Shown: in pieces, positions 1 through 64,000 of the stretch
Layout of the letters: each line of letters opens with the position of its first letter
Position numbering within the stretch: position 1 is the first letter of the stretch
Assembly (NCBI RefSeq): GCF_000142905.1
Contig: NW_013657669.1
Coordinates: forward strand, 62,001 to 126,000
DNA from: Thecamonas trahens ATCC 50062
Lineage: Eukaryota; Protista; Apusomonadida
Length of the DNA stretch: 64,000 nt
Reading direction: 5' to 3'
Notes under the pieces: model-generated
Seen by the model: only the letters and a program-made list of their open reading frames with translations
Database searches by the model: none
What the model was told of the DNA's origin: nothing
Translations under genes and position numbers: made by a program

Positions 1-285
1 CCGTCACCCATACACCAACCACGCCCAATTCAGAGCCCACCACAGAGTAAGTAAGCCAATGACCTGGTAACTCGTCCACCAGCAAAGCCCAGCTCCCCAC
101 CACTCGCTTTCACCCTGCCGACTGTGGCGCCCCGCCCGCTCTGCCGCCCCCCGCCCGCGCTCCCCGCCCCCCCATCCCACCCCCACCGCCACCTAGCGGG
201 GGCACAAGAGGAGGAAGGAAGAGGTGTTGAGGTTGGAAAATGGAGCAAGGGCATGGAGAACAAGTTGGAGAAGGTACGTACCCAC

Positions 286-420
286 TTGTGCGGTCTGCTC
301 CTCGTGCATGGCGCTCTCAATGTCTGCAGAAAGTTGGTTCAGCTGCTCGGGTGTCAGGCCGGACATGGTGCTGGGGGAGGAAAGGGGGGTCAAGTGGTCG
401 ACTGCGTCACCGGTTGCCAT
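286..420 (-). CDS. Probable first exon of a hypothetical gene; the remaining exons are not resolved and may lie left of the window
   Basis: ATG at 420 (or 366) opens MATGDAVDHL...LNQLSADIESAMHEEQTAQ. It is followed by a donor-like GTGGGTACGT and G-rich, intron-like sequence. Confidence 0.35.
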
Positions 421-597
421 GGCGCTGGCATTGTCATCACCACACCGATGGAGACACCGACTCCAAACCAATGGTCAGATGCAGTTGCAAATACAGATTA
501 TGTTGGATAGCTGTGGTGGGCTTTGGCCAGACCGCCCCTGTCTGCCCGCCTCCGCCCCTGCCCCTGATCCTTGTGCGCACAGCAGGCAGGGGGGAGG

Positions 598-786
598 CGG
601 CGATCAAGGGCGATCGAGGGCGATCAAGCTCGTAGCAGTGTGCCCGAGGCAAAAGCTGACCCTCTCGGATGGTTGGTGAAGAGTAAACTTCCGCACTGGG
701 TGAGTGTGGCGAGCAAGAGCGGGTGATCATGACCAACCACGACTGATCATGACCGACCATGACCGATGAAGGGCGATCAAGATCAA
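598..786. repeat. Cluster of short GATC-core direct repeats in the divergent intergenic region upstream of lpxC
   Basis: GGCGATC(A/G)AG occurs three times in tandem at 598-628 and again near 772. TGATCATGACC occurs twice at 724-754. Confidence 0.6.
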
Positions 787-978
787 TGAATGGCTATCAA
801 GGCCATATCAGGAACACGTCCGTGAAGAAACTCTCCCCTTTCCACAGGTTGGCGATGGCTGCCGTCTGTTTAGCACTCGGCCGATGCTGGCGGTGTGTGG
901 GTGTGGCTCCATCACGACTCAACTCGCTCAGAGGCAGCAAGTCGCTCATATCCCACCTCCACCCCACCACCCTCCGCC

Positions 979-1896
979 ATGCACACTCTTGCACGCAGAG
1001 TTGTTGTATCTGGTATTGGTCTACACTCGGGGCGCCCGGCGAGTGTCTCCCTTGCTCCGCTTCCTCACCACTCCCCTCATCCACATCTTGTGACTGCTCA
1101 GCTCAATGGCGTCATGACTCCGCTGGCGCCTGCCTTGGTCTCAGAGACTACTCTGGCGACAACCTTGTCCATCGGTCGGTGCTCTGTGGCCACGGTTGAG
1201 CATATGATGTCAGCTCTGGTAGGCTCCGGCATCGATGCTGCGATCATCGAGATTGAGGCCAATCAAGGTGCCGATACGGTGGAGATGCCCATTCTCGACG
1301 GGTCAGCGTCCGAGTGGGTGCAGGCTATCGCCTCGTGCGGCCGCGCCGAGCTTAGCGGCGACACCTCGTCAGCAACCTGCGCGCTGCTCGCGCCTCTCGA
1401 TCGCCCGCTGAGGGTTGACGATCCTAAGGGTACCAACGGCTTCATCGCATATAGCCCGGGAGCAGCGGCCGATCCGGACGTGTGCTCGCTGGACGTCTCG
1501 GTCGTCTATCCCGCACTCGGCAAGCAGCAGCTCTGCTGGGATTTTGATCCGTGGACAGAGGCTGGACGTGCGGCATACGCCGCAGACATCGCCCCGGCCC
1601 GCACATTCACCTTTGAGAGCGAGCTCGACGCACTGCGCGCCGCTGGACTCGCCGCCGGCGGCTCGCTGCACAATGCGCTCGTCTACACCGCGTCTGGTGC
1701 GCTGTATTCTGACCAGAGTCGCGACATGCTGCGTTTTCCCGACGACGAGGCCGTCCGCCACAAGACGCTTGACCTCATCGGCGACCTCACCCTCGCACCT
1801 GCCGCCTTTCATCGCCTCCGCGGCGGAGTCGTCGTCGCCCACAAGCCCGGCCACGCTCTCAACGTTGCATTTGCCGCCGCCCTCGCCGCTCTCTAG
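979..1896 (+). CDS. lpxC: UDP-3-O-acyl-N-acetylglucosamine deacetylase LpxC (lipid A pathway)
   Basis: Motifs TLARRVVVSGIGLHSG, TVEHMMSAL, EMPILDGSA, IAPARTF, GGSLHNALV, RFPDDEAVRHKTLDLIGDL and PGHALN. First in-frame ATG is at 979; intronless. Confidence 0.95.
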   Translation: MHTLARRVVVSGIGLHSGRPASVSLAPLPHHSPHPHLVTAQLNGVMTPLAPALVSETTLATTLSIGRCSVATVEHMMSALVGSGIDAAIIEIEANQGADTVEMPILDGSASEWVQAIASCGRAELSGDTSSATCALLAPLDRPLRVDDPKGTNGFIAYSPGAAADPDVCSLDVSVVYPALGKQQLCWDFDPWTEAGRAAYAADIAPARTFTFESELDALRAAGLAAGGSLHNALVYTASGALYSDQSRDMLRFPDDEAVRHKTLDLIGDLTLAPAAFHRLRGGVVVAHKPGHALNVAFAAALAAL

Positions 1897-2340
1897 CCCG
1901 CGCATCAGCGTGCAAACGAATGGCACTTGCGTCTACAGATGCACTTGTCCTTGTCTTTTCTTGTCACACTTGTGGCAATGAGCGAGTTCGAGGAAGTGGT
2001 CCCACACTGTGCCCTTTGTGTATGAGCCTTTAACGAAAAATGCATGCGACACATTCTTGCGCCCTCAAAGAGCCTCCCCATCTTCATCTCCCACGCCCAC
2101 AACACATAACACCTACTGTTCTCAGAAGCCTTGGATCGGCACCAAAGCTGGCCTCCTTGGCCTCCCTTGAGCCCGATCTCAAAGTCTTTGCTGTGCGCGT
2201 TGGCTAGAACTTTTTTCCACCACCACCATCTGATACGGCGGTGAACGTCACACTCAGCGACACCTTAAAACGGCGCGATTTGCAACGGAACCTTATTGGA
2301 GCGTCACATACATCCCTCCTCTTACACACCGCATCACGCC

Positions 2341-3114
2341 ATGATGGCACGTCTCCAATCCCACGAACGTACGCCCATGAACGTCACCTCCGTCAACGCA
2401 CCCAGAAGACCTCCGCTGTCGGGCTCGGCACACAGCTCGTCTGGCGCGTCATCGCCGGCTGACCTGCCGTTTCCGGCCAACCCGGATTTTCCCAGCACCA
2501 TCGCCACCAACGTCCACATCATCATGTCACAACTCGTCATCGGTATCGTTTTGGCTGCCGGTGGAGTGCAGCAGGCGCTTGGCAAGCTCCTTGCCATCCG
2601 CGAATCTATCGCCGGCACCATCCAAGGCGATGTCATTTGTGCCGTCGCTCACCAGTTCTCTGTTGATGACGCTATGCTACTTCTTGACGTCCTCGGCTCG
2701 AACCGCGGCAAGACGATCATCATCCTCGCAGCAGTTCAAAATCAGGCCGAGCTTGTTCGCCGGCTCGCCCCCATGGCTGACTGGACCAAGGCCATGCACT
2801 CGGCGTCACAAGCACTCATCCGCGCTGCCGAGAACGGCGCCGAGGACGCCGTCGCCACACTCCTCGACTTTGTGCCCCATCGTGGCAGGCCGATCAACGG
2901 CTACGTCCGCATCCTCGCCCTCCGCCACGCCCGCCGCCATCGCTACTATGGCATCGTCGAGCTCTTTGACAACGACGCTACAACGCTGGCAGCACTCGCC
3001 ACCATCGATGACGGCGACTTTTCCGATCCCGACTACCTGGCTCTCCTCGACGAGATGTACATCCAGTCTGCGGTCGACGACTCGTTCACGCCCGACACAG
3101 CACCAATGGCATAG
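2341..3114 (+). CDS. Divergent ankyrin-repeat-like protein
   Basis: Ankyrin-like segments TIIILAAVQNQAELVRRL, ALIRAAENGAEDAVATLL and ALRHARRHRYYGIVELF; coding-like codon usage. Confidence 0.6.
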   Translation: MMARLQSHERTPMNVTSVNAPRRPPLSGSAHSSSGASSPADLPFPANPDFPSTIATNVHIIMSQLVIGIVLAAGGVQQALGKLLAIRESIAGTIQGDVICAVAHQFSVDDAMLLLDVLGSNRGKTIIILAAVQNQAELVRRLAPMADWTKAMHSASQALIRAAENGAEDAVATLLDFVPHRGRPINGYVRILALRHARRHRYYGIVELFDNDATTLAALATIDDGDFSDPDYLALLDEMYIQSAVDDSFTPDTAPMA

Positions 3115-3145
3115 CTCTACAGCGGCGATGTATTTACTTGTTGGG

Positions 3146-4198
3146 TCATCTCCGCCGCCGTGTGGCCCTCAGCGCAGCAGGCGTCGGTCGCCGCGACGAT
3201 GCCGGCGTCGGCGACCGCGATCGCGACCGCGACCGCGCTCCCGCGCGCTCCCGTCGCGTCGCCTCATATACTCGCTTTTGAGCCGCAAGTAGTGACTGCC
3301 GCAACACAATGGAGACCCGCAGCGTGCCGGCCGGCACCAGCTTGTGCTTGGGCACGAGTGATGGGCCGAGTGCCGATCGCAGCTTGAGCAGCGTCAGATC
3401 TTCGTGGATAAAGTCCATTCCACCGTGGTCCAGGATGTCTCCAAGGTGGACCTGGGCGTAAGCAATCTCTTGGTCGGGTACCGGCAGCGAGGTGTCGAGG
3501 ACTGAGAAGACCAGGTACGGTTCGAGGGCGTCGTCGGGCCATGGCAGGCCGGCCACAACGGCGTCGAGCCTGCGGGCGCCCTCGGAGCCCGGAGCGAGAT
3601 CAAAGACCTTGCGCGAGCCGTGCTGCCCGACGCATGCCTCCAACCACACGTTGAGAAAGTTGTACGAGACCTTGAGCGCCGAGACGTTGGTCACGGCCTC
3701 GCCTGCGACGTCGAACACAGCGTCCGCATCAAGCTCCAGCGCCTCGACCTGGATGACCCCGATGGTATCGATGGGTGGCAGCGGCGGCTTTCCACTCCTT
3801 CTCGGCGTGCCATTTGTCTGCATCCGGCTGCGTCGACGTCCAGCCGAGCGGCCTCCGCCTCGGCGCCCGTCTGACGCTCCGCTCGACGACGGAGGCGCGG
3901 ACGACGCCGCCGGTGGGACAAGGCCGAGGCGGCGAGCTGCCGCCGACGTTGTGGGCGGCGGGCGGATGTTGGCGATGGGTGGCGGGAGTAGCGAGTCGAG
4001 GTCGCGGAGGGCGGCGACTCGGCGTAGGCTCGCCAACCGAAGTCGTGCGGCCTTGGTTGCCCTGCTCGGCGAAGCCAAGCTGCCCGGAGCCGAGTCGGCC
4101 ACGAGCACCACGTCCGAGCCAGCCGGCTGGAGCAGTGGCGCAAAGGCTTCGATGGTCGGGTGCGAGGTCTGCATGGTAGAGCCGGCCCATGACTCCAT
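3146..4198 (-). CDS. C2-domain protein resembling the RPGRIP1/RPGRIP1L C-terminal C2 domain
   Basis: Low-complexity N-terminus, then IGVIQVEALEL...KVSYNFLN...LVFSVLD...EIAYAQVHLGDILDHGGMDF...GTLRVSI. ATG at 4198. Confidence 0.6.
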   Translation of the reverse strand: MESWAGSTMQTSHPTIEAFAPLLQPAGSDVVLVADSAPGSLASPSRATKAARLRLASLRRVAALRDLDSLLPPPIANIRPPPTTSAAARRLGLVPPAASSAPPSSSGASDGRRGGGRSAGRRRSRMQTNGTPRRSGKPPLPPIDTIGVIQVEALELDADAVFDVAGEAVTNVSALKVSYNFLNVWLEACVGQHGSRKVFDLAPGSEGARRLDAVVAGLPWPDDALEPYLVFSVLDTSLPVPDQEIAYAQVHLGDILDHGGMDFIHEDLTLLKLRSALGPSLVPKHKLVPAGTLRVSIVLRQSLLAAQKRVYEATRRERAGARSRSRSRSPTPASSRRPTPAALRATRRRR

Positions 4199-4427
4199 TA
4201 CGCCACAAGGCCTGCTCCCAAGAGAGCCGTTGCGCTCTCCCCCCGCTGACTTGCTCAGCAACGGCCTGTCTCGGCCTCCACCCGCTCGCTCGACCGGGTG
4301 TCCGTTGTGGCCGTTAGTGACCCGGTGGAATGCGGCGGGTGGGCTGCGAATTGTTTTTAGCCGGCGCCAACGTTTGCGAGCTACGTTGTTTACGTGGGAG
4401 GTGCGCGACTACCGAACTGTTAGAGGC

Positions 4428-6377
4428 TTACTTCATGAGCGCCTTGACAACTCCCTTGACCGAAAAGCCCTTGATGTCGGTGTAGTTCTGGCCGGTGCCG
4501 ACAAGGACAATAGGGATGCCACCCGAGGCGTGGACCATCGAGACCGAGGCGCCGACCTTGTCGTCGACCGAGTCAAACTTGGAGAGAACGATGCCGTCGA
4601 TGTTGCGGCTCGTCGTTCCATGGTCGATGAGCGCCTGGCGGAAGCCCATGAGCTGGTCCACGCCGTCGTTGCCGACAAGTGCCTCGCCGACAAACAGGAT
4701 GAGGTCCGGCAGGTTGACTTCGACCAGCTTGGCAAGCGCCTTCATGAGCGGCGAGTTCTTGACCATGCGCCCGGCGGTGTCGATGAGGACAACGTCGATG
4801 CCCTCGCGGACTGCGCGCCCGATGGCGGCCTTGGCCACCGCAGCTGGGTCGCCGCCGTAGCCTTGCTCGTAAACGTCGACGCCGAGCCGCTTGCCGTGCG
4901 TCTGCAACTGCGAGATGGCGCCTGACCGGAACGTGTCGCACGCCGCAATGAGGACCGAGAACCCGTTCTGCCGCAGCCAGTAGCAAATCTTGGAGAGTGA
5001 CGTCGACTTGCCGACGCCGTTGACACCCATCATGACGATCGAGTACACCTTGCCAGCCTCGCGCGCTGCATGCGCCTCGCGAATGACGTCGATCTTGCGC
5101 CGCGGCGTCAGAATCCGCGTCAGCGCTTCGGTCAGCGCCTGCTTGGCCGCATACTTGACCGACGTCATCGACGGCAGCGTCTGCCCGATCAGGTTCGACG
5201 CCACAGACTCGGTGAGCGCATGGGCAACCTCGGATGCCACGTTGCGCTCCTCCAGCCGCTGCGCAAGCGCCGCCATGACCGGCTCGAGGTCCTCCTCAGC
5301 AAGCGTCTTGTTCCCGGTCAGCGTCTGGAAGAGCGAGAACAGGCCGGTTGTCGCCTTGGGCTTGGAGCTCGACCCGGCGTCGTCGCCGTCCTCCAGCGGA
5401 TCCGGCCCGCCCTCTGACGACGACGAGAGCTCGTCAGCAATGTCGCCGAGCGCCACCCCGCCCTTGACCACCTCGATGTCGAGCGCCTCCTCGTCGGCCT
5501 CGCGCGCGAGCGCCTGCTTGCGCGCGGAAGCCGACGACCCGTCGGCATTCATCGCCAGCGATGCCGCCAGCGCCTCCTCGTCGGCCTTGCTCAGCTTGTT
5601 CTTGGTCCGCATCACCTTGCCGCGCTTCTTGGTGCTCACCGCCGGGCTGCTTGCCTCCTTGCCACGCGACGCCTTGCCGCCCTTGCCGCGCCCGCCCTTG
5701 CTTCCCTTGCCACCCTTGCCGCCCTTCCGTGCCTTCAGCCGCGCCATAGCCGCTTTGCGCTTCTCTGCCGGAGTCATCGGCTTGCCGTCAGGCACATCGC
5801 CGCCGTCACCGTCGCCGCCGTCGCCGTCGCCGCTCGCCTCATCTCCTGCAGCCTCGTCGGCATCCGGCAGTGCCTCGGCCTTGCCCTTGGCATGGCTCGT
5901 CTTGGCCTTGCTTGCCTTGCCCTCGCTTGCCTTGCCCTTGTTCGCCTTGCCCGCCTTGCCCGCGCGCTTGGCAGCCTCGGCCGCGGTCTCTGCTCGCAGC
6001 AGCAGATCCTTAAAGGTCTCATCAAAGTCGTCGATGTTTGTGGGCGAGGGAGCCTTGGGCTTGCTCGCAGCAGCCGAGTAGTGTGACTCAAAGGCAGCCG
6101 GGACCGAGTCGAGAAGATCATCCACGTAGCGAATGGGAAAGGCGTGACGATAGACAGCAACGTAGACGAGGCCGACATTGTTATCCAAATGCCACTTGCA
6201 TGCAAACGAGCCAACAATGTAGGGAGAAGCAGCAGACGAAGCATGACCTTCCAACAAGACGTTAGAAATAAGAGCATCCACAGGATGGAGTCCAACACCA
6301 TGGAACACACTTGCAGAAGGTTGGTACGAGTACAGGCAGAGCCCTCCTCGGTTGACAATGGTAAAGTTGTCGAGCAT
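4428..6377 (-). CDS. SRPRA: Signal recognition particle receptor alpha subunit
   Basis: N-terminal longin domain (MLDNFTIVNRGGLCLY), charged linker, and SRP GTPase motifs GVNGVGKST, DTFRSGA, DTAGR, SKFD and GTGQNY. Confidence 0.96.
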   Translation of the reverse strand: MLDNFTIVNRGGLCLYSYQPSASVFHGVGLHPVDALISNVLLEGHASSAASPYIVGSFACKWHLDNNVGLVYVAVYRHAFPIRYVDDLLDSVPAAFESHYSAAASKPKAPSPTNIDDFDETFKDLLLRAETAAEAAKRAGKAGKANKGKASEGKASKAKTSHAKGKAEALPDADEAAGDEASGDGDGGDGDGGDVPDGKPMTPAEKRKAAMARLKARKGGKGGKGSKGGRGKGGKASRGKEASSPAVSTKKRGKVMRTKNKLSKADEEALAASLAMNADGSSASARKQALAREADEEALDIEVVKGGVALGDIADELSSSSEGGPDPLEDGDDAGSSSKPKATTGLFSLFQTLTGNKTLAEEDLEPVMAALAQRLEERNVASEVAHALTESVASNLIGQTLPSMTSVKYAAKQALTEALTRILTPRRKIDVIREAHAAREAGKVYSIVMMGVNGVGKSTSLSKICYWLRQNGFSVLIAACDTFRSGAISQLQTHGKRLGVDVYEQGYGGDPAAVAKAAIGRAVREGIDVVLIDTAGRMVKNSPLMKALAKLVEVNLPDLILFVGEALVGNDGVDQLMGFRQALIDHGTTSRNIDGIVLSKFDSVDDKVGASVSMVHASGGIPIVLVGTGQNYTDIKGFSVKGVVKALMK

Positions 6378-6757
6378 GGTGTGTGTGGAGGCAGAGGGTG
6401 GGGAAGGAGGGGGGGGGGGGGGGCGGCCTGGTGGAAGAACCCCCAGAGGGATCGGATCGGAGTTGGTCGTCGTCGCCCGTCAACGAACTGCCACTCGCTG
6501 ACTATTTTACATGGACGGCGTGATGACATGGGAATCGATGGCTTGTCATGGAAGACAACAAAAGACTTGGAGAGCGTGTGTGGGCAAGGCAAGTACTGGC
6601 CGTGAAATAGGTTGAGATCATTGTGTGAGAGAGAGAGTCGTCAGAGTTGAAACCGTCATCATCGGTCGGCTTGGATGCGTGATTGGTCTTGGGCAGCTCT
6701 TCAAGGCCTCACAACGGACTTTATCGACGAGTACTCCTCCCGCTCACACGCCAACAC

Positions 6758-8017
6758 ATGGCGCACCGTCGGCACAAGCCTCCAAATGATCTCTCTTCAC
6801 GTATCACACAAAACCGTCAACTCTGGTCGGCCGTCGCGCTTCAGGACCATCTCGTGGCTGGCTCTCCGCTCGATACCTCGGCCGCAATTCGCGCCAAAAC
6901 GACGTCGGCTCGTTCACCTCGCCGCCGTCCGCCCCGCATCTCGGCTGCAAAGAAGGAGCTAGCTCGCGCCAAGGCTGCACGAGAGCGCCGACTTGCTCGC
7001 AAACAGGCTGCTGCCGATCCGTCTTGTCACCGCCGTTCCGAACTGTCGTCTCGTGCGGCAGCATCGGAGCTCCAGCGCGCTCCGCCGGACTCGGCTGTTC
7101 CGCCCATCGTCGAGGCATTCTTCGGACCTGATGCCGCCGTCGGACAGCTCGCCACGCCACTGAGGCGCGAGCTCCGGCTGAGCCTGGCCCAGCAACTGGG
7201 TCTCGTGGCTATCCCTGAAGGAACACACGCTGGTCGCGCGCCTGAGGCAAGCGAGTGGGACGCCGCTCGCGCTGCCTGGCGTGAGCGCGGCTCGGATGCC
7301 TGCGCCATCTGCCTCGAGCCGTTTGCCATCTCAGCCCAGGTCCTGCTCTCGTGTTCGCATGCCTTTCACGAGACTTGCCTCGCTGCTTTTGAGGCCCATG
7401 CTGCCGCCCAAGCGGCTGCTCCCGAGGCTCCCGTCGTCGCCCCGCCGCTCGCCTGCCCGCTCTGTCGCAAGACCGAGTACCACAAGATGCGTGTGACCGA
7501 CGCCGGCCGCGCATACATCACCGCCATGGTCGTTCGCATACAGGCCTGGTGGCGGAGCGTGAGCCAGGCCCGCAAGTACAAGGCCCTCCGCCTCGCCGCG
7601 CCGCCGCCAGCTCATCCCACACGCCGCCGTGCCTGGCTTGTCGACAAACTTGCCGCCACGTCGGACGCCATGCTCGCTGCCGTCGAGGCCACCCATTCCG
7701 AGGCCGACGAGCTCTGTGCCCTCATCGACGCCCAGCTTGCGGCCGCCCGCTCGCCTCACGATCCAAAACCCCCACCCCTGCCGCCATCGCTCTCCGGGAC
7801 CGAGTGGCAAGCTGTCTACCTCCGCGCGCTCGATCGCGGTTGCGACGAGTGCACCATCTGCCTCGGCTCGCTCGCCGACCCGCAGCGGCCGCCGACCCTG
7901 TTGTCGTGCTCGCACGTCTTCCACGCCGCGTGCATCGCCTCGTTTGAAGCATTTACTCTCGAGGCGACGCCGACGTGTCCCATCTGCCGCGCCCCGTTCG
8001 CCAAGCACGCCGTGTAG
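6758..8017 (+). CDS. RNF32: RING finger protein 32-like (two RING-H2 domains flanking an IQ motif)
   Basis: AVALQDHL and LSLAQQLGLV N-terminal motifs; RING CAICLE...LSCSHAFHETC...CPLCR; IQAWWR; second RING CTICL...LSCSHVFHAAC...CPICR. Confidence 0.88.
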   Translation: MAHRRHKPPNDLSSRITQNRQLWSAVALQDHLVAGSPLDTSAAIRAKTTSARSPRRRPPRISAAKKELARAKAARERRLARKQAAADPSCHRRSELSSRAAASELQRAPPDSAVPPIVEAFFGPDAAVGQLATPLRRELRLSLAQQLGLVAIPEGTHAGRAPEASEWDAARAAWRERGSDACAICLEPFAISAQVLLSCSHAFHETCLAAFEAHAAAQAAAPEAPVVAPPLACPLCRKTEYHKMRVTDAGRAYITAMVVRIQAWWRSVSQARKYKALRLAAPPPAHPTRRRAWLVDKLAATSDAMLAAVEATHSEADELCALIDAQLAAARSPHDPKPPPLPPSLSGTEWQAVYLRALDRGCDECTICLGSLADPQRPPTLLSCSHVFHAACIASFEAFTLEATPTCPICRAPFAKHAV

Positions 8018-8032
8018 AAGACGCCCGCCCGG

Positions 8033-11000
8033 TTACGGCGCGCTGGCAAGCATCTCGCGCATAATCGTCGGCAGTTCTCCCACATCGAGGCACACTACGG
8101 CCTGGCCACCGGGCAGCTCTTTGGCGAGCCATGACGCCACGCCCTCCTCAGCAATAAAGATGGCCGAAACATGCACGCGCTCGTCGCGGTCAAACTCGGC
8201 CCGCAGCGACTCGGGCGTCACCCCGTACGCGCCAAGGTTGGCATCCGAGACCAGGAAGACCAGATACTCATCGCCCTCCTCCTCGGTCACATTCTCGACA
8301 GCAAGTCGCAGCGCGTCGAGCGTCGAGTCGCCACGCGGCGCAGACGCTGCCGCGGTGTACAACGCCTCCACAACCTCGTACTTGCCCGCCGGCGTGCTCG
8401 GCACCTCGCCATATTCCACTATCGGTATGGCCGGTGAGCCGCCCGAGTGCCCCACCATCGACACCGAGAACTTGTGCTCCAGCCCGCGCAGCGCCTCCAT
8501 TACCATCACCATCGACCACGCCACCCGGTCCAGCCGGCCATCCCACGAATTGAAACGCGCCATTGACGCAGACACGTCCAGTACAAACCGCACACGCTTT
8601 GGCCGCGCCTGCCGCACCCCGGCCCGCGCCTCCGGCTCGCCCCGACGTCGATATATGTGACTCTCGCCGAGCATTCCGTCCACAAGCCGCCGGTCGTCGA
8701 GCTCACCTTGCGACTGGTTGCCGAGCCACTCACGCTCTTTCTCCTTGGCCTCAGCATTGTGCAAGATGACAGAGAGCTGCTGAATCTGTCGCTCCATCTT
8801 GGCGCACAGCGAGTCATACGCCGGCGACTCATCGCGCTGTCCGACCCCGCCTGACCCGTTCCGCAGCGCCATGGCCCGCTTTGTCTGCTCCAGTACCCGG
8901 ACCGCAGCCTCCTCGATCGCGCTCCGAGTCCCCGTATCCAGCTCGGACGACGCCGCCGCCTCTTCCGGAAGCACAACTTGTCCATCAACCACAGTGTAGC
9001 CGCCAAAACCGTCCGACGAGAGATCAGCACCAGCGCCGCCGCCGCCACCTCCTCCTCCGCCACCGCCACCGCCGCCTCCACCGCCGCCACCTCCTCCACC
9101 GCCGCCTCCGCCGCCACCTCCACCGCCGCCATCGCCTCCGCCTCCGCCTCCTCCCAAGGCATCAGCCGAGCTTACTGGCACAAACGATCCATCACCGGCT
9201 CCAGAATCGCCGCCACTACCGTTCTCGGCTGCTCCAGCTGGAGCACCATCGTCGTCATCGCCATCAGCGGGTGGCAACTTGTACCGCGCTTCGGCCACGC
9301 CGCGAACCGTCTCCTCCACTGACTCGAGACCCTCGCGCACAGCGTGCCATCCAGCAAGCTCCTCCATCAACGAGCCCTCGTCCAACGCCTGCCACTCGCG
9401 GATGACGCCGTCGGTGCAGACACCAAACAGTGAAGCTGGCCGATCGTCAGCGCTCTTTCCGATGCCAAGCGCAACAACAGGCGCATCGACAGCAATGCTC
9501 TTCATCATGTTGGCATCGAGGTCTGCAAGCGTGAGCCCGGCGTCCGAGCCGTACACTACAGTGCCCCACAGCGACTCGTCCTCGCTAGCGAGGTGCACGG
9601 CACTTTCCGGGTGGTGCGAGGTAAGGATGGGCGTTCCAGAGTCGAGACTCGGGAGGCTGGCCCACTCGGCGTGCTCCGGTGCGGCCCAGGGAATCTTGCC
9701 CAGCGCACCCTCGACTCCGTCACGCACAATCGCGCCAACAGCACCAGAGCCCAGTACCGCCAGCTGGCCGCGCGTTCCCAGTCGCGGGCCGGTCGAGAGC
9801 GCGCCGCTTGCGTCGCAGTTCACAACCGCATGGCTGCCGTCCGACAGTGAGACAAGCCACGAGCCACGAGCGCCGGCCTGGTCAGTCGCCGTCACACGCT
9901 GGACGTTGACCATCTCGGCGCCATCGGCGAGAAGATGTGGATAACTAGTGGCAGTTGCGCCGCCAGCAGCTCGAAACGAGACGCCCATTATCTTGCGCCC
10001 GTTGCGCTCCCACAAAAGGCCATGCAGCGCGCTGCAAGTCGCCACGCCGGGTGCAAATGCGTGCGGAGGTGGCGCTGCCTCCAGCGACGCCCGCGACGGG
10101 TCCATCAGCATCCGCATCGGGTTTGCGCCAGGCGCCTTGCCGGTCAGCGCCTCGGGAAGCTCGAGCTGAATGACGGTCTCGGGGTGCGCAACGCCGTTGC
10201 TTGCGCCAGGGACCGCAAACACAAGGCCGACCCGCGCGGCATCGATGACCACCCAGTCTCCACCTGGCGCACACACAATCGGCTGCACAAACGACGGCAG
10301 AAAGTCGAGTGCGGTCATGACTGCGCTGCTTCCGGCGCGCTCGCCAGTCACCAGTGCTGACGACCGCGCCCCGGCAAGCACGTAGCCGGCCGCATCATCC
10401 AGCCACGCGCCCGAGACCAGCCGCCGTGACACTTCCGCGAGCGGCAGCGGCCACGACTGGAGAAGCTCAGAGAACTGTCGGGTGCGTGCCGAGATCGGTG
10501 GCGTGACGCTGAGTGGCCGCGAGTCGGCGAACATGAAGCCGACGTTGCGCGCACGTACCTCGACAGCATCACCGCGCGCGGCCTCACCTGTAGGTGCAAA
10601 TAGCTCACACTTGGCCTTCCCTGCCCCGCTCAACTGCACTGGGTTGAGCGGCAGAGGACGGGCAAGGTCGATAGGAAGTGATCCAGCGACATCGGCAGCA
10701 TGGCCCGACCGCTCAGATGCGGCCCGGCGGGCGCCCGCGTGAGGGGTGTCGAGTGCAGAGAGCAGCGGGAGGCCGTGGCGAGTAAGGACCTCGTCCAGCG
10801 CCTCGAGGACCGGCGCGTCGTGCACATCGTAGTCAAAGACGTTGCCCAGGACTGAGAGCGGCGAGTCGCCAGGAAACTCCTGCAAATGACGCACAATGGC
10901 CACCAGCTCGCGTGCCGAGTACGGATACGAGAGCAGGCCTTGCTCGGTGAGACTGCGGAGCTCGGCAAAGGCAGCCGTGAGTGCGCGTAGAATCGGATCA

Positions 11001-13690
11001 GGGACATCGGGTGCGTACGCACGGAGCAGCGCCATCTCAGACGCCGCGTCCGGGTTGTCCACCACATGCGGTGAGAAAACATCGCCACACTCGGCGAAAA
11101 AGTCGTTGCCAAGAAACGGGTAGCCTGGCCGGTTGGCGAGGACAATCATGCGAAAGTCTGGATGGAGCGGGATGAAGCCGCGCTCGCGCTGCGAGGCGGA
11201 GAGCGCGTTAGGCGGGAGCGAGGTGATGACTCGGCCGTCGCCGAGCAGCATGGAGCCATCTTCGACGAGGCCCTTGAGCACGCACACCACCTCGAGCGGT
11301 GCCTTGTCGGCCTCATCGACCATGAGAACGCGGCCCTCACGGGCGGCGCGGACAAGCGGAGAGTCCTGCCACACCACGCTCCCGTCGACGAGCGTAGGCG
11401 AGAGCGTGAGCGATGGGACAGTCGTGTCGCGGTGGAGCTGGATGTACTCGCGCTCCGCGCCAAGAAGCTGCAGCATCCGATCGGCGAGCTTGTTCTTGCC
11501 GGTTCCCTGGTTGCCAATGAGCAGCAAGTGCTTCTCGCCGGCGGCAAAGTCAGCGGCCATCTCACGGAGGACAGTCAGATGGGACTGGGTCTCGTAGAAC
11601 ACAATGTTGGGGACGAGCTGAGGATTTGCGGCCTTGGCCTTAGGAAGGCTTACGTCGCCGATGGTGAGCACGTTGTCCGACGCGACAATGCTGAGCTCCT
11701 GGTCCGCAGCCGGCGGATGGATGTCATGCTCGGCGAGGAGGTTGGCAAAGGCAGTGCGGAGCGGGACTGGCATAAAGGCAGTAATGCAGACCCGGTTGAG
11801 CGCGGCGTGTAGCGAGTCGGGGTACGCCGCCACCCGGCGTGCGATCCGCAAGATCTGCCGGGTCGAGAGCGGCTCAAGCGCGTGGCCGTCGGCACTTTCG
11901 GCGCCGGTCGACCTCAGCGCGGCGATGACAGAGGCGAGCTTCTTGAGCGCTTCGGGACCGCCGGCCGCCTCGCTCCGAGTCTGGCTGACAAGCGAGAGCT
12001 GAAACTCAAGGTCCAACGTCGGCGCCGGAATCCAGGCAAAGTTGGGCAGGAGCTCCGAGGTAAGCCACGGGTTGGAGACGGCTGACGGCTCACCGAGCGC
12101 GAGGAGGCGGAATGACGGCGCGATGGCGTGGATGCCACTCTCTTCGAGCTCGGCAGGCGAGACACCACGCTTGGCAGCGAGCTGTCCATGCGCGTCGGCC
12201 GCCAGGTACCGCTCGCCGTTTGGCAGGTCAAGGGTCCGCGAGGTGAAAAGCGAGGAGAGCGCAGCGAGGAGCTCGGGCTCAAGGCGGTGCACGCCGTCGA
12301 GGGCGACAGCGCCGCCGTCGCGAAGCGCCGCCATCAGCGGTGAGTTGACGTACACAGTGTCACCATTGGCCGCGGTACCGCGGCGAACGAGCAGGTCAGC
12401 CATCGACATGTCGCGGAAGCACTGGATGGTGGTGAGCGGAAAGCCGAGGCGGGCAGCAAAGGCAGCGGCGAGCGAGGTCTTACCGACACCCTTGGCGCCG
12501 ATGATGGCAAAGTCGTGACCAGCGACGTGGGCCATGGTCGCCCGCTCGAGCGCAGACGCCTGGTTGGGTGCAAGAGCGGCGGCGCCGGTGGTATCGCGCG
12601 GCGCAGGGCCGATGGCGGCAGTGGCAGTGAGTCCGGCCCCAGTTCTTGCCGAGAAACGAAGTGTTCCGGTGTGGCTATCGCCGCCCGGCTCGACAGCAGC
12701 GAGCGCGTAGCCGGGATCACGGCGCTGCCCGGCTGCTGGCGGCCAGTTGGCGGCTGTAGCAATGTCGGTCAGGTCTATGCGGGCGGTGGCCGGCAGCAGC
12801 TCGGCTGGGTAGAAAAGGTCGAGAGCATCGCCCGGGCTGAGGCGCGGGAAAGTGCCGAGGAGGGCGGGCAGGCTACGAACGGCGCGCTCCGGAAGGTAGA
12901 GCAGGCCGCCCTGCTCAGAAGAGGCCGCGGCATGGGCCGAACGTAACGCTGCTGCGTAGACCATCAGCGCCTGGGCGTCCGAGGTACCAAAGGACGAGGC
13001 TGCGCCGACGCCGGCGATATAGGAGGCGTACTCGGGCAGGCTCTGCGGCGCCGGAGCAACAAACCTAGCCTGGAACCGCGACCGGAGAGGAGGATCGAGC
13101 GGATATCCCGGAAAGGTTGGGACAGGAAGGCCGAGGGCGACGACCATAAAGTCCTCTGAGACACGGACGATGCCATCGTCCGCAAGTAGGCGCTCGCGTT
13201 GCTGCGGCGTGGCATCCGGCAGAAGCGCATCAAAGGCACGAGGCGGCATGAGAAAGCGGCCATCGGGGAGGCGCATCTCTCTATTCTCTAGCAAGTTGTT
13301 AAGCAGCGGAAGAATGTTCCTCTCAGCCTTGTCAATGCCATCGAGGATGAGAACGCCGCCCGACTTTGCGGCCACGACCGGCGGGGCGTCTTCGTAGACA
13401 ACCGAGCCCGAGACAAGCTCGCGACGCTGCTTGAGATCAGCTTCAGTAGTATCTCTTGTCAGGGGGAGGACATGTGAGTCACGATCAATGGCATCACAAA
13501 AGTCAAGGGCCAGAGATCGTCGCTCAGGACCGGGAGGTCCGACCAGAAACACGTCCTGACGCAGAGCCGCCTTCTTGAGCAGCCAGGCGAGGTGAGGTCG
13601 ATGCGACGGTGGCAGCTGCGTGGCAGAGTTGAGCGCCCGTGACAAGACCATGTTGGTATGAGGGGTGAGTTGCCATACCCGGCGCAGCAT
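8033..13690 (-). CDS. VWA8: von Willebrand factor A domain-containing protein 8 (AAA+ ATPase plus VWA)
   Basis: QDVFLVGPPGPERR, LTRDTTEADLKQRRE, Walker A motifs GAKGVGKT and GNQGTGKN, VDEADKAP, C-terminal GELDDRRLVDG and VWA LDVSASM. A 63-nt in-frame intron at 13616-13678 (GTATGG...CGCAG) is possible. Confidence 0.95.
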   Translation of the reverse strand: MLRRVWQLTPHTNMVLSRALNSATQLPPSHRPHLAWLLKKAALRQDVFLVGPPGPERRSLALDFCDAIDRDSHVLPLTRDTTEADLKQRRELVSGSVVYEDAPPVVAAKSGGVLILDGIDKAERNILPLLNNLLENREMRLPDGRFLMPPRAFDALLPDATPQQRERLLADDGIVRVSEDFMVVALGLPVPTFPGYPLDPPLRSRFQARFVAPAPQSLPEYASYIAGVGAASSFGTSDAQALMVYAAALRSAHAAASSEQGGLLYLPERAVRSLPALLGTFPRLSPGDALDLFYPAELLPATARIDLTDIATAANWPPAAGQRRDPGYALAAVEPGGDSHTGTLRFSARTGAGLTATAAIGPAPRDTTGAAALAPNQASALERATMAHVAGHDFAIIGAKGVGKTSLAAAFAARLGFPLTTIQCFRDMSMADLLVRRGTAANGDTVYVNSPLMAALRDGGAVALDGVHRLEPELLAALSSLFTSRTLDLPNGERYLAADAHGQLAAKRGVSPAELEESGIHAIAPSFRLLALGEPSAVSNPWLTSELLPNFAWIPAPTLDLEFQLSLVSQTRSEAAGGPEALKKLASVIAALRSTGAESADGHALEPLSTRQILRIARRVAAYPDSLHAALNRVCITAFMPVPLRTAFANLLAEHDIHPPAADQELSIVASDNVLTIGDVSLPKAKAANPQLVPNIVFYETQSHLTVLREMAADFAAGEKHLLLIGNQGTGKNKLADRMLQLLGAEREYIQLHRDTTVPSLTLSPTLVDGSVVWQDSPLVRAAREGRVLMVDEADKAPLEVVCVLKGLVEDGSMLLGDGRVITSLPPNALSASQRERGFIPLHPDFRMIVLANRPGYPFLGNDFFAECGDVFSPHVVDNPDAASEMALLRAYAPDVPDPILRALTAAFAELRSLTEQGLLSYPYSARELVAIVRHLQEFPGDSPLSVLGNVFDYDVHDAPVLEALDEVLTRHGLPLLSALDTPHAGARRAASERSGHAADVAGSLPIDLARPLPLNPVQLSGAGKAKCELFAPTGEAARGDAVEVRARNVGFMFADSRPLSVTPPISARTRQFSELLQSWPLPLAEVSRRLVSGAWLDDAAGYVLAGARSSALVTGERAGSSAVMTALDFLPSFVQPIVCAPGGDWVVIDAARVGLVFAVPGASNGVAHPETVIQLELPEALTGKAPGANPMRMLMDPSRASLEAAPPPHAFAPGVATCSALHGLLWERNGRKIMGVSFRAAGGATATSYPHLLADGAEMVNVQRVTATDQAGARGSWLVSLSDGSHAVVNCDASGALSTGPRLGTRGQLAVLGSGAVGAIVRDGVEGALGKIPWAAPEHAEWASLPSLDSGTPILTSHHPESAVHLASEDESLWGTVVYGSDAGLTLADLDANMMKSIAVDAPVVALGIGKSADDRPASLFGVCTDGVIREWQALDEGSLMEELAGWHAVREGLESVEETVRGVAEARYKLPPADGDDDDGAPAGAAENGSGGDSGAGDGSFVPVSSADALGGGGGGGDGGGGGGGGGGGGGGGGGGGGGGGGGGGGGGGGAGADLSSDGFGGYTVVDGQVVLPEEAAASSELDTGTRSAIEEAAVRVLEQTKRAMALRNGSGGVGQRDESPAYDSLCAKMERQIQQLSVILHNAEAKEKEREWLGNQSQGELDDRRLVDGMLGESHIYRRRGEPEARAGVRQARPKRVRFVLDVSASMARFNSWDGRLDRVAWSMVMVMEALRGLEHKFSVSMVGHSGGSPAIPIVEYGEVPSTPAGKYEVVEALYTAAASAPRGDSTLDALRLAVENVTEEEGDEYLVFLVSDANLGAYGVTPESLRAEFDRDERVHVSAIFIAEEGVASWLAKELPGGQAVVCLDVGELPTIMREMLASAP
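9035..9153 (-). repeat. GGN trinucleotide repeat encoding a poly-glycine linker in VWA8
   Basis: (CCG/CCA/CCT)n on the + strand; a long Gly run in the translation. Confidence 0.9.
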
Positions 13691-14235
13691 GGCTACCAGG
13701 GATGGGGATGGCGAGGGGTGTGTGAGGGGGGCTGTAAAGGAGGGGAGGAGCTGAGTGGGTGACGCGGCTGGGCAGTGGCTGGGATCGCCGCCTGCTGAAG
13801 GCAGTGAGGGCGATGGGAAGGATGAATGGATGGGGAAAGAGTCGCAATGTACTCAGATCCTTGTGGCCTTTATTGTGTTGTTGCGTGTGAACGTTGGTGT
13901 TCCTTCTTGCAATCGCCATCGCCCATCTCTTTCTCCATGTCCAGCACATCATCAGGTGGACTGAGCGCCTCACACCCGCCCACTCTCTCGCTAACCACAG
14001 CCACAGCCACAGCCACGCATACACACACACAGACGCACGGATATTGACCTATATACCCTCACGTACCCTTATCCACCCATTGTCCAGCCCAAATCTACCA
14101 ATCAATCCTCCGATCTCCCGATCCCCGCCATACCCCCTCCCTCCCTCCGCCCTAACCCCCTCCCCCCTCCCCCTCCCCCTCCAACCCAACTCCCTCCAAC
14201 CAACCACCGACCACTCCACCCCCTCAGCCACCGCC

Positions 14236-14329
14236 ATGTCGCTGTCCGACCACGGCATTGTGACCCTTGAGGACATCCTCAAGCAGGTATGTCCTCCGCA
14301 CCTCCTCACATACCCATGCCCAAGCCCAA

Positions 14330-14375
<46 letters not shown>

Positions 14376-15446
14376 GTAGTGCAGCCGGGGAGGGCGGGGC
14401 GGAGGGCAACGGCAGAGTGACCACTTCGCCCGCCGCCTCTCCCCCCTCCCCCTCCACCCACCCACCCACCCACCCTCCCTCCCCCACTGCCTACAACGAG
14501 ACACACGACATGGAGAGACTCACTGTGTAGAGGTCATGGCCAGAACAAGCTACTGGAGAAGTCGATTCACAAGGCAGAGGCTACTTCGGCCAGTCTGTTG
14601 GATACTACGGGTGGGAGTGACGGAGTTCGTGGGCAGTCTGAGAGCGCAAGGTCACTTGAACTGAGTGGCATGGGCATGGGTGGACGACATGAGGTTCCGA
14701 TTGAGAGTGGTTGGAGTGGCGATAATGGTGTCGGTACTGGCCAGGGAACTACGGAGCAATCGATGGCGAGGATGGACTCGGACGGTCGGCTCTCGACTGG
14801 CGATCTGGAGCAGCAAGAGAGTGGGACGGGTATGTCGCCGGCGATGGCGGCGCTGGTGAAAGAGAATAGAGAGTTGCGGACACAGCTAGATGCGCTGGCC
14901 GAGTCGCAGGTCTCTCTGGCCGAGCACAACAAGGTCAAGTCCGAGCTGGCTGCCAAGGAGAAGGCATACGACGAGCTGCATGGCAAGTACCGCCACCTGC
15001 AGGACGTGCTCCGCAAGGCTACCGAGCATCTGGAGGGCAAGCTGGAAGGCGAGAAGCGGATGCGGCTGAAGGATGAGGTCAAGCACAAGCTGCAGACAAA
15101 GACACTGCAGGATCTGACCGAAAAGTACCTCGCTGAGGTCGAGGCCCGCCGCGACGCCGATTATCGCGCCCAGGAGGCCGAGGCTGCGGCCGACGCCCGC
15201 ATCGAGGAGATCGCCGCCGAGCTGCGCAAGGCCAAGGCCCACAACACAGACCTCAACCTCATGTACCTTCAGTGCAAGATGGTCAAAGAGGATCTACAGG
15301 CGTCGTACAACCAACTCAAGTCCCGGGTTCAGGCTGCTCGCCGTCGGCGGACCTCTTCCACCCATGCCTCTTCCCACGGCTCCGTCTCGGGGAGCATGGC
15401 CTCCCCCGGACCCTACGCACGCTCCTCTTCTTCACTCCGTCGCTGA
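14236..15446 (+). CDS. Hypothetical coiled-coil protein, 2 exons (14236-14286, 14544-15446)
   Basis: MSLSDHGIVTLEDILKQ|GTATGT intron ... GGCCAG|AAC AAG restores the frame of the 14598-15446 ORF. The C-terminal half is heptad-rich. Confidence 0.7.
14312..14374 (+). repeat. (CCCATG/CCCAAG)n hexamer microsatellite in an intron
   Basis: Direct inspection. Confidence 0.9.
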
Positions 15447-15668
15447 TTGAAGTCACACCTTTGTCGCACATCGACTGCTACTGATCGCGATCGCAGCGCC
15501 CACCCTTTACACCGGCCACCTCTCCTTCAGCTCGATTCTCAGCCCACCTCCCAACCCGCTTTACCACGTGGCCTGCACTCGCCGACAAGAAGCCCCTCAG
15601 ACCCCCCTCCCCTCCCACCCACCCCACCCACCCCACCAGCCCGACGGCCAACCACACCCAACTTTGTC

Positions 15669-16743
15669 ATGGCACTGTGCGAGTGCAAGAACGCCACGCG
15701 GTACTTCTGCTTTGTCCACCATGCTCATGTCTGTTCCGACTGCGTAGCGTCCCACTCTAACGTACGCACCCCCCCCCTCCCCCTCGCCATACCCCTCCCA
15801 CCTTCCATACTCATACACCACAACTACGCCATCACTACCTCCGCTGCTACGAGAGTAACTACTATAGTGTGTGTGTGGACTCTACATCGAATGGCTCAAT
15901 GACTCTGACTACCAATGGCCTCCCACATGTCCCATCTGTGCTCAGTTGTTGGCCAAGGGAGAGACGCTGCGACTTCTTTGTTATCATATGGTTCATCCTC
16001 ATTGTTTGAGAGACTCGTTGGCTTCTCTGCCTGATACCACGGCTCCTCATGGCTATGCTTGTCCGGTCGATGGTTGTGGTGAGTGTGTCGTTCCTCACCT
16101 CGACGATAACTCGCGGACTGCTGCTAACATCCGCGGAACTCTGGCCACTCAGCCTTGGTACGCTCGTGTCGCTCCTCTGGTCAACGCCCATGGCTCGCTT
16201 GAAGCCACTTCCGTCTCCACTACATCGCTCCACTCCATTCCGCCTGCCTCGTCTCCGCTCCCTGCTGCAAGTGATCCAGTCGTCGCCGGCCATCGCCTCG
16301 CCTCCCCCTCGCCCTCGGCGTCCTCGCCGGCTCGAGCCTCGCCTGCCGTCCTCCCGCGATCCGGCTTTGTTGGTGTCCTCGGCTCATCCGCTCGCAAGCC
16401 TGCTCTCGACTTTACCGAGGCGCTGGCCAGTGAAGACGCCCCAGGCCTCGCTCACGACGGCGCACGTGCCGATGCTGACGCTGGCTCGGCCAAGTACCGC
16501 AAGCGCTCGCTCTGGCGCTCGCTCTCGGCCTGGCTCCCCTACGCCTCGCAGCTCGAAGCGTACTTTACCAGCGACGCCGGCTTGCCGCTCCCAGGATCCG
16601 CTCCGCGCCCGCGCCGCGCGGGCTTCCCTCTCTGGGCCCTCTATGTCTTTGTCGCTGTCGTCGTCGTCATTGTCGTTGTTGTGAGCCTCGCTTCGCGCGA
16701 ACCGCCCACCTCGCGCGCCCGCCGCGCTATCGCCTCGGGCTAA
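15669..16743 (+). CDS. ZFPL1: Zinc finger protein-like 1 (cis-Golgi protein: B-box-like, RING and C-terminal TM), 2 exons (15669-15761, 15868-16743)
   Basis: MALCECK...FCFVHHAHVCSDCV...|GTACGC intron TATAG|CVCGLYIEWLNDSDY; RING CPIC...LLCYHMVHPHC...LPDTTAPHGYACP; KYRKRS; C-terminal TM helix. Confidence 0.92.
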
Positions 16744-16759
16744 GCAAGCCTCCTCTCCT

Positions 16760-19700
16760 TTACATTGTCACCTCGTACTCAATGAGGTACGCAGGCAGTG
16801 CCCGGTTCGGATACGGGATGAGCACCACTTCGCGCGACCGCTCCAGCATCTCGCGCGCGAGCGAGAACGACGAGTACCCGGCCGCGAGGAGCTGCTCCAC
16901 CTGTGCCCGCCCGCCGTCGCTCCGCAGCGACGCCAGGCTCTCGGTCGGGAACACATGCTTGGTCCCAGGCTTGACGACGCACACCAGTGCCCGCCACCGG
17001 AACCGCACACGCCCGTCGCCGCTCGTCGGGAGTGCCTTGGGATACAGCTCTGTAGCCAGCGACAGCGAGTCGCAGAATACAAGCTCGCTGCTGTCGCCGT
17101 ACGCCCCGAACCCGGCCGAGCAGAGGGTGGTGAGCGTCGATGGCTCCGCCCGTGGAACGCGAGCTTGACGTTGACTCCGTCGACGTTGGCAAATCCGTCG
17201 AGCGACGAGAACCACTCCAGCCGCTCCGCGTTGAAGATCTTCATCACCCGCACCAGCGAGTAGCTCGCTCCGCGCGTGTTGGAAACCTCACGCAGAGACT
17301 CGGACGCAAGAACGCCCTGCATCGCCCGTGCCTCGGCAGAGTCCATTCGCAGATCGGTCAGAATCGTCGAGCCCGCCGACGACGACGACGAGACAGAGCC
17401 TGACGCTGCAGGCACCCGTGCCGCCACGAGGAGCGTCGCCCGCCAGTCGCTCGACCCGCTTGCGTCGCGCTTGGTCTCGCTCGCAGCTGCTGCCGCCGCT
17501 GCTACATCGCCCGCCAGTGACGTCCACTCGCCGCCGCTCTCGCCGCTGGCAAGTGAGTCCGGCGACCGTCCGCGCGGCGCCTCGACATACTCGTAAGACT
17601 CGCCACAGCCCTCGTCGCCGCCATCGTCGTCTTCGTAGTACGATTCGACCTCCACTACTCCTGCTGCCTTGCTCACCGAGGCAGAAAGCTCTCGCGACCC
17701 GTCGCGCCGCCGCACACGCACTCGCACGCGCTTGCTGCTGCTAGCGGGCCGGTGCCGCTGCCGCCGCGCCAACGCCTCGGCCTCGGCCGCCCGCCTCCGT
17801 GCCTCAGCTCGCGCGTGTCGCTCCCTTCGCTCCTGCTTCGCCCGCGCCTTGGCCCGCATCGCCTCAGCCCGACGTGCTGCGGCCCGCCGCTCGCGCTCCT
17901 CACGCGTTGCTGCAGCCTTGGCCCGCACCGCCGCATGCCGCCGCTGCAGCCGCGCCGACGGCGCACGCGCCGCCAGCACCTCGGCGTCCGGGTCCGGGAA
18001 CGACTCGAAAAACTTGGCCGTCACATCCGCCTCGGCAGCCACACTCTCCTCCCGCTCGATTCCCAGCGAGCCTGCGTCTTCAGCCCTGGTCGCGCTTTCG
18101 CCTTCTGGCCGCTCGATCGGCACCCAAAACGAGATCCCACGCTCGACTGCCTCGTCTACTGCTGCCTCGGCGGCCTCGGCCTCGGCATGTGCGGCCTCGA
18201 GCTCCTGCATGGTCGCAGTCACCTGCGCTTGAACCTGGTCGCGAAGCGAGGTCTCCATGTCGACACCGTCATTAGCGGCGTCGCCATCATCGCCAACGTC
18301 GCCGTTGTCGCCACCGCCGTCGCTGCTCTGGCTCGTCTTGCCATCGGCTGCCTGCCTCGCGCGACTCACCCGCCCAAGCTGCTCTAGAATCCGGAGGGTG
18401 AGGTCACTTGATGCGTCCCGCCGACTCACGTCATCAGTCATAGACTCGTCACGCGATGGACGGTCGAGCGGAATCATCGGGAGCTCCATTGCGCTCGTCT
18501 CCTGCGACGCCCCGCATGGCTCGCCGCGGATAAATTCCAGCGCCGCAAGCGTGAGCGACGGCGACTTGAGCGAGGCCAGATGTGCCAGTCGCGCGGATGC
18601 CGGCAGCCGCTGCGCCGGCGACACGGCGTGCGCCCGCATCCGCGACGCATTTTCCACGCTTGGGTCAACCGGCGGGTCAAACGCTGCGTGCAGCGACTTG
18701 ATCGACTCGAGCGCCCGGAACGACCGGTCTCGCGAGTACGCCGCTTCTGCCGACGACGGGCTCATCCCGTGGTACACCATGTCGTACATCATCCGCCGCG
18801 AGAGCGACGGCTCACTGACCTCGGCCACAAACTCCCGCTCGCGGCTGAGCATCTCTTTGTACAGCTCATGCAGTTGCGCCCGCTTTGCCGACATCGCCGA
18901 GTGCAGGTACGGCTCGAGCCCGATCCGTGGCTCGCCCACCGGGAGGCTCGCCGGCGGTTCGACACCACGCATCCGCGGAGGCGACGGCGAGCCGACCACC
19001 GGCTCTGGCAGCAGCGAAGACCGCTCCAGCACGCTGACAAAGCTCCGCTCGCGCGCTGCGGGTGCCTTGCCAGGTACCGCCACGTATTCGCGGATCGAGA
19101 CCGAAGCATCGGGATCAGACTCAGACTCGCCGTCGCTGCCGCCGTCGTCGTGACCGCCGCCGCGGGCCAGCTCGCCGCGGGCCGCCGCCGCCACCATCTT
19201 GTTCCCAGCCTCGGCCGACGCCATTGACTCGGTCGCCATCCGCTCGTTTGTCTCGCGCTGCTGCCGCAGGAACTCCATCTTGGTCCGGAACATGGAGACC
19301 TGGCTCGGCAGGCCCTCGCTCCCGCCGCCCGGGTGCTCGTCGAGCTTGTCTAGCTGCGTCTGCAGCTTCATCAGGTGCGCTTCGTACTGCGCCCGGTAGT
19401 CGCGCTCCGCCCTCGACTCGCCAAACTCGGCAACCGCCCGCGGCCGGCCCAGCTCAGCGCGAACACACATCCCGACATTTGTCCCTGCAGGCGACAGCGG
19501 CGGCGAAGGTGGTGACGTCAGCACCCGCGCCGGCGCCGTGTACGCTGGATCTGCCTCGAACACAGGTCGTGGCGCTTGCTCGGCGCCCGTCCGCTCGGCC
19601 GGCTCGCTGTCACTTGCCAAGGCTCCCAACTCGGCCTCGCGCTCTTCCGCACGAACCACGTCTAGAGTCCGCGCCGTTGCTTCTTGGCCTGCCTTTCGCA

Positions 19701-21836
19701 CAGAAAACAAGACCGAGAACTTGTCCTCAAGTGACACCGCCAGGCGCATCTCGACTGGCGTGATCGCAATGCCGTCGAGGACAGCCAGTGAATGGTGGGT
19801 GTGGATGACATACGAGCGGTAGTAGAGCCGTCCCATGTACGCTGCGTCGCCCATCGACACTCCAGCCGCCTTGTCGTACGCTTCAAGCGACTCAAACGGC
19901 ACGCCAGTCGTCGACTCGCCATCCGGGCGGGTGTAGAACGCCTCGGTCGCCGGATTGTACCGCAGATCAATCCGCGCCAGCTGTGCTAGCTTGCTTATCT
20001 CGTCGAGGATCTCGTCGAGCGAAGCCAACGCGTTGTCGGCTGCGGAGAGATGCGCTAGATGCGGTGCGCCCGATGCGATACCTTGCAGCGACGCCACAGA
20101 GTTGCCGTCGAGCGCCAGCGCCACAAGCTTGACCAGCGGCTCACTTCGCTCAAACGTTCCGACAAGCGTGCTGTCCATAAACGCGAGTGGCGCGCCCTTG
20201 AGCGCGTTGCGCGCAACCACAAGCTGCGCCAGCGCCGGGAGCTGCCGCAGCTCCTCCAGAGAGCCGATGCGGTTGTCGGCTGCGTTGAGCACAGCCAGCG
20301 AGAGCGAGCCACCGCTTGCCAGTGACGTCAGGTGGTTGGCCGAGACGTCGAGATGTGCGAGCGACGGGGCCGCCTCGAGCCCTGTCAGTGACGCCACGTG
20401 GTTGCCGCTGGCGCAGAGGACCCGGAGCGCCGGCGCGGCGCGGAAGAGCGCCTCCAGCGATGTGAGTGCATTGCCTGAGACGTCGAGCTCGACAAGCGTG
20501 CCAAGCGTGGCGCCCGGCTCGAGCCGGGCGAGCGCGTTGTCGGCCAGGTTACACGTCCGCAGCCGTGGCAGCTGAGCCAGGACAGCAGCGCTTGTCAGGG
20601 AGTTGCTCGACGCGTCCAGCGCGGTGAGCAGCGGGCACTGGCTCAGCGGCTCGAGACTCGCCACCCCAGTTCCGGCGAGGTTGAGAGACTGGAGCGTCGG
20701 CAAGACAGAGTCCCAGCCCGTGCCAAGCGCGACGAGCGGGTTACGTGAGATGTCCAGCGTCCGCACCGCGCCGAGCACGGGCAGCGGCTCAGGCATCGTT
20801 GTCATCGCATTACCGGCGAGTGAGAGCGACGAGAGCACCGCCAGTGCCTCGGGCCCAAAGCTCTCCTCGACGGCGCTTCGAACGCTCTCGTTGGTGAGTC
20901 CAGCGTCGACAAGCGTCGGCGGCGCCGTGCGGACTGCCGCGCCTGTCGCCTGCCTCACCCGCCGCAATGGTGCCACCGGGCTGGGCACAGGCGACGGCCG
21001 CATCCGCGGCGGTGACGGCGGCGGTGGGGGGAAAGTTCGTCTGGATGCGGCCGAGAGTACGCCATCGACAGCAAATGCGACGCGGTGTTGCGTGATGCGG
21101 CCTTGCGCAGCGAGCTCGGCGCGTCTGGGTGGTTCGCGCCTAGCGACCGGTCCTCCCAGTCAGAGGTCACTGAGCCGTCGTCGCCGTCACTTTCGTCGTC
21201 ATGGCCGTCACCATGGCCATCAACCTCGACGTCGGCCTGGAGCGCATCCTCGACAAGCCGGGCAATCTCGCTCGCCTCGTCGCTCGCCTCACTACCGTTC
21301 GAAGCATGGCCATCCTTGTCTTCATCGCCAAACATCAGCCGAGACGACGCACTGTGGACCTTGACGACAGGTACGTTAGTAGCCGGCGAAAACCGAGCTC
21401 TCGACTCGACCTCGGACATGGTCATGGGCTCATTTTGCGAGATTGACCGCAGATGAGCTTCAAACAAGCTCGAGCCATCGCCATCCTCGCCGCCCATCAT
21501 CGAGTCCGATGGCCCGACCATGTCTGGCGGCAAGTGCGGTGGGAGCATGTGGGCCTTGACCCTGGCCAGCAATCCCGATGAGGTCATCTGGTTCCGCTCG
21601 CTCTCGCGACGATAAGCCGCAAGCGACTCAAACCCAAGCCGGCCACCGGTGTCCTCATCATCATCACTCGAGTCAAAGCCAAGCCGAGTCCCGGCCCTTG
21701 CTCCCGCACCGACCGCAGCGCCTGCTGCAGCTCCACCCGCCGCCGCACCAGCACGAGAGACCCTGAACGACTTTGCCGCCTCCAACGTCTCAATCTCATT
21801 GATCAGCTCCAGCCGCGTGCTCCCTTCCGGCTGCAT
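16760..21836 (-). CDS. Large LRR protein with LRR-cap, coiled-coil/low-complexity middle and C-terminal PARP-like (ADP-ribosyltransferase fold) domain; two apparent 1-nt frame breaks
   Basis: About 12 LxxLxLxxNxL repeats and cap YRSYVI...LAVLDG. The C-terminus VMKIFN...LAFHG/AEPSTLTTLCSAGF...LVFCDS...ALVCVVKPG...ALPAYLIEY spans two frames. The ORFs join if one base is added at 21026-21031 and one at 17149-17151. The 20955-21836 part could instead be a separate gene. Confidence 0.75.
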
Positions 21837-22563
21837 CCATCCTCTCCATAAGTCCCCTTGACGCCGCCCCTCCCGCCCCATCCTCCCCCCCCCCCCCCCC
21901 AAACCCTCTACATACCGACTCTGGCTTCAGAGGTGACGCCACAAGCGAGTCCGAGTCGGACATGGCTAAGAGAAGGACGTGTAGTCGTCAAAGTGGAGTG
22001 TCCTCCCTTGCTACTCCTGCTTCTGTTCTTGCTTCTGCTGACTGTCGCCGTCGTCGTCGTCGTTGTCAGGTCGTTGCTGCCAGTGCGCGCGCGCGCGCCA
22101 AATCTTCTTCCGCCACTCGCCGTCACTTCACAATTTCCCAGCAAAGCCACGGAACGTTCACGAGCCTGATGAAGACCAAACAATACAGAGATAGAGACAA
22201 CGGCAAAAGCTTACATGTGCTTTCGGCCAAAGTCGAGCTCGAGGTCGGATGTCCAATGTCGCAGACATGTTCAGGGGCAAGCTTATCGGTATGAAGCAAG
22301 CCAAGATTGAGGACTTGGGCTTCAGCCTGGCAGCCTCCTCGCGTACTCCTCACACACACGCTCGCACACAAACAGATCGACATGAACACGCTAGCGCAAG
22401 CACACTCGTACCCATTTTTCATCCCCAAAACGACCTGATCATCGCCCAAACCTGCATCTGCCACTCCCCAGGTCTCTTCCCGCCCGGCCTGTCCCCCATC
22501 ACTCAAAGGTGCCACACGATTGCGCGCCAAACCGCCGACGACCGACCACCCACAGGCAGGCAG

Positions 22564-22564
<1 letters not shown>

Positions 22565-22616
<52 letters not shown>
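22565..22616 (+). repeat. (CA)n microsatellite left of an assembly gap
   Basis: Direct inspection. Confidence 0.95.
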
Positions 22617-22617
<1 letters not shown>

Positions 22618-22970
22618 NNNNNNNNNNNNNNNNNNNNNNNNNNNNNNNNNNNNNNNNNNNNNNNNNNNNNNNNNNNNNNNNNNNNNNNNNNNNNNNNNNN
22701 NNNNNNNNNNNNNNNNNNNNNNNNNNNNNNNNNNNNNNNNNNNNNNNNNNNNNNNNNNNNNNNNNNNNNNNNNNNNNNNNNNNNNNNNNNNNNNNNNNNN
22801 NNNNNNNNNNNNNNNNNNNNNNNNNNNNNNNNNNNNNNNNNNNNNNNNNNNNNNNNNNNNNNNNNNNNNNNNNNNNNNNNNNNNNNNNNNNNNNNNNNNN
22901 NNNNNNNNNNNNNNNNNNNNNNNNNNNNNNNNNNNNNNNNNNNNNNNNNNNNNNNNNNNNNNNNNNNNNN
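22618..22970. other. Assembly gap
   Basis: Run of N. Confidence 1.
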
Positions 22971-22999
22971 CCCGAACCCGAACCCAACCGACGACGAGC

Positions 23000-23000
<1 letters not shown>

Positions 23001-23046
<46 letters not shown>

Positions 23047-23062
23047 CACGCACACACACACA
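23001..23062 (+). repeat. (CA)n microsatellite right of the assembly gap
   Basis: Direct inspection. Confidence 0.95.
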
Positions 23063-23075
23063 TACCACTCTAATC

Positions 23076-24701
23076 ATGGCAGCTGTGCGACCTTCATCCC
23101 GGTGGCGGGAAGGAGGCTCGCCGGATGCACAAGCTCGTCCACACTCTCACCACGACCCTTCTGTCACCCCAGACAGAGCCCACCTTCGCAACCGGGTGTA
23201 TCCGGCCTGGTGGCCACAGACACCTCCCACAGACACACTGGAAGCTGTTGTTGTTGCTGCTGCTGCTGCCAGTGGTGCTGCTGGTGCTGCTGGCACTGAC
23301 GCTGCTCGGCATCCCTCAACATCTGCTGCTCCCACACAGCTCCCGCCTGTACAACCTCGTCACCCTCACCCCCGTAAGGTGCATCATGCTCCCGCCAACC
23401 CTCACTCAGACTCTGACTCGGTACCCGCGCACTCTCGCCCGACCTCTGCTGATTCCCGTACCAACAAGTCCCGCCAAGTCCGTCGCCAACTTCTCCCCCA
23501 TGACCCCGATCCTCCTCCCGATCCCGATCCCGCTCCCGTTCCCGCTCCCGCTCCCGCCCACTCGGCCCATCCAACTCGCCCCTCCCGCGGCCGCGGCCGT
23601 GGCCGTGGTCGCGGTCGCAGTCGTGGCCGTGGCCGTGGCCGTGGCCGCCCCCGCAGTCGCTCCACTACTCGCCCCGCTACTCGCCCCGCTACCCGCCCCG
23701 CTACTCGCCCCACTACCCGCCCCGTCGCTCACGAACCGCCTACTCGTGACACGAGCTCACGCCCAAAGCCGGTGGCCATGTCCATTCCTTTCGGGCCGTC
23801 ATCCAACGCCAACCGCGCCCGGCCAGCTACCACCCGCCGCTCCAAGCCTGTCACCCAGCCGCCCAGTCCCAAGGCCGCCAAGGTCCGCAAGCGCAAGCTG
23901 GCATCGGTCAAGTCGCGCATCCGCGACCAGATTGCTGCCGACAAGCGCCGGTACGCCGCAGAGCAGGCTGCTGCCGATTCCAGCGCGCATTCCGCAGCAT
24001 CTGTCCGCCAAGCCGAAATCCGCGCCGCCCGCGCTCGCGCTCGCACTCGCACCCAGCATCCCGCTAGCGTCGATCCGCTGGACAACTTTGTCATCGCGGT
24101 TCCCAAGAACGCTCCTCCTCATCTCCGGCCAACCTCGCAGCAGCAGCAGCAACAGCCGCATCAATCACCCACGCCCGAGGCTGGCTCCTCCGAGCTGGAC
24201 GAGCATCTTGATGTGCCGGAAAGCTCTCCCTCCCTCACCGCATCTAAGTATGGCGTCATCGACGGCGTCATCGACGCCTTCCTTGCTGGTACAAGCGCTC
24301 CTGCTGCCGCTCCCGCGCCCGCCCCCGCGCCCCGCTCACCGCCGCACCGCCCGCGAACAGTCACCCCGTCATCCCCGCCACCGAACGATCTCGTCGCCTG
24401 GCTCCGCCGCCAGACCTACGCCACCTCACCCAATCCCCCCTCGCCGCCGTCACTGACTGACGACTCGTCCCCACCCTCGCCGCGTCTCCCTCTCCCTGGC
24501 CGCATCCCATCGCTGCCTGCCGCCCACGCCCCGCTCCGCGTCGCTGAGGCCTTTCTCCGTTCCGAGATCGGCGCCTTCTTTGCTCCGCCCGCCTCCCACG
24601 CCACATCGTCATCATCGCCATCGATACCTCATTCTGCTGCAGCTGCAACTCATCCTGCCGAGCGCTGGGACTTTGATCGTATCCTCAACGTTGCATCGTA
24701 G
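23076..24701 (+). CDS. Hypothetical Pro/Arg/Ser-rich disordered protein with RG and TRPA repeats
   Basis: About 540-codon ORF from ATG 23076 containing RGRGRG..., (TRPA)n, a helical segment KLASVKSRIRDQIAADKRR and C-terminal WDFDRIL. Confidence 0.65.
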   Translation: MAAVRPSSRWREGGSPDAQARPHSHHDPSVTPDRAHLRNRVYPAWWPQTPPTDTLEAVVVAAAAASGAAGAAGTDAARHPSTSAAPTQLPPVQPRHPHPRKVHHAPANPHSDSDSVPAHSRPTSADSRTNKSRQVRRQLLPHDPDPPPDPDPAPVPAPAPAHSAHPTRPSRGRGRGRGRGRSRGRGRGRGRPRSRSTTRPATRPATRPATRPTTRPVAHEPPTRDTSSRPKPVAMSIPFGPSSNANRARPATTRRSKPVTQPPSPKAAKVRKRKLASVKSRIRDQIAADKRRYAAEQAAADSSAHSAASVRQAEIRAARARARTRTQHPASVDPLDNFVIAVPKNAPPHLRPTSQQQQQQPHQSPTPEAGSSELDEHLDVPESSPSLTASKYGVIDGVIDAFLAGTSAPAAAPAPAPAPRSPPHRPRTVTPSSPPPNDLVAWLRRQTYATSPNPPSPPSLTDDSSPPSPRLPLPGRIPSLPAAHAPLRVAEAFLRSEIGAFFAPPASHATSSSSPSIPHSAAAATHPAERWDFDRILNVAS

Positions 24702-24980
24702 CCATCCCCCCCCCCATGCGGCCGTCACTCTCGCCGGGCCACAGTAGCATCCTCCCAGCAAGCCCCGTCGCCCCAACCCCCCCCCCCTCCCCCACATACA
24801 CACCAACCGGCGACACCACCCAACCCGTACACTGCCACACTCCACCCCTTCCGCCCCTCACCCTCCCCTCCTCTCCCGCAAGCTCACCCTCTGCAACCCG
24901 CACAAGGCCAGCCGCGCTGTCCCCACCCTCTCGTCCACCCCCGCCTCTGCTGACACGATCCGGAAAAGGTCGTGAAAGCC

Positions 24981-27953
24981 ATGGGCGACGTCGTCGACCT
25001 CACAGGCGACGACGAATGGGTGGCACAGAACCAAGCTCGAGGACAAGCTGTCCCTCCTGCAAGAGACACAAGCCCATCCCAGGGTACTCAGCCACTGATA
25101 GCGGCGCCTGGGGATAGGTCACATCGCAGAGGTGGACGGCGACGTCTCTCGCCTCTTCTTCCTTCTCTCGCCTTCTCGCCTGGCCTCTCGCCAGATCTCT
25201 CGATGCCTTCCATCTCGAGCTCTTCGTCAGACTCGGATGCGGACGAGAATGTTGCGACCCGCTTGCTCCCTGCTCGAGACCAGGATCGAATCCGACCTGC
25301 GTCGCCAGAACCTACCCTCGTGTCGCCGCTGATCTCGCCCGAGCCTCAGTCCCAGCCGCAGCCGCAGTCATCCCCGTCTCCATCTCCGTCTCCATCGCCA
25401 CCACCACCACCATCCCATGTGCGGACCCCTCCATTGGCGCCGACCCTTCGAGATAGTCGCAACTTTGGCGATCTCGACTCGCCGCAGCTCGTTCCCGAGT
25501 CACCGCAGTTTCGCCGAGCCTCGCCGCCTCCCGCACACACCCACTCGGTCGCATCTGCTGCATCAGCACCTGCTGCCGTGCCACAAGAGGCTCTCCGCGC
25601 CAAGGCTCATATGGCTGAGCTCGACACTCAGATTGCTTCCATCTCGGAGCGGATCATGTCGCTCCGCGCCGAAATGGTCCAGCTGGAGGAGCGCAAGGCG
25701 CAGCTGCTCGACAAGCGTAACATGCTCGAGTTCGAGTCGGGCCGCCGCGATTGGGCCAACGGAAACTTTGACTGGGACGAGCCTGTTCAGGAGGCCATGG
25801 AGTCGGTCTTTGGCTTCTCGGCCTTCCGCTACGTTCAACGCGGTGTCATCAACGCCACCCTTGCCGGCCGCGATGTCTTTGCCGTCATGCCCACCGGCGG
25901 CGGCAAGTCGCTCTGCTACCAGCTCCCGGCCCTTTTGGCACCCGGCGTCACAATTGTCGTCTCGCCGCTCCTTGCCCTCATCCAGGATCAGGTCGCGGAG
26001 CTCGCTGCTCTTGACATCGGCGCCGCCGCGCTCGCGGGCTCGATGAAGGCTGCCGAGTACAAGGCTGTCGTCCGTGATATCACCTCGCCCACCGGCAGCA
26101 TCCGTCTGCTCTTTGTCACACCCGAAAAGCTCAAGCGCTCCGCCACGCTCATCGACGTCTTTGAGCGCATGTACGACGACGGTCTCCTCTCACGGGTTGT
26201 CATCGATGAGGCCCACTGTTGCTCGGCGTGGGGCCACGACTTTCGCCCCGACTACCGCGAGCTCGGCATCTTCAAGTCGCAGTTCCCCGAGGTGCCCATT
26301 CTTGCCGTCACCGCCACCGCCACTGTCGCCGTCCGCAAAGACGTCCTCAACATCCTTCAGATTCCGCAGTCAGAGGTCTTTGTCTCCTCTTTCTTCCGCC
26401 CCAACCTCCGCTACTCGGTTGTGACCAAGCCCGACTCGGCCGCAGACATGGACGCCGCCCTCCTCGCCACCCTCGCCGCCCCGCCCTGTGCCGGCAACTC
26501 CGGCATCGTTTATTGCCTCTCCCGGGCCGACACCGAGCGCGTCGCCGCTGTCATCGCCTCAGTCCCGGGCTCATCCGCTCTCCCCTATCACTCGGGCCTC
26601 GACGACAGCGTTCGTCGTCGCACACACACCCGCTGGAAGTCCGGTGCCGTCCGCATCATCGTCGCCACCATCGCCTTTGGCATGGGCATCAACAAGAAGG
26701 ACGTTCGCTTTGTCATCCACCACTCGGTCTCCAAGAACATCTCCGCCTACTACCAAGAGTCCGGTCGCGCCGGCCGCGATGGCCTCCCAGCCTCGTGCAT
26801 CCTCTTCTACCGCCCCGCAGACATTGTCCGACAGGCCGGCATGTGCAAGCACGACAAGGCCAAGCACGAGCAGCTCCTCTCCATGCTCGAGTACTGTGAG
26901 GCTGTCCAGGACTGCCGCGCCCGCTTCATGGCCGCCTACTTTGGCGACGCTCTCGACGCCCGCTGCTCGCAGTGCGACAACTGTGCTGCCCTGGCAGATG
27001 CCATCATCGCTTCGTCGGTCCAGCCCGGTGCCGTCGCTGAGCCGCTCCTCGTCGACGCCACTCCCGACGCCCTCGCCCTCTGCCGCCAGATCGCCTCCCT
27101 CGGCTCGCGCGTCCGCCGCAAGCGCGCCATGCTCACCGTCGTCCAGGCAGCAAAGGCCTGGCGCCACACTGGGTCCAAGGACAACTACTCGCCGGACATT
27201 CCCAAGCTCACCCGCTTCTCCGAGTCTGCCGCCCAGCGCCTCATCATGCGCCTCCTCTCCGCCCGAGTCTTCCAGTTTGCCTGCAAGTCGACCTCCCGCT
27301 CTGTCAACGCCTACATCACCCGCGGCACCCGATTCAACGCCATGCTCAACGGCAAGATGGCCTTTGAGGCGCCTGCTGCCCTTGTTGCCCCCACAACGAC
27401 CAAGCGCAAGCGGCGCTCGACCGTCTCTGCGCCCACATCCGATCCTTTGCCTGACGACGTGCCCCCGCCTCCGGCCAAGCGCCAAAAGTCGCTCGCGCGC
27501 AAGGCACCCGCAAAGCGCTCGCGTGCAAAGAAAAAGACAACCCGCAAGCGGACGTCCAAACGCAAGACGTCGCGGGCGCCAAAGAAGCGCAAGCAAGCTG
27601 CCCGTGCCTCGGCCTCGGCCGTCGTCGCCATGCCTGTCACTCGGACGCTGGCCCGACCCGCGCCGCCGCTCCCGTCACCGCTTGCTCCCGCGCTCGCCGC
27701 CAACTCGCCGGCCTCGTCATCTCTGCACGACTCGATCACCTCGTTCTCCACAGAGTCGGGCGTCTCACCGCTTGTCACGCACCACACACCCTCGCGGCTC
27801 CGCCGAGTCTCGTCGAGCTGCAGCCCGCCGCCGCCCGCACAGCCGTCGCACAAGCCCTCGCCGCCCGCTTCACCGGAGCATGTTGTCATCGTTTCGTCGC
27901 CGCTCCGCCAGGACCCCATCCTCTCATCCGACAACGACGATGACTTTATGTGA
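24981..27953 (+). CDS. RECQL: RecQ-family DNA helicase (RECQL/RecQ1-like)
   Basis: Coiled coil and WxxGNFDW before the helicase core; [48 protein letters not shown]; RQC zinc cysteines; basic NLS-like tail. Confidence 0.93.
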
Positions 27954-27955
27954 GC

Positions 27956-29815
27956 TCACCTCCCCTCCAGCCGCGCAATTGCCCGAAGAAAATGGGCGTC
28001 ACCGTGAGCTGACATCATTTCCCGTGCACCCCAGAACGCCTCGTTGCCGAGCGCGTTGTTGCCTTGCTCCTCCGCTGCCTTGGGCACAGCCCACTCGTTG
28101 ACGTACACCCCGCGGCTGGCGAGCGCCTCGAACCCGGCCTCGCTCACCTCGGTCGCCCGGAACAGGTCAACGTACGCCAGTGCCGGACACCCGCCCGCCA
28201 GCGCCGCCACGCCGGCGTCGGTGATCATCCGGCACCGCCGAAGTGTGAGCGACACAAGCTTCGGCAGCCCGCTTGCTATCGCTTCCAGCACCTCGTCGGT
28301 GATACGCAACGCAGAGAGGTCAACAATCTGCAGCTCAGGGCACGCCGCAATCATGGTCAGCACCGCCTCGTTGCGCAGGCTGGAGTCACCGGACAGGTCG
28401 ATGAGTTCGAGTTTGGGCCATAGCGGAATCAGCTCCATGAACGACGAGGTGAAGACCTTGTTCACCCGCCGCAGCCGCACTCGCCGCATCGCAGGCGTCA
28501 CGCCCGCCAGCTCGATCAGCGTCCGCGATCGCATGTACCCGCACTCGGAAATGTCGAGCGACTGCAGATGCATGACCCCGATGTCGGCCAGCGTGTGGAG
28601 GACATTGTCGGTGAGCTTGCGGCACCGCGCGAGGTTGAGCGAGACGAGCCCGCTCGCAGAGTCGAGCCTGCGCAGCGCCGCGCACACTGCCTCGTCGTTG
28701 AGTCGGTGGCAGCCCTCGAGTGAAAGATACGTCAAGTTGGGCGTAGCCCGCGCGATCGCCTCAACCACCTCGTCGCGGACAAAGTCGCAGTGTCCGAGCG
28801 AGAGCGTCTTCAGTGCCCGCCCCTCGCACGCCTCCACCAGCGCCACCACTCCGGCTGACGACGCTTTGACGCACCCATCGATGATCACCTCCTCCAGTTC
28901 CCGCCCCACAGCCTCGCCGATCGCCACCAGCGCAGCATTGCTCACCGCGTCAGAGCACCGCGCCACAGACAGCGACCGCAGACTGTCCGCGTGCTTGCGC
29001 ACCACATCAAGCAGCAGCGCCTCGCTCATCCGCCAACACCCGTCGAGCGCAAGCACCTCGAGCGCCTGCGGCGCGCGCGCCAGCGGCGACACCGCAGACG
29101 GCGACTGGATCACGCCACGCACATCGCGAAGCGAAAGCACACGCAGCTTCGGCACGCAGCTCTCGATAGCCTGTAGATCGCTCTCTCCAAGCATGCACTC
29201 GTCAAGCACAAGGACCTCCAGTCCACCCAGCGGCGCAAGGAGGCCCGCGAGGTCAACCCCGCCGCCTCCGCCCCCGGCAGGTGATGCCGACGAGACAAAG
29301 ACCCCGGTCAAGTCCAAACTTTGCAGCCGTGGGCAAGCTGCCACCGCGGAAGCCGCCAAGCCCAGCGATGCGCATCGCGCCAGCGAGAGCTCGCGCAGTC
29401 CGCCGCCGATCCGCGGCAGCAGCTCCGCCAGCACAGGCGCCGTCCCCATCGACCGAACCACCGGCGCTAGATGCAGCGCCCGCCACAGCGTCCCGTCCCA
29501 CACAATCCGCCGCATGTCGCGGCAGACGCCTGCAAGCCGCAGCAGCTCCGCCTGCGAGAACACCGCCGTCCGCCCCATGATCCCCTCCGCCGCCACCGCA
29601 GGCAGCGCATGCTTCCGTCGAAAGTCTGATCGTGTTTGATCCTCTCTCACCCTCGCAAACCAGGCGAGCCGCCGCTTCGACCGCTCGTCGGCACCACCAC
29701 CGCGACGTCCATCGGGCATCATCTCCATCAGCACTTTGAGCTTGAGCTCGTCTGGCAGCCAACTCCACACATTTTCGCCCTCTCCCACCATTTGATCGCT
29801 TGCCACGCACTCCAT
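27956..29815 (-). CDS. F-box/LRR-repeat protein (FBXL-like)
   Basis: WSWLPDELKLKVL ... LLRLAGVCRDMRRIVWDGTLWRALHL, followed by many cysteine-containing LRRs (LxxLxLxxCxxITD). Start at 29815 or 29791. Confidence 0.9.
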   Translation of the reverse strand: MECVASDQMVGEGENVWSWLPDELKLKVLMEMMPDGRRGGGADERSKRRLAWFARVREDQTRSDFRRKHALPAVAAEGIMGRTAVFSQAELLRLAGVCRDMRRIVWDGTLWRALHLAPVVRSMGTAPVLAELLPRIGGGLRELSLARCASLGLAASAVAACPRLQSLDLTGVFVSSASPAGGGGGGVDLAGLLAPLGGLEVLVLDECMLGESDLQAIESCVPKLRVLSLRDVRGVIQSPSAVSPLARAPQALEVLALDGCWRMSEALLLDVVRKHADSLRSLSVARCSDAVSNAALVAIGEAVGRELEEVIIDGCVKASSAGVVALVEACEGRALKTLSLGHCDFVRDEVVEAIARATPNLTYLSLEGCHRLNDEAVCAALRRLDSASGLVSLNLARCRKLTDNVLHTLADIGVMHLQSLDISECGYMRSRTLIELAGVTPAMRRVRLRRVNKVFTSSFMELIPLWPKLELIDLSGDSSLRNEAVLTMIAACPELQIVDLSALRITDEVLEAIASGLPKLVSLTLRRCRMITDAGVAALAGGCPALAYVDLFRATEVSEAGFEALASRGVYVNEWAVPKAAEEQGNNALGNEAFWGAREMMSAHGDAHFLRAIARLEGR

Positions 29816-29975
29816 GATGCAAGCTCTACCGCCTCTCCAGCCTTGTGGCGGAGTGGTGGCCTCAGCCAGTCGGTTGCGACACATGCCTGTTTTGATGGCG
29901 AGCGCTTGAAAAGGTAGCGATTTCTGCAGAAATGCGTTCCTTCTGGCGGTGACCACAAACCAGGAGAGTAATTGC

Positions 29976-31306
29976 ATGGAAGCCTCGTTCCATGGGGCTC
30001 TCCTCGGCACCCTCGCCGGGGACGTTCTCGGAGCTCCCTTTGAAGGCGAGAGCATGGCCATGGTCCAACAGGTGATGCCGGATGGCCCGTGGTCTGTCGC
30101 CGACTCGCGCTCCTTTCCCAATGCTGTGCTAGCGGCGGTGGAACTCGGCGTCGATCTCGGCCCGTCGGCTGTTGGCGAGTACACCGACGACACCGAGGCC
30201 ACCTTTTCGCTCGCCGAGTCCATCGCTGCATGCCGCGGCGTCCATCGTCGCCATGCTGCCCTGAGTATGGCCCACTGGTGGGCCCGCGGCGCTCGCGGTG
30301 GATACTCGGGCTACACCTTTGCCAAGATGGCTGCGCTCGCGCGTGGTGCGTCGGTCGACGAGACCGGGGCAGGCACGTCCGCCATGCCCGGCGGCTCGTA
30401 CGCCAACGGCGGCGCCATGCGCATCGCTCCAGTCGGCCTTGCGTATGCTGCCTGCGCGCAATCGGTGTCTATTCCGCGCATCGGTGAGTCTTCCGGAGAC
30501 CCGGATGCTCTCGCACGTGTGGTCGAGTCCCTCCGCCAGCCAGTCGCCGCTGCTATTGCGTGCACCCACACCCATCCCGAGGCTATCGACGGCGCGGCCC
30601 TGCTGGCTGCCGCCGTCGCGCAAGCCGTTCACGTCTCTGCCGACGATGTGGCAACGCTCGATGGCCCGACCTGGTTTGGCGCGCTTGCTGCCGCATCAAC
30701 CACCGAGCCGCTCAAGACCAACATGCACACAGTGGCCGAGGCCCTTGCGAGCGTCGCGCCTGACGCGCCGCATCCAGAGAGCGTTTTTGTGCCCACCGAC
30801 AAAGAACTGCTGCAGAGCTGGACTGACAAATGGTTCCAGATCAGAACCTCGGACGCGATTCCCACCGTCCTCTACCTCATCGCCCGCTACGGCGTCGGCC
30901 CGCACGCCGCGCCCGCCGAAACCCTCGTCCGCGCCGTTGCGCTTGGCGGCGACANNNNNNNNNNNNNNNNNNNNNNNNNNNNNNNNNNNNNNNNNNNNNN
31001 NNNNNNNNNNNNNNNNNNNNNNNNNNNNNNNNNNNNNNNNNNNNNNNNNNNNNNATGACTGGCGCCGTCATCGGAGCTCTGCATGGCACAGAGTGGATTC
31101 CCGACGAGTGGCGGGCTACCTGGGAGAGCGATCCGCGGTACGGCGCGCCGGCGGCGGCTCCGCTCGCAGCCGCACTCGCCTCGCTTGCCTGTGCTGACGA
31201 CCAACCCGCTCTAGTTGTTCCAGACAACGATCCGCATGCTACGAACATCTCGGACGCTCTGGCTACCGAGCTTGCTGCCACCGAGCTTCCGACTCGGTTT
31301 GCCTAA
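29976..31306 (+). CDS. ADP-ribosylglycohydrolase (ARH3/DraG family), interrupted by an assembly gap
   Basis: GALLGTLAGDVLGAPFEG, YTDDT, SYANGGAMRIAP, THTHPEAIDGA, then GGD[gap]MTGAVIGALHG...WIP. Confidence 0.92.
30955..31054. other. Assembly gap inside the ARH gene, covering the expected DTDT metal-binding motif
   Basis: Run of 100 N. Confidence 1.
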
Positions 31307-31376
31307 GGCCATCAACCCGTCGCAAGCAGTAGTAAAGACCATCAAACGTTTACTAATCGCCGTCCATCACTCGTGA

Positions 31377-32287
31377 TCATCTGTTCTGCCAGTGGTTGCG
31401 CGAGCCGATGTAGTGATGCAGATAGCGGCCACCCCTGAACCGCAGCGGCGCCTTGCCCTCCCGCGATGGCGTCCATGATCTGTTCTCTGCCGCCAGCTCG
31501 TCAACTGTCCCGGTGGGAGCTGCGGTGCCAGCCGGCTCCATCAGCGCCTGGTACCACGACTCGAGGCGAGTGTACGGCCCGTACTCGCCCTTGACCATCA
31601 ACGGCACGGGCGCGACCTCGACCTCGCTGGGATCGACTTGAATGCGATCATGAACCACCTCGGCATCATCATCACCACCGTCGGCACCGCCGGCATTCCT
31701 TTCTGATCCGGCACCAACCACATTAGGATTGGCCGCCGACCTCACCGCCTTTGCCCGAGCGATCTCTGCGGCCCTCCCAGCTTCCAGTCGCTGAAACGCA
31801 ACGTCAGCGCGGACCGTCTTCTGAGCCAGCAAAGTCGCCACCAGCTCATCCCCCTCATCCAATCCCAACCCATCTGCCGCACTGGACGTGGCCACCACCA
31901 CAGGTGCCTCTACCACCACAGGCGCCGTCTTGCCTCCGGGTGCCCGGTACGTGAGCTGTAGTCCACATTGCATCGTAATGAGCAGAGTCAGATCCGGCAA
32001 GTCGGGCGAGCCATGTCGGACGAGCCGTGCAAGGCGAAACAAGGCGTTTCCGAGGTGTTGGACGAGTCAAACGTGTTGCGCGGGTCGGACGTGTTGCGCG
32101 GGTCGGACGTGTTGCGCGGGTCGGACGTGTTGCGGCGGCGGGTTGGGGAAGCCGAGTCACGTTGCGGCGCAAGGTGTGTGGTGCGGGATGGGGATGAGTC
32201 AGGGTGGCTACTGGCAGCAGAGGTGGTCGGGGTCAGGGCAAAGGGAAACAGGGAGTGTGTACGTACGCTGTAGGTCAGTCCCTCCAT
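31377..32287 (-). CDS. Hypothetical protein, 2 exons (32287-32267, 31955-31377)
   Basis: ATG...MEGLTYS|GTACGT intron ...TACAG|LTYRAPGG joins in frame. Ordered-looking C-terminus YGPYTRLESWYQ...LRFRGGRYLHHYIGSRNHW. Confidence 0.6.
32071..32134. repeat. 18-bp tandem repeat (ACGTGTTGCGCGGGTCGG) x3.5 in an intron
   Basis: Direct inspection. Confidence 0.9.
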
Positions 32288-32380
32288 TCCAAGTGATGTG
32301 ATGAGTATCAGAGCCGTTGGTACGGTGGTGGACTGGTGGTGGTAGTCGTCGTCGTCGTCGAGTCGGCCAACGGTCGAGTG

Positions 32381-32441
32381 ACCGACCGACCGACCGACCG
32401 ACCGACCGACCGACCGACCGACCGACCGACCGACCGACCGA
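32381..32441 (+). repeat. (ACCG)15 tetranucleotide microsatellite
   Basis: Direct inspection. Confidence 0.95.
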
Positions 32442-32587
32442 TAGGCTCATTCGCATCGAGACACAATGGCTCCACTTGTGAGGGATTCGATAGCCGGAAT
32501 TCGCACAGAGGGGGGGTGCAGTGGCACGGGTGGGTACGTGTAGGGAGGATGGCTTTAGTAGGCTCGCTATCTACGTGGGTTGAGATC

Positions 32588-35500
32588 TCATCGCCGGAGG
32601 GAGACGGACCGGCGGATGGCAGACGCGTCGCCGGATGCGCCGGCCTGCTGCTGCTGGAACTCGCCGTTGAGGATCCGGGTTCGGAGATCGGCAGACAGGC
32701 AGTGGCGTGCGAGAAAGGCGTCGAGCTGCGACCGCGGCGCCAATGCGGCCTCACTGCCGATCTTGGCGTCGTAGTATCGTGAGAGCTCGATGAAGAGCGA
32801 CGGCGTCGCTCCATATGTCTGCCGGTAGTCGTCAAAGTACCGGCTGTTGCTGTTCTGGATGGCGTGCCGGAAGATCGGCTCAAGCCATCCGGCCTGCTGT
32901 CCGACATCGTACGCCTGCGCCACAAGGTACGCCTCGCGGAAGGCCGGCTGATCCGCCATGGCAACGCGCGCTTGCTCGGGGGTGAGCCCAACCAGCGCCT
33001 CGCCTGGCTTCTCCAGCTGGAGGCCGACCAGCGCTGCCATGTGCATGCACCGCCGCGCCGCATGGAGGCAGTCTTCGAGCTGGAAGCTCTTCGACGCCTC
33101 AAGGTAGAGGCGGAAGACTCCAACGCATGCGTCGTGCCGTCCCGGGCCGGGCTTCTCGCTGCCAACGACTGCAAGCGCCTCGTCGGCCTTGGCCATCAAC
33201 GTCTCGGCCCGCTCGCGGACCATTCCGAACCGTGCGTACAGCTTGGTGAGCTTGGAAAGGTCATTCGGCGCGCGCACCTGCAGATACTGTCGCAGGAAAA
33301 ACTGCAGTCGCCAGTCAGGCTCCTCCTCGGATGAGCCCGGGGCAAAGATGAGGTCGAATGCATCCGCCGCCATCAGCGCGTCCAGAATGTACATCGTCTC
33401 GCGATACCTCTTGAGCGAGCGGAAGAGAAAGGCGCAGAGCCCGTAAGCCCCAGCGCGGAGATACGACTCGCTCTTGGCGCGCACAAGCTCCAGAAGAGCG
33501 TCGACAACGTCCACCGCACCGGCTAGGTCGTAGCAAAAGTGGGCTCGCGCCATAATCTCCACCTCGCACGCTCCCGGCAGTTTGCGCTGCTGCGAAATGG
33601 CGTCCATGAGGCAGTCACCCAGTCGGGTGAGATCCTTACACAGCGCCGCAAACGCGCCAAACTGCCCGGTGGACCACATCGGAAAGGCCTCGGGGAGTAG
33701 CCGACCGCCGGCACCAGCGCCACCGTCGCCGCTAACCCGCGAGTGGTGTGTTTCCAGCGCAAGTGTAAAGACCTTCGCCAGCAGCGCCCCAATCTTGCCA
33801 GTGTCGAGCTCGTGAAGGCTGATGAACCGCCCGGCGAGTGCAAAGTTGTCGCGACCCTGATGGAGGAGCACAAAGACAACTTGATACGGATCCTTGGCCA
33901 GCACGTCGTCGTACGACAGCTGAAGAACCGACGCCACCCGGTAGTTGGTGATGATGTGCTCAAACGCGTCCTTGGCCTCGCGCGTCGCCTCTTGCAGCCG
34001 CCGCAGCTTGTCCAGCATCGACGTTGGCGAGCCGATGAGCGCAAGAACAGCGTCCGGCAGCTCCGCCGCCACGCTGGCGTCGCGCACAAGTGCCACAGCT
34101 GCACTAACGTTCTCCAGCGCCTTGCACTCGACGTGGAGCTTGCCTGCAATCGACATCGCCTCGGTCACCTTGCCCGAGTTGAGGAGGTGGACGACAAGCT
34201 CGCGGACGTCGACATCGCTCGAGCTCCCGTTGTACGACTCTGGCAGGTACGTCAGCGTCCACACCTCGGTCTGCAGCGAGTCAAGGAACGCTACAGGCTT
34301 ACCGCCTTCGCTTCCGGCGCCGGCGGTAAACCACTCGAGCGCCAGCGAATACAGCACTAGGAGTTCGTCCGGCCCAGGCTGTGGCTCGATCGAGTCAGCC
34401 AGCGAGTAGAAGAACTCACCAGCATGCGATGGCGAGGTTTCGTGCTTGACAAACACCTCATTACACTGCCGCCATAGCCCCTCGCGCTCAGAGCCGGACT
34501 CGGAGACATACATCCACCCATTGGCCGACGCTGCAGCCACAAGCATGCCCACCTCGGAGAGCGTGATGGCGTCGTGCGGTCGCCCACTGAGCGCGGCAAC
34601 CCCGCGCGCCGCGTCAAACGCGCCGCGCTCCATCAGCATGCCGATAATGACCTCGGGTGCCGCGTCCGGCTCGACCGCCTCGCCCAGCCCGGCACCGGCG
34701 AGACTCGCGTGGATCTTCCACAGCACGCCCAGCCCAACCTCACCCTCGGGTGCGCCTTGGTCCACCACTCGCCACGCCCCGGAGCCGGCCACGAGCTCCA
34801 GTAGGACTTGCTTCTCGTACCGGGTCGGTGCCACTGCAAGCACCCTGCGGAGACTCTTCCATCCTGCCTTGCGGTACCACTCCAGGGAAAGTTCCAGCTC
34901 GTCGCCACCCTCGCTCACGTCTTCCACAGCAGCAAGGAATGCCTCCAGCGCCCGGCGCGCCTTGCCATACATGTACGCCTGGAACGAGGCCACACACGCC
35001 ACCAGCGCCTCGATACCCGATCCGGGGGCAAAAACCCGGATGGCGTCGAGCAGCGCGTGGGTGCTTGCCGCATCCTCGCAAATCATCACTACCTGCAAAA
35101 GCCGCTCGCTTAGCTCGCCATCGCCCGCATGTCCGCCACCCAGCTTGGCGTGCGCCTCGCAATACGCCACCAGGCCGGTCAGCCGGCTCGCGCCCACCAG
35201 CTCGACCGCCAGCACAGCAAGGCTGGGAATCTGGAGCTCGACAGCCACCTGACAGAGCTCGTCGCCGGTCACCAGCTCGGCACCATGATCAGAAGCAAGG
35301 AGCCCAGCTGAGAAGAGCATGGCGGCAGCCTGCTTCTCACGATCGCCGTCGGCGGCAAGCCACGCCCGCTGCACCTCGTCGAGCACCCGCTGGCTTGTGT
35401 CGTACTCTGCCAGCCGCGCCACGTGGTCGCCCAGCTGCGGCTCGGGCACCAATTTCGCCAGTCGACTCGCCACCGCCCCGAGCGGAAGCGTAAGCTCCGC

Positions 35501-38500
35501 TGCTTCCGCCACCATTCGGTGGACCTCGGATGCCGAGCCGTACGCCGTGAGCGTCCGCATCTCCAGCGGCCAGGTGTACAGCCTTGTTGCCAGAGCCACC
35601 ATCCGCCATGCCTGCGCCGCCTCGGGGCTCGCCCGCGGGTCGTCGCCAAACTCGGCCGCCACGCCCGCTGCTAGCTCTGCAGCAGCCTCGCTCTCGCCCT
35701 CGAGAACCAGTGACCAGTTTCGCGCGTCCACGTCGCCGTATCCGCGAGGCATCGCATCCGGTAAGCCAATGTACCGGCTGGCTACAGCGTCAATCCGAAG
35801 CCCTAGGCTCTGCAAGCCAACCATGTGCGCAAAGACCATTGCGGAGCGAGACACACGCTCGCTGCGATCCGGCGCTGTCACCAACCTCCGCAACAGGACC
35901 AGCAGCTCGGCATTCTCCATTTGCTCGTGGTTGTCACACTGGGTATGCGCGGTGTATGCCGCGCCAGGCTGGCCAGCCTCGAGATAGTAGACCACGTCGA
36001 GATCGACCGCAACAGGTGGGACGTCCAACCGCGGCGGCGGGTGCGCCAGCGACGGCAGCGGCCGCAGCGGCCCGCTTCCCCAAACCGTAGCGAGCTGGAC
36101 ATCGACGGCAGTCGCGAGCGTCGCCATCAGCGACATGTCTCCGGCAGATGAGAGAACGTCAAAGAGCAGCGTGTCAGACAGAGGTGCCCGGACCGGTGCG
36201 CCTCGTGGGTGAGCAGGGTCGAGAAGTGCAAACAGGGTTGGATAGCCCGGCCGCGGCGGGGGATCCCACTCAAACCTTGCAAACACGCCCGAGACATTGT
36301 CTGGATCCTCGAGCTGAGCCAGCGCGAGCGCGACCAGTAGCCGCGACTCGACACCCATGCCGTCGGCTGCGGCGGTCGAGAGCAGCGCCGCCGAGGCACG
36401 GCCGGCAGACGCCAGCGCCGCCGCGCTCAGGTCGCGGCCCGCAACACGAAAGGCGACCACCGATGCAAGCTTGGTCGCCAGCTCGGGAGCCTGGTTCGCG
36501 GTGAGGACCTCGTTGGGCACGTTGTGAGCCTCTGCAAACGCGTACAGCAGTCGCAGTGTCGGGGCCTCGCCAAGGACTCGCATCAGCTCGACAGCCAGCT
36601 GATGCGGATCGTGGCCGGCACTCGCCAGTGGTGCCGAGGCGAACAGCTGCCCCGCCACAGCCGGCCAAAACAGCGACGGAAAGTCGCTGGCTCCGACCGA
36701 GGCCGGCATGACAAGATGTGAGGAGGCGACTCTCGCCACCACCGCCTCCAGAGGCGTGTCCAGCGCGAGCACCCGCTTGGCCGTGACCCAGGCCTCAGCG
36801 TGCTCGCTAGCAAGGACTCGCGCCGCGACTCGGTCGTCGACGCTGGCCACCGGAGCAACCAGGCAGTTCTGTGCAAGGACGACGGCGACCGCGCGCCCAA
36901 GCTCATCGGCCAGGTCAGGGAACCGCGCCCGTAGCTCCTCCAGTGCAGCTGAGAGCTTGGCCGTGCCCTCGCCGGCGCAAAGGATTGCATCGACTAGGAC
37001 TCGAGCCAGGACCTGCGGCGACCAGCGCTCGACGGAGCTCAGCGGTGCCGCAAAGTAGCGGCCAGCAACCGAGGTGGGTGCGCCGGGCTCGCCTGGCTTG
37101 GCAGTGCCAGGTGATGGCAGCGGCGTGAGGCCCCAGTGGTCGAGGACAAGAGCTCCTGCGCAAGCGGGCTCCGCTGCCGGTGGAACCGAGGCCAGGCCCT
37201 GCTCCAGCTCAGAGGCAAGGCGCTCGACAACCTCGTCTCCGCGGGCAAGGACAGATTCGGTCTGCAGCGGACGGCCCGACCAGTCCCCAACCGGATAAAC
37301 CGACTCGAGGAAGCGGAGAGCGTCGAGGCGGCTCCGTGGTGTGCTCTCACCGACAGCACGGAGGAGCCGATTTCGAAGCGGACGGTTGAGCGTAGTCTCG
37401 GCGAGCGCAGTTAGGTACGGCTCCGGGGCGAGGCCGAGTGAGGAGAGCATGGCGATGCCCGGACCGAGCTCGTTTGACTCGGGATCGGCCGGGACGTAGG
37501 TCTCAATGGTGGCGAGAGCGAGCGGGACTCCGATGGTCTTGATGTCGGCGAGCGAGTACTGACCGCCCGAGGGTGTCGTGAGGCCGCGTGCGCGGAAATA
37601 GGCGAGGGCGGTTGAGACCCGCGAGTGGATGAGCGCATCGCGGAGAATGGCTGGGGCGGAGAGCGAGGCCCAGTTAGTGTAGACCGAGGGTCGGAGGGCG
37701 GCAGAGTCGTCGCCGTCGGTGGAGTCAGGGGCGGCTGCGCCCTCGGCCACAAACTTGGCGGCAAGCTTGGACGACGAGAGCATAAAGGTACGGACGCTAA
37801 CGAGCGCATCCGAGTACCCCGAGGTGTCCGAGCCTGCAGCAGCGGCGGCGGAAATGGCGGTGGAGAGGAACGACATGGTGAGCTTAGCGAGCATGCGCGC
37901 AAAGTCACGGAGGTTGTAGTCGCGGGCAGTGGCGGCAGCCGAGGCCTCGTCGAAAAAGGCGAGAAGGACGGCGATGGCCTCGAGCGCCTGTGAAGCGTCG
38001 AGCTCGCGGAGCGCCTGGCGGACGACGTCGACCTGGCGGTAGAGGATACCAAGCTTGAGCGCGTGCATGCGGAGCTGACGACGGCCCCAGCCGTTGAGCG
38101 CGCACAGGGCGTGGGCGGTCTCGGTATCTTCAAAGATGATGGTGGCATTGATAAGCGCCTGTCTCGAAGCAACATGAGGCGAGGCGACAACAATGGCGTC
38201 ACCAAGGAGAAAGTGTGCCGGGAGGCCGCCGAGCGCCGACGGCGACGACGCGAGGAGCGGTACCATAGGAAAGCCAAACGCGTGCCAACGCGATGAGTTC
38301 GTCCAGGCCTGAAAGACCGAGGTGGTTGTGGCGACGGTGACGGCGACGCCGTCGGTACACACTGCCGACACGTTGAGGATGGCAGGCGGATGCGCAGCGC
38401 ACGGGGCGAGGACTGAAGCGGCGGGCACGTCGGCAAAGCCGGACTTCCATTCGGGGTAGTCGCCAGCAAAGCCTGTCTGTGCCGGAGCGTGCCGTGGCCG

Positions 38501-39952
38501 GTGCCACTGACTGAGGACGCCAAGTGCTTGCGGGAGGCGCGCGGTGGTCTGGGGTGAGGCGAGGAGCTCAACCCAGTTGATGGGCGTCTCGTGCCAGGCT
38601 GTTTGGTCGAGTCCGGGTGCAGCCATGGCGCGGGTCCAAACACTCTCTGCGTACGTCTGCAGCGCCCAGCTCGACCAGTGGCTTGCCAGCCGCTGGGTGT
38701 GAGAGTTGGCCGGGTGGACACAAAGTGGCGGTCGCGACGGCAGTTCGATGCTGCCAGTGCCGCCGCCGGCGATAGATCCCGAGTCGGGCGCTAGCTGCGG
38801 GTGGACAGTGGCGAGCGGGACGCCGTCAAGCATGGCAGCGAGCAGCGGTGCACCGAGCGGCGCAACCCAGACCCGGCTAGCCGAATCGACCACAGTCACT
38901 AGGTGCAGATCAAGCGAGAGCGTGGCAGCAACCGGGCGGGCGGCGCGAGCGGCAGCCAGTGCCTCGGCCGGCACCTCGGCGTCCCAGGGGCAGCCGCTGG
39001 TGACGGCTGCGCGGACAACCGAGACATAGGCGATAAGGCGCGGAGTGGCACCTGGTGCGACAGCGTCGAAAATCGCAACATGGCAGCCTGCCATGGTGTC
39101 TGGCGCGACAACGGCGAGTGCGTGGGCAGTGTCGGGAACCATGACGAGGGAGCAAAAGTCTAGCGCTGCGGGCGAGCGAGCCTCGTCACCGACGCCCAAA
39201 CGCAGCGGGCCGTCAGCAGCCACGCCGTGCTCGAGCGCGGTACCCGCGGAAGCGAGTGCAATGAGACGAAGCCGTCCCTCGCCGTCGACATACACCGCTT
39301 CGTGTGGGTCTCGGCCAGCGGCGAGAGTAGCCAGGCCCGCATGCGGAAGCGCGAGCCAGCTCGGAACGCCATACGCCAAGTCTGTTCCAATCTGCACGGT
39401 CGCAGCAGAAGCGATGTCCACCACCTGCGACTTCTCCCAGCCGTCGTCAGGCAAGGCCAGAGCAAGGACTCTGGCAGGGGAGCACGACGAACCAGATGCC
39501 AAGCCAGCACTCATCTGACCAGAGTTGTTCGATTGACAACCATGTGCCGAACCGGACGACAACGACGACGGTGACGATGACGATGACAACGATGATGATC
39601 TTGAGGAAGAGTCGAAGGCGAGGAGGAGGACAGGACCACTGCCTGAAGCAAGCCAGACAAGAGCCAACGGCAGCTGAGGAGACATCAGTTTGAGGGTAGG
39701 TAGAGATGAGAGAGACGAGCTCGAGTTCAAACTAGTGTGTTGTTCCGGCGACATGTCATGGTTGACAGGCGGGAGTGAGACGACCGAGATGGTTGGGGTG
39801 CCAGCAGCCGAGGTAGCAGACGAGGTGGTGGTGGACGAGGACATGGAGAGGCATTCGACAGCAAGATATGCTCCACAATGGGATGCATGAGCTCGACGAC
39901 TCCCGGGCTCGGCACGCCAGTCGAGCTGCCGTACGCAAACGGGGGCGTCCAT
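32588..39952 (-). CDS. SPG11: Spatacsin (SPG11)-like AP-5 accessory protein
   Basis: About 2450-aa ORF with a beta-rich N-terminus and alpha-solenoid. The C-terminus CEVEIMARAHFCY...YGLCAFLFRSLKRYRETMYILDAL...FREAYLVAQAYD...W matches the Spatacsin_C pattern. The start lies next to a gap, so it is uncertain. Confidence 0.88.
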   Translation of the reverse strand: MDAPVCVRQLDWRAEPGSRRAHASHCGAYLAVECLSMSSSTTTSSATSAAGTPTISVVSLPPVNHDMSPEQHTSLNSSSSLSSLPTLKLMSPQLPLALVWLASGSGPVLLLAFDSSSRSSSLSSSSSPSSLSSGSAHGCQSNNSGQMSAGLASGSSCSPARVLALALPDDGWEKSQVVDIASAATVQIGTDLAYGVPSWLALPHAGLATLAAGRDPHEAVYVDGEGRLRLIALASAGTALEHGVAADGPLRLGVGDEARSPAALDFCSLVMVPDTAHALAVVAPDTMAGCHVAIFDAVAPGATPRLIAYVSVVRAAVTSGCPWDAEVPAEALAAARAARPVAATLSLDLHLVTVVDSASRVWVAPLGAPLLAAMLDGVPLATVHPQLAPDSGSIAGGGTGSIELPSRPPLCVHPANSHTQRLASHWSSWALQTYAESVWTRAMAAPGLDQTAWHETPINWVELLASPQTTARLPQALGVLSQWHRPRHAPAQTGFAGDYPEWKSGFADVPAASVLAPCAAHPPAILNVSAVCTDGVAVTVATTTSVFQAWTNSSRWHAFGFPMVPLLASSPSALGGLPAHFLLGDAIVVASPHVASRQALINATIIFEDTETAHALCALNGWGRRQLRMHALKLGILYRQVDVVRQALRELDASQALEAIAVLLAFFDEASAAATARDYNLRDFARMLAKLTMSFLSTAISAAAAAGSDTSGYSDALVSVRTFMLSSSKLAAKFVAEGAAAPDSTDGDDSAALRPSVYTNWASLSAPAILRDALIHSRVSTALAYFRARGLTTPSGGQYSLADIKTIGVPLALATIETYVPADPESNELGPGIAMLSSLGLAPEPYLTALAETTLNRPLRNRLLRAVGESTPRSRLDALRFLESVYPVGDWSGRPLQTESVLARGDEVVERLASELEQGLASVPPAAEPACAGALVLDHWGLTPLPSPGTAKPGEPGAPTSVAGRYFAAPLSSVERWSPQVLARVLVDAILCAGEGTAKLSAALEELRARFPDLADELGRAVAVVLAQNCLVAPVASVDDRVAARVLASEHAEAWVTAKRVLALDTPLEAVVARVASSHLVMPASVGASDFPSLFWPAVAGQLFASAPLASAGHDPHQLAVELMRVLGEAPTLRLLYAFAEAHNVPNEVLTANQAPELATKLASVVAFRVAGRDLSAAALASAGRASAALLSTAAADGMGVESRLLVALALAQLEDPDNVSGVFARFEWDPPPRPGYPTLFALLDPAHPRGAPVRAPLSDTLLFDVLSSAGDMSLMATLATAVDVQLATVWGSGPLRPLPSLAHPPPRLDVPPVAVDLDVVYYLEAGQPGAAYTAHTQCDNHEQMENAELLVLLRRLVTAPDRSERVSRSAMVFAHMVGLQSLGLRIDAVASRYIGLPDAMPRGYGDVDARNWSLVLEGESEAAAELAAGVAAEFGDDPRASPEAAQAWRMVALATRLYTWPLEMRTLTAYGSASEVHRMVAEAAELTLPLGAVASRLAKLVPEPQLGDHVARLAEYDTSQRVLDEVQRAWLAADGDREKQAAAMLFSAGLLASDHGAELVTGDELCQVAVELQIPSLAVLAVELVGASRLTGLVAYCEAHAKLGGGHAGDGELSERLLQVVMICEDAASTHALLDAIRVFAPGSGIEALVACVASFQAYMYGKARRALEAFLAAVEDVSEGGDELELSLEWYRKAGWKSLRRVLAVAPTRYEKQVLLELVAGSGAWRVVDQGAPEGEVGLGVLWKIHASLAGAGLGEAVEPDAAPEVIIGMLMERGAFDAARGVAALSGRPHDAITLSEVGMLVAAASANGWMYVSESGSEREGLWRQCNEVFVKHETSPSHAGEFFYSLADSIEPQPGPDELLVLYSLALEWFTAGAGSEGGKPVAFLDSLQTEVWTLTYLPESYNGSSSDVDVRELVVHLLNSGKVTEAMSIAGKLHVECKALENVSAAVALVRDASVAAELPDAVLALIGSPTSMLDKLRRLQEATREAKDAFEHIITNYRVASVLQLSYDDVLAKDPYQVVFVLLHQGRDNFALAGRFISLHELDTGKIGALLAKVFTLALETHHSRVSGDGGAGAGGRLLPEAFPMWSTGQFGAFAALCKDLTRLGDCLMDAISQQRKLPGACEVEIMARAHFCYDLAGAVDVVDALLELVRAKSESYLRAGAYGLCAFLFRSLKRYRETMYILDALMAADAFDLIFAPGSSEEEPDWRLQFFLRQYLQVRAPNDLSKLTKLYARFGMVRERAETLMAKADEALAVVGSEKPGPGRHDACVGVFRLYLEASKSFQLEDCLHAARRCMHMAALVGLQLEKPGEALVGLTPEQARVAMADQPAFREAYLVAQAYDVGQQAGWLEPIFRHAIQNSNSRYFDDYRQTYGATPSLFIELSRYYDAKIGSEAALAPRSQLDAFLARHCLSADLRTRILNGEFQQQQAGASGDASAIRRSVSLRR

Positions 39953-39983
39953 ACTGACGTAGGGTGGGTGGGGGTGGGGGGTT

Positions 39984-40083
39984 NNNNNNNNNNNNNNNNN
40001 NNNNNNNNNNNNNNNNNNNNNNNNNNNNNNNNNNNNNNNNNNNNNNNNNNNNNNNNNNNNNNNNNNNNNNNNNNNNNNNNNNN
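39984..40083. other. Assembly gap
   Basis: Run of N. Confidence 1.
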
Positions 40084-40283
40084 GGGGGGGGGGGGGGGCG
40101 AATGCTCTTCGAGTCCGCAGAAGAGAGACGGCCAAACTTGTCGAAGGAGAGAGGAGAGAGGGAAAGAACAGCTCAGTGCTATTGCTGCTGACAGTGTGGC
40201 GATGACAAGGGTGGGCGGGTTGGTAGTGGTGGATGGTGGGTGGTGATGATGGTGACGGTGGTCAGTGGCGGCCAGAAGACAGA

Positions 40284-40743
40284 CTACTGGTCAGATGGCG
40301 GAGCGATGGCGGCGAGAAGGTCGTCGGAGGCTGCCCGGAGAGCCGATGCGGTGTCGATGCGAGCCTGGACCGCAGCCATGACGGCCGGAATGTCTTGTGG
40401 GTGGGCGTTGCGGCGGGTAGTATGACTGGCGTTGTCGTCGAGCTGTGCATGCCGGACGATCTTTGCCGGCATGTCCGACCCATCTCTCCTCAGCAGCTCC
40501 ATGTTGACGGCAGCGTACATGTCCACCAGCTCCGAGTACACCGCATCGCACTGGTCATGAAACAGCTCCAGCGCTTTGCCGATTTCAACCACATCATCCT
40601 TGGCCTCGCTCTCGGACGGCTCAGCCCTCCGACTCAAGACTGTCATGACCTTGCCCATCAGCGCCTGCAACACCATCGATTACGTTGCGCAAACCACGAC
40701 AACCACAGATCGCGACAGCATAAGCACCCCACAACGCACACAG

Positions 40744-40803
<60 letters not shown>

Positions 40804-41011
40804 CAGATGCGTGAGTATGCATGGCCTGTCTGTGGACTATGCCCCACCCCCCCTCCCCCCCTCGACTCTGCCTCCTCAGCGAGACACGTACCTCCAGCTG
40901 CTTCTCCAGAGCGTCTACCTGCTCGAGGGCACGGGTGTGAAGACCAGTACGGGCAGCAGCTTGGACCATAGGTGATGGCTGTGGCTGTCGACTGACAACC
41001 TCTCCGCTCAT
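40284..41011 (-). CDS. MED29: Probable Mediator subunit 29 (Intersex)-like protein, 2 exons (41011-40892, 40664-40284)
   Basis: GAG|GTACGT ... TTGCAG|GCG joins in frame. LEKQLEALMGKVMTVL, IGKALELFHDQCDAVYSEL and VMAAVQARIDTASAL parallel the three helices recalled for animal MED29. Confidence 0.62.
40747..40798 (+). repeat. (GA)n microsatellite in an intron
   Basis: Direct inspection. Confidence 0.95.
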
Positions 41012-41586
41012 GGTCGTCTCGTGAGTCAAGAGTGGCGTTAGTCGTGAACGCCATGCGATGCGGCGCGGTGCGGTACGGTGGTCGCGTAGGAGTCGGGCCC
41101 ACTCGCCGAGTCGAGCCGATGCCGATCTTGACCAGATGAGCTTACTTGATCGGTGTTGGTTGACACGTGCAGTCTCTACTCACCCTGTGTATCTCATTCA
41201 TCGCACTGGCTATGGCCGATCAATCGCAGTATCGGCTGCGGTTGCGCGCGCCGCGGATGTGTGTCTGTCCCAAGGGCTGACAAGCATGTGATCCACCCGC
41301 TGCAGCCGCACCTCCGCCTCCACTCCGTCTCCCTTCCCCACATCCCCTCCCTACATCTGCATGTTCTCATTCGCCTGTTATATCCATGCCCATAACACTC
41401 CCCAACTCTACACGATCACCACATCGGTTGTCTCCTGCGGGAGAGCGGAGCGGCGCGAGGAGCAACGGAACAGCGGCGGCAGGAGCAGGCCATGACGACC
41501 ACCTCACCCATAGCCATAGCCATACCCACACATACCCATACCCATACTCATACTCATACATAGGTACACGCATATATACCTATACC

Positions 41587-44430
41587 ATGTCCACTGATGG
41601 AAGACATGCGCTGGTGGAGGCAAAGGCCAGACTCAAGGCCAAGGTCAAGGCGCTCAAAGACGGTACGTTGGTGAGCGGGAGGGAGGAGGGCGGAGGGGGA
41701 GGGAGGGGGGGAGGGGGAGGGGGGGGAGGGGGGGGGGGGGGGGGAGTCGAGTGGTTGTGGATGGTGTTTGGTATGGGGATCGGGATTGAGATCGGAAGCG
41801 GGATCGGATTGGGGTGGTCGACATCATCGTCATGGTCGACATCATCGTCATGGTCGACATCATCGTCATGGTCGACATCATCGTCATGGTCGACATCATC
41901 GTCATGGTCGACATCATCGTCATGGTCGACATCATCGTCATGGTCGACATCATCGTCATGGTCGACATCATCGTCATGGTCGACACCATCGTCATGGTCG
42001 ACATCGTCATGGTCGACACCATCGTCATGGTCGACATCATCGCCATGGTCGACATCATTGTCATGGTCGACATCATCGTCATGGTCGACATCATCGTCAT
42101 GGTCGACATCATTGTCATGGTCGACATCGTCATGGTCGACACCATCGTCATGGTCGACATCATGGTCATGGTCGACATCATCGTCATGGTCGACATCATC
42201 GCCATGGTCGACATCATCGTCATGCATGGGCGCCATCTCTACCACCACCAACCCTTATCCCTCATCTTATCCTCGAGGCTGTCACAGCTGGCACACACTC
42301 ACGCAACTTCGAGTTACCATTCCAGGAGGCGCTTCCGATGCCGACATCGCTCCGGTGTACCAACAGTACAAAGAAGTTTCGGCAAAGTTGGCAGCAGCAG
42401 CAGCATCGACACCACCTCCTGTACCGTCGCCGGACCCGGCACCTGTGTCACAATCGGTGACGGTTGACGAGGCAAGCTGGCCGGTGGTCAAGGCCCACCT
42501 CAAGGCCGACATTAAGCGCCTCAAGACAAACGCTGCCGACGCCGCCGCCATCGAGCCGGTCTACGCCGCGTACATGGCGGTCAAGGCTGCGACTCCAGGC
42601 TCGACTCTCACTCTTGCAGCCGAAATGTTGCCACCTCAGCTACGATCGTCCGCTCCGGTCCCTGCCCCGCATTCTGCTGCTGAAACCCACGCCCAAGACT
42701 TTGAGCAGCGCAAGACGGAGCTGAAGGCCCAGATCAGACAGCTCAAGTCGATCGGTGCCGACGAGGCCACCATCGCTCCGGTCTACGCCGAGTACCAGAA
42801 GCTCCGCCTGGCCTTGGCGGCCACGCCTGCCGCTCCTGCTGTCGTTGCCGTCCCGCTTCCGGCCACGCGCTCGTTCTCGGCGGCCGACATCGACGACATC
42901 TCATCCGACGATGAATGCAAGCCGCAGGCACCTGACCCTGTCGTGTACGCGCCGCACGTCCCTCTGGCGCCCGCCGCCGGCGATCCGTTCCAGTTTTCGT
43001 CGTCGGACGACGGCCGACCCGATGGCAGCCGTGCGCCAGACCTTGCCCACGGCATCTACCGTGCCGAGCTGGAGGAGACCTCGGACTCGGGCTCGGGCTC
43101 AGGGGACGACGACGACGATAGTGATGATGACCTTTGCGACGACGGCGATGCGGCAAGCAGCATGGTCGCCGGCCTGGTCGGTGTCCGCGGCATCCGCCGT
43201 CGTAAGGTCCGCAAGGGCAAGGCCAAGGGCCTGGCGTCACCAGCGTTTATCTCCATCACGTCGGCCGACGTTGCGCTGTCGGCGGTCAAGGGCGACGGTA
43301 GTGTCGAGGATAAGGTCATGATGCGGATCCCGCTGAGGGCGCTGCGCGTGGCCGAGTCGGAAGGTGGCCGGGTTGTCGTCAAGTTTGGCCCGGGCCTCGC
43401 CTCGGAGCTCGTCATTGAGCCGTTTCCAGTGAGCGCCGCCTCGCCTGGCTCGCAAACCGTGCTCGGCATCGACGACATCGCCGAGTCACTCGTCGGCTCG
43501 TCGCTCCGTGTCCTCGCCACCGCCCGAAAGAAGCTGCGATTCTCGGCGCCACCGCCTCCCTTTACTGGCGGTGTCCTCCGTCTCGACTGGGTACGTGTCG
43601 TTCACGGACCGGATGTCGAGCCGTGGCTTGTCCTCGCCACGTCGGACTGCTTCATCAACGTCTTTGCCGCCGTCCCAACCTCCGAGATCGAGCTCGACGA
43701 AGCCGATGCCTGGAAGCTTCCGGGACTCTGGCTGCGACTTTCGCGGCGGTCGTCGGGCCGCAACACCCGGTTCGAGGTCAACATCCACACCGGCACCCGC
43801 ATCGCACACCCGCTACTGCTCCAAGGCCGCGCGGCTGCAAGCAAGCTTCTCCCGTCGCCGCGGAGCACCGCTCCGCCAGACGATACGGCCTCGGACGCCT
43901 CCGAGGGCTGTGAGAGCTCGGAATGGGTCCTCAAGATCGGCTTTGCCACCGAAGCCGCCATGAAGCGATGGTTCAAGGCCGCCAAGACCATGTCGTTTTC
44001 CACCCTCGAAGCCGCACTTCGGACCGGGCCGCTCTCGTTCCCCGGCCGCGACTTGCGGACTGGGCAGCACTTGCGGCTGGTCATTGCCGCAGACGTCTCG
44101 TCGAGCGCAGGCACCACACATTTGTGCGCCTTTCGCATCTACCATACGCCTGCCGCGTTCTCCGGCGTCTGGCCGCCGCTCGCGCCCCACGAGCTGCCGG
44201 CCCACGAGTGGCTCATCCACCACCACATCACAACACTCAAGGTAGTCGGCACCGCACGCGAGGCGTTGCACCTCGGCTTTGCCGCTGGCAAGGGCCCGGA
44301 CGGCGCCGCCTCCCTCCGCATCGGCTCGCCTGAGGCTCACGCCGTTCTCAACGTCTTTCACAAGATTAAGCACGCCATCGCAGGCAAGCTGCGCCAGCCG
44401 GCGGCAGCGCAACAGGTGGTCACGTATTGA
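41587..44430 (+). CDS. Adaptor-like protein with three helical-hairpin repeats, an acidic linker, PH-like and IRS-type PTB-like domains; 2 exons (41587-41662, 42326-44430)
   Basis: GACG|GTACGT ... TCCAG|GA splicing restores repeat 1 (KARLKAKVKALKDGGASDADIAPVYQQY), which matches repeats 2 and 3. PH-type C-terminal helix FATEAAMKRWFKAAK; PTB-like HEWLI...GFAAGKGPDGAASLRIGSPEAHAVL. Confidence 0.7.
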   Translation: MSTDGRHALVEAKARLKAKVKALKDGTLVSGREEGGGGGRGGGGGGGGGGGGGVEWLWMVFGMGIGIEIGSGIGLGWSTSSSWSTSSSWSTSSSWSTSSSWSTSSSWSTSSSWSTSSSWSTSSSWSTSSSWSTPSSWSTSSWSTPSSWSTSSPWSTSLSWSTSSSWSTSSSWSTSLSWSTSSWSTPSSWSTSWSWSTSSSWSTSSPWSTSSSCMGAISTTTNPYPSSYPRGCHSWHTLTQLRVTIPGGASDADIAPVYQQYKEVSAKLAAAAASTPPPVPSPDPAPVSQSVTVDEASWPVVKAHLKADIKRLKTNAADAAAIEPVYAAYMAVKAATPGSTLTLAAEMLPPQLRSSAPVPAPHSAAETHAQDFEQRKTELKAQIRQLKSIGADEATIAPVYAEYQKLRLALAATPAAPAVVAVPLPATRSFSAADIDDISSDDECKPQAPDPVVYAPHVPLAPAAGDPFQFSSSDDGRPDGSRAPDLAHGIYRAELEETSDSGSGSGDDDDDSDDDLCDDGDAASSMVAGLVGVRGIRRRKVRKGKAKGLASPAFISITSADVALSAVKGDGSVEDKVMMRIPLRALRVAESEGGRVVVKFGPGLASELVIEPFPVSAASPGSQTVLGIDDIAESLVGSSLRVLATARKKLRFSAPPPPFTGGVLRLDWVRVVHGPDVEPWLVLATSDCFINVFAAVPTSEIELDEADAWKLPGLWLRLSRRSSGRNTRFEVNIHTGTRIAHPLLLQGRAAASKLLPSPRSTAPPDDTASDASEGCESSEWVLKIGFATEAAMKRWFKAAKTMSFSTLEAALRTGPLSFPGRDLRTGQHLRLVIAADVSSSAGTTHLCAFRIYHTPAAFSGVWPPLAPHELPAHEWLIHHHITTLKVVGTAREALHLGFAAGKGPDGAASLRIGSPEAHAVLNVFHKIKHAIAGKLRQPAAAQQVVTY
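41814..42222. repeat. Intronic minisatellite: 23 units of ATGGTCGACATCATCGTC (two units shortened to 15 bp)
   Basis: Direct inspection; units counted from the (MVDIIV)n frame. Confidence 0.97.
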
Positions 44431-44559
44431 CTTCAGACAAAGGCAGTGGTCATGATTTTGTTGCGGCGGGAGGTGTCGGAGGGAGGGAGAGAGGGGAGGA
44501 GCGGGAATGGGAGGAGAGGAGAGAGTAGCGAGAGAAAGAAGAGTGGCGTAGCGTTGAGC

Positions 44560-46224
44560 TCAGGCAAGCTGCTGAGCGCGGGTCCGCTCGACCGACTCAA
44601 AGATCATCTGGGTAGCGGTGGCGATGCCGTGCTCAGTGCCTGTCAGCTCAATGTCAACCGAGCCGAGTGGGTCGCGCTTGACGCCGGTCTCGGCCTCGGT
44701 GATGACGTGGATGCGGGTGGCAGCGGCCGACTGGATGTACTGGATGTTGACGCCGCGCTTGCCGATGACGCCGCCAATGGTGGCGGTGGGGACTTGGATG
44801 GTGACGGTAGAGGTGGGCTCGTCCGAGGCCTCGTCGGAAACCGGCGGCATGTCCTGGGTCGAGTCCATGTCGCGCATCATAGTGCGGGCAAAATGCTCAG
44901 CGATGAGGTCACGGGCGCGCTCGATGGCGGCGGCGGTGCCGCGGATGCGGACCTCGCGCTCGTCGGTTCCGGGCGCCATGTCCTGCGAGATGTGGATGGT
45001 AGCGCCGGAGAGGCGGTTGAACTCCTGGATGCGACGGCCACCCTTGCCGATAACGTCGCCGACCTTGTCGGGCGGGAGCGTAAAGGTCTCGGTGATGATG
45101 GCGCCAAAGTCGTGGGCCGACGTCGGCCCGCGGTCGGTCCGCGCCGGATAACCATGGTCGTAGTCGGCGTCGGCCTCGCGCGAGCGGTCACGCTGGCTGC
45201 GGTCGCCGGAGCGCCGGTCGGAGCGCCGCGACTCGCCGCCCCACGCCTCGGACGAGCGCGACGAGCGTGAGCGGTCGCCGCCGTACGCCCGCCCGCCGCG
45301 GTCGCCACCGCGGTAGCGTGGCCGCGAGAGGCCCACGCCCGACCGCAGCGCCGACGCAGTGCGGAAGAGAATGAGGACAAGGACACGGAGGACCGCCGCC
45401 GGCGTGCCGACCGCAGACACAATAACCTCGGGGCCCTGCATGTCGCGCGTGGCGTACATCGTCGGCGGGTCCATCTTGATGACCCGCAGCGGCGCGCCCG
45501 TTGTCTCGCCCAGCTCGCGGATCGCCGAGCCGCCACGCCCGATGATGAGCCCGCAGCACTGCTCCGGGACCAGGAACTTGAGCTGGCACTCATGCTCGCC
45601 GACCTCGCTGGTGCCTGCGCCGCCGCGCCGCTGCGGCGCGTCGTCCGAGTAGCCCGAGCCGGCCCCGTCATCCGAAAACGATTCGGAGCCGCGCTCCGCG
45701 AGCACAAGGTCCTGCTCGCGCTCGAGCTCGGTGATGAGATGGGTGATGATCTGCTGTGCGTGCGAGACGCACTGGATCGAGCCCTCCAGCCGGACAACCG
45801 TAAACTCCGGCGCCGGGCCGTACCGCCGCGAGCTGCGGTCGGCCTTGAGCACGCTCACCCGCGCGCCAGATGTCTCCCGGATCAGGTTGATGCAAGCGCC
45901 GCCGCGCCCGATGACCGACCCGACCGAGTGGGCTGGAATGAGGAGCCGAGCCACAAACTCGGACGGGACTGCCAGCGCACCGAACCGATCATTGTTGCTC
46001 GACCGAAGCGAAGCATCATCATTGGGATCCTGGTCCGAGTCCGAGTTGTTGCCAACCGAAGTAGAAGTAGCTCCGCCCATAGTCGACGAACCTGCTGCCC
46101 AAGGCAGCTCGGGGAGCGACGAGAGAATGGGGTCTTCCTGCGGATCGACCGGGGTGACAGCCTCGACGGCCGCGAGCGAGTCAAAGCCCATAGCCGCCCG
46201 ACGACGAGAGTGAACAGATGCCAT
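44560..46224 (-). CDS. KH-domain RNA-binding protein (4 type-I KH domains, RS/RG-rich linker)
   Basis: VGSVIGRGG, CGLIIGRGG, VGDVIGKGG and IGGVIGKRG, each followed by a xGAxIxV/I strand. Start at 46224 or 46191. Confidence 0.92.
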   Translation of the reverse strand: MASVHSRRRAAMGFDSLAAVEAVTPVDPQEDPILSSLPELPWAAGSSTMGGATSTSVGNNSDSDQDPNDDASLRSSNNDRFGALAVPSEFVARLLIPAHSVGSVIGRGGACINLIRETSGARVSVLKADRSSRRYGPAPEFTVVRLEGSIQCVSHAQQIITHLITELEREQDLVLAERGSESFSDDGAGSGYSDDAPQRRGGAGTSEVGEHECQLKFLVPEQCCGLIIGRGGSAIRELGETTGAPLRVIKMDPPTMYATRDMQGPEVIVSAVGTPAAVLRVLVLILFRTASALRSGVGLSRPRYRGGDRGGRAYGGDRSRSSRSSEAWGGESRRSDRRSGDRSQRDRSREADADYDHGYPARTDRGPTSAHDFGAIITETFTLPPDKVGDVIGKGGRRIQEFNRLSGATIHISQDMAPGTDEREVRIRGTAAAIERARDLIAEHFARTMMRDMDSTQDMPPVSDEASDEPTSTVTIQVPTATIGGVIGKRGVNIQYIQSAAATRIHVITEAETGVKRDPLGSVDIELTGTEHGIATATQMIFESVERTRAQQLA

Positions 46225-46533
46225 ACTACTACTACTGGTGAAGGGGTGTGGTAGGTGGGGAAGGAGGGGGTGGAAGTGGCTGGTGGGGTGGGGGTGGGGG
46301 ATGTGTGGGGGTGGTGGTGGTGGTGGAGGAGGAGGGGGAGGGGGGGGGGGGAAGGTATGGCCAAGGAGGGAGAATGGGGTAGGTTGAGGGGGTGTGGGGG
46401 GTATAGAAAGATAGAGAAGAAGAAATAGAGTATGAATGGATGGTTGGGGTGTTGACGTGGGTATGGGTTAAGGCGCCCAAGAGGCTAGAAGGTAAGGGGG
46501 TGGGGGGGGGGGGTGGGTACGAACGGTTAGGTA

Positions 46534-46633
46534 NNNNNNNNNNNNNNNNNNNNNNNNNNNNNNNNNNNNNNNNNNNNNNNNNNNNNNNNNNNNNNNNNNN
46601 NNNNNNNNNNNNNNNNNNNNNNNNNNNNNNNNN
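46534..46633. other. Assembly gap
   Basis: Run of N. Confidence 1.
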
Positions 46634-47250
46634 TTGAGGCGGAAGGGGGTGGAAAGAGGGGGAAGATCCAGTGGCTTTGTTTGTTTTTTCTCCATCGCCC
46701 CAAAACCTCCCCCCCCTGCTCCCACACCTCCCCCCCCTCCCCCCCTACCACCTACACCCTACACCCTGCCTCTCTCCTTCCCTATGTCCTCTCCCTCTCC
46801 CTTTTCTTCTAAACTACGCCCTCACTATCTTCCTCTCCCAATTTCTCTCCCCCTCTCCCTATTCTCTCTCGCTTGCTCGGTGGGGAGCGCGTACGGTGAG
46901 AGAGAGCGTGAAGTGGTGGTGGCTGTAGTAAATCAAGTCCGGGCCAAGTCTGGCGAGGAGAAGCGAGGGGGGGGGGGGGGGAAGATTTGTGGTTCGTCCG
47001 GTGGTGTCATTCGGTCACGGCAGAGCGATCGGGTGATGGGGATTAGGGTGGACACGAGAGAGCTGGGAGGTGTTCAACAGCTCAACAACAAGCATTAAGC
47101 ATGCATGCATCCATACTCTGGCTCTGGCTCTGGTTCGGCCTCTGGTTCGGGTTCTGACTCCTTGCGCTCCATCGCACGCTCCATCGCACACAGGCAAGGT
47201 TGGACCCCCGAACGCGCACACACAACCCAACGCGTACGCAAGCGCAGCGG

Positions 47251-47878
47251 CTAGAGCCACGTTGTGGCCGGTGCTGGGCTAGGATCGTAGGCGGAAGACG
47301 ACGGAGGGAGATCACCGGACAAGCCCATGCCGCCCGAGGGACCCGATGAGAGCTGCGAGCTGGACGCAAGGTTCGGGTACTGCGGCGAGTGCGGCGGGTG
47401 GCCGGCGTAGGGATGAGGCGGGTGCTGCGACGGGTGCTGTGGTGCAAACTGGTGCTGCATCGGATAGGGCGGCTGCGGGGGCGACTGCCACTGCGGCGGC
47501 GGCGCAGGCTGTGCTGACTCACTTGCCTTGGCCTCAAGCCTGGACTTGGCGCCTGGCTCGTTGGTCGCGCGAGTAGCACTGGCATCAACGCCAGCATCTG
47601 CACCAGCGCTTGCCTTGGGATCTGGCAACGAGGCGTAGTACGCCATCAGTTCCGAGCCCTGCGGGAGAGACGACAAGCCAGCATTCATCGGACGTGATGA
47701 ATGCGGCGGAGCTGCCGGCTGGGAGCCGCGGTGCTGGCCGTGGCCGTGCGGCAGCGAGTACTGCTGCGGCTGGTGCTGCGGCGGCGAGTAGTGATGCGGA
47801 TGGTACTGCGGAAGCTGGGCGTAGTGTGGCGGCGGCGGCGGCTGGTAGTACGGATACGACGCCGGCGGTGGCTGCAAC

Positions 47879-47917
<39 letters not shown>

Positions 47918-49796
47918 GCTGGCGGCGGCTGCACTGGATACGCCAGCTGCGAAGGCCAGGCGCGTGGCGGCGAGCGGACCGGCGGCATCGAGCCGAGCGC
48001 AAGCTCGTCAAACTGGGTCGAAAGCCCGGCGAGCGATCCGCTCGGTGCGTTGGTGCCAAAACCGGGCCGGACGCTCTGTGGCTCGGGCGAGCAGAGGCGG
48101 AACCGAGCGGCGTCGCCGGTGGTAGGGGTGTGCTGCGGTGCCGACGAAAACAGCGTCGGTGCCTGACCCGCTCCCGCTCCCGATCCTGGGCCCAGCGCAC
48201 CACGGTGGAGCTGCAGCGGCGAGATGGCACGCACCACCGGCGGACGCGGCGGCGAGCGTGAACGCAATCGCTCGTAGCCTGGCTGCCGCAGCCGCTCGTA
48301 CCTGACAGGCTGTGCCGCCCGCGGCCGGCGCGGCTGCAGATGCAGCGGGTCGACCGACGACAGCGGCCGCAAGTCGTCCAGCCCGCTCGAGCGCTGTCCG
48401 CCGCGTTGAGACGTCCGCCGCGAGTGCCGCGACGTTCGCCGTCGGTGCCGCGACGAGCCTACGTCGCGCCCTGACGTCCGCGGCCCGAGATCGAGGTCAA
48501 AGTCAAGCTCAAGATCAAGGTCCTGTCCAAAGCGCCGGCGCTCATTGGGCGGAGGCGCAAGTGAATCGGGCCGTCGTCGCGACGAGTGGTGGCTGCGGTG
48601 CCGCCTCCGTCGCCGCCGCGCCGGTTCTTTGTACTCATCGTCGTACTCGTACTCGTCGTCGCCGCCCAGTCCCGCGCCCGCGTAGCTCTGCCGCGGCACG
48701 TCCCACTCGGCATCACGCCGCTCGGCCCCCGCCATGTCGGCGGCAGCGCTCGCGATGCCGCGTCATATCGCTCCTCGCGGTGGCGGTCAGACTCGAACGG
48801 CTCGCGCGAAAGCCTCGGCCCATCCGAGTCGTCAGAGTCGAGAATCGACTTTCGAGGCGGAAACGGCGAAATATAAACAAACGAACCGTCCTCGGAGGAC
48901 GCCTTGTCCTTGCCCTTGGCCTTGTCTTTCTCCTTGCCTTTGCCCTTGTCCTTGCCCTTGTCCTTGTCTTTGCCCTTGTTCTTGGCCTCGGGTTGAGGCT
49001 CAGGCTTCGCCTCCGGTTCCGGTTTTGGTCGAGGCTTAGCCTTGCCCTTACCCTTGGCCTTGGCCGCACCCTTCTCCCGACTCGCCTTGACAGGCGGCGG
49101 GATCGGCTCGGGCTCCGGTGACGCCGACTTGCTCTCAGTCTCGCCAAAGTCAAAGCCCGCCGTCGAGGTCGAGTGCGCGAGATCGGTGGCCTGTGGCTGC
49201 GACGAGTCGATGTCGCCAAAGTCAAAGTCGACGTCATCGTCACCATCTCCGTCGTCGGACGTATCAAGGGCGCCAAAGTCAAACTCTTCATCCGAGTCAT
49301 CGTCGCCGCCGCCATCACCATCACCATCACCACCATCTCCGTCGTCGGTAGTCTCAAGGGCGCCAAAGTCAAACTCTTCATCCGAGTCATCGTCGCCACC
49401 GCCATCACCATCACCATCACCACCATCTCCGTCGTCGGACGTATCAAGGGCGCCAAAGTCAAACTCTTCATCCGAGTCATCGTCGCCGCCGCCATCACCA
49501 TCACCACCACCACCATCACCGTCACCATCCTCGGTAGTATCAAGGGCGCCAAAGTCAAAGGCAGCATCAGATGACTCTGCCGGAGCGGTTACCTCTTCCT
49601 CAGAGTCTACTAGAGCAGCCAGAAGGGCAGCACCATCATCATCATCGTCCTCGAGTAGCTCGCCGTCGTCGTCGCCGTCGTCCTCGCCGTCGTCGTCGCC
49701 CTCCTCGTCGCCATACATCTCCCACTCGCCTTCAGCTTCTTCCTCCCACAAACCTTCTTCTCCGTCATCAACATACTCCCATTCCTCCTCAGACAT
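47251..49796 (-). CDS. Hypothetical disordered protein (acidic FDFG repeats, Lys-rich, Arg-rich and Pro/Gln-rich segments); one apparent 1-nt frame break
   Basis: ORFs 48459-49796 and 47251-48735 join as ...LPPTWRG/AERRDAEW if one base is added in the run at 48726-48730. They could be two genes. Confidence 0.6.
47881..47916 (-). repeat. (CAG)n encoding polyglutamine
   Basis: (CTG)12 on the + strand. Confidence 0.9.
49231..49560 (-). repeat. Coding 90-bp tandem repeat x~3.5 ([30 protein letters not shown])
   Basis: GCGCCAAAGTCAAA recurs at about 49270, 49360, 49450 and 49546. Confidence 0.93.
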
Positions 49797-50144
49797 GACC
49801 AGTCCCCTTCTTCTCTCTCACACACACTCTCTCTCGGCCAGTCAGGTGGATGTCGTCGCCTGTGCTGTCGTTGCCGTTTGGCCGTGGCCGTGTCGCGTGC
49901 CTCCTGAGACCGTTTGGCGGGGAAACTGACAAAGCCAATTTCGCCACGATAGATACCAAAGAGAGGGGGGGGGGGGGGGGGGGGGGGGTCGAGGATCGAT
50001 GACGGGAGTTGCCGGGACTGGTACGAGTTGCTAGCACTTGCAACTGGTACCTTACTTTGCTAAGAGCTCCGATTGGTGTTGATACAGTCGACTCGGAAGG
50101 AGCGGGAACCGACCTACCCACCCATTGATGACGATGACGATGCG

Positions 50145-50145
<1 letters not shown>

Positions 50146-50227
<82 letters not shown>

Positions 50228-50230
50228 GCG
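50146..50230 (+). repeat. (GACGACGGC)n 9-bp intergenic tandem repeat, about 9 units
   Basis: Direct inspection. Confidence 0.93.
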
Positions 50231-50526
50231 GGGGGGCTACAGGCGCCCCCAACTCTAACCTTGATCTCGGGTGTACGCAAACACGCGGCTGTAGATCATG
50301 TACACGCAGGTCACCGTGCCAATTGGCATGATGCGCTGGTAATGATGGCCAGGGCAGTAAAGGCGAGGAAATCTCTCCAGCCGTCGAGCCAGCTGAGCGA
50401 CGCGAGTGCAAAAGGGGCAAGTTGGCCGAGTGGGCGCACCTGAGACGAGACGACGGAACGAGAAACCACCGTCCCGTCCTCACCACCACAGCAATCCAAG
50501 TCGACATACCACACTCTCAGTCAGTC

Positions 50527-51654
50527 ATGAGTATGCAAGCACTTGTGGTACTTGCACTCCTTGTGGTTGCGGCTTCTGCTGCACCATGGACCTCGCTCTA
50601 TGGCATGTCTTCTACGGTGGCACTGGAGGCCATTTCCACCACCACGGGCCAACCTGTGGAAGTCTCTTCATCGTTGCCGTATGAGGCGCAAGGTCAAGGT
50701 CTGGCTACTCTTGATGAAGAGCTTGGCATCTACTACATCATTGGAACCAACGTTTCTGCTTCAAACGCAGTCAAGCTAGTCGGCGTTTCGGTGGCGACAG
50801 GCAACGTGGTGGCCGAGACACCGCTTCCCTTCCAATCGTCCGAGCTCATCGGCGTGGGACAGTACCTGGCTTATGACTCGATCCGTGGCGCAGTGCTGGC
50901 TGTCGGGCAGGACTTTACAACCAACGAGTACATTCTTGTTCGCGTTGCTCCCATCACTCACAAGATGACTCGTCTCGCCGTCATTCCCGACGTGCACATG
51001 CTCGATGTTCTCGGCGGCTGCGCGGTGTATGATCCGTCGGTCGACACGTTTTGGATCCAGCTCGCCCTCAACGTTACCGGCGACATCCAGATCAAGTTTT
51101 ACGGCTTCTCGGCTGGTGATGGTCAGCTCTCGAACATCATCGACAATCCTGAGTTTGTCGAGGCCATGGTGTACGATCCGAACGCGTCGCGTCTCGTCGG
51201 CCTCGGCGCCGAGGAGACCAAGACTGGCGGCCTCCAGCGGACGCTGGTGTACTTTGACTCGGCCACTGATCAGTTTACAGTTGCCGGCACCATACCCGAG
51301 TACCAGAACGTCATGTCCGATGTCCTCACCATCGACGTCGCCTCCCGGCATCTCATCTTCCTCGCCCACAAGAGCAACTCGTCGTCGTTTGATGATGGCG
51401 CCGCCGAGCTCCGCGCCATCGCCGAGGCGTACAACCGCGAGTACACGCCGATTCAGTCCCACATTGTGCGCAAGGCCCGTGCCGCCGCTGCCCGTGCCGC
51501 AAACGAGCTCACTGGCACCACTCTCCCGTCGATGGATCTCGTCCAGTACTCGCTCCATGCCATGAAGGTTATGGCCGCCCCGCAGGCCTGTGCCCACTTC
51601 CCCCAATGCCCGTGGAGCATCAAGTTTGCCAACCCACAGTCGCCGTCGCCGTGA
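50527..51654 (+). CDS. Secreted beta-propeller-like protein
   Basis: Signal peptide MQALVVLALLVVAASAA; repeated blade-like motifs (TLDEELGIYYIIG, AYDSIRGAVLAVG, VYDPSVDTFWI, VYDPNASRLVG, TIDVASRHLIF); N-glycosylation sequons. Confidence 0.75.
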   Translation: MSMQALVVLALLVVAASAAPWTSLYGMSSTVALEAISTTTGQPVEVSSSLPYEAQGQGLATLDEELGIYYIIGTNVSASNAVKLVGVSVATGNVVAETPLPFQSSELIGVGQYLAYDSIRGAVLAVGQDFTTNEYILVRVAPITHKMTRLAVIPDVHMLDVLGGCAVYDPSVDTFWIQLALNVTGDIQIKFYGFSAGDGQLSNIIDNPEFVEAMVYDPNASRLVGLGAEETKTGGLQRTLVYFDSATDQFTVAGTIPEYQNVMSDVLTIDVASRHLIFLAHKSNSSSFDDGAAELRAIAEAYNREYTPIQSHIVRKARAAAARAANELTGTTLPSMDLVQYSLHAMKVMAAPQACAHFPQCPWSIKFANPQSPSP

Positions 51655-51716
51655 TGGGCCTGGCAGATAAACACATCCGATTTTCCGATTTCTCGCCTCT
51701 CTGCAGAGGGTGGTGA

Positions 51717-53399
51717 TCATGAAAAGGATGCCGCATTCGACAAGGAGGTTGACGACGACAAAGGTGATGATGATGACGACGACGACGATGATGACGATGA
51801 CGATGACAGCATGGCACCCCCTTGCTCGTTCAGCGAGATGACAGAGGTGACAAATGGTGGAGACTCGGCACCGGGAGTGTGGGCGGCTGGAGGTGGAAGA
51901 CAGATCGAGGGTCCGTAGGGCTCGACGCTGCTGTGATCGTTCTCATCAAAGCACGAGTTGAGCACGTCCATCTCGACCGATCCAAACGTGTTCGCCAAGA
52001 CCATCGAGTTTCTCATTGCCGCTTCCCTCCGCGACGTGTCGCGCGCAAGTACGGCGTCCTCGAGCACACCCAGAAACTCGCCAGCCGCAACAAGAACGTT
52101 GGGATCGGCTTCGATGTCCTGCAGCTCGTGGGTAATGACACCCACAAGTAGTTGCTGTCGCTTCTCAGCAGTGAGGAAGGCACCTTCCTGTTCACGACGG
52201 ATGATGATAACATCCTGGACAAGAGAATGAATCGCAACGCCAAGGAGAGCCAGAAGCGCAAGCACGGTGGCGACGACCAAGAACGTGGAGATCGCACCCG
52301 ACTGCGAAGTGCGCTCCGAGTAGGACGACGAGCCAATGAGAAGGATGGCCAGCAGACAGATTGTGAGCCGAATGTCGACATTGTTGTAAAGAGGGATGTA
52401 GTACGGCCGCCGCGAGACAACAAAATAGAGGCCCATGCCAAGCACAATCATGATGAGCGCAATCTGGAAGAGCTGGTGGTTGGAGAAGAAGACGGAGACC
52501 ACTACAAGCGAGAGGCGCCTGCCCAGCTCCACCACTCCACCCCAGTAGTATGCCCGCCGATAGAGGCGGTAGAGGGTGCCAAATCGAATGGTCGTCGATG
52601 GCTCGAACAGCTTGTGGCGACGATTGGCCATCGCAAAGGCAAAGTAGACCGGCACACCGATGACACCAATAAGAAGCGCCGCGGCGGCGAGCGGCAGCGT
52701 CTGCAACCACGCAGCGTCAAAGCACTTGATGCCGGGATCGGCGTCCAGCCCGTACGAGCCATCTGGAAGCTTGGAGCAGTCAAAAAAGACCAAGACCGCT
52801 CGCGACATTGGAATGTAGAGCAGCGGCGCAAGGGAGAACGTCACCGCATCCACGACCGTTCGCGTCGCCAAGCCAGAGAGTGGCGCGTAAACACGCACTT
52901 GCGACGAGAGTACAGCCTTGATCACAAGCATCATCCCCATGGTACACGCAATGACAAAGATCGGCGAGAGCACAGAAAACGCGTACTTGGCGTAAAACGA
53001 AATCAGGGTGCACTCGGTTGCAAACACGTCCACATCCACGTTGAAGATGTTGAACGGCTGCAACAGTGCGCGCGACGCATCTGTCCACGCCAGCTTGGCG
53101 TCGGCAAGGATGCCGACAACCTGGAAGGCGACAAGCACCATCGACAACGTTGCAGGCACCATGTTGGCTCGAAACAGCCGAATCAGGTTGCCAGATGACG
53201 ACGCAGCGGCCTGGGCGTGTAACTGCGCTGTGCGCGAAAGACGCCACGCAAGCACAGCGGCCATCGTACCAGACAAAGCGATGGCAATAAGCACAAACAG
53301 CGTAAACAGCCCAACAGAGCCCTTTGGACATGGCTCGCACTCGCGATCGCCGTTGGAAAACGGCCGCCCCACAGAACTGCCCCCCTTCCCCCAATGCAT
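51717..53399 (-). CDS. Multi-pass membrane protein of the expanded protist Cys-rich ectodomain + multi-TM family; apparently 5'-truncated
   Basis: CEPCPKGS, then FQVVGIL, FFDC...LDADPGIKC, RFGTLYRLYRRAYYWGGVVELGRRL and RPY; Ser-rich tail. No signal peptide or large ectodomain upstream. Confidence 0.78.
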   Translation of the reverse strand: MHWGKGGSSVGRPFSNGDRECEPCPKGSVGLFTLFVLIAIALSGTMAAVLAWRLSRTAQLHAQAAASSSGNLIRLFRANMVPATLSMVLVAFQVVGILADAKLAWTDASRALLQPFNIFNVDVDVFATECTLISFYAKYAFSVLSPIFVIACTMGMMLVIKAVLSSQVRVYAPLSGLATRTVVDAVTFSLAPLLYIPMSRAVLVFFDCSKLPDGSYGLDADPGIKCFDAAWLQTLPLAAAALLIGVIGVPVYFAFAMANRRHKLFEPSTTIRFGTLYRLYRRAYYWGGVVELGRRLSLVVVSVFFSNHQLFQIALIMIVLGMGLYFVVSRRPYYIPLYNNVDIRLTICLLAILLIGSSSYSERTSQSGAISTFLVVATVLALLALLGVAIHSLVQDVIIIRREQEGAFLTAEKRQQLLVGVITHELQDIEADPNVLVAAGEFLGVLEDAVLARDTSRREAAMRNSMVLANTFGSVEMDVLNSCFDENDHSSVEPYGPSICLPPPAAHTPGAESPPFVTSVISLNEQGGAMLSSSSSSSSSSSSSSPLSSSTSLSNAASFS

Positions 53400-54200
53400 T
53401 GTTTCACCAAGTGTGCCGTGATAACCTTTATCCCTGAATGGGTACGGTCGTTGCGACGCGTTGTCGCGCGGCTCAAGTGATTAACTCGATGATGATTGAC
53501 TTCCAGGTCACCGGCCGGCGCTGGGCGACGCTTGCTTGGCCTGCGGCTTGAGGTGGGAGCCGTACCCGCACGTGATGGCAACCGACACGTAGATGCCCGC
53601 CTGAAGGATGCCTGACCTGGGAGCATGGCGAGGTGCGCGAGGTGCCGCACGGTGCCGATGCCGAGGAGTGGCGGGCGCGGACGGTGTGGAGCTTGTCGTT
53701 GACGACCCCCGACGACCGGGAAGGAGAGCATGCCAGAGTTGAACACAGCGGTCAGACGGGAGAGCGCGAGGACATTGTGGATCTTCTTGCGACGGACGAG
53801 CTTGCCGGTCGGTGTGGCCGACGCCGACATGAGAAGCGAGGACGTGCGGCGGTGGCGCGTGTTGAGCCATTCAAGATCAAAGAATCGAGGTACTCGAGCG
53901 CCGTTGAGAGGCCAGCAACGAGCGCGCCGACCGACTCGAAGCCGGCGCCCGTGGGAAAGGCCACCGCAGCGTCGGCAATCTCCTCCGCGAGCACGAGGCT
54001 GATCACGTCGGTGAAGAAATGGCCGACGGCAGCCACGCGCCGCGGCACGCAGTGCATCAACGCGAAGAACGAGTCAGGCTCGCCGCGAGCGTGCGCGTCA
54101 TGGCCGCAACGGCCGTCACAGTGAGAAGCTCTCCGTTCGCCGAGTCGAGCCGCACCGGCGGCGCCATGCCGGTGGCGACCACCAACGACGGCGCCGTGTT
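53400..54200 (-). pseudogene. Degenerate coding remnants
   Basis: Short stretches with coding-like codon usage in shifting frames (GHFFTDVISLVLAEEIADAAVAF..., GKLVRRKKIHNVLALSRL...), broken by stops. Confidence 0.4.
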
Positions 54201-54309
54201 CGGCTACGTCAACATAAACACATTCGATTCTCCGATCCCGCAGCTCTGCACGGAACCAGCCGCAGGCGGTCAGCGACGGACGACGTCGACCGCACTGGTC
54301 TCGAGACCT

Positions 54310-54839
54310 ATGTCGGCCGCCGGCAAGATTTACGTCGCCTCTGGCTCGCCCGTCAAGGTCGAGTCCGTGGCCAAGGCCGTCGGGAAGGCCGCAGCGATGA
54401 CGTGGTGGCGGTCAAGGTTGGCTCTGGTGTGGCCGAGCAGCCGGTCGGCCATGAGGAGACGCGGCGCGGTGCGTCGCAGCGTGCTCAGGCCGTGCTCGAC
54501 TCGCTCGATGACGATGCTATCGGAGTTGTTGTATCGCTTGAGAACGGCGTGGTTGAAATGCTGCCTGGGGAGTGGTTTGATCTCTGCTGGGTCTTGGTCG
54601 TCGACATCGCCACCCGATCCGAGTCATGGGCCCACTCGGCCGGCGTCAAAGTGCCTGTCAAGCATGTCGACGCTGCCCGCGCCGTCGGCTTCTCCCGCAC
54701 TGTCGGCTCGTTTCTTGCTGAAGAGACCGCCTGCGATCCGCAAGATCCGCATGCTATGCTCTCCAACGGTGCCATCGGCCGCGGAGAGCTGCTCCTCCAA
54801 GCCGTGGTCCTTGCCCTCGGCACCTACGCATGGGCATAA
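54310..54839 (+). CDS. yjjX: YjjX-type inosine/xanthosine triphosphatase (NTPase_I-T family); one apparent 1-nt frame break
   Basis: KIYVASGSPVKVESV in one frame, then VKVGSGVAEQPVGHEETRRGASQRA, VSLENGV and LSNGAIGRGELLLQAVVLAL in the next. The frames join if GGG at 54382-54384 is GGGG. Confidence 0.85.
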
Positions 54840-55498
54840 TCCAATTCTTCTCTGATAGGTGCCACACGGCACACGGCGCACCCGTGCCCACCATTGCCCA
54901 CTGTTACTGATGCATCCAGGACGCGGCAGTCGTCATATCACTCGTGATGCCTGCTACCATGCCTACCACAGCCATCGTCATGGCCTCCCACAGTGGAAGC
55001 AGCGCTCGATCTCCTTCGATCTTCCTTGATCTCCATACACACACACACACACGCACACACACACTCTCTCTCTCTCTCCTACACGCATACGCCAAGGCAA
55101 TCAAGACATACATTGCTCACGCATCACTATCCCTCCCCATCCCCTCTCATCCTGGTCAGACTGAGATTGGAAGGCGAACGAGGTGAGGCCGCGTCAGCCG
55201 AGACTATTTGCGGGCCAACACACAGCTCAAGGACGAGGTCCGCAGGCATATACTACGGAGGAAGAGCAAGCAGCAGCTTTTGGCCCTCCTCACTCTCTTA
55301 TCCACCTCGTCTCAAAACTCAGTCCTCAACAGCCTTGTCTGTAGGCATACTTTGCCCGTTCAAGGTACCCTCGCCTCGCTCGACGTGTCATCTTCGTCGC
55401 TCGCTTGCTCACTTGCTCGCTCGCTCGCTTGCGCACTTGCCGCACTTGCTCGCTCGCCCGCTCGCTCTCTGTCACACCACAGTCACATACATCGAATC

Positions 55499-56941
55499 AT
55501 GAGTGTAGTGATTGGTGGCCATGGCGGTGTATCGTCGATGGTTGCAAGGGTTCGGGATGCAGTGGTGTTTGGTTGGGAGATGATGGTCGATGAGTATCGA
55601 TCACTGGTAGACGCCCTCCCGCCGTCGCTGGCAAGAACGCTGCGGATTACCATCAATGCTGTGCTGGCTGCTACAAAGGTCCGCATCGGTGATGCGCTGC
55701 TCTCCTCGCTCATGTTGCTTTTCTCGGGCAAGGCAAGGGCCAAGGGGCTCGTCAAGGGCGTCCTCCTCCCGCCCATCGCCTCGTACGAGTCGGCCATGCT
55801 CGGCTCGTTTGTCTTCTCGTATACGCTCGCCTACGATCTGACGGTGGAAAACCTGTATCCAGCGTATGTGGCATCGCGCGAGGCGACGCCTCAGCCGCGG
55901 CGAATGCTCTCGCCGCGCTGGATCGGCGGGATCGGCGCCGCGCTGGCGACGCTGGGCCACGGGTACGCGCTAGCACGGCCGTCGGCAGGCGTCTTCCTCG
56001 GCGTCCGCGCCGTGGCGGCGCTGGGCAAGGCCAAGCTCGCGGCAGCTGGTGTGACGCTCGCCCCGTGGGTCTCGTACGCCGCCTTTGCGCTGGTCAACGG
56101 GCCGATCATGTATGCCGCCTTTCTCGAGCCGGCGCTGCTAGAGCGGTCATACTACTCGTGGATGCTGCGGGTCTCGGCCATGTCGCACCGCGAGCTGGAG
56201 ACCGTGGTGCGTGCACGGCGCCGCGCCGTGGCCGAGGGCGCAGATCCGTCTGCGCTCCCACTTGTCGACTGTGTCAATGGCTACCACGCCGGGCCGTCGT
56301 GTGCAGGTGCGATCACTGTCGATTGGGTGGCCGGCATCGGTCGCGCGCTCTGGGTCTACGTCCCGGTCCACCTCCTCCCGGTCCTGCTGTACAAGCGCCG
56401 CGCGCTGACGTCGGGCGACCCGCAGCGGACGATGCGCACCCTGGTCTCGCTCGGCAAGAACATTGCCGGCTCGGCAGCCTTTCTCTCGACCTACCAGGCC
56501 ATCTTCAAGGCCTGCGTCTGCGCTGGCCGGCGCATCCTTGGCTACGACTCGGGCCTCGTCTCGCTGTTTGGCGGCATGGCCACCGCTGTCTCGCTTCTGT
56601 GGGAAAAGCCGAAGCGGGTCTCCGAGCTCACCCTCTACTGCGCCTACAAGTCTGTGCTTGTGGTGTGGGCATGGGCGGTCTCGCGCTCGCTCGCCATTCC
56701 CATCCCGGGCGCCGAGCGCGCCATCCTCTCACTCGCCATCCTCACCCTCGTCACTCGGCCCGACAACGAGCTCCCGCCGTTCCTCACCTCCATCCGCTCC
56801 TCGCTCCTCCTCTCCGAGCGCGAGCTCCCACCGGCGTACGACGATCCACCGCCGGCCTACCACACCCTCCCGCCGTCACCCGCCGGCCAGTCGGAGGGCG
56901 ATCAGCTTTGGTTCGAGCCACAGGCCCTTGGTACTGCATAG
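55499..56941 (+). CDS. TMEM135: Transmembrane protein 135-like (Tim17 superfamily)
   Basis: IMYAAFLEPALLERSYYSWM, C...H...SC, VYVPVHLLP, SAAFLSTY and LLWEKPKRVSELTLY. Confidence 0.82.
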   Translation: MSVVIGGHGGVSSMVARVRDAVVFGWEMMVDEYRSLVDALPPSLARTLRITINAVLAATKVRIGDALLSSLMLLFSGKARAKGLVKGVLLPPIASYESAMLGSFVFSYTLAYDLTVENLYPAYVASREATPQPRRMLSPRWIGGIGAALATLGHGYALARPSAGVFLGVRAVAALGKAKLAAAGVTLAPWVSYAAFALVNGPIMYAAFLEPALLERSYYSWMLRVSAMSHRELETVVRARRRAVAEGADPSALPLVDCVNGYHAGPSCAGAITVDWVAGIGRALWVYVPVHLLPVLLYKRRALTSGDPQRTMRTLVSLGKNIAGSAAFLSTYQAIFKACVCAGRRILGYDSGLVSLFGGMATAVSLLWEKPKRVSELTLYCAYKSVLVVWAWAVSRSLAIPIPGAERAILSLAILTLVTRPDNELPPFLTSIRSSLLLSERELPPAYDDPPPAYHTLPPSPAGQSEGDQLWFEPQALGTA

Positions 56942-56950
56942 CGCCCTCGT

Positions 56951-57425
56951 TTATTGTTGCTTCTCGGCCTTGGCCTGCTCCCGCGCGTAAATCCGGCGCG
57001 CCTTCTCCAGCTTGGCCCGGCACGACATGACCGTCGTCTCGCTGTTGACCCAGCCACCAGCCACCAGCGCACTGACCGCAATCCCCGATCGTGCCGAGAT
57101 AGGCATCCGCTTTGCAATCGGTGCTGCCCATCTCCCCGCAACCGCAAACCCCCGTCGCCGTGTGTGAGTAAATCTCCCGCAGACGCCTACCACGTGCCCT
57201 CCACCCCCCGCAAACCGCTTGCCGTGACGCGCTTCACCAGCGGCACGCGCCCCCCCCCCCCGCCAACTCGCCAACTCGCCCGTCTCACTCGCTCGTCGTA
57301 CCCAGCGTCACAAAGGCCAGCGCAGGAATGCCAGCCACTGCCATGCCCACTCCCCAGGCGGGATACAGCTTTGACCAGCAGTATGCATTGATGTCGCCGT
57401 TGACAAGGTCGAAATCGTTGCTCAT
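56951..57425 (-). CDS. Small two-TM protein, RCF2 N-terminal / ENOD93-like; 2 exons (57425-57302, 57123-56951), 98 aa
   Basis: CTGG|GTACGA ... TACTCAC branch ... GGCAG|CA gives a phase-1 join: MSNDFD...AYCWSKLYPAWGVGMAVAGIPALAFVTLAPIAKRMPISARSGIAVSALVAGGWVNSETTVMSCRAKLEKARR. Confidence 0.7.
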
Positions 57426-57997
57426 GATATGCGGTTGAGCTGAGTGTGTTGTGTGTTGCTCAAACCAAACGCGGCGGCCTGACGCGCCCTCCCCCCAATT
57501 TGATTGCCAAGGGGTGCGGGCTGTCCCACACATATCTACTGCTATTTCGGGCGATCTAGCAACGGCAGGCTGATGAAAGCCAGGAAACAGAATCGGTGGT
57601 GGATGAGAAAGAACGCCATGTCCATCGCTACCCTTTCGCGTCGGTCGTGGACATGTACATGGAGATCATGGAGATTGGGAAGGTTGGGGAGCGTGGCCAT
57701 CTCGTGACCATGTGTGATGAATCGTATCACGCCATCATGGGAGCGATCGGACCTAGACCATCACAATGGTCCTCCAGTACGAGCTATCTGGCGTTTGTGC
57801 ACTCTCCTGCGAGCGTTTCTGCTGTCGGCACAGGCCCCTGTCCGCCAAATGGAAGCACCAGCTTCCATTCCTGTCAGAGCTGGAGTCCAGCTGGAGGCCA
57901 CCATCGACGGCCATTGCTCTCTTTGCTCTTCGCAGACTGCCTCGCTGGACAAGGTCGCGACAGAGCTTACCATAAAAGAGGCAGCCGTCTGGTGATA

Positions 57998-59040
57998 ATG
58001 GCTGACGAGGCAAGGGTGCACCAGAAGACGGTGGCGACGTCGCCGTTTGCCGTCGTGGTGGTGAGCCGGCCAGCCCCGTCGGACAAGTCGCGCAAGTCGC
58101 GCAAGTCGGGTGCGATGGAATTTCTGGCAGTGGACGAAGCTCGCGACGCGATCGTGGTTGGTGGCTCCCTGCTGGACATATGGATGCCGGACAAGTTCCC
58201 GAGGCCGCGGCACATCGAGAGACCATGGAGGAGGCCGGCGTGGCCATCGAGCTCAAGGGCGTGCTGCGGGTGGAGCAGAGCCCGCGCAGGCTAAGGTTCA
58301 TCTTTGCAGCGTCGCCGATCGATCCAGAAGCCAAGGCCAAGTCCGTGGCTGATGCCGAGTCGAATGGGGGAGCATGGCTGACGCTGGAGCAGCTTGCTGA
58401 TGGCCGCCGTCTGCGAGGCAGCGAGCTTTGCGATTGGGGCCGCGAGCTGGTTGATGCCGGCGCAACAGTCGACGACGTTGCTCCGCTGGCCCATCTGGTG
58501 ACAGCAGCTGGTGTGCCTGACGGCGAGCTCGTCCCGACTGGCGTGTCGCTGGAGGATTGGATCCTGGGCTCGCGCCCCAAGGTCGACTCTGTGTCTGTGC
58601 TGGGATCGCCCGAGCTGATGTCGATCCGCGAAGACGGCTGGACTCGCCGGACCGGCTGTCCCGTCGCGTACTCGTACACTGTCCTAGTGCGGACTGGTGG
58701 CGACGATGGCACCATTACCCACGCGCTGAGTGCGGTGCCCTTTGAAAAGGCGGGTCTGATCCTTTGCGCCGCTGCCGACGCCATGACCGAGGCCGCTCAC
58801 GATGCACCGTGGCATTGGGACGGTGTCCTCCGGATCGAGTACCTCCTCCATGGAGTGCAATCAGCCTCGTTCCATGCCGTGCTCGTTGCCACAATGCCCG
58901 ATCTTGATCCTGGCACCAGTCTTCCTCCCCTCACGCCGCGGTCTGCGCTCTACGCCGAGTTGACCCGCACGCTTACCCCCGTCCCAGTTGGCAGCTTTCT
59001 CACCCACGAGGGAGCGGACATTGATTTGCATCTGCAGTAG
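57998..59040 (+). CDS. NUDT18: Nudix hydrolase, NUDT18-like, with a degenerate C-terminal extension; one apparent frame break
   Basis: FAVVVV...EFLAVDEA in one frame, then RGWWLPAGHMDAGQVPEAAAHRETMEEAGV (Nudix box, first Glu replaced by Gln), LRVE, LRFIF and KSVADAESNGGAW in the next. The break lies at CGCGACGCGA, 58142-58151. Confidence 0.8.
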
Positions 59041-59235
59041 CACACACTACAAAGCCCGCCTCTGCACACGATTGATTGATTGATGGCCCTGCCCGCGCCA
59101 GCAGGTCATGTGAGGTCAGATCACCGCCATAGTCGAGTCGAGCTGGAGAGTAGCAGGTGTCAGCTTGGCAAAGCCACCACACGCCACCCACACGCCATAC
59201 CCCCACACGTGTCGCTCTCGGACGAGTACCAGGCC

Positions 59236-60268
59236 ATGGCGCTGTACTCGACGCCCACAGACGAAGATGTATCTGCAATGCGCATGGACTACCTCTTGGG
59301 CAATCTTCCTTCCTCCCAACCCCGCTACCGACGTGTCTCCCATGTACGTACCACACCGCGCACCCCCCCCCCCTCTTAAGCACCATCGCAGCATTGCAGC
59401 ATCATATCCTCCATGAAAGGCCGATGTGTTCGCCGGTCACAGAAGCCATAGTATTACGCAGATCATGGACATCGCAAGAGTCATGCTACAGTGTTGATGT
59501 CTTGCACCAACCCAGACGTGACAGTCACGTCCGCCAAGAAGACGAAAACATCGGCCTCATATCTTGCCGCCGAGGCCGTCATGGCCGTGGCTGCTGCAAA
59601 GAAGTGAGCATCAAGCAATGAGGGCACAAGCGGCCGAAAAAGCCGCGCAACCGGGCACAGAGCAGGCTACCACGGACAAGGCCGCCGCCTGCACACCAAA
59701 CGCGACAGATTTCCCAGGCGATCACGTCGGGCCAGGTCGATGAAGGTCGGATCAAGTCCCGCCAACATCAGCGATCAAATCTAGCCGAGTCGTGAAGCCA
59801 CTCACCCCCCACCGCCACCCCCCTCCCCTTCTCTTGCAGGAAGAGATGATCGCCAAGCTGGAACAGATGCAGGTTCCGGGCGTGGAGATCCCGCCGCGTG
59901 AGAACGAGCATCACTTTCGCGAGCTGACTGAAGCGTACGCAAAGGCGATGGCTGGCGACCGGGCGCCATCAAACTCCGGCGGCGCGAGTTGGCGCAAGCG
60001 CGCCCCAATGCCGCCTGTCGACGGCCTGCCCGACGAGCTCATGGCCGGGCTCGGCTCCGGGGCGGCAGGGCCGAGCGCCGGCAGCCTCGACATCGACGAC
60101 GAAAGCTGGACTAGCGGGACGGTGCAAAGGCTGATCTTTGGCGTCGTCTTTGCTGTCTTTCTCTACCGCATGCTCGCAATGATCCTCAACTCACCGGCGC
60201 TTGCCCGTGACGATCCGGCGTACGAGGCGACGCTGGGTCGGCACCCGACCGGCGGCCTTGGCCCATAA
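59236..60268 (+). CDS. Small single-pass membrane protein, 2 exons (59236-59343, 59840-60268)
   Basis: CAT|GTACGT ... CTCTTGCAG|GAA gives a phase-0 join. C-terminal TM LIFGVVFAVFLYRMLAMIL. Confidence 0.65.
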
Positions 60269-60306
60269 TCATACGTTTGGAAGCTTTACCCCCGGCCGGT
60301 GATTCC

Positions 60307-61854
60307 TTACTCGTCGTCGTCATCAAACCGGGCTGGGATGACGACGCGCTGGACGCCGCCGATGATCTCGACCAGGCGGACAACCTGGTGGACGTAGCCG
60401 AGCTCGTTGTCGTACCAGCAGTAGATGTTGGTCCGGTTGCCGTGGACAATGGTCGACGGCGAGTCGACGATGGTCGTCGCGGTCGACGAGACCATGTCAG
60501 TCGACGCGGCCTCGCGCGAGTCCGAGTACATGACCTGCTGCTGGAGCGGGCCGGCGAGCGCGGCGTGGCGGAGGGCGTTGTTGACCTCGTCTACGGTCGT
60601 GTCGCGCTTGAGCGTCACAATGAGGATGGCCATCGAGACGTCGGGCGTCGGGCACCGGATGGCCGAGCCGGTGACCTTGCCCGCGAGCTGCGGGAGCGCG
60701 CCGGCCACGGCCTTGGCCGCCCCGGTCTCGGTGAGGACAAGGTTGAGTGGCGCGGCGCGGCCACGACGTTCCTTCTTGTGGAAGTTGTCCAGCAGGTTCT
60801 GGTCGTTGGTAAAGGCATGGATGGTCTCGATGTGGACCGAGTCGATGCCGTACAGCGCGTCGAGGATCTGCAGCGGAGGGCAGACTGCGTTGGTTGTGCA
60901 CGACGCTGCCGCGTACACCGTCTCATCCATGTCGATGTTGTCCGAGTTGACACCGACCACAATGTTCGGCACGTCGCCCTTGCCGGGTGCGGTAAGCACA
61001 ACCTTGGAAATGCCCGGGCACTTGGCGTGCTCGGCGAGCGTCTCGCGCGTCCGCCAAATGCCGGTGTTGTCGATCAGGATTGCGTCCTCGATCCCGTACT
61101 CGGTGTAGTCGATCGCCGTCCGATCCTTGGCGTAGATCATCTTGATCCGCACGCCGTTGGCAATGAGAAAGCCACCGGCTTCATCCACCTCGATCATGCC
61201 CTTGAACTTGCCGTGGCTCGAGTCGCGCTTCAGCAGCGATGCCCGCTTCCGGATGTCCTGCACCGGGTCCATGTGCGGGCGGACCACAATCGCCCGCAGC
61301 GCAAGCATGTCACCCGCACCGGTCTTCTCCAGCAGCACCCGCGCCACCAGCCGGCCGATACGGCCAAAGCCAAAGAGGACAACGTCGCGCCCACGGCCGA
61401 GATCCATCATCGGGCCGGCGCCGAGCACATGCTGGACATGGTTGAGGACGTATGCCGCCACGGCAGCATCGTCATCAATCGAGCCACCCTCGCGGGTGTA
61501 CGCCACCGAGAGCTTGCCGAGATCGACGTGGCACGGGCCAAGCTCCGTCCCGAGCTCCACGAGTGCGGTGAGGAACGGCATGGTCTCGTGGATAGAGATG
61601 CCGGCCGGGAGATGCGGGACAACATGGCGGACAGCACGGTGGATCTTGAGCAGGCCAATGACGGTCACGTTCATCAGCTCGTTGCCAAAGACAGAGCACA
61701 CCACCGTGTTGGACCGGTACAGCTTGCCGAGCATCGGCACCATGGCCTCGGCCAGCGCACGCTGTTCGTTGTGCTCGTCGAGTGTCGACGCGTACGCCGC
61801 AGACATGGCAGACGCAGCAGAAACATCAGAACGGGGAGTAGCAAGAGTGTCCAT
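60307..61854 (-). CDS. gap: Glyceraldehyde-3-phosphate dehydrogenase, N-terminally extended bacterial type (PRK08289-like)
   Basis: Extension LAEAMVPMLGKLYR...VFGNELMN...LLKIH...LGPCHVDLGKL; core DVVLFGFGRIGR, LRAIVVR, DNTGIWR, AASCTTN, HAFTNDQNLLD and WYDNE. The true start may be further upstream. Confidence 0.95.
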   Translation of the reverse strand: MDTLATPRSDVSAASAMSAAYASTLDEHNEQRALAEAMVPMLGKLYRSNTVVCSVFGNELMNVTVIGLLKIHRAVRHVVPHLPAGISIHETMPFLTALVELGTELGPCHVDLGKLSVAYTREGGSIDDDAAVAAYVLNHVQHVLGAGPMMDLGRGRDVVLFGFGRIGRLVARVLLEKTGAGDMLALRAIVVRPHMDPVQDIRKRASLLKRDSSHGKFKGMIEVDEAGGFLIANGVRIKMIYAKDRTAIDYTEYGIEDAILIDNTGIWRTRETLAEHAKCPGISKVVLTAPGKGDVPNIVVGVNSDNIDMDETVYAAASCTTNAVCPPLQILDALYGIDSVHIETIHAFTNDQNLLDNFHKKERRGRAAPLNLVLTETGAAKAVAGALPQLAGKVTGSAIRCPTPDVSMAILIVTLKRDTTVDEVNNALRHAALAGPLQQQVMYSDSREAASTDMVSSTATTIVDSPSTIVHGNRTNIYCWYDNELGYVHQVVRLVEIIGGVQRVVIPARFDDDDE

Positions 61855-63489
61855 GTCGTAGTACAACCTTGTCGAGTACACGTAAGTTGGGTGTTCTCTC
61901 ACCCTCTCTTGACCCCCTCCCTCCCTCCCCCCCCCCCTTCCCACGCTCCACAAAATGTCCCGCAGGGGAAGGATCCCTCCCAAAAACTGCCACACCGCCG
62001 CCGTCCCACTCCGCCCGCCATGCGCAGCCCAAGCAAACGTTTTTTGCCGTTTGGCCACCGCATTCACTACATCAGAGCAATCGCCTCGCATGTTGTACGC
62101 TTATGGCCTTCTAATACATGCTGCTGGCGGGATCGACTCTTTATCGCATCCAATGGGGCCACAACAGATAGCATCCGCTTGACGATGTTCCCTCGCAGGG
62201 AAGAGGAGAAGGAACAACCCGTCGGAACAAGAGAGTGCTCGCCGCACCTACATGTGCACCAACTGGCCATCGACTTGGCTACAGATGTAAGATGTAGCTA
62301 TCCACAATCTGCGTCGTAGTTGGATGATTTGGATGTGTGGCTTGCTTTCCGCAAGCATCAGCACCACCTTTGCCGTGCATGCCGTACCTCTCACGAGATC
62401 TGATTGATCCCTAAATAAGACAACCTCCCTTTCGTCCCCGCCGCACCCGTGCCTTGAAAGCCGGCCCAGCAGCGGCTACAGCTGTGGCAAGCTAATGTAA
62501 AACTCAACGCTCTCGGTTGCCCAGCGATCTCGTCGCACCCGAAACTGCGCGCGCCTCCAACGACCTCGGTCGTCCGAGCACAGTCAGCGACGTCAATCGG
62601 CCGCCCTCCCCTTCATCGACTCGGGAGCACACACATTATCTCACACCTGCAACGGGGGAGATGTCCATTCAGCCGGTCCGCCGATGGCAACCAGTGTCGT
62701 CACATGTTGTTGGCACTATCATCCACATTGCCAGCCTCTCCCTGGTGGGCCGCCGGATGCTCGGTGGTCCTGAGCTGCAACCAAGACAGAGGATGGCCTC
62801 TTGGAGTGTGGGATGAGACGGAATGTCGGTCGTCGACGCCCCAGAAAGGGATTCCAAGTGACCAGAGTATGCTGCAGTCGATGTTGAACACCCAACAAGT
62901 TGTACGTCGCACCACTTACGGATGTCCTATGTGGCGGTCGTCTTATCGCCGTAGTGAGATCAGTCTTTTTTCACTGCTTGGGACCGGCGCACAATCCCAC
63001 GGCAAGTGGCACCCTGCAGTCACCTGCCTGATGCCTTTCTGCTAAACTCCCTGCAACAACTTCCCAGCACGTGATCTGGAACACAGGAGCTCTCAACGGC
63101 TCTGCTGTGTCTCATCCATTGTCAATGAGACGAACACTTGTCCAATTTTGATGTCATCCTCACTCTCTCCACCATCCTCCAGCCACCCCCAACCACCCAC
63201 CACCACCATCTCTGCTGACGACTCGCGCGCGCTCTCCCTCTACCACTCGCCTTATCACACACACATACACACACCCACACACACTCTCTCTCTCACGATC
63301 TCGCACTCTCCCTCATTCCCCGTCCCAGTCATACCGCCGTAAAAAATAGTAAGCCCTCCACTGGTCACACCGTGACAGCATTCGCTTGCTTGCTGCTGGC
63401 GCCATCCACCGGAGCCGAGGACGAGGAGCGACGACACCGGGCGGCGAGCATACCTCGCTCTCTCACTCCAGTTGGGTGTGGTGTTGGTG

Positions 63490-64000
63490 ATGAGGTTGGA
63501 CAGCATACGGCTCTTGTGCCTCTGTGCACTCTCTGCTCTTCTCGCTGTGGCTGCTTTGGCTGTCGTCGTCCTCGCCGGTGGTGACGAGTGGCGGGCGAGC
63601 GCGGCTGCGCTCACTCTCTCGCCCTCTCCTGCTGTACTTCGTGCTCTATGGCTAGCTGCTGGCCTCACAACGCTCATCGTTGTTGGTTGTGGTCTTGCTG
63701 CTGTACTTCTCCCGGCGGCGGCTCCTGTCTCGCCCGCTATCGCCCTTCTCCCGCTCCTCCTTGCCCTCCTGCATCCGCTCTGGCCTCGCCCTAACCTCTC
63801 CCCCGTCGCTGCGGCTCTCGTTGCCGTGGCTGTTCCCGCAGTTGCCACCCTCTTTGCCGGCCATCTCTCGGCCGCGCCGTTTGCTGCTCGGGACGATCCG
63901 CTGGCTCTGGCACGCATCCTCCTCGCCTGTCTTGCCATCGCCTCGGCTGTCGCTCTGGCTGTCCTGGGCGGCCGTGTCGCCCCTGGCACCGGCTCGCCGT
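63490..64000 (+). CDS. Multi-pass membrane protein, partial (runs off the window end)
   Basis: My translation from ATG 63490 (MRLDSIRLLCLCALSALLAVAALAVVVLAGG...) is open to the end, with about 5 hydrophobic segments. It is absent from the ORF track because it has no stop. Confidence 0.6.
   Translation, partial: MRLDSIRLLCLCALSALLAVAALAVVVLAGGDEWRASAAALTLSPSPAVLRALWLAAGLTTLIVVGCGLAAVLLPAAAPVSPAIALLPLLLALLHPLWPRPNLSPVAAALVAVAVPAVATLFAGHLSAAPFAARDDPLALARILLACLAIASAVALAVLGGRVAPGTGSP

What the first reader, a model, noticed from the sequence alone, without database searches (positions are those of the whole stretch)
979..1896. Catalytically complete lipid A enzyme LpxC, without an evident transit peptide, in a eukaryotic protist
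Seen: an intronless lpxC sits among clearly eukaryotic genes (SRPRA, RNF32, VWA8) with matching codon style. The Zn ligands and catalytic residues are retained (TVEH, ARTF, HKTLD, GH). Established: LpxC performs the committed step of Gram-negative lipid A synthesis, and plants carry organelle-targeted Lpx homologues of unknown role. Seen: the first in-frame ATG aligns with the bacterial N-terminus, leaving no presequence. An out-of-frame upstream ORF from ATG 855 (MAAVCLALGRCWRCVGVAPSRLNSLR) looks presequence-like and could be joined by splicing or a missing base. Inference: this may mark a lipid A-like pathway, either a mitochondrial relic or a horizontal transfer, in a lineage that appears non-photosynthetic. 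It is the strongest candidate for an undescribed system here.
Basis: partly seen in the sequence, partly recalled or inferred. Interest (0 to 1): 0.8.

Follow-up and report, generated by a model that had tools for sequence, protein, structure and literature searches.

The report
Lipid A pathway in an apusomonad
The free-living, non-photosynthetic flagellate Thecamonas trahens carries in its own chromosomes an intact lpxC gene and six more genes of the bacterial lipid A pathway. This is the same gene set known from plant mitochondria, so a relative of animals and fungi probably makes a lipid A-like glycolipid of unknown role.

Summary
Window 979-1896 (+) is an intact, intronless 305-aa LpxC. 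It matches Pfam at E 5e-61, keeps every zinc-binding and catalytic residue, and has a confident LpxC fold. It lies in gap-free sequence next to eukaryote-only genes on a 571-kb contig of Thecamonas trahens ATCC 50062.

It is not alone. The genome also encodes LpxA, LpxD, LpxB, LpxK, WaaA/KdtA and KdsB as single intact ORFs at separate loci. LpxH, LpxI and KdsA were not found. These are the six lpx genes reported for Arabidopsis, plus KdsB.

LpxA has an orthologue in a second apusomonad transcriptome, and it groups with alphaproteobacterial LpxA (97/91). LpxC has no relative above about 41-44% identity anywhere searched. It sits on a long branch outside the cyanobacterial clade that holds plant, green-algal and haptophyte LpxC, so its origin is unresolved.

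As assembled, LpxC has no presequence, and its 5' end is unresolved. Joining ATG 855 would need one base fewer or two more, not one missing base.

This is a new member of a known kind, eukaryotic Lpx pathways. I found no paper describing it in a heterotroph. The scan noted this same stretch once before (s1-744812), and not on other DNA.

The parts
979..1896 (+). lpxC coding sequence: 305 codons plus the TAG stop. It encodes UDP-3-O-acyl-GlcNAc deacetylase. It is a single exon and the only LpxC copy in the genome.
   Evidence: ORF. Pfam PF03331 E 4.7e-61. PDB LpxC E 2e-27 with aligned catalytic motifs. AF2 pLDDT 91.2, Foldseek TM 0.75-0.79 to P. aeruginosa, E. coli and Aquifex LpxC. Single genomic match.
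855..978 (+). Unresolved 5' region. ATG 855 (Kozak-like GCGATGG) and ATG 884 are both out of frame with lpxC. The ATG 855 frame reads an Arg-rich, acid-free, presequence-like peptide. It could be the true N-terminus only if the assembly carries one extra base (or lacks two) somewhere in 874-978, for example in the C-runs at 950-975.
   Evidence: ORF list and ATG map. An in-frame stop at 871-873 upstream of lpxC. Composition: 5 R+K and 0 D+E in the first 35 residues. Codon-usage scoring favours no frame clearly.
979..1143 (+). The first 55 codons of LpxC contain no Asp or Glu, 3 Arg and 6 His. This may be an embedded, uncleaved import signal, which would be an alternative to a missing presequence.
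   Evidence: 0 D+E here, against a minimum of 1, median 4 and maximum 7 in the same alignment columns of 60 homologues. The whole protein is acidic (31 D+E against 19 R+K).
367..854 (.). Divergent intergenic or promoter region between lpxC and a minus-strand gene that starts at 366. It holds a 3'-splice-site-like tract (pyrimidine run then CAG, 831-847) and GATC-core repeats (about 598-786).
Evidence: Read directly from the sequence. No function was tested.

Best explanation
This is a genuine nuclear gene of Thecamonas trahens for a working LpxC. LpxC is the zinc deacetylase that performs the committed second step of lipid A (Raetz pathway) synthesis.

It acts within a nuclear-encoded set. LpxA O-acylates UDP-GlcNAc. 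LpxC removes the acetyl group. A short LpxD, lacking the N-terminal domain, N-acylates. An unidentified hydrolase replaces LpxH, as in plants. LpxB joins the two halves. LpxK phosphorylates the product to lipid IVA. WaaA/KdtA can add Kdo activated by KdsB. The source of Kdo is unknown because KdsA was not found.

Shown: the genes, their integrity, their catalytic residues, their eukaryotic chromosomal setting, and conservation of LpxA in a second apusomonad.

Inferred: the pathway runs in the mitochondrion. The acyl donor is 3-hydroxyacyl-ACP. In a cell without a plastid, that should come only from mitochondrial type II fatty-acid synthesis (my own knowledge). LpxA, LpxD and LpxK begin with Arg-rich, acid-free extensions. 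The plant enzymes are reported to be mitochondrial.

The genes were taken from bacteria before the sampled apusomonads diverged. LpxA is of alphaproteobacterial type.
For: LpxC integrity and fold.

Pathway census:
- LpxA: NF003657, 267 bits against a cut-off of 226.
- LpxD: NF002060, 217 bits against a cut-off of 207.
- LpxB: Pfam, 141 bits.
- LpxK: Pfam, 114 bits.
- KdtA: Pfam, 86 bits.
- KdsB: NF003952, 203 bits against a cut-off of 193.
Each is an intact ORF at a separate locus.

Eukaryotic setting: SRP receptor alpha, spatacsin and others lie beside lpxC, and an mTERF gene lies beside lpxD. There is no gap within 20 kb. GC3 and codon usage match the host.

Not a contaminant: the best relative of LpxC in 5.8 billion clustered proteins, in 1.8 billion representatives and in two DNA collections is 39-44% identical. 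LpxK is at most 31% identical to anything else and is already catalogued as T. trahens AMSG_00855.

Conservation and expression elsewhere: an Amastigomonas sp. transcript (EukProt) and a Tara Oceans contig encode LpxA orthologues with N-terminal extensions. They form a 100/98 clade with Thecamonas.

Presequence-like N-termini: LpxA, LpxD and LpxK.

[quoted passage not shown] 2011).
Against: - There is no expression or lipid data for Thecamonas itself.
- As assembled, LpxC has no presequence, and two out-of-frame ATGs precede it.
- LpxC, LpxB, LpxK and KdtA score below NCBIfam equivalog cut-offs, and LpxC is a long branch (1.1-1.2 changes per site). Changed specificity or relaxed constraint therefore cannot be excluded.
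- No apusomonad orthologue of LpxC or LpxK was found.
- LpxH/LpxI and KdsA were not found.
- Targeting was judged from composition only. No trained predictor was available.
Confidence: 0.7

Rival explanations
1. The genes are real and active, but the pathway works outside the mitochondrion, in the cytosol or on endomembranes. LpxC is translated from ATG 979 with no targeting signal. The product would be a surface or endomembrane glycolipid acquired by horizontal transfer, for example to decorate the cell coat of a bacterivore.
For: The assembled lpxC has no N-terminal extension, and ATG 979 aligns with bacterial start sites. No frame upstream shows a clear coding signal. LpxB has almost no N-terminal extension. 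NCBI's own LpxA model starts at the inner Met and so has no presequence.
Against: LpxA and LpxD need acyl-ACP, which a plastid-less eukaryote is expected to make only in mitochondria (own knowledge). The Amastigomonas and Tara LpxA orthologues carry 24-35 residue N-terminal extensions. The uninterrupted Thecamonas ORF, which includes the extension, aligns with them to the C-terminus better than the NCBI model does. LpxD and LpxK start with Arg-rich, acid-free stretches. The first 55 residues of LpxC are uniquely free of acidic residues.
Confidence: 0.15
2. lpxC is a decaying or re-purposed remnant. The ORF is still open, but it no longer serves lipid A synthesis, either under relaxed constraint or with a new substrate.
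For: Its branch is the longest or second longest in every tree built. It scores below the TIGR00325 equivalog cut-off (160.8 against 187.25). It has four lineage-specific insertions of 4-6 residues. No orthologue was found in the other apusomonad data. Upstream out-of-frame ATGs would depress translation.
Against: All 28 columns that are invariant across 61 LpxC sequences are kept, including the zinc ligands and both catalytic residues. The AF2 model is confident (pLDDT 91, pTM 0.92) with a full LpxC fold. The enzymes immediately before and after it, LpxA and LpxD, are well conserved and score above curated cut-offs.
Confidence: 0.08
3. The gene comes from bacterial contamination or a chimeric join in the assembly. 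Thecamonas cultures contain bacterial prey.
For: The gene is intronless and belongs to a bacterial family. The culture is not axenic (own knowledge).
Against: The sequence is continuous with eukaryote-specific genes on a 571-kb contig, and the nearest gap is 20 kb away. A divergently transcribed neighbour 600 bp upstream has a GT..AG intron. Seven pathway genes are scattered over separate large contigs. No bacterial sequence is more than 44% identical. Codon usage is host-like.
Confidence: 0.02

Closest known systems
Bacterial LpxC (UDP-3-O-acyl-GlcNAc deacetylase; E. coli, P. aeruginosa and Aquifex structures such as 4MDT, 5U39, 1P42)
   Same: Same two-domain fold (TM 0.75-0.79), same length, same zinc ligands (H75, H261, D265) and same catalytic E74 and H292, T209, K262 and D269. 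LpxA and LpxD are present in the same genome.
   Different: It is encoded in a eukaryotic nucleus and is only 30-44% identical to any bacterial protein. It has four small insertions and an acid-free N-terminal 55 residues. It scores below the NCBIfam equivalog cut-off.
Arabidopsis/plant nuclear Lpx pathway (AtLpxA, C, D, B, K, KdtA; Li et al. 2011, as cited in PMC5741210 and PMC3087551)
   Same: The same six enzymes are present and the same gaps occur: no LpxH and no clear LpxL/M. The genes are nuclear and dispersed. N-terminal extensions occur on several enzymes. KdsB is present.
   Different: The host is a heterotrophic apusomonad with no plastid. Plant, green-algal and haptophyte LpxC nest inside cyanobacteria (100/99), whereas Thecamonas LpxC lies outside that clade. 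Thecamonas LpxA is of alphaproteobacterial type, and no plant LpxA is among its 120 best hits. LpxC has no presequence as assembled, while the Riccia LpxC has about 60 extra N-terminal residues. KdsA was not found.
Lipid A/Kdo pathway of the phagotrophic green alga Cymbomonas tetramitiformis (Burns et al. 2015, PMC5741210)
   Same: A bacterivorous protist with a predicted lipid A plus Kdo pathway. That paper used T. trahens as a comparison genome.
   Different: Cymbomonas is photosynthetic, and its pathway was interpreted as ancestral to green plants. The paper does not report the Thecamonas pathway.

Membership tests
LpxC (PF03331 / TIGR00325) | Full-length match to the family model above the curated threshold | tested here: met
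   Pfam: 207.1 bits against a cut-off of 27, covering model positions 2-267 of 268. The stricter NCBIfam equivalog TIGR00325 is not reached (160.8 against 187.25).
LpxC (PF03331 / TIGR00325) | Zinc ligands His-His-Asp, and catalytic Glu and His (E. coli H79, H238, D242, E78, H265) | tested here: met
   H75, H261, D265, E74 and H292 fall in columns that are invariant across 61 sequences, and they align to the P. aeruginosa structure sequence. The E. coli numbering is from my own knowledge.
LpxC (PF03331 / TIGR00325) | Two-domain beta-alpha-alpha-beta LpxC fold | tested here: met
   AF2 pLDDT 91.2 and pTM 0.92. Foldseek top 50 hits are all LpxC, E 5e-26, TM 0.75-0.79.
LpxC (PF03331 / TIGR00325) | Deacetylase activity on UDP-3-O-(3-hydroxyacyl)-GlcNAc | not testable with these tools
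   This needs an enzyme assay or complementation.
Raetz (lipid A) pathway | LpxA, LpxD, LpxB and LpxK co-occur with LpxC in one genome | tested here: met
   All were found as intact ORFs. KdtA and KdsB were found as well.
Raetz (lipid A) pathway | A UDP-2,3-diacylglucosamine hydrolase (LpxH, LpxI or LpxG) | tested here: not met
   TIGR01854 and PF06230 gave no match in six-frame searches. LpxG was not searched. Plants are reported to have the same gap.
Plant-type organellar Lpx pathway | N-terminal mitochondrial targeting peptide on the enzymes | tested here: inconclusive
   LpxA, LpxD and LpxK have Arg-rich, acid-free N-termini, and the LpxA orthologues share an extension. LpxC from ATG 979 has none. 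No trained predictor was available and there are no localisation data.
Plant-type organellar Lpx pathway | Common descent with the plant and algal genes | tested here: inconclusive
   Thecamonas LpxC is outside the cyanobacteria plus plastid-eukaryote clade (100/99) and is its weak sister (89/75). The AU test does not reject Thecamonas plus Riccia (p 0.54). LpxA shows no plant affinity.

The most novel reading that the evidence does not exclude
The apusomonad lipid A pathway is a vertical relic of the alphaproteobacterial ancestor of mitochondria. On this reading, some mitochondria in the lineage next to animals and fungi still build a lipid A-like glycolipid for their membranes. The pathway would have been lost in opisthokonts and in most other eukaryotes, and partly replaced by cyanobacterial genes in plants.
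Probability: 0.12. Interest if true: 0.9.

Novelty: new member of a known kind. Interest (0 to 1): 0.6.

Why it matters
Eukaryotic lipid A genes have been discussed almost only for plants and algae. There they can be read as plastid baggage, and their product and role are still unknown.

A near-complete set in a plastid-free heterotroph sister to Opisthokonta changes the picture in three ways.
- The pathway is not tied to photosynthesis.
- At least LpxA points to an alphaproteobacterial source.
- The plant-type (cyanobacterial) and apusomonad LpxC are different acquisitions or replacements.

This gives a second, independent system in which to ask what eukaryotes do with lipid A precursors. It also makes the question of whether any mitochondrion retains lipid A experimentally addressable.

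Public gene models need correcting. The stored LpxC model starts at Met46 and lacks the first strands of the fold. The NCBI LpxA model is cut at both ends.

Tried and rejected
**Contamination or chimera.** Rejected; see the fourth rival explanation.

**Origin from plants or plastids.** Thecamonas LpxC lies outside the 100/99 cyanobacteria, green and haptophyte clade. The AU test cannot exclude Thecamonas plus Riccia (p 0.54), so this is weakened but not excluded.

**Alphaproteobacterial LpxC.** The AU test is also non-decisive here (p 0.099, difference in lnL 26). The best tblastn hit is a Parvularcula MAG at 39%.

**GC3 by frame and codon-usage log-odds over 855-978.** No frame stands out, so these cannot settle the frameshift idea.

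**A short intron joining ATG 855 to lpxC.** Only GT..AG pairs of 37-49 nt restore the frame. That is implausible against a published mean intron length of 443 nt.

**Search for an lpxC orthologue with a native N-terminus.**
- Word search, profile search of 1.8 billion representatives and JGI metagenome DNA scan: nothing above 41-44% identity.
- The ESM Atlas placed it nearest Streptophyta-rich LpxC clusters. I treated that as a lead only.

**Literature.** Nine full-text searches found no paper linking Thecamonas or apusomonads with lpx genes or lipid A synthesis. Li et al. 2011 (PMC3136250) is not held, so I cite it second-hand.

**Tool limits.** KdsA absence therefore rests on a single Pfam search. 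LpxG, mtFAS, ACP and the Lpt/MsbA transporters were not searched.

Full report
**What is at the coordinates.**
Window 979-1896 on the + strand is an uninterrupted ORF of 305 codons ending in TAG.
- It matches Pfam LpxC (PF03331) from model position 2 to 267 of 268, at E 4.7e-61.
- It matches every solved LpxC in the PDB, the best being P. aeruginosa at E 2e-27.
- It falls short of the strict NCBIfam equivalog score: TIGR00325, 160.8 bits against 187.25.
- In an alignment of 61 LpxC sequences, all 28 invariant columns are kept. These include E74/H75 (TVEH), T209/F210 (ARTF), H261/K262/D265/D269 (HKTLD..GD) and H292 (KPGH). Together they supply the zinc ligands and both catalytic residues.
- An AlphaFold2 model is confident (pLDDT 91.2, pTM 0.92). 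Its 50 best Foldseek matches are all LpxC structures, with TM 0.75-0.79.

**Where it sits.**
The window is G000:C11:62001-126000 of a 28.7-Mb, 131-contig assembly, and the contig is 571 kb. Earlier notes of this scan call the organism Thecamonas trahens. I confirmed that independently:
- the LpxA and LpxK ORFs of this genome retrieve NCBI proteins named Thecamonas trahens ATCC 50062;
- the LpxK hit is AMSG_00855 at 100% identity.

The neighbours of lpxC are eukaryotic: SRP receptor alpha with its eukaryote-specific N-domain, an AAA_5/VWA8-like ATPase, spatacsin, an F-box/LRR protein and RecQ. A divergent minus-strand gene starts at 366 and has a GT..AG intron of about 90 nt.

There is no N-gap within 20 kb. 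GC3 is 0.68 against 0.70-0.80 for the neighbours. The in-frame versus off-frame codon log-odds of lpxC (0.136) are of the host type. Contamination or a chimeric join is very unlikely.

**The rest of the pathway.**
Six-frame family searches of the whole genome, followed by Pfam and NCBIfam scans of the ORFs, gave the following.

| Enzyme | ORF | Score |
|---|---|---|
| LpxA | L002:871-1842, 324 aa | NF003657, 267 bits (cut-off 226) |
| LpxD | L008:1414-2166, 251 aa; no N-terminal uridine-binding domain | NF002060, 217 bits (cut-off 207) |
| LpxB | L004:1255-2589 (-), 445 aa | Pfam, 141 bits |
| LpxK | L005:1348-2454 (-), 369 aa | Pfam, 114 bits |
| WaaA/KdtA | L007:748-2217 (-), 490 aa | Pfam, 86 bits |
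| KdsB | L016:1342-2676 (-), 445 aa; 150-residue N-terminal extension | NF003952, 203 bits (cut-off 193) |
| LpxL-like acyltransferase | L017 | 31 bits (weak) |

LpxH, LpxI, the LpxD N-domain and KdsA were not found.

The genes lie at separate loci on contigs C25, C4, C12, C3, C18, C11 and C67. The lpxD gene is next to an mTERF gene.

This is the same six-gene set (A, C, D, B, K, KdtA; no H) reported for Arabidopsis and rice (PMC3087551, section 15). The plant enzymes are reported to be largely mitochondrial (PMC5741210, section 28, citing Li et al. 2011; I could not read the original).

**Relatives and origin: LpxC.**
LpxC has no close relative anywhere I could search.
- The best non-self hit among 5.8 billion clustered proteins is 41% identical.
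- No representative among 1.84 billion exceeds that.
- The best GTDB genome hit is a Parvularcula MAG at 39%.
- The best JGI metagenome hit is 39%.

In a careful 58-row tree, plant, streptophyte-algal, prasinophyte and haptophyte LpxC (named through) nest with cyanobacteria at 100/99. Thecamonas is a long branch (1.21) placed as weak sister (89/75) to that whole clade, and not inside it.

AU tests reject neither Thecamonas plus Riccia (p 0.54) nor Thecamonas plus alphaproteobacteria (p 0.099). The origin of lpxC is therefore unresolved.

**Relatives and origin: LpxA.**
LpxA is more informative. Its best hits are an Amastigomonas sp. transcript from EukProt (54% identity) and a Tara Oceans contig (55% identity).
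- The three form a clade at 100/98.
- That clade joins, at 97/91, a group holding every named alphaproteobacterial sequence in the sample: Rhodovibrio, Rhodospirillales and two MAGs.
- The rows for the careful tree were chosen after I had seen a quick tree, and only four alphaproteobacterial rows carry names. I rate this as good but not conclusive evidence.

No plant LpxA is among the 120 best hits.

LpxK is at most 31% identical to anything else.

The picture is an old, apusomonad-wide, bacterial-derived pathway that is not the plant one.

**The N-terminus.**
ATG 979 aligns with, and is slightly shorter than, bacterial starts. Riccia LpxC has about 60 extra residues. An in-frame stop lies at 871-873.

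Upstream ATGs at 855 (good context) and 884 are both out of frame. The ATG 855 frame encodes an Arg-rich, acid-free peptide.

Because 978 is a codon start in that frame, joining it to lpxC needs one base fewer (or two more) in the true sequence, or an intron of 3n+1 nt.
- The only GT..AG pairs that fit give introns of 37-49 nt. The mean intron length published for this genome is 443 nt, with 1.04 introns per gene (PMC5741210).
- Another agent reported single-base errors elsewhere in this assembly (s1-744703). I did not test that.
- GC3 and codon log-odds do not favour any frame in 855-978.

A separate observation may matter here. The first 55 residues of LpxC contain no Asp or Glu. The same columns in 60 homologues hold 1-7, with a median of 4, and the protein as a whole is acidic. 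This could be an embedded import signal.

LpxA, LpxD and LpxK start with presequence-like stretches. The LpxA orthologues share an N-terminal extension. The uninterrupted Thecamonas ORF aligns with them to the C-terminus, whereas the NCBI model is truncated.

The protein model stored for lpxC in the searched collection (P0001, 260 aa) starts at Met46. It would lack the first strands of the fold, including the GIGLHSG motif.

**Mechanism and verdict.**
The most likely reading is a working, nuclear-encoded Raetz pathway that ends at lipid IVA or a Kdo-bearing derivative and operates in the mitochondrion. Two things are inferred here:
- the location, from the need for acyl-ACP (own knowledge), from N-terminal composition and from the plant precedent;
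- the product.

The missing LpxH step mirrors plants. The Kdo source is open, since KdsA was not found in a single search.

I found no paper that links Thecamonas or apusomonads with lpx genes. Public databases do already name LpxA and LpxK automatically.

I class this as a new member of a known kind. It carries real evolutionary interest because the host has no plastid and is sister to Opisthokonta.

Noticed in passing
L008:1414-2166 (G000:C4:661199-661951): Thecamonas LpxD is a short form of 251 aa. It matches only model positions 113-317 of TIGR01853, and the PF04613 N-terminal domain is absent genome-wide. Its N-terminus is Arg-rich (7 R+K and 0 D+E in the first 35 residues). A convergent mTERF gene lies directly downstream.
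   Followed up: partly
L016:1342-2676 (-) (G000:C11, about 456 kb from lpxC): A KdsB (CMP-Kdo synthetase) scores above the curated cut-off and has a 150-residue N-terminal extension of unknown nature. KdsA (PF00793) gave no match in the genome, so the source of Kdo is unexplained. Salvage from bacterial prey is one speculative possibility.
   Followed up: partly
L017:1324-2685 (-) (G000:C67): A weak LpxL/LPLAT-like acyltransferase (Pfam Lip_A_acyltrans, 31 bits) with a presequence-like N-terminus. It is a possible late acyltransferase. A PhyH-domain gene lies next to it.
   Followed up: no
L002:871-1842 compared with P0121: The NCBI gene model for T. trahens LpxA (237 aa) starts at an inner Met and replaces the conserved C-terminal helical domain with a short tail. 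The uninterrupted 324-aa ORF aligns with the Amastigomonas, Tara and alphaproteobacterial LpxA sequences to the end.
   Followed up: yes
window 1114-1896 (P0001): The protein model held for this gene in the searched collection and in the ESM Atlas begins at Met46 (260 aa). That start would delete the first beta-strands of the LpxC fold.
   Followed up: yes
L020 (Tara Oceans contig, ERZ908037), 733-1725: A marine metagenome contig encodes a 330-aa LpxA that is sister to the Thecamonas protein. It has N- and C-terminal extensions, and its neighbouring genes have no Pfam match. It probably comes from an uncultured apusomonad-like eukaryote.
   Followed up: partly
window 193-366 (-): A divergently transcribed gene starts at 366 (MSGLTPEQLNQL...). 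It has a GTGGGT donor near 284 and a pyrimidine-rich TAG acceptor near 193, giving an intron of about 90 nt. I did not identify the gene.
   Followed up: no
window 598-786: Repeated GCGATCAAG and TGATCATGACC-type GATC-core motifs lie in the shared promoter region between lpxC and the divergent gene. Another reader also noted them (s1-755157).
   Followed up: no
window 8033-13690 (-): The AAA_5/VWA8-like ATPase begins with a presequence-like N-terminus (MLRRVWQLTPH...). This fits the mitochondrial location of animal VWA8 (own knowledge).
   Followed up: no
LpxC trees: Plant, streptophyte-algal, prasinophyte (Pyramimonas) and haptophyte (Prymnesium) LpxC all fall inside a cyanobacterial clade at 98-100 support. 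So LpxC, at least, of the plant pathway looks plastid-derived, although the enzymes are reported to be mitochondrial.
   Followed up: partly
window 22618-22970, 30955-31054, 39984-40083, 46534-46633: Assembly gaps (runs of N). The first one explains the apparent GC dip at 22-23 kb.
   Followed up: yes
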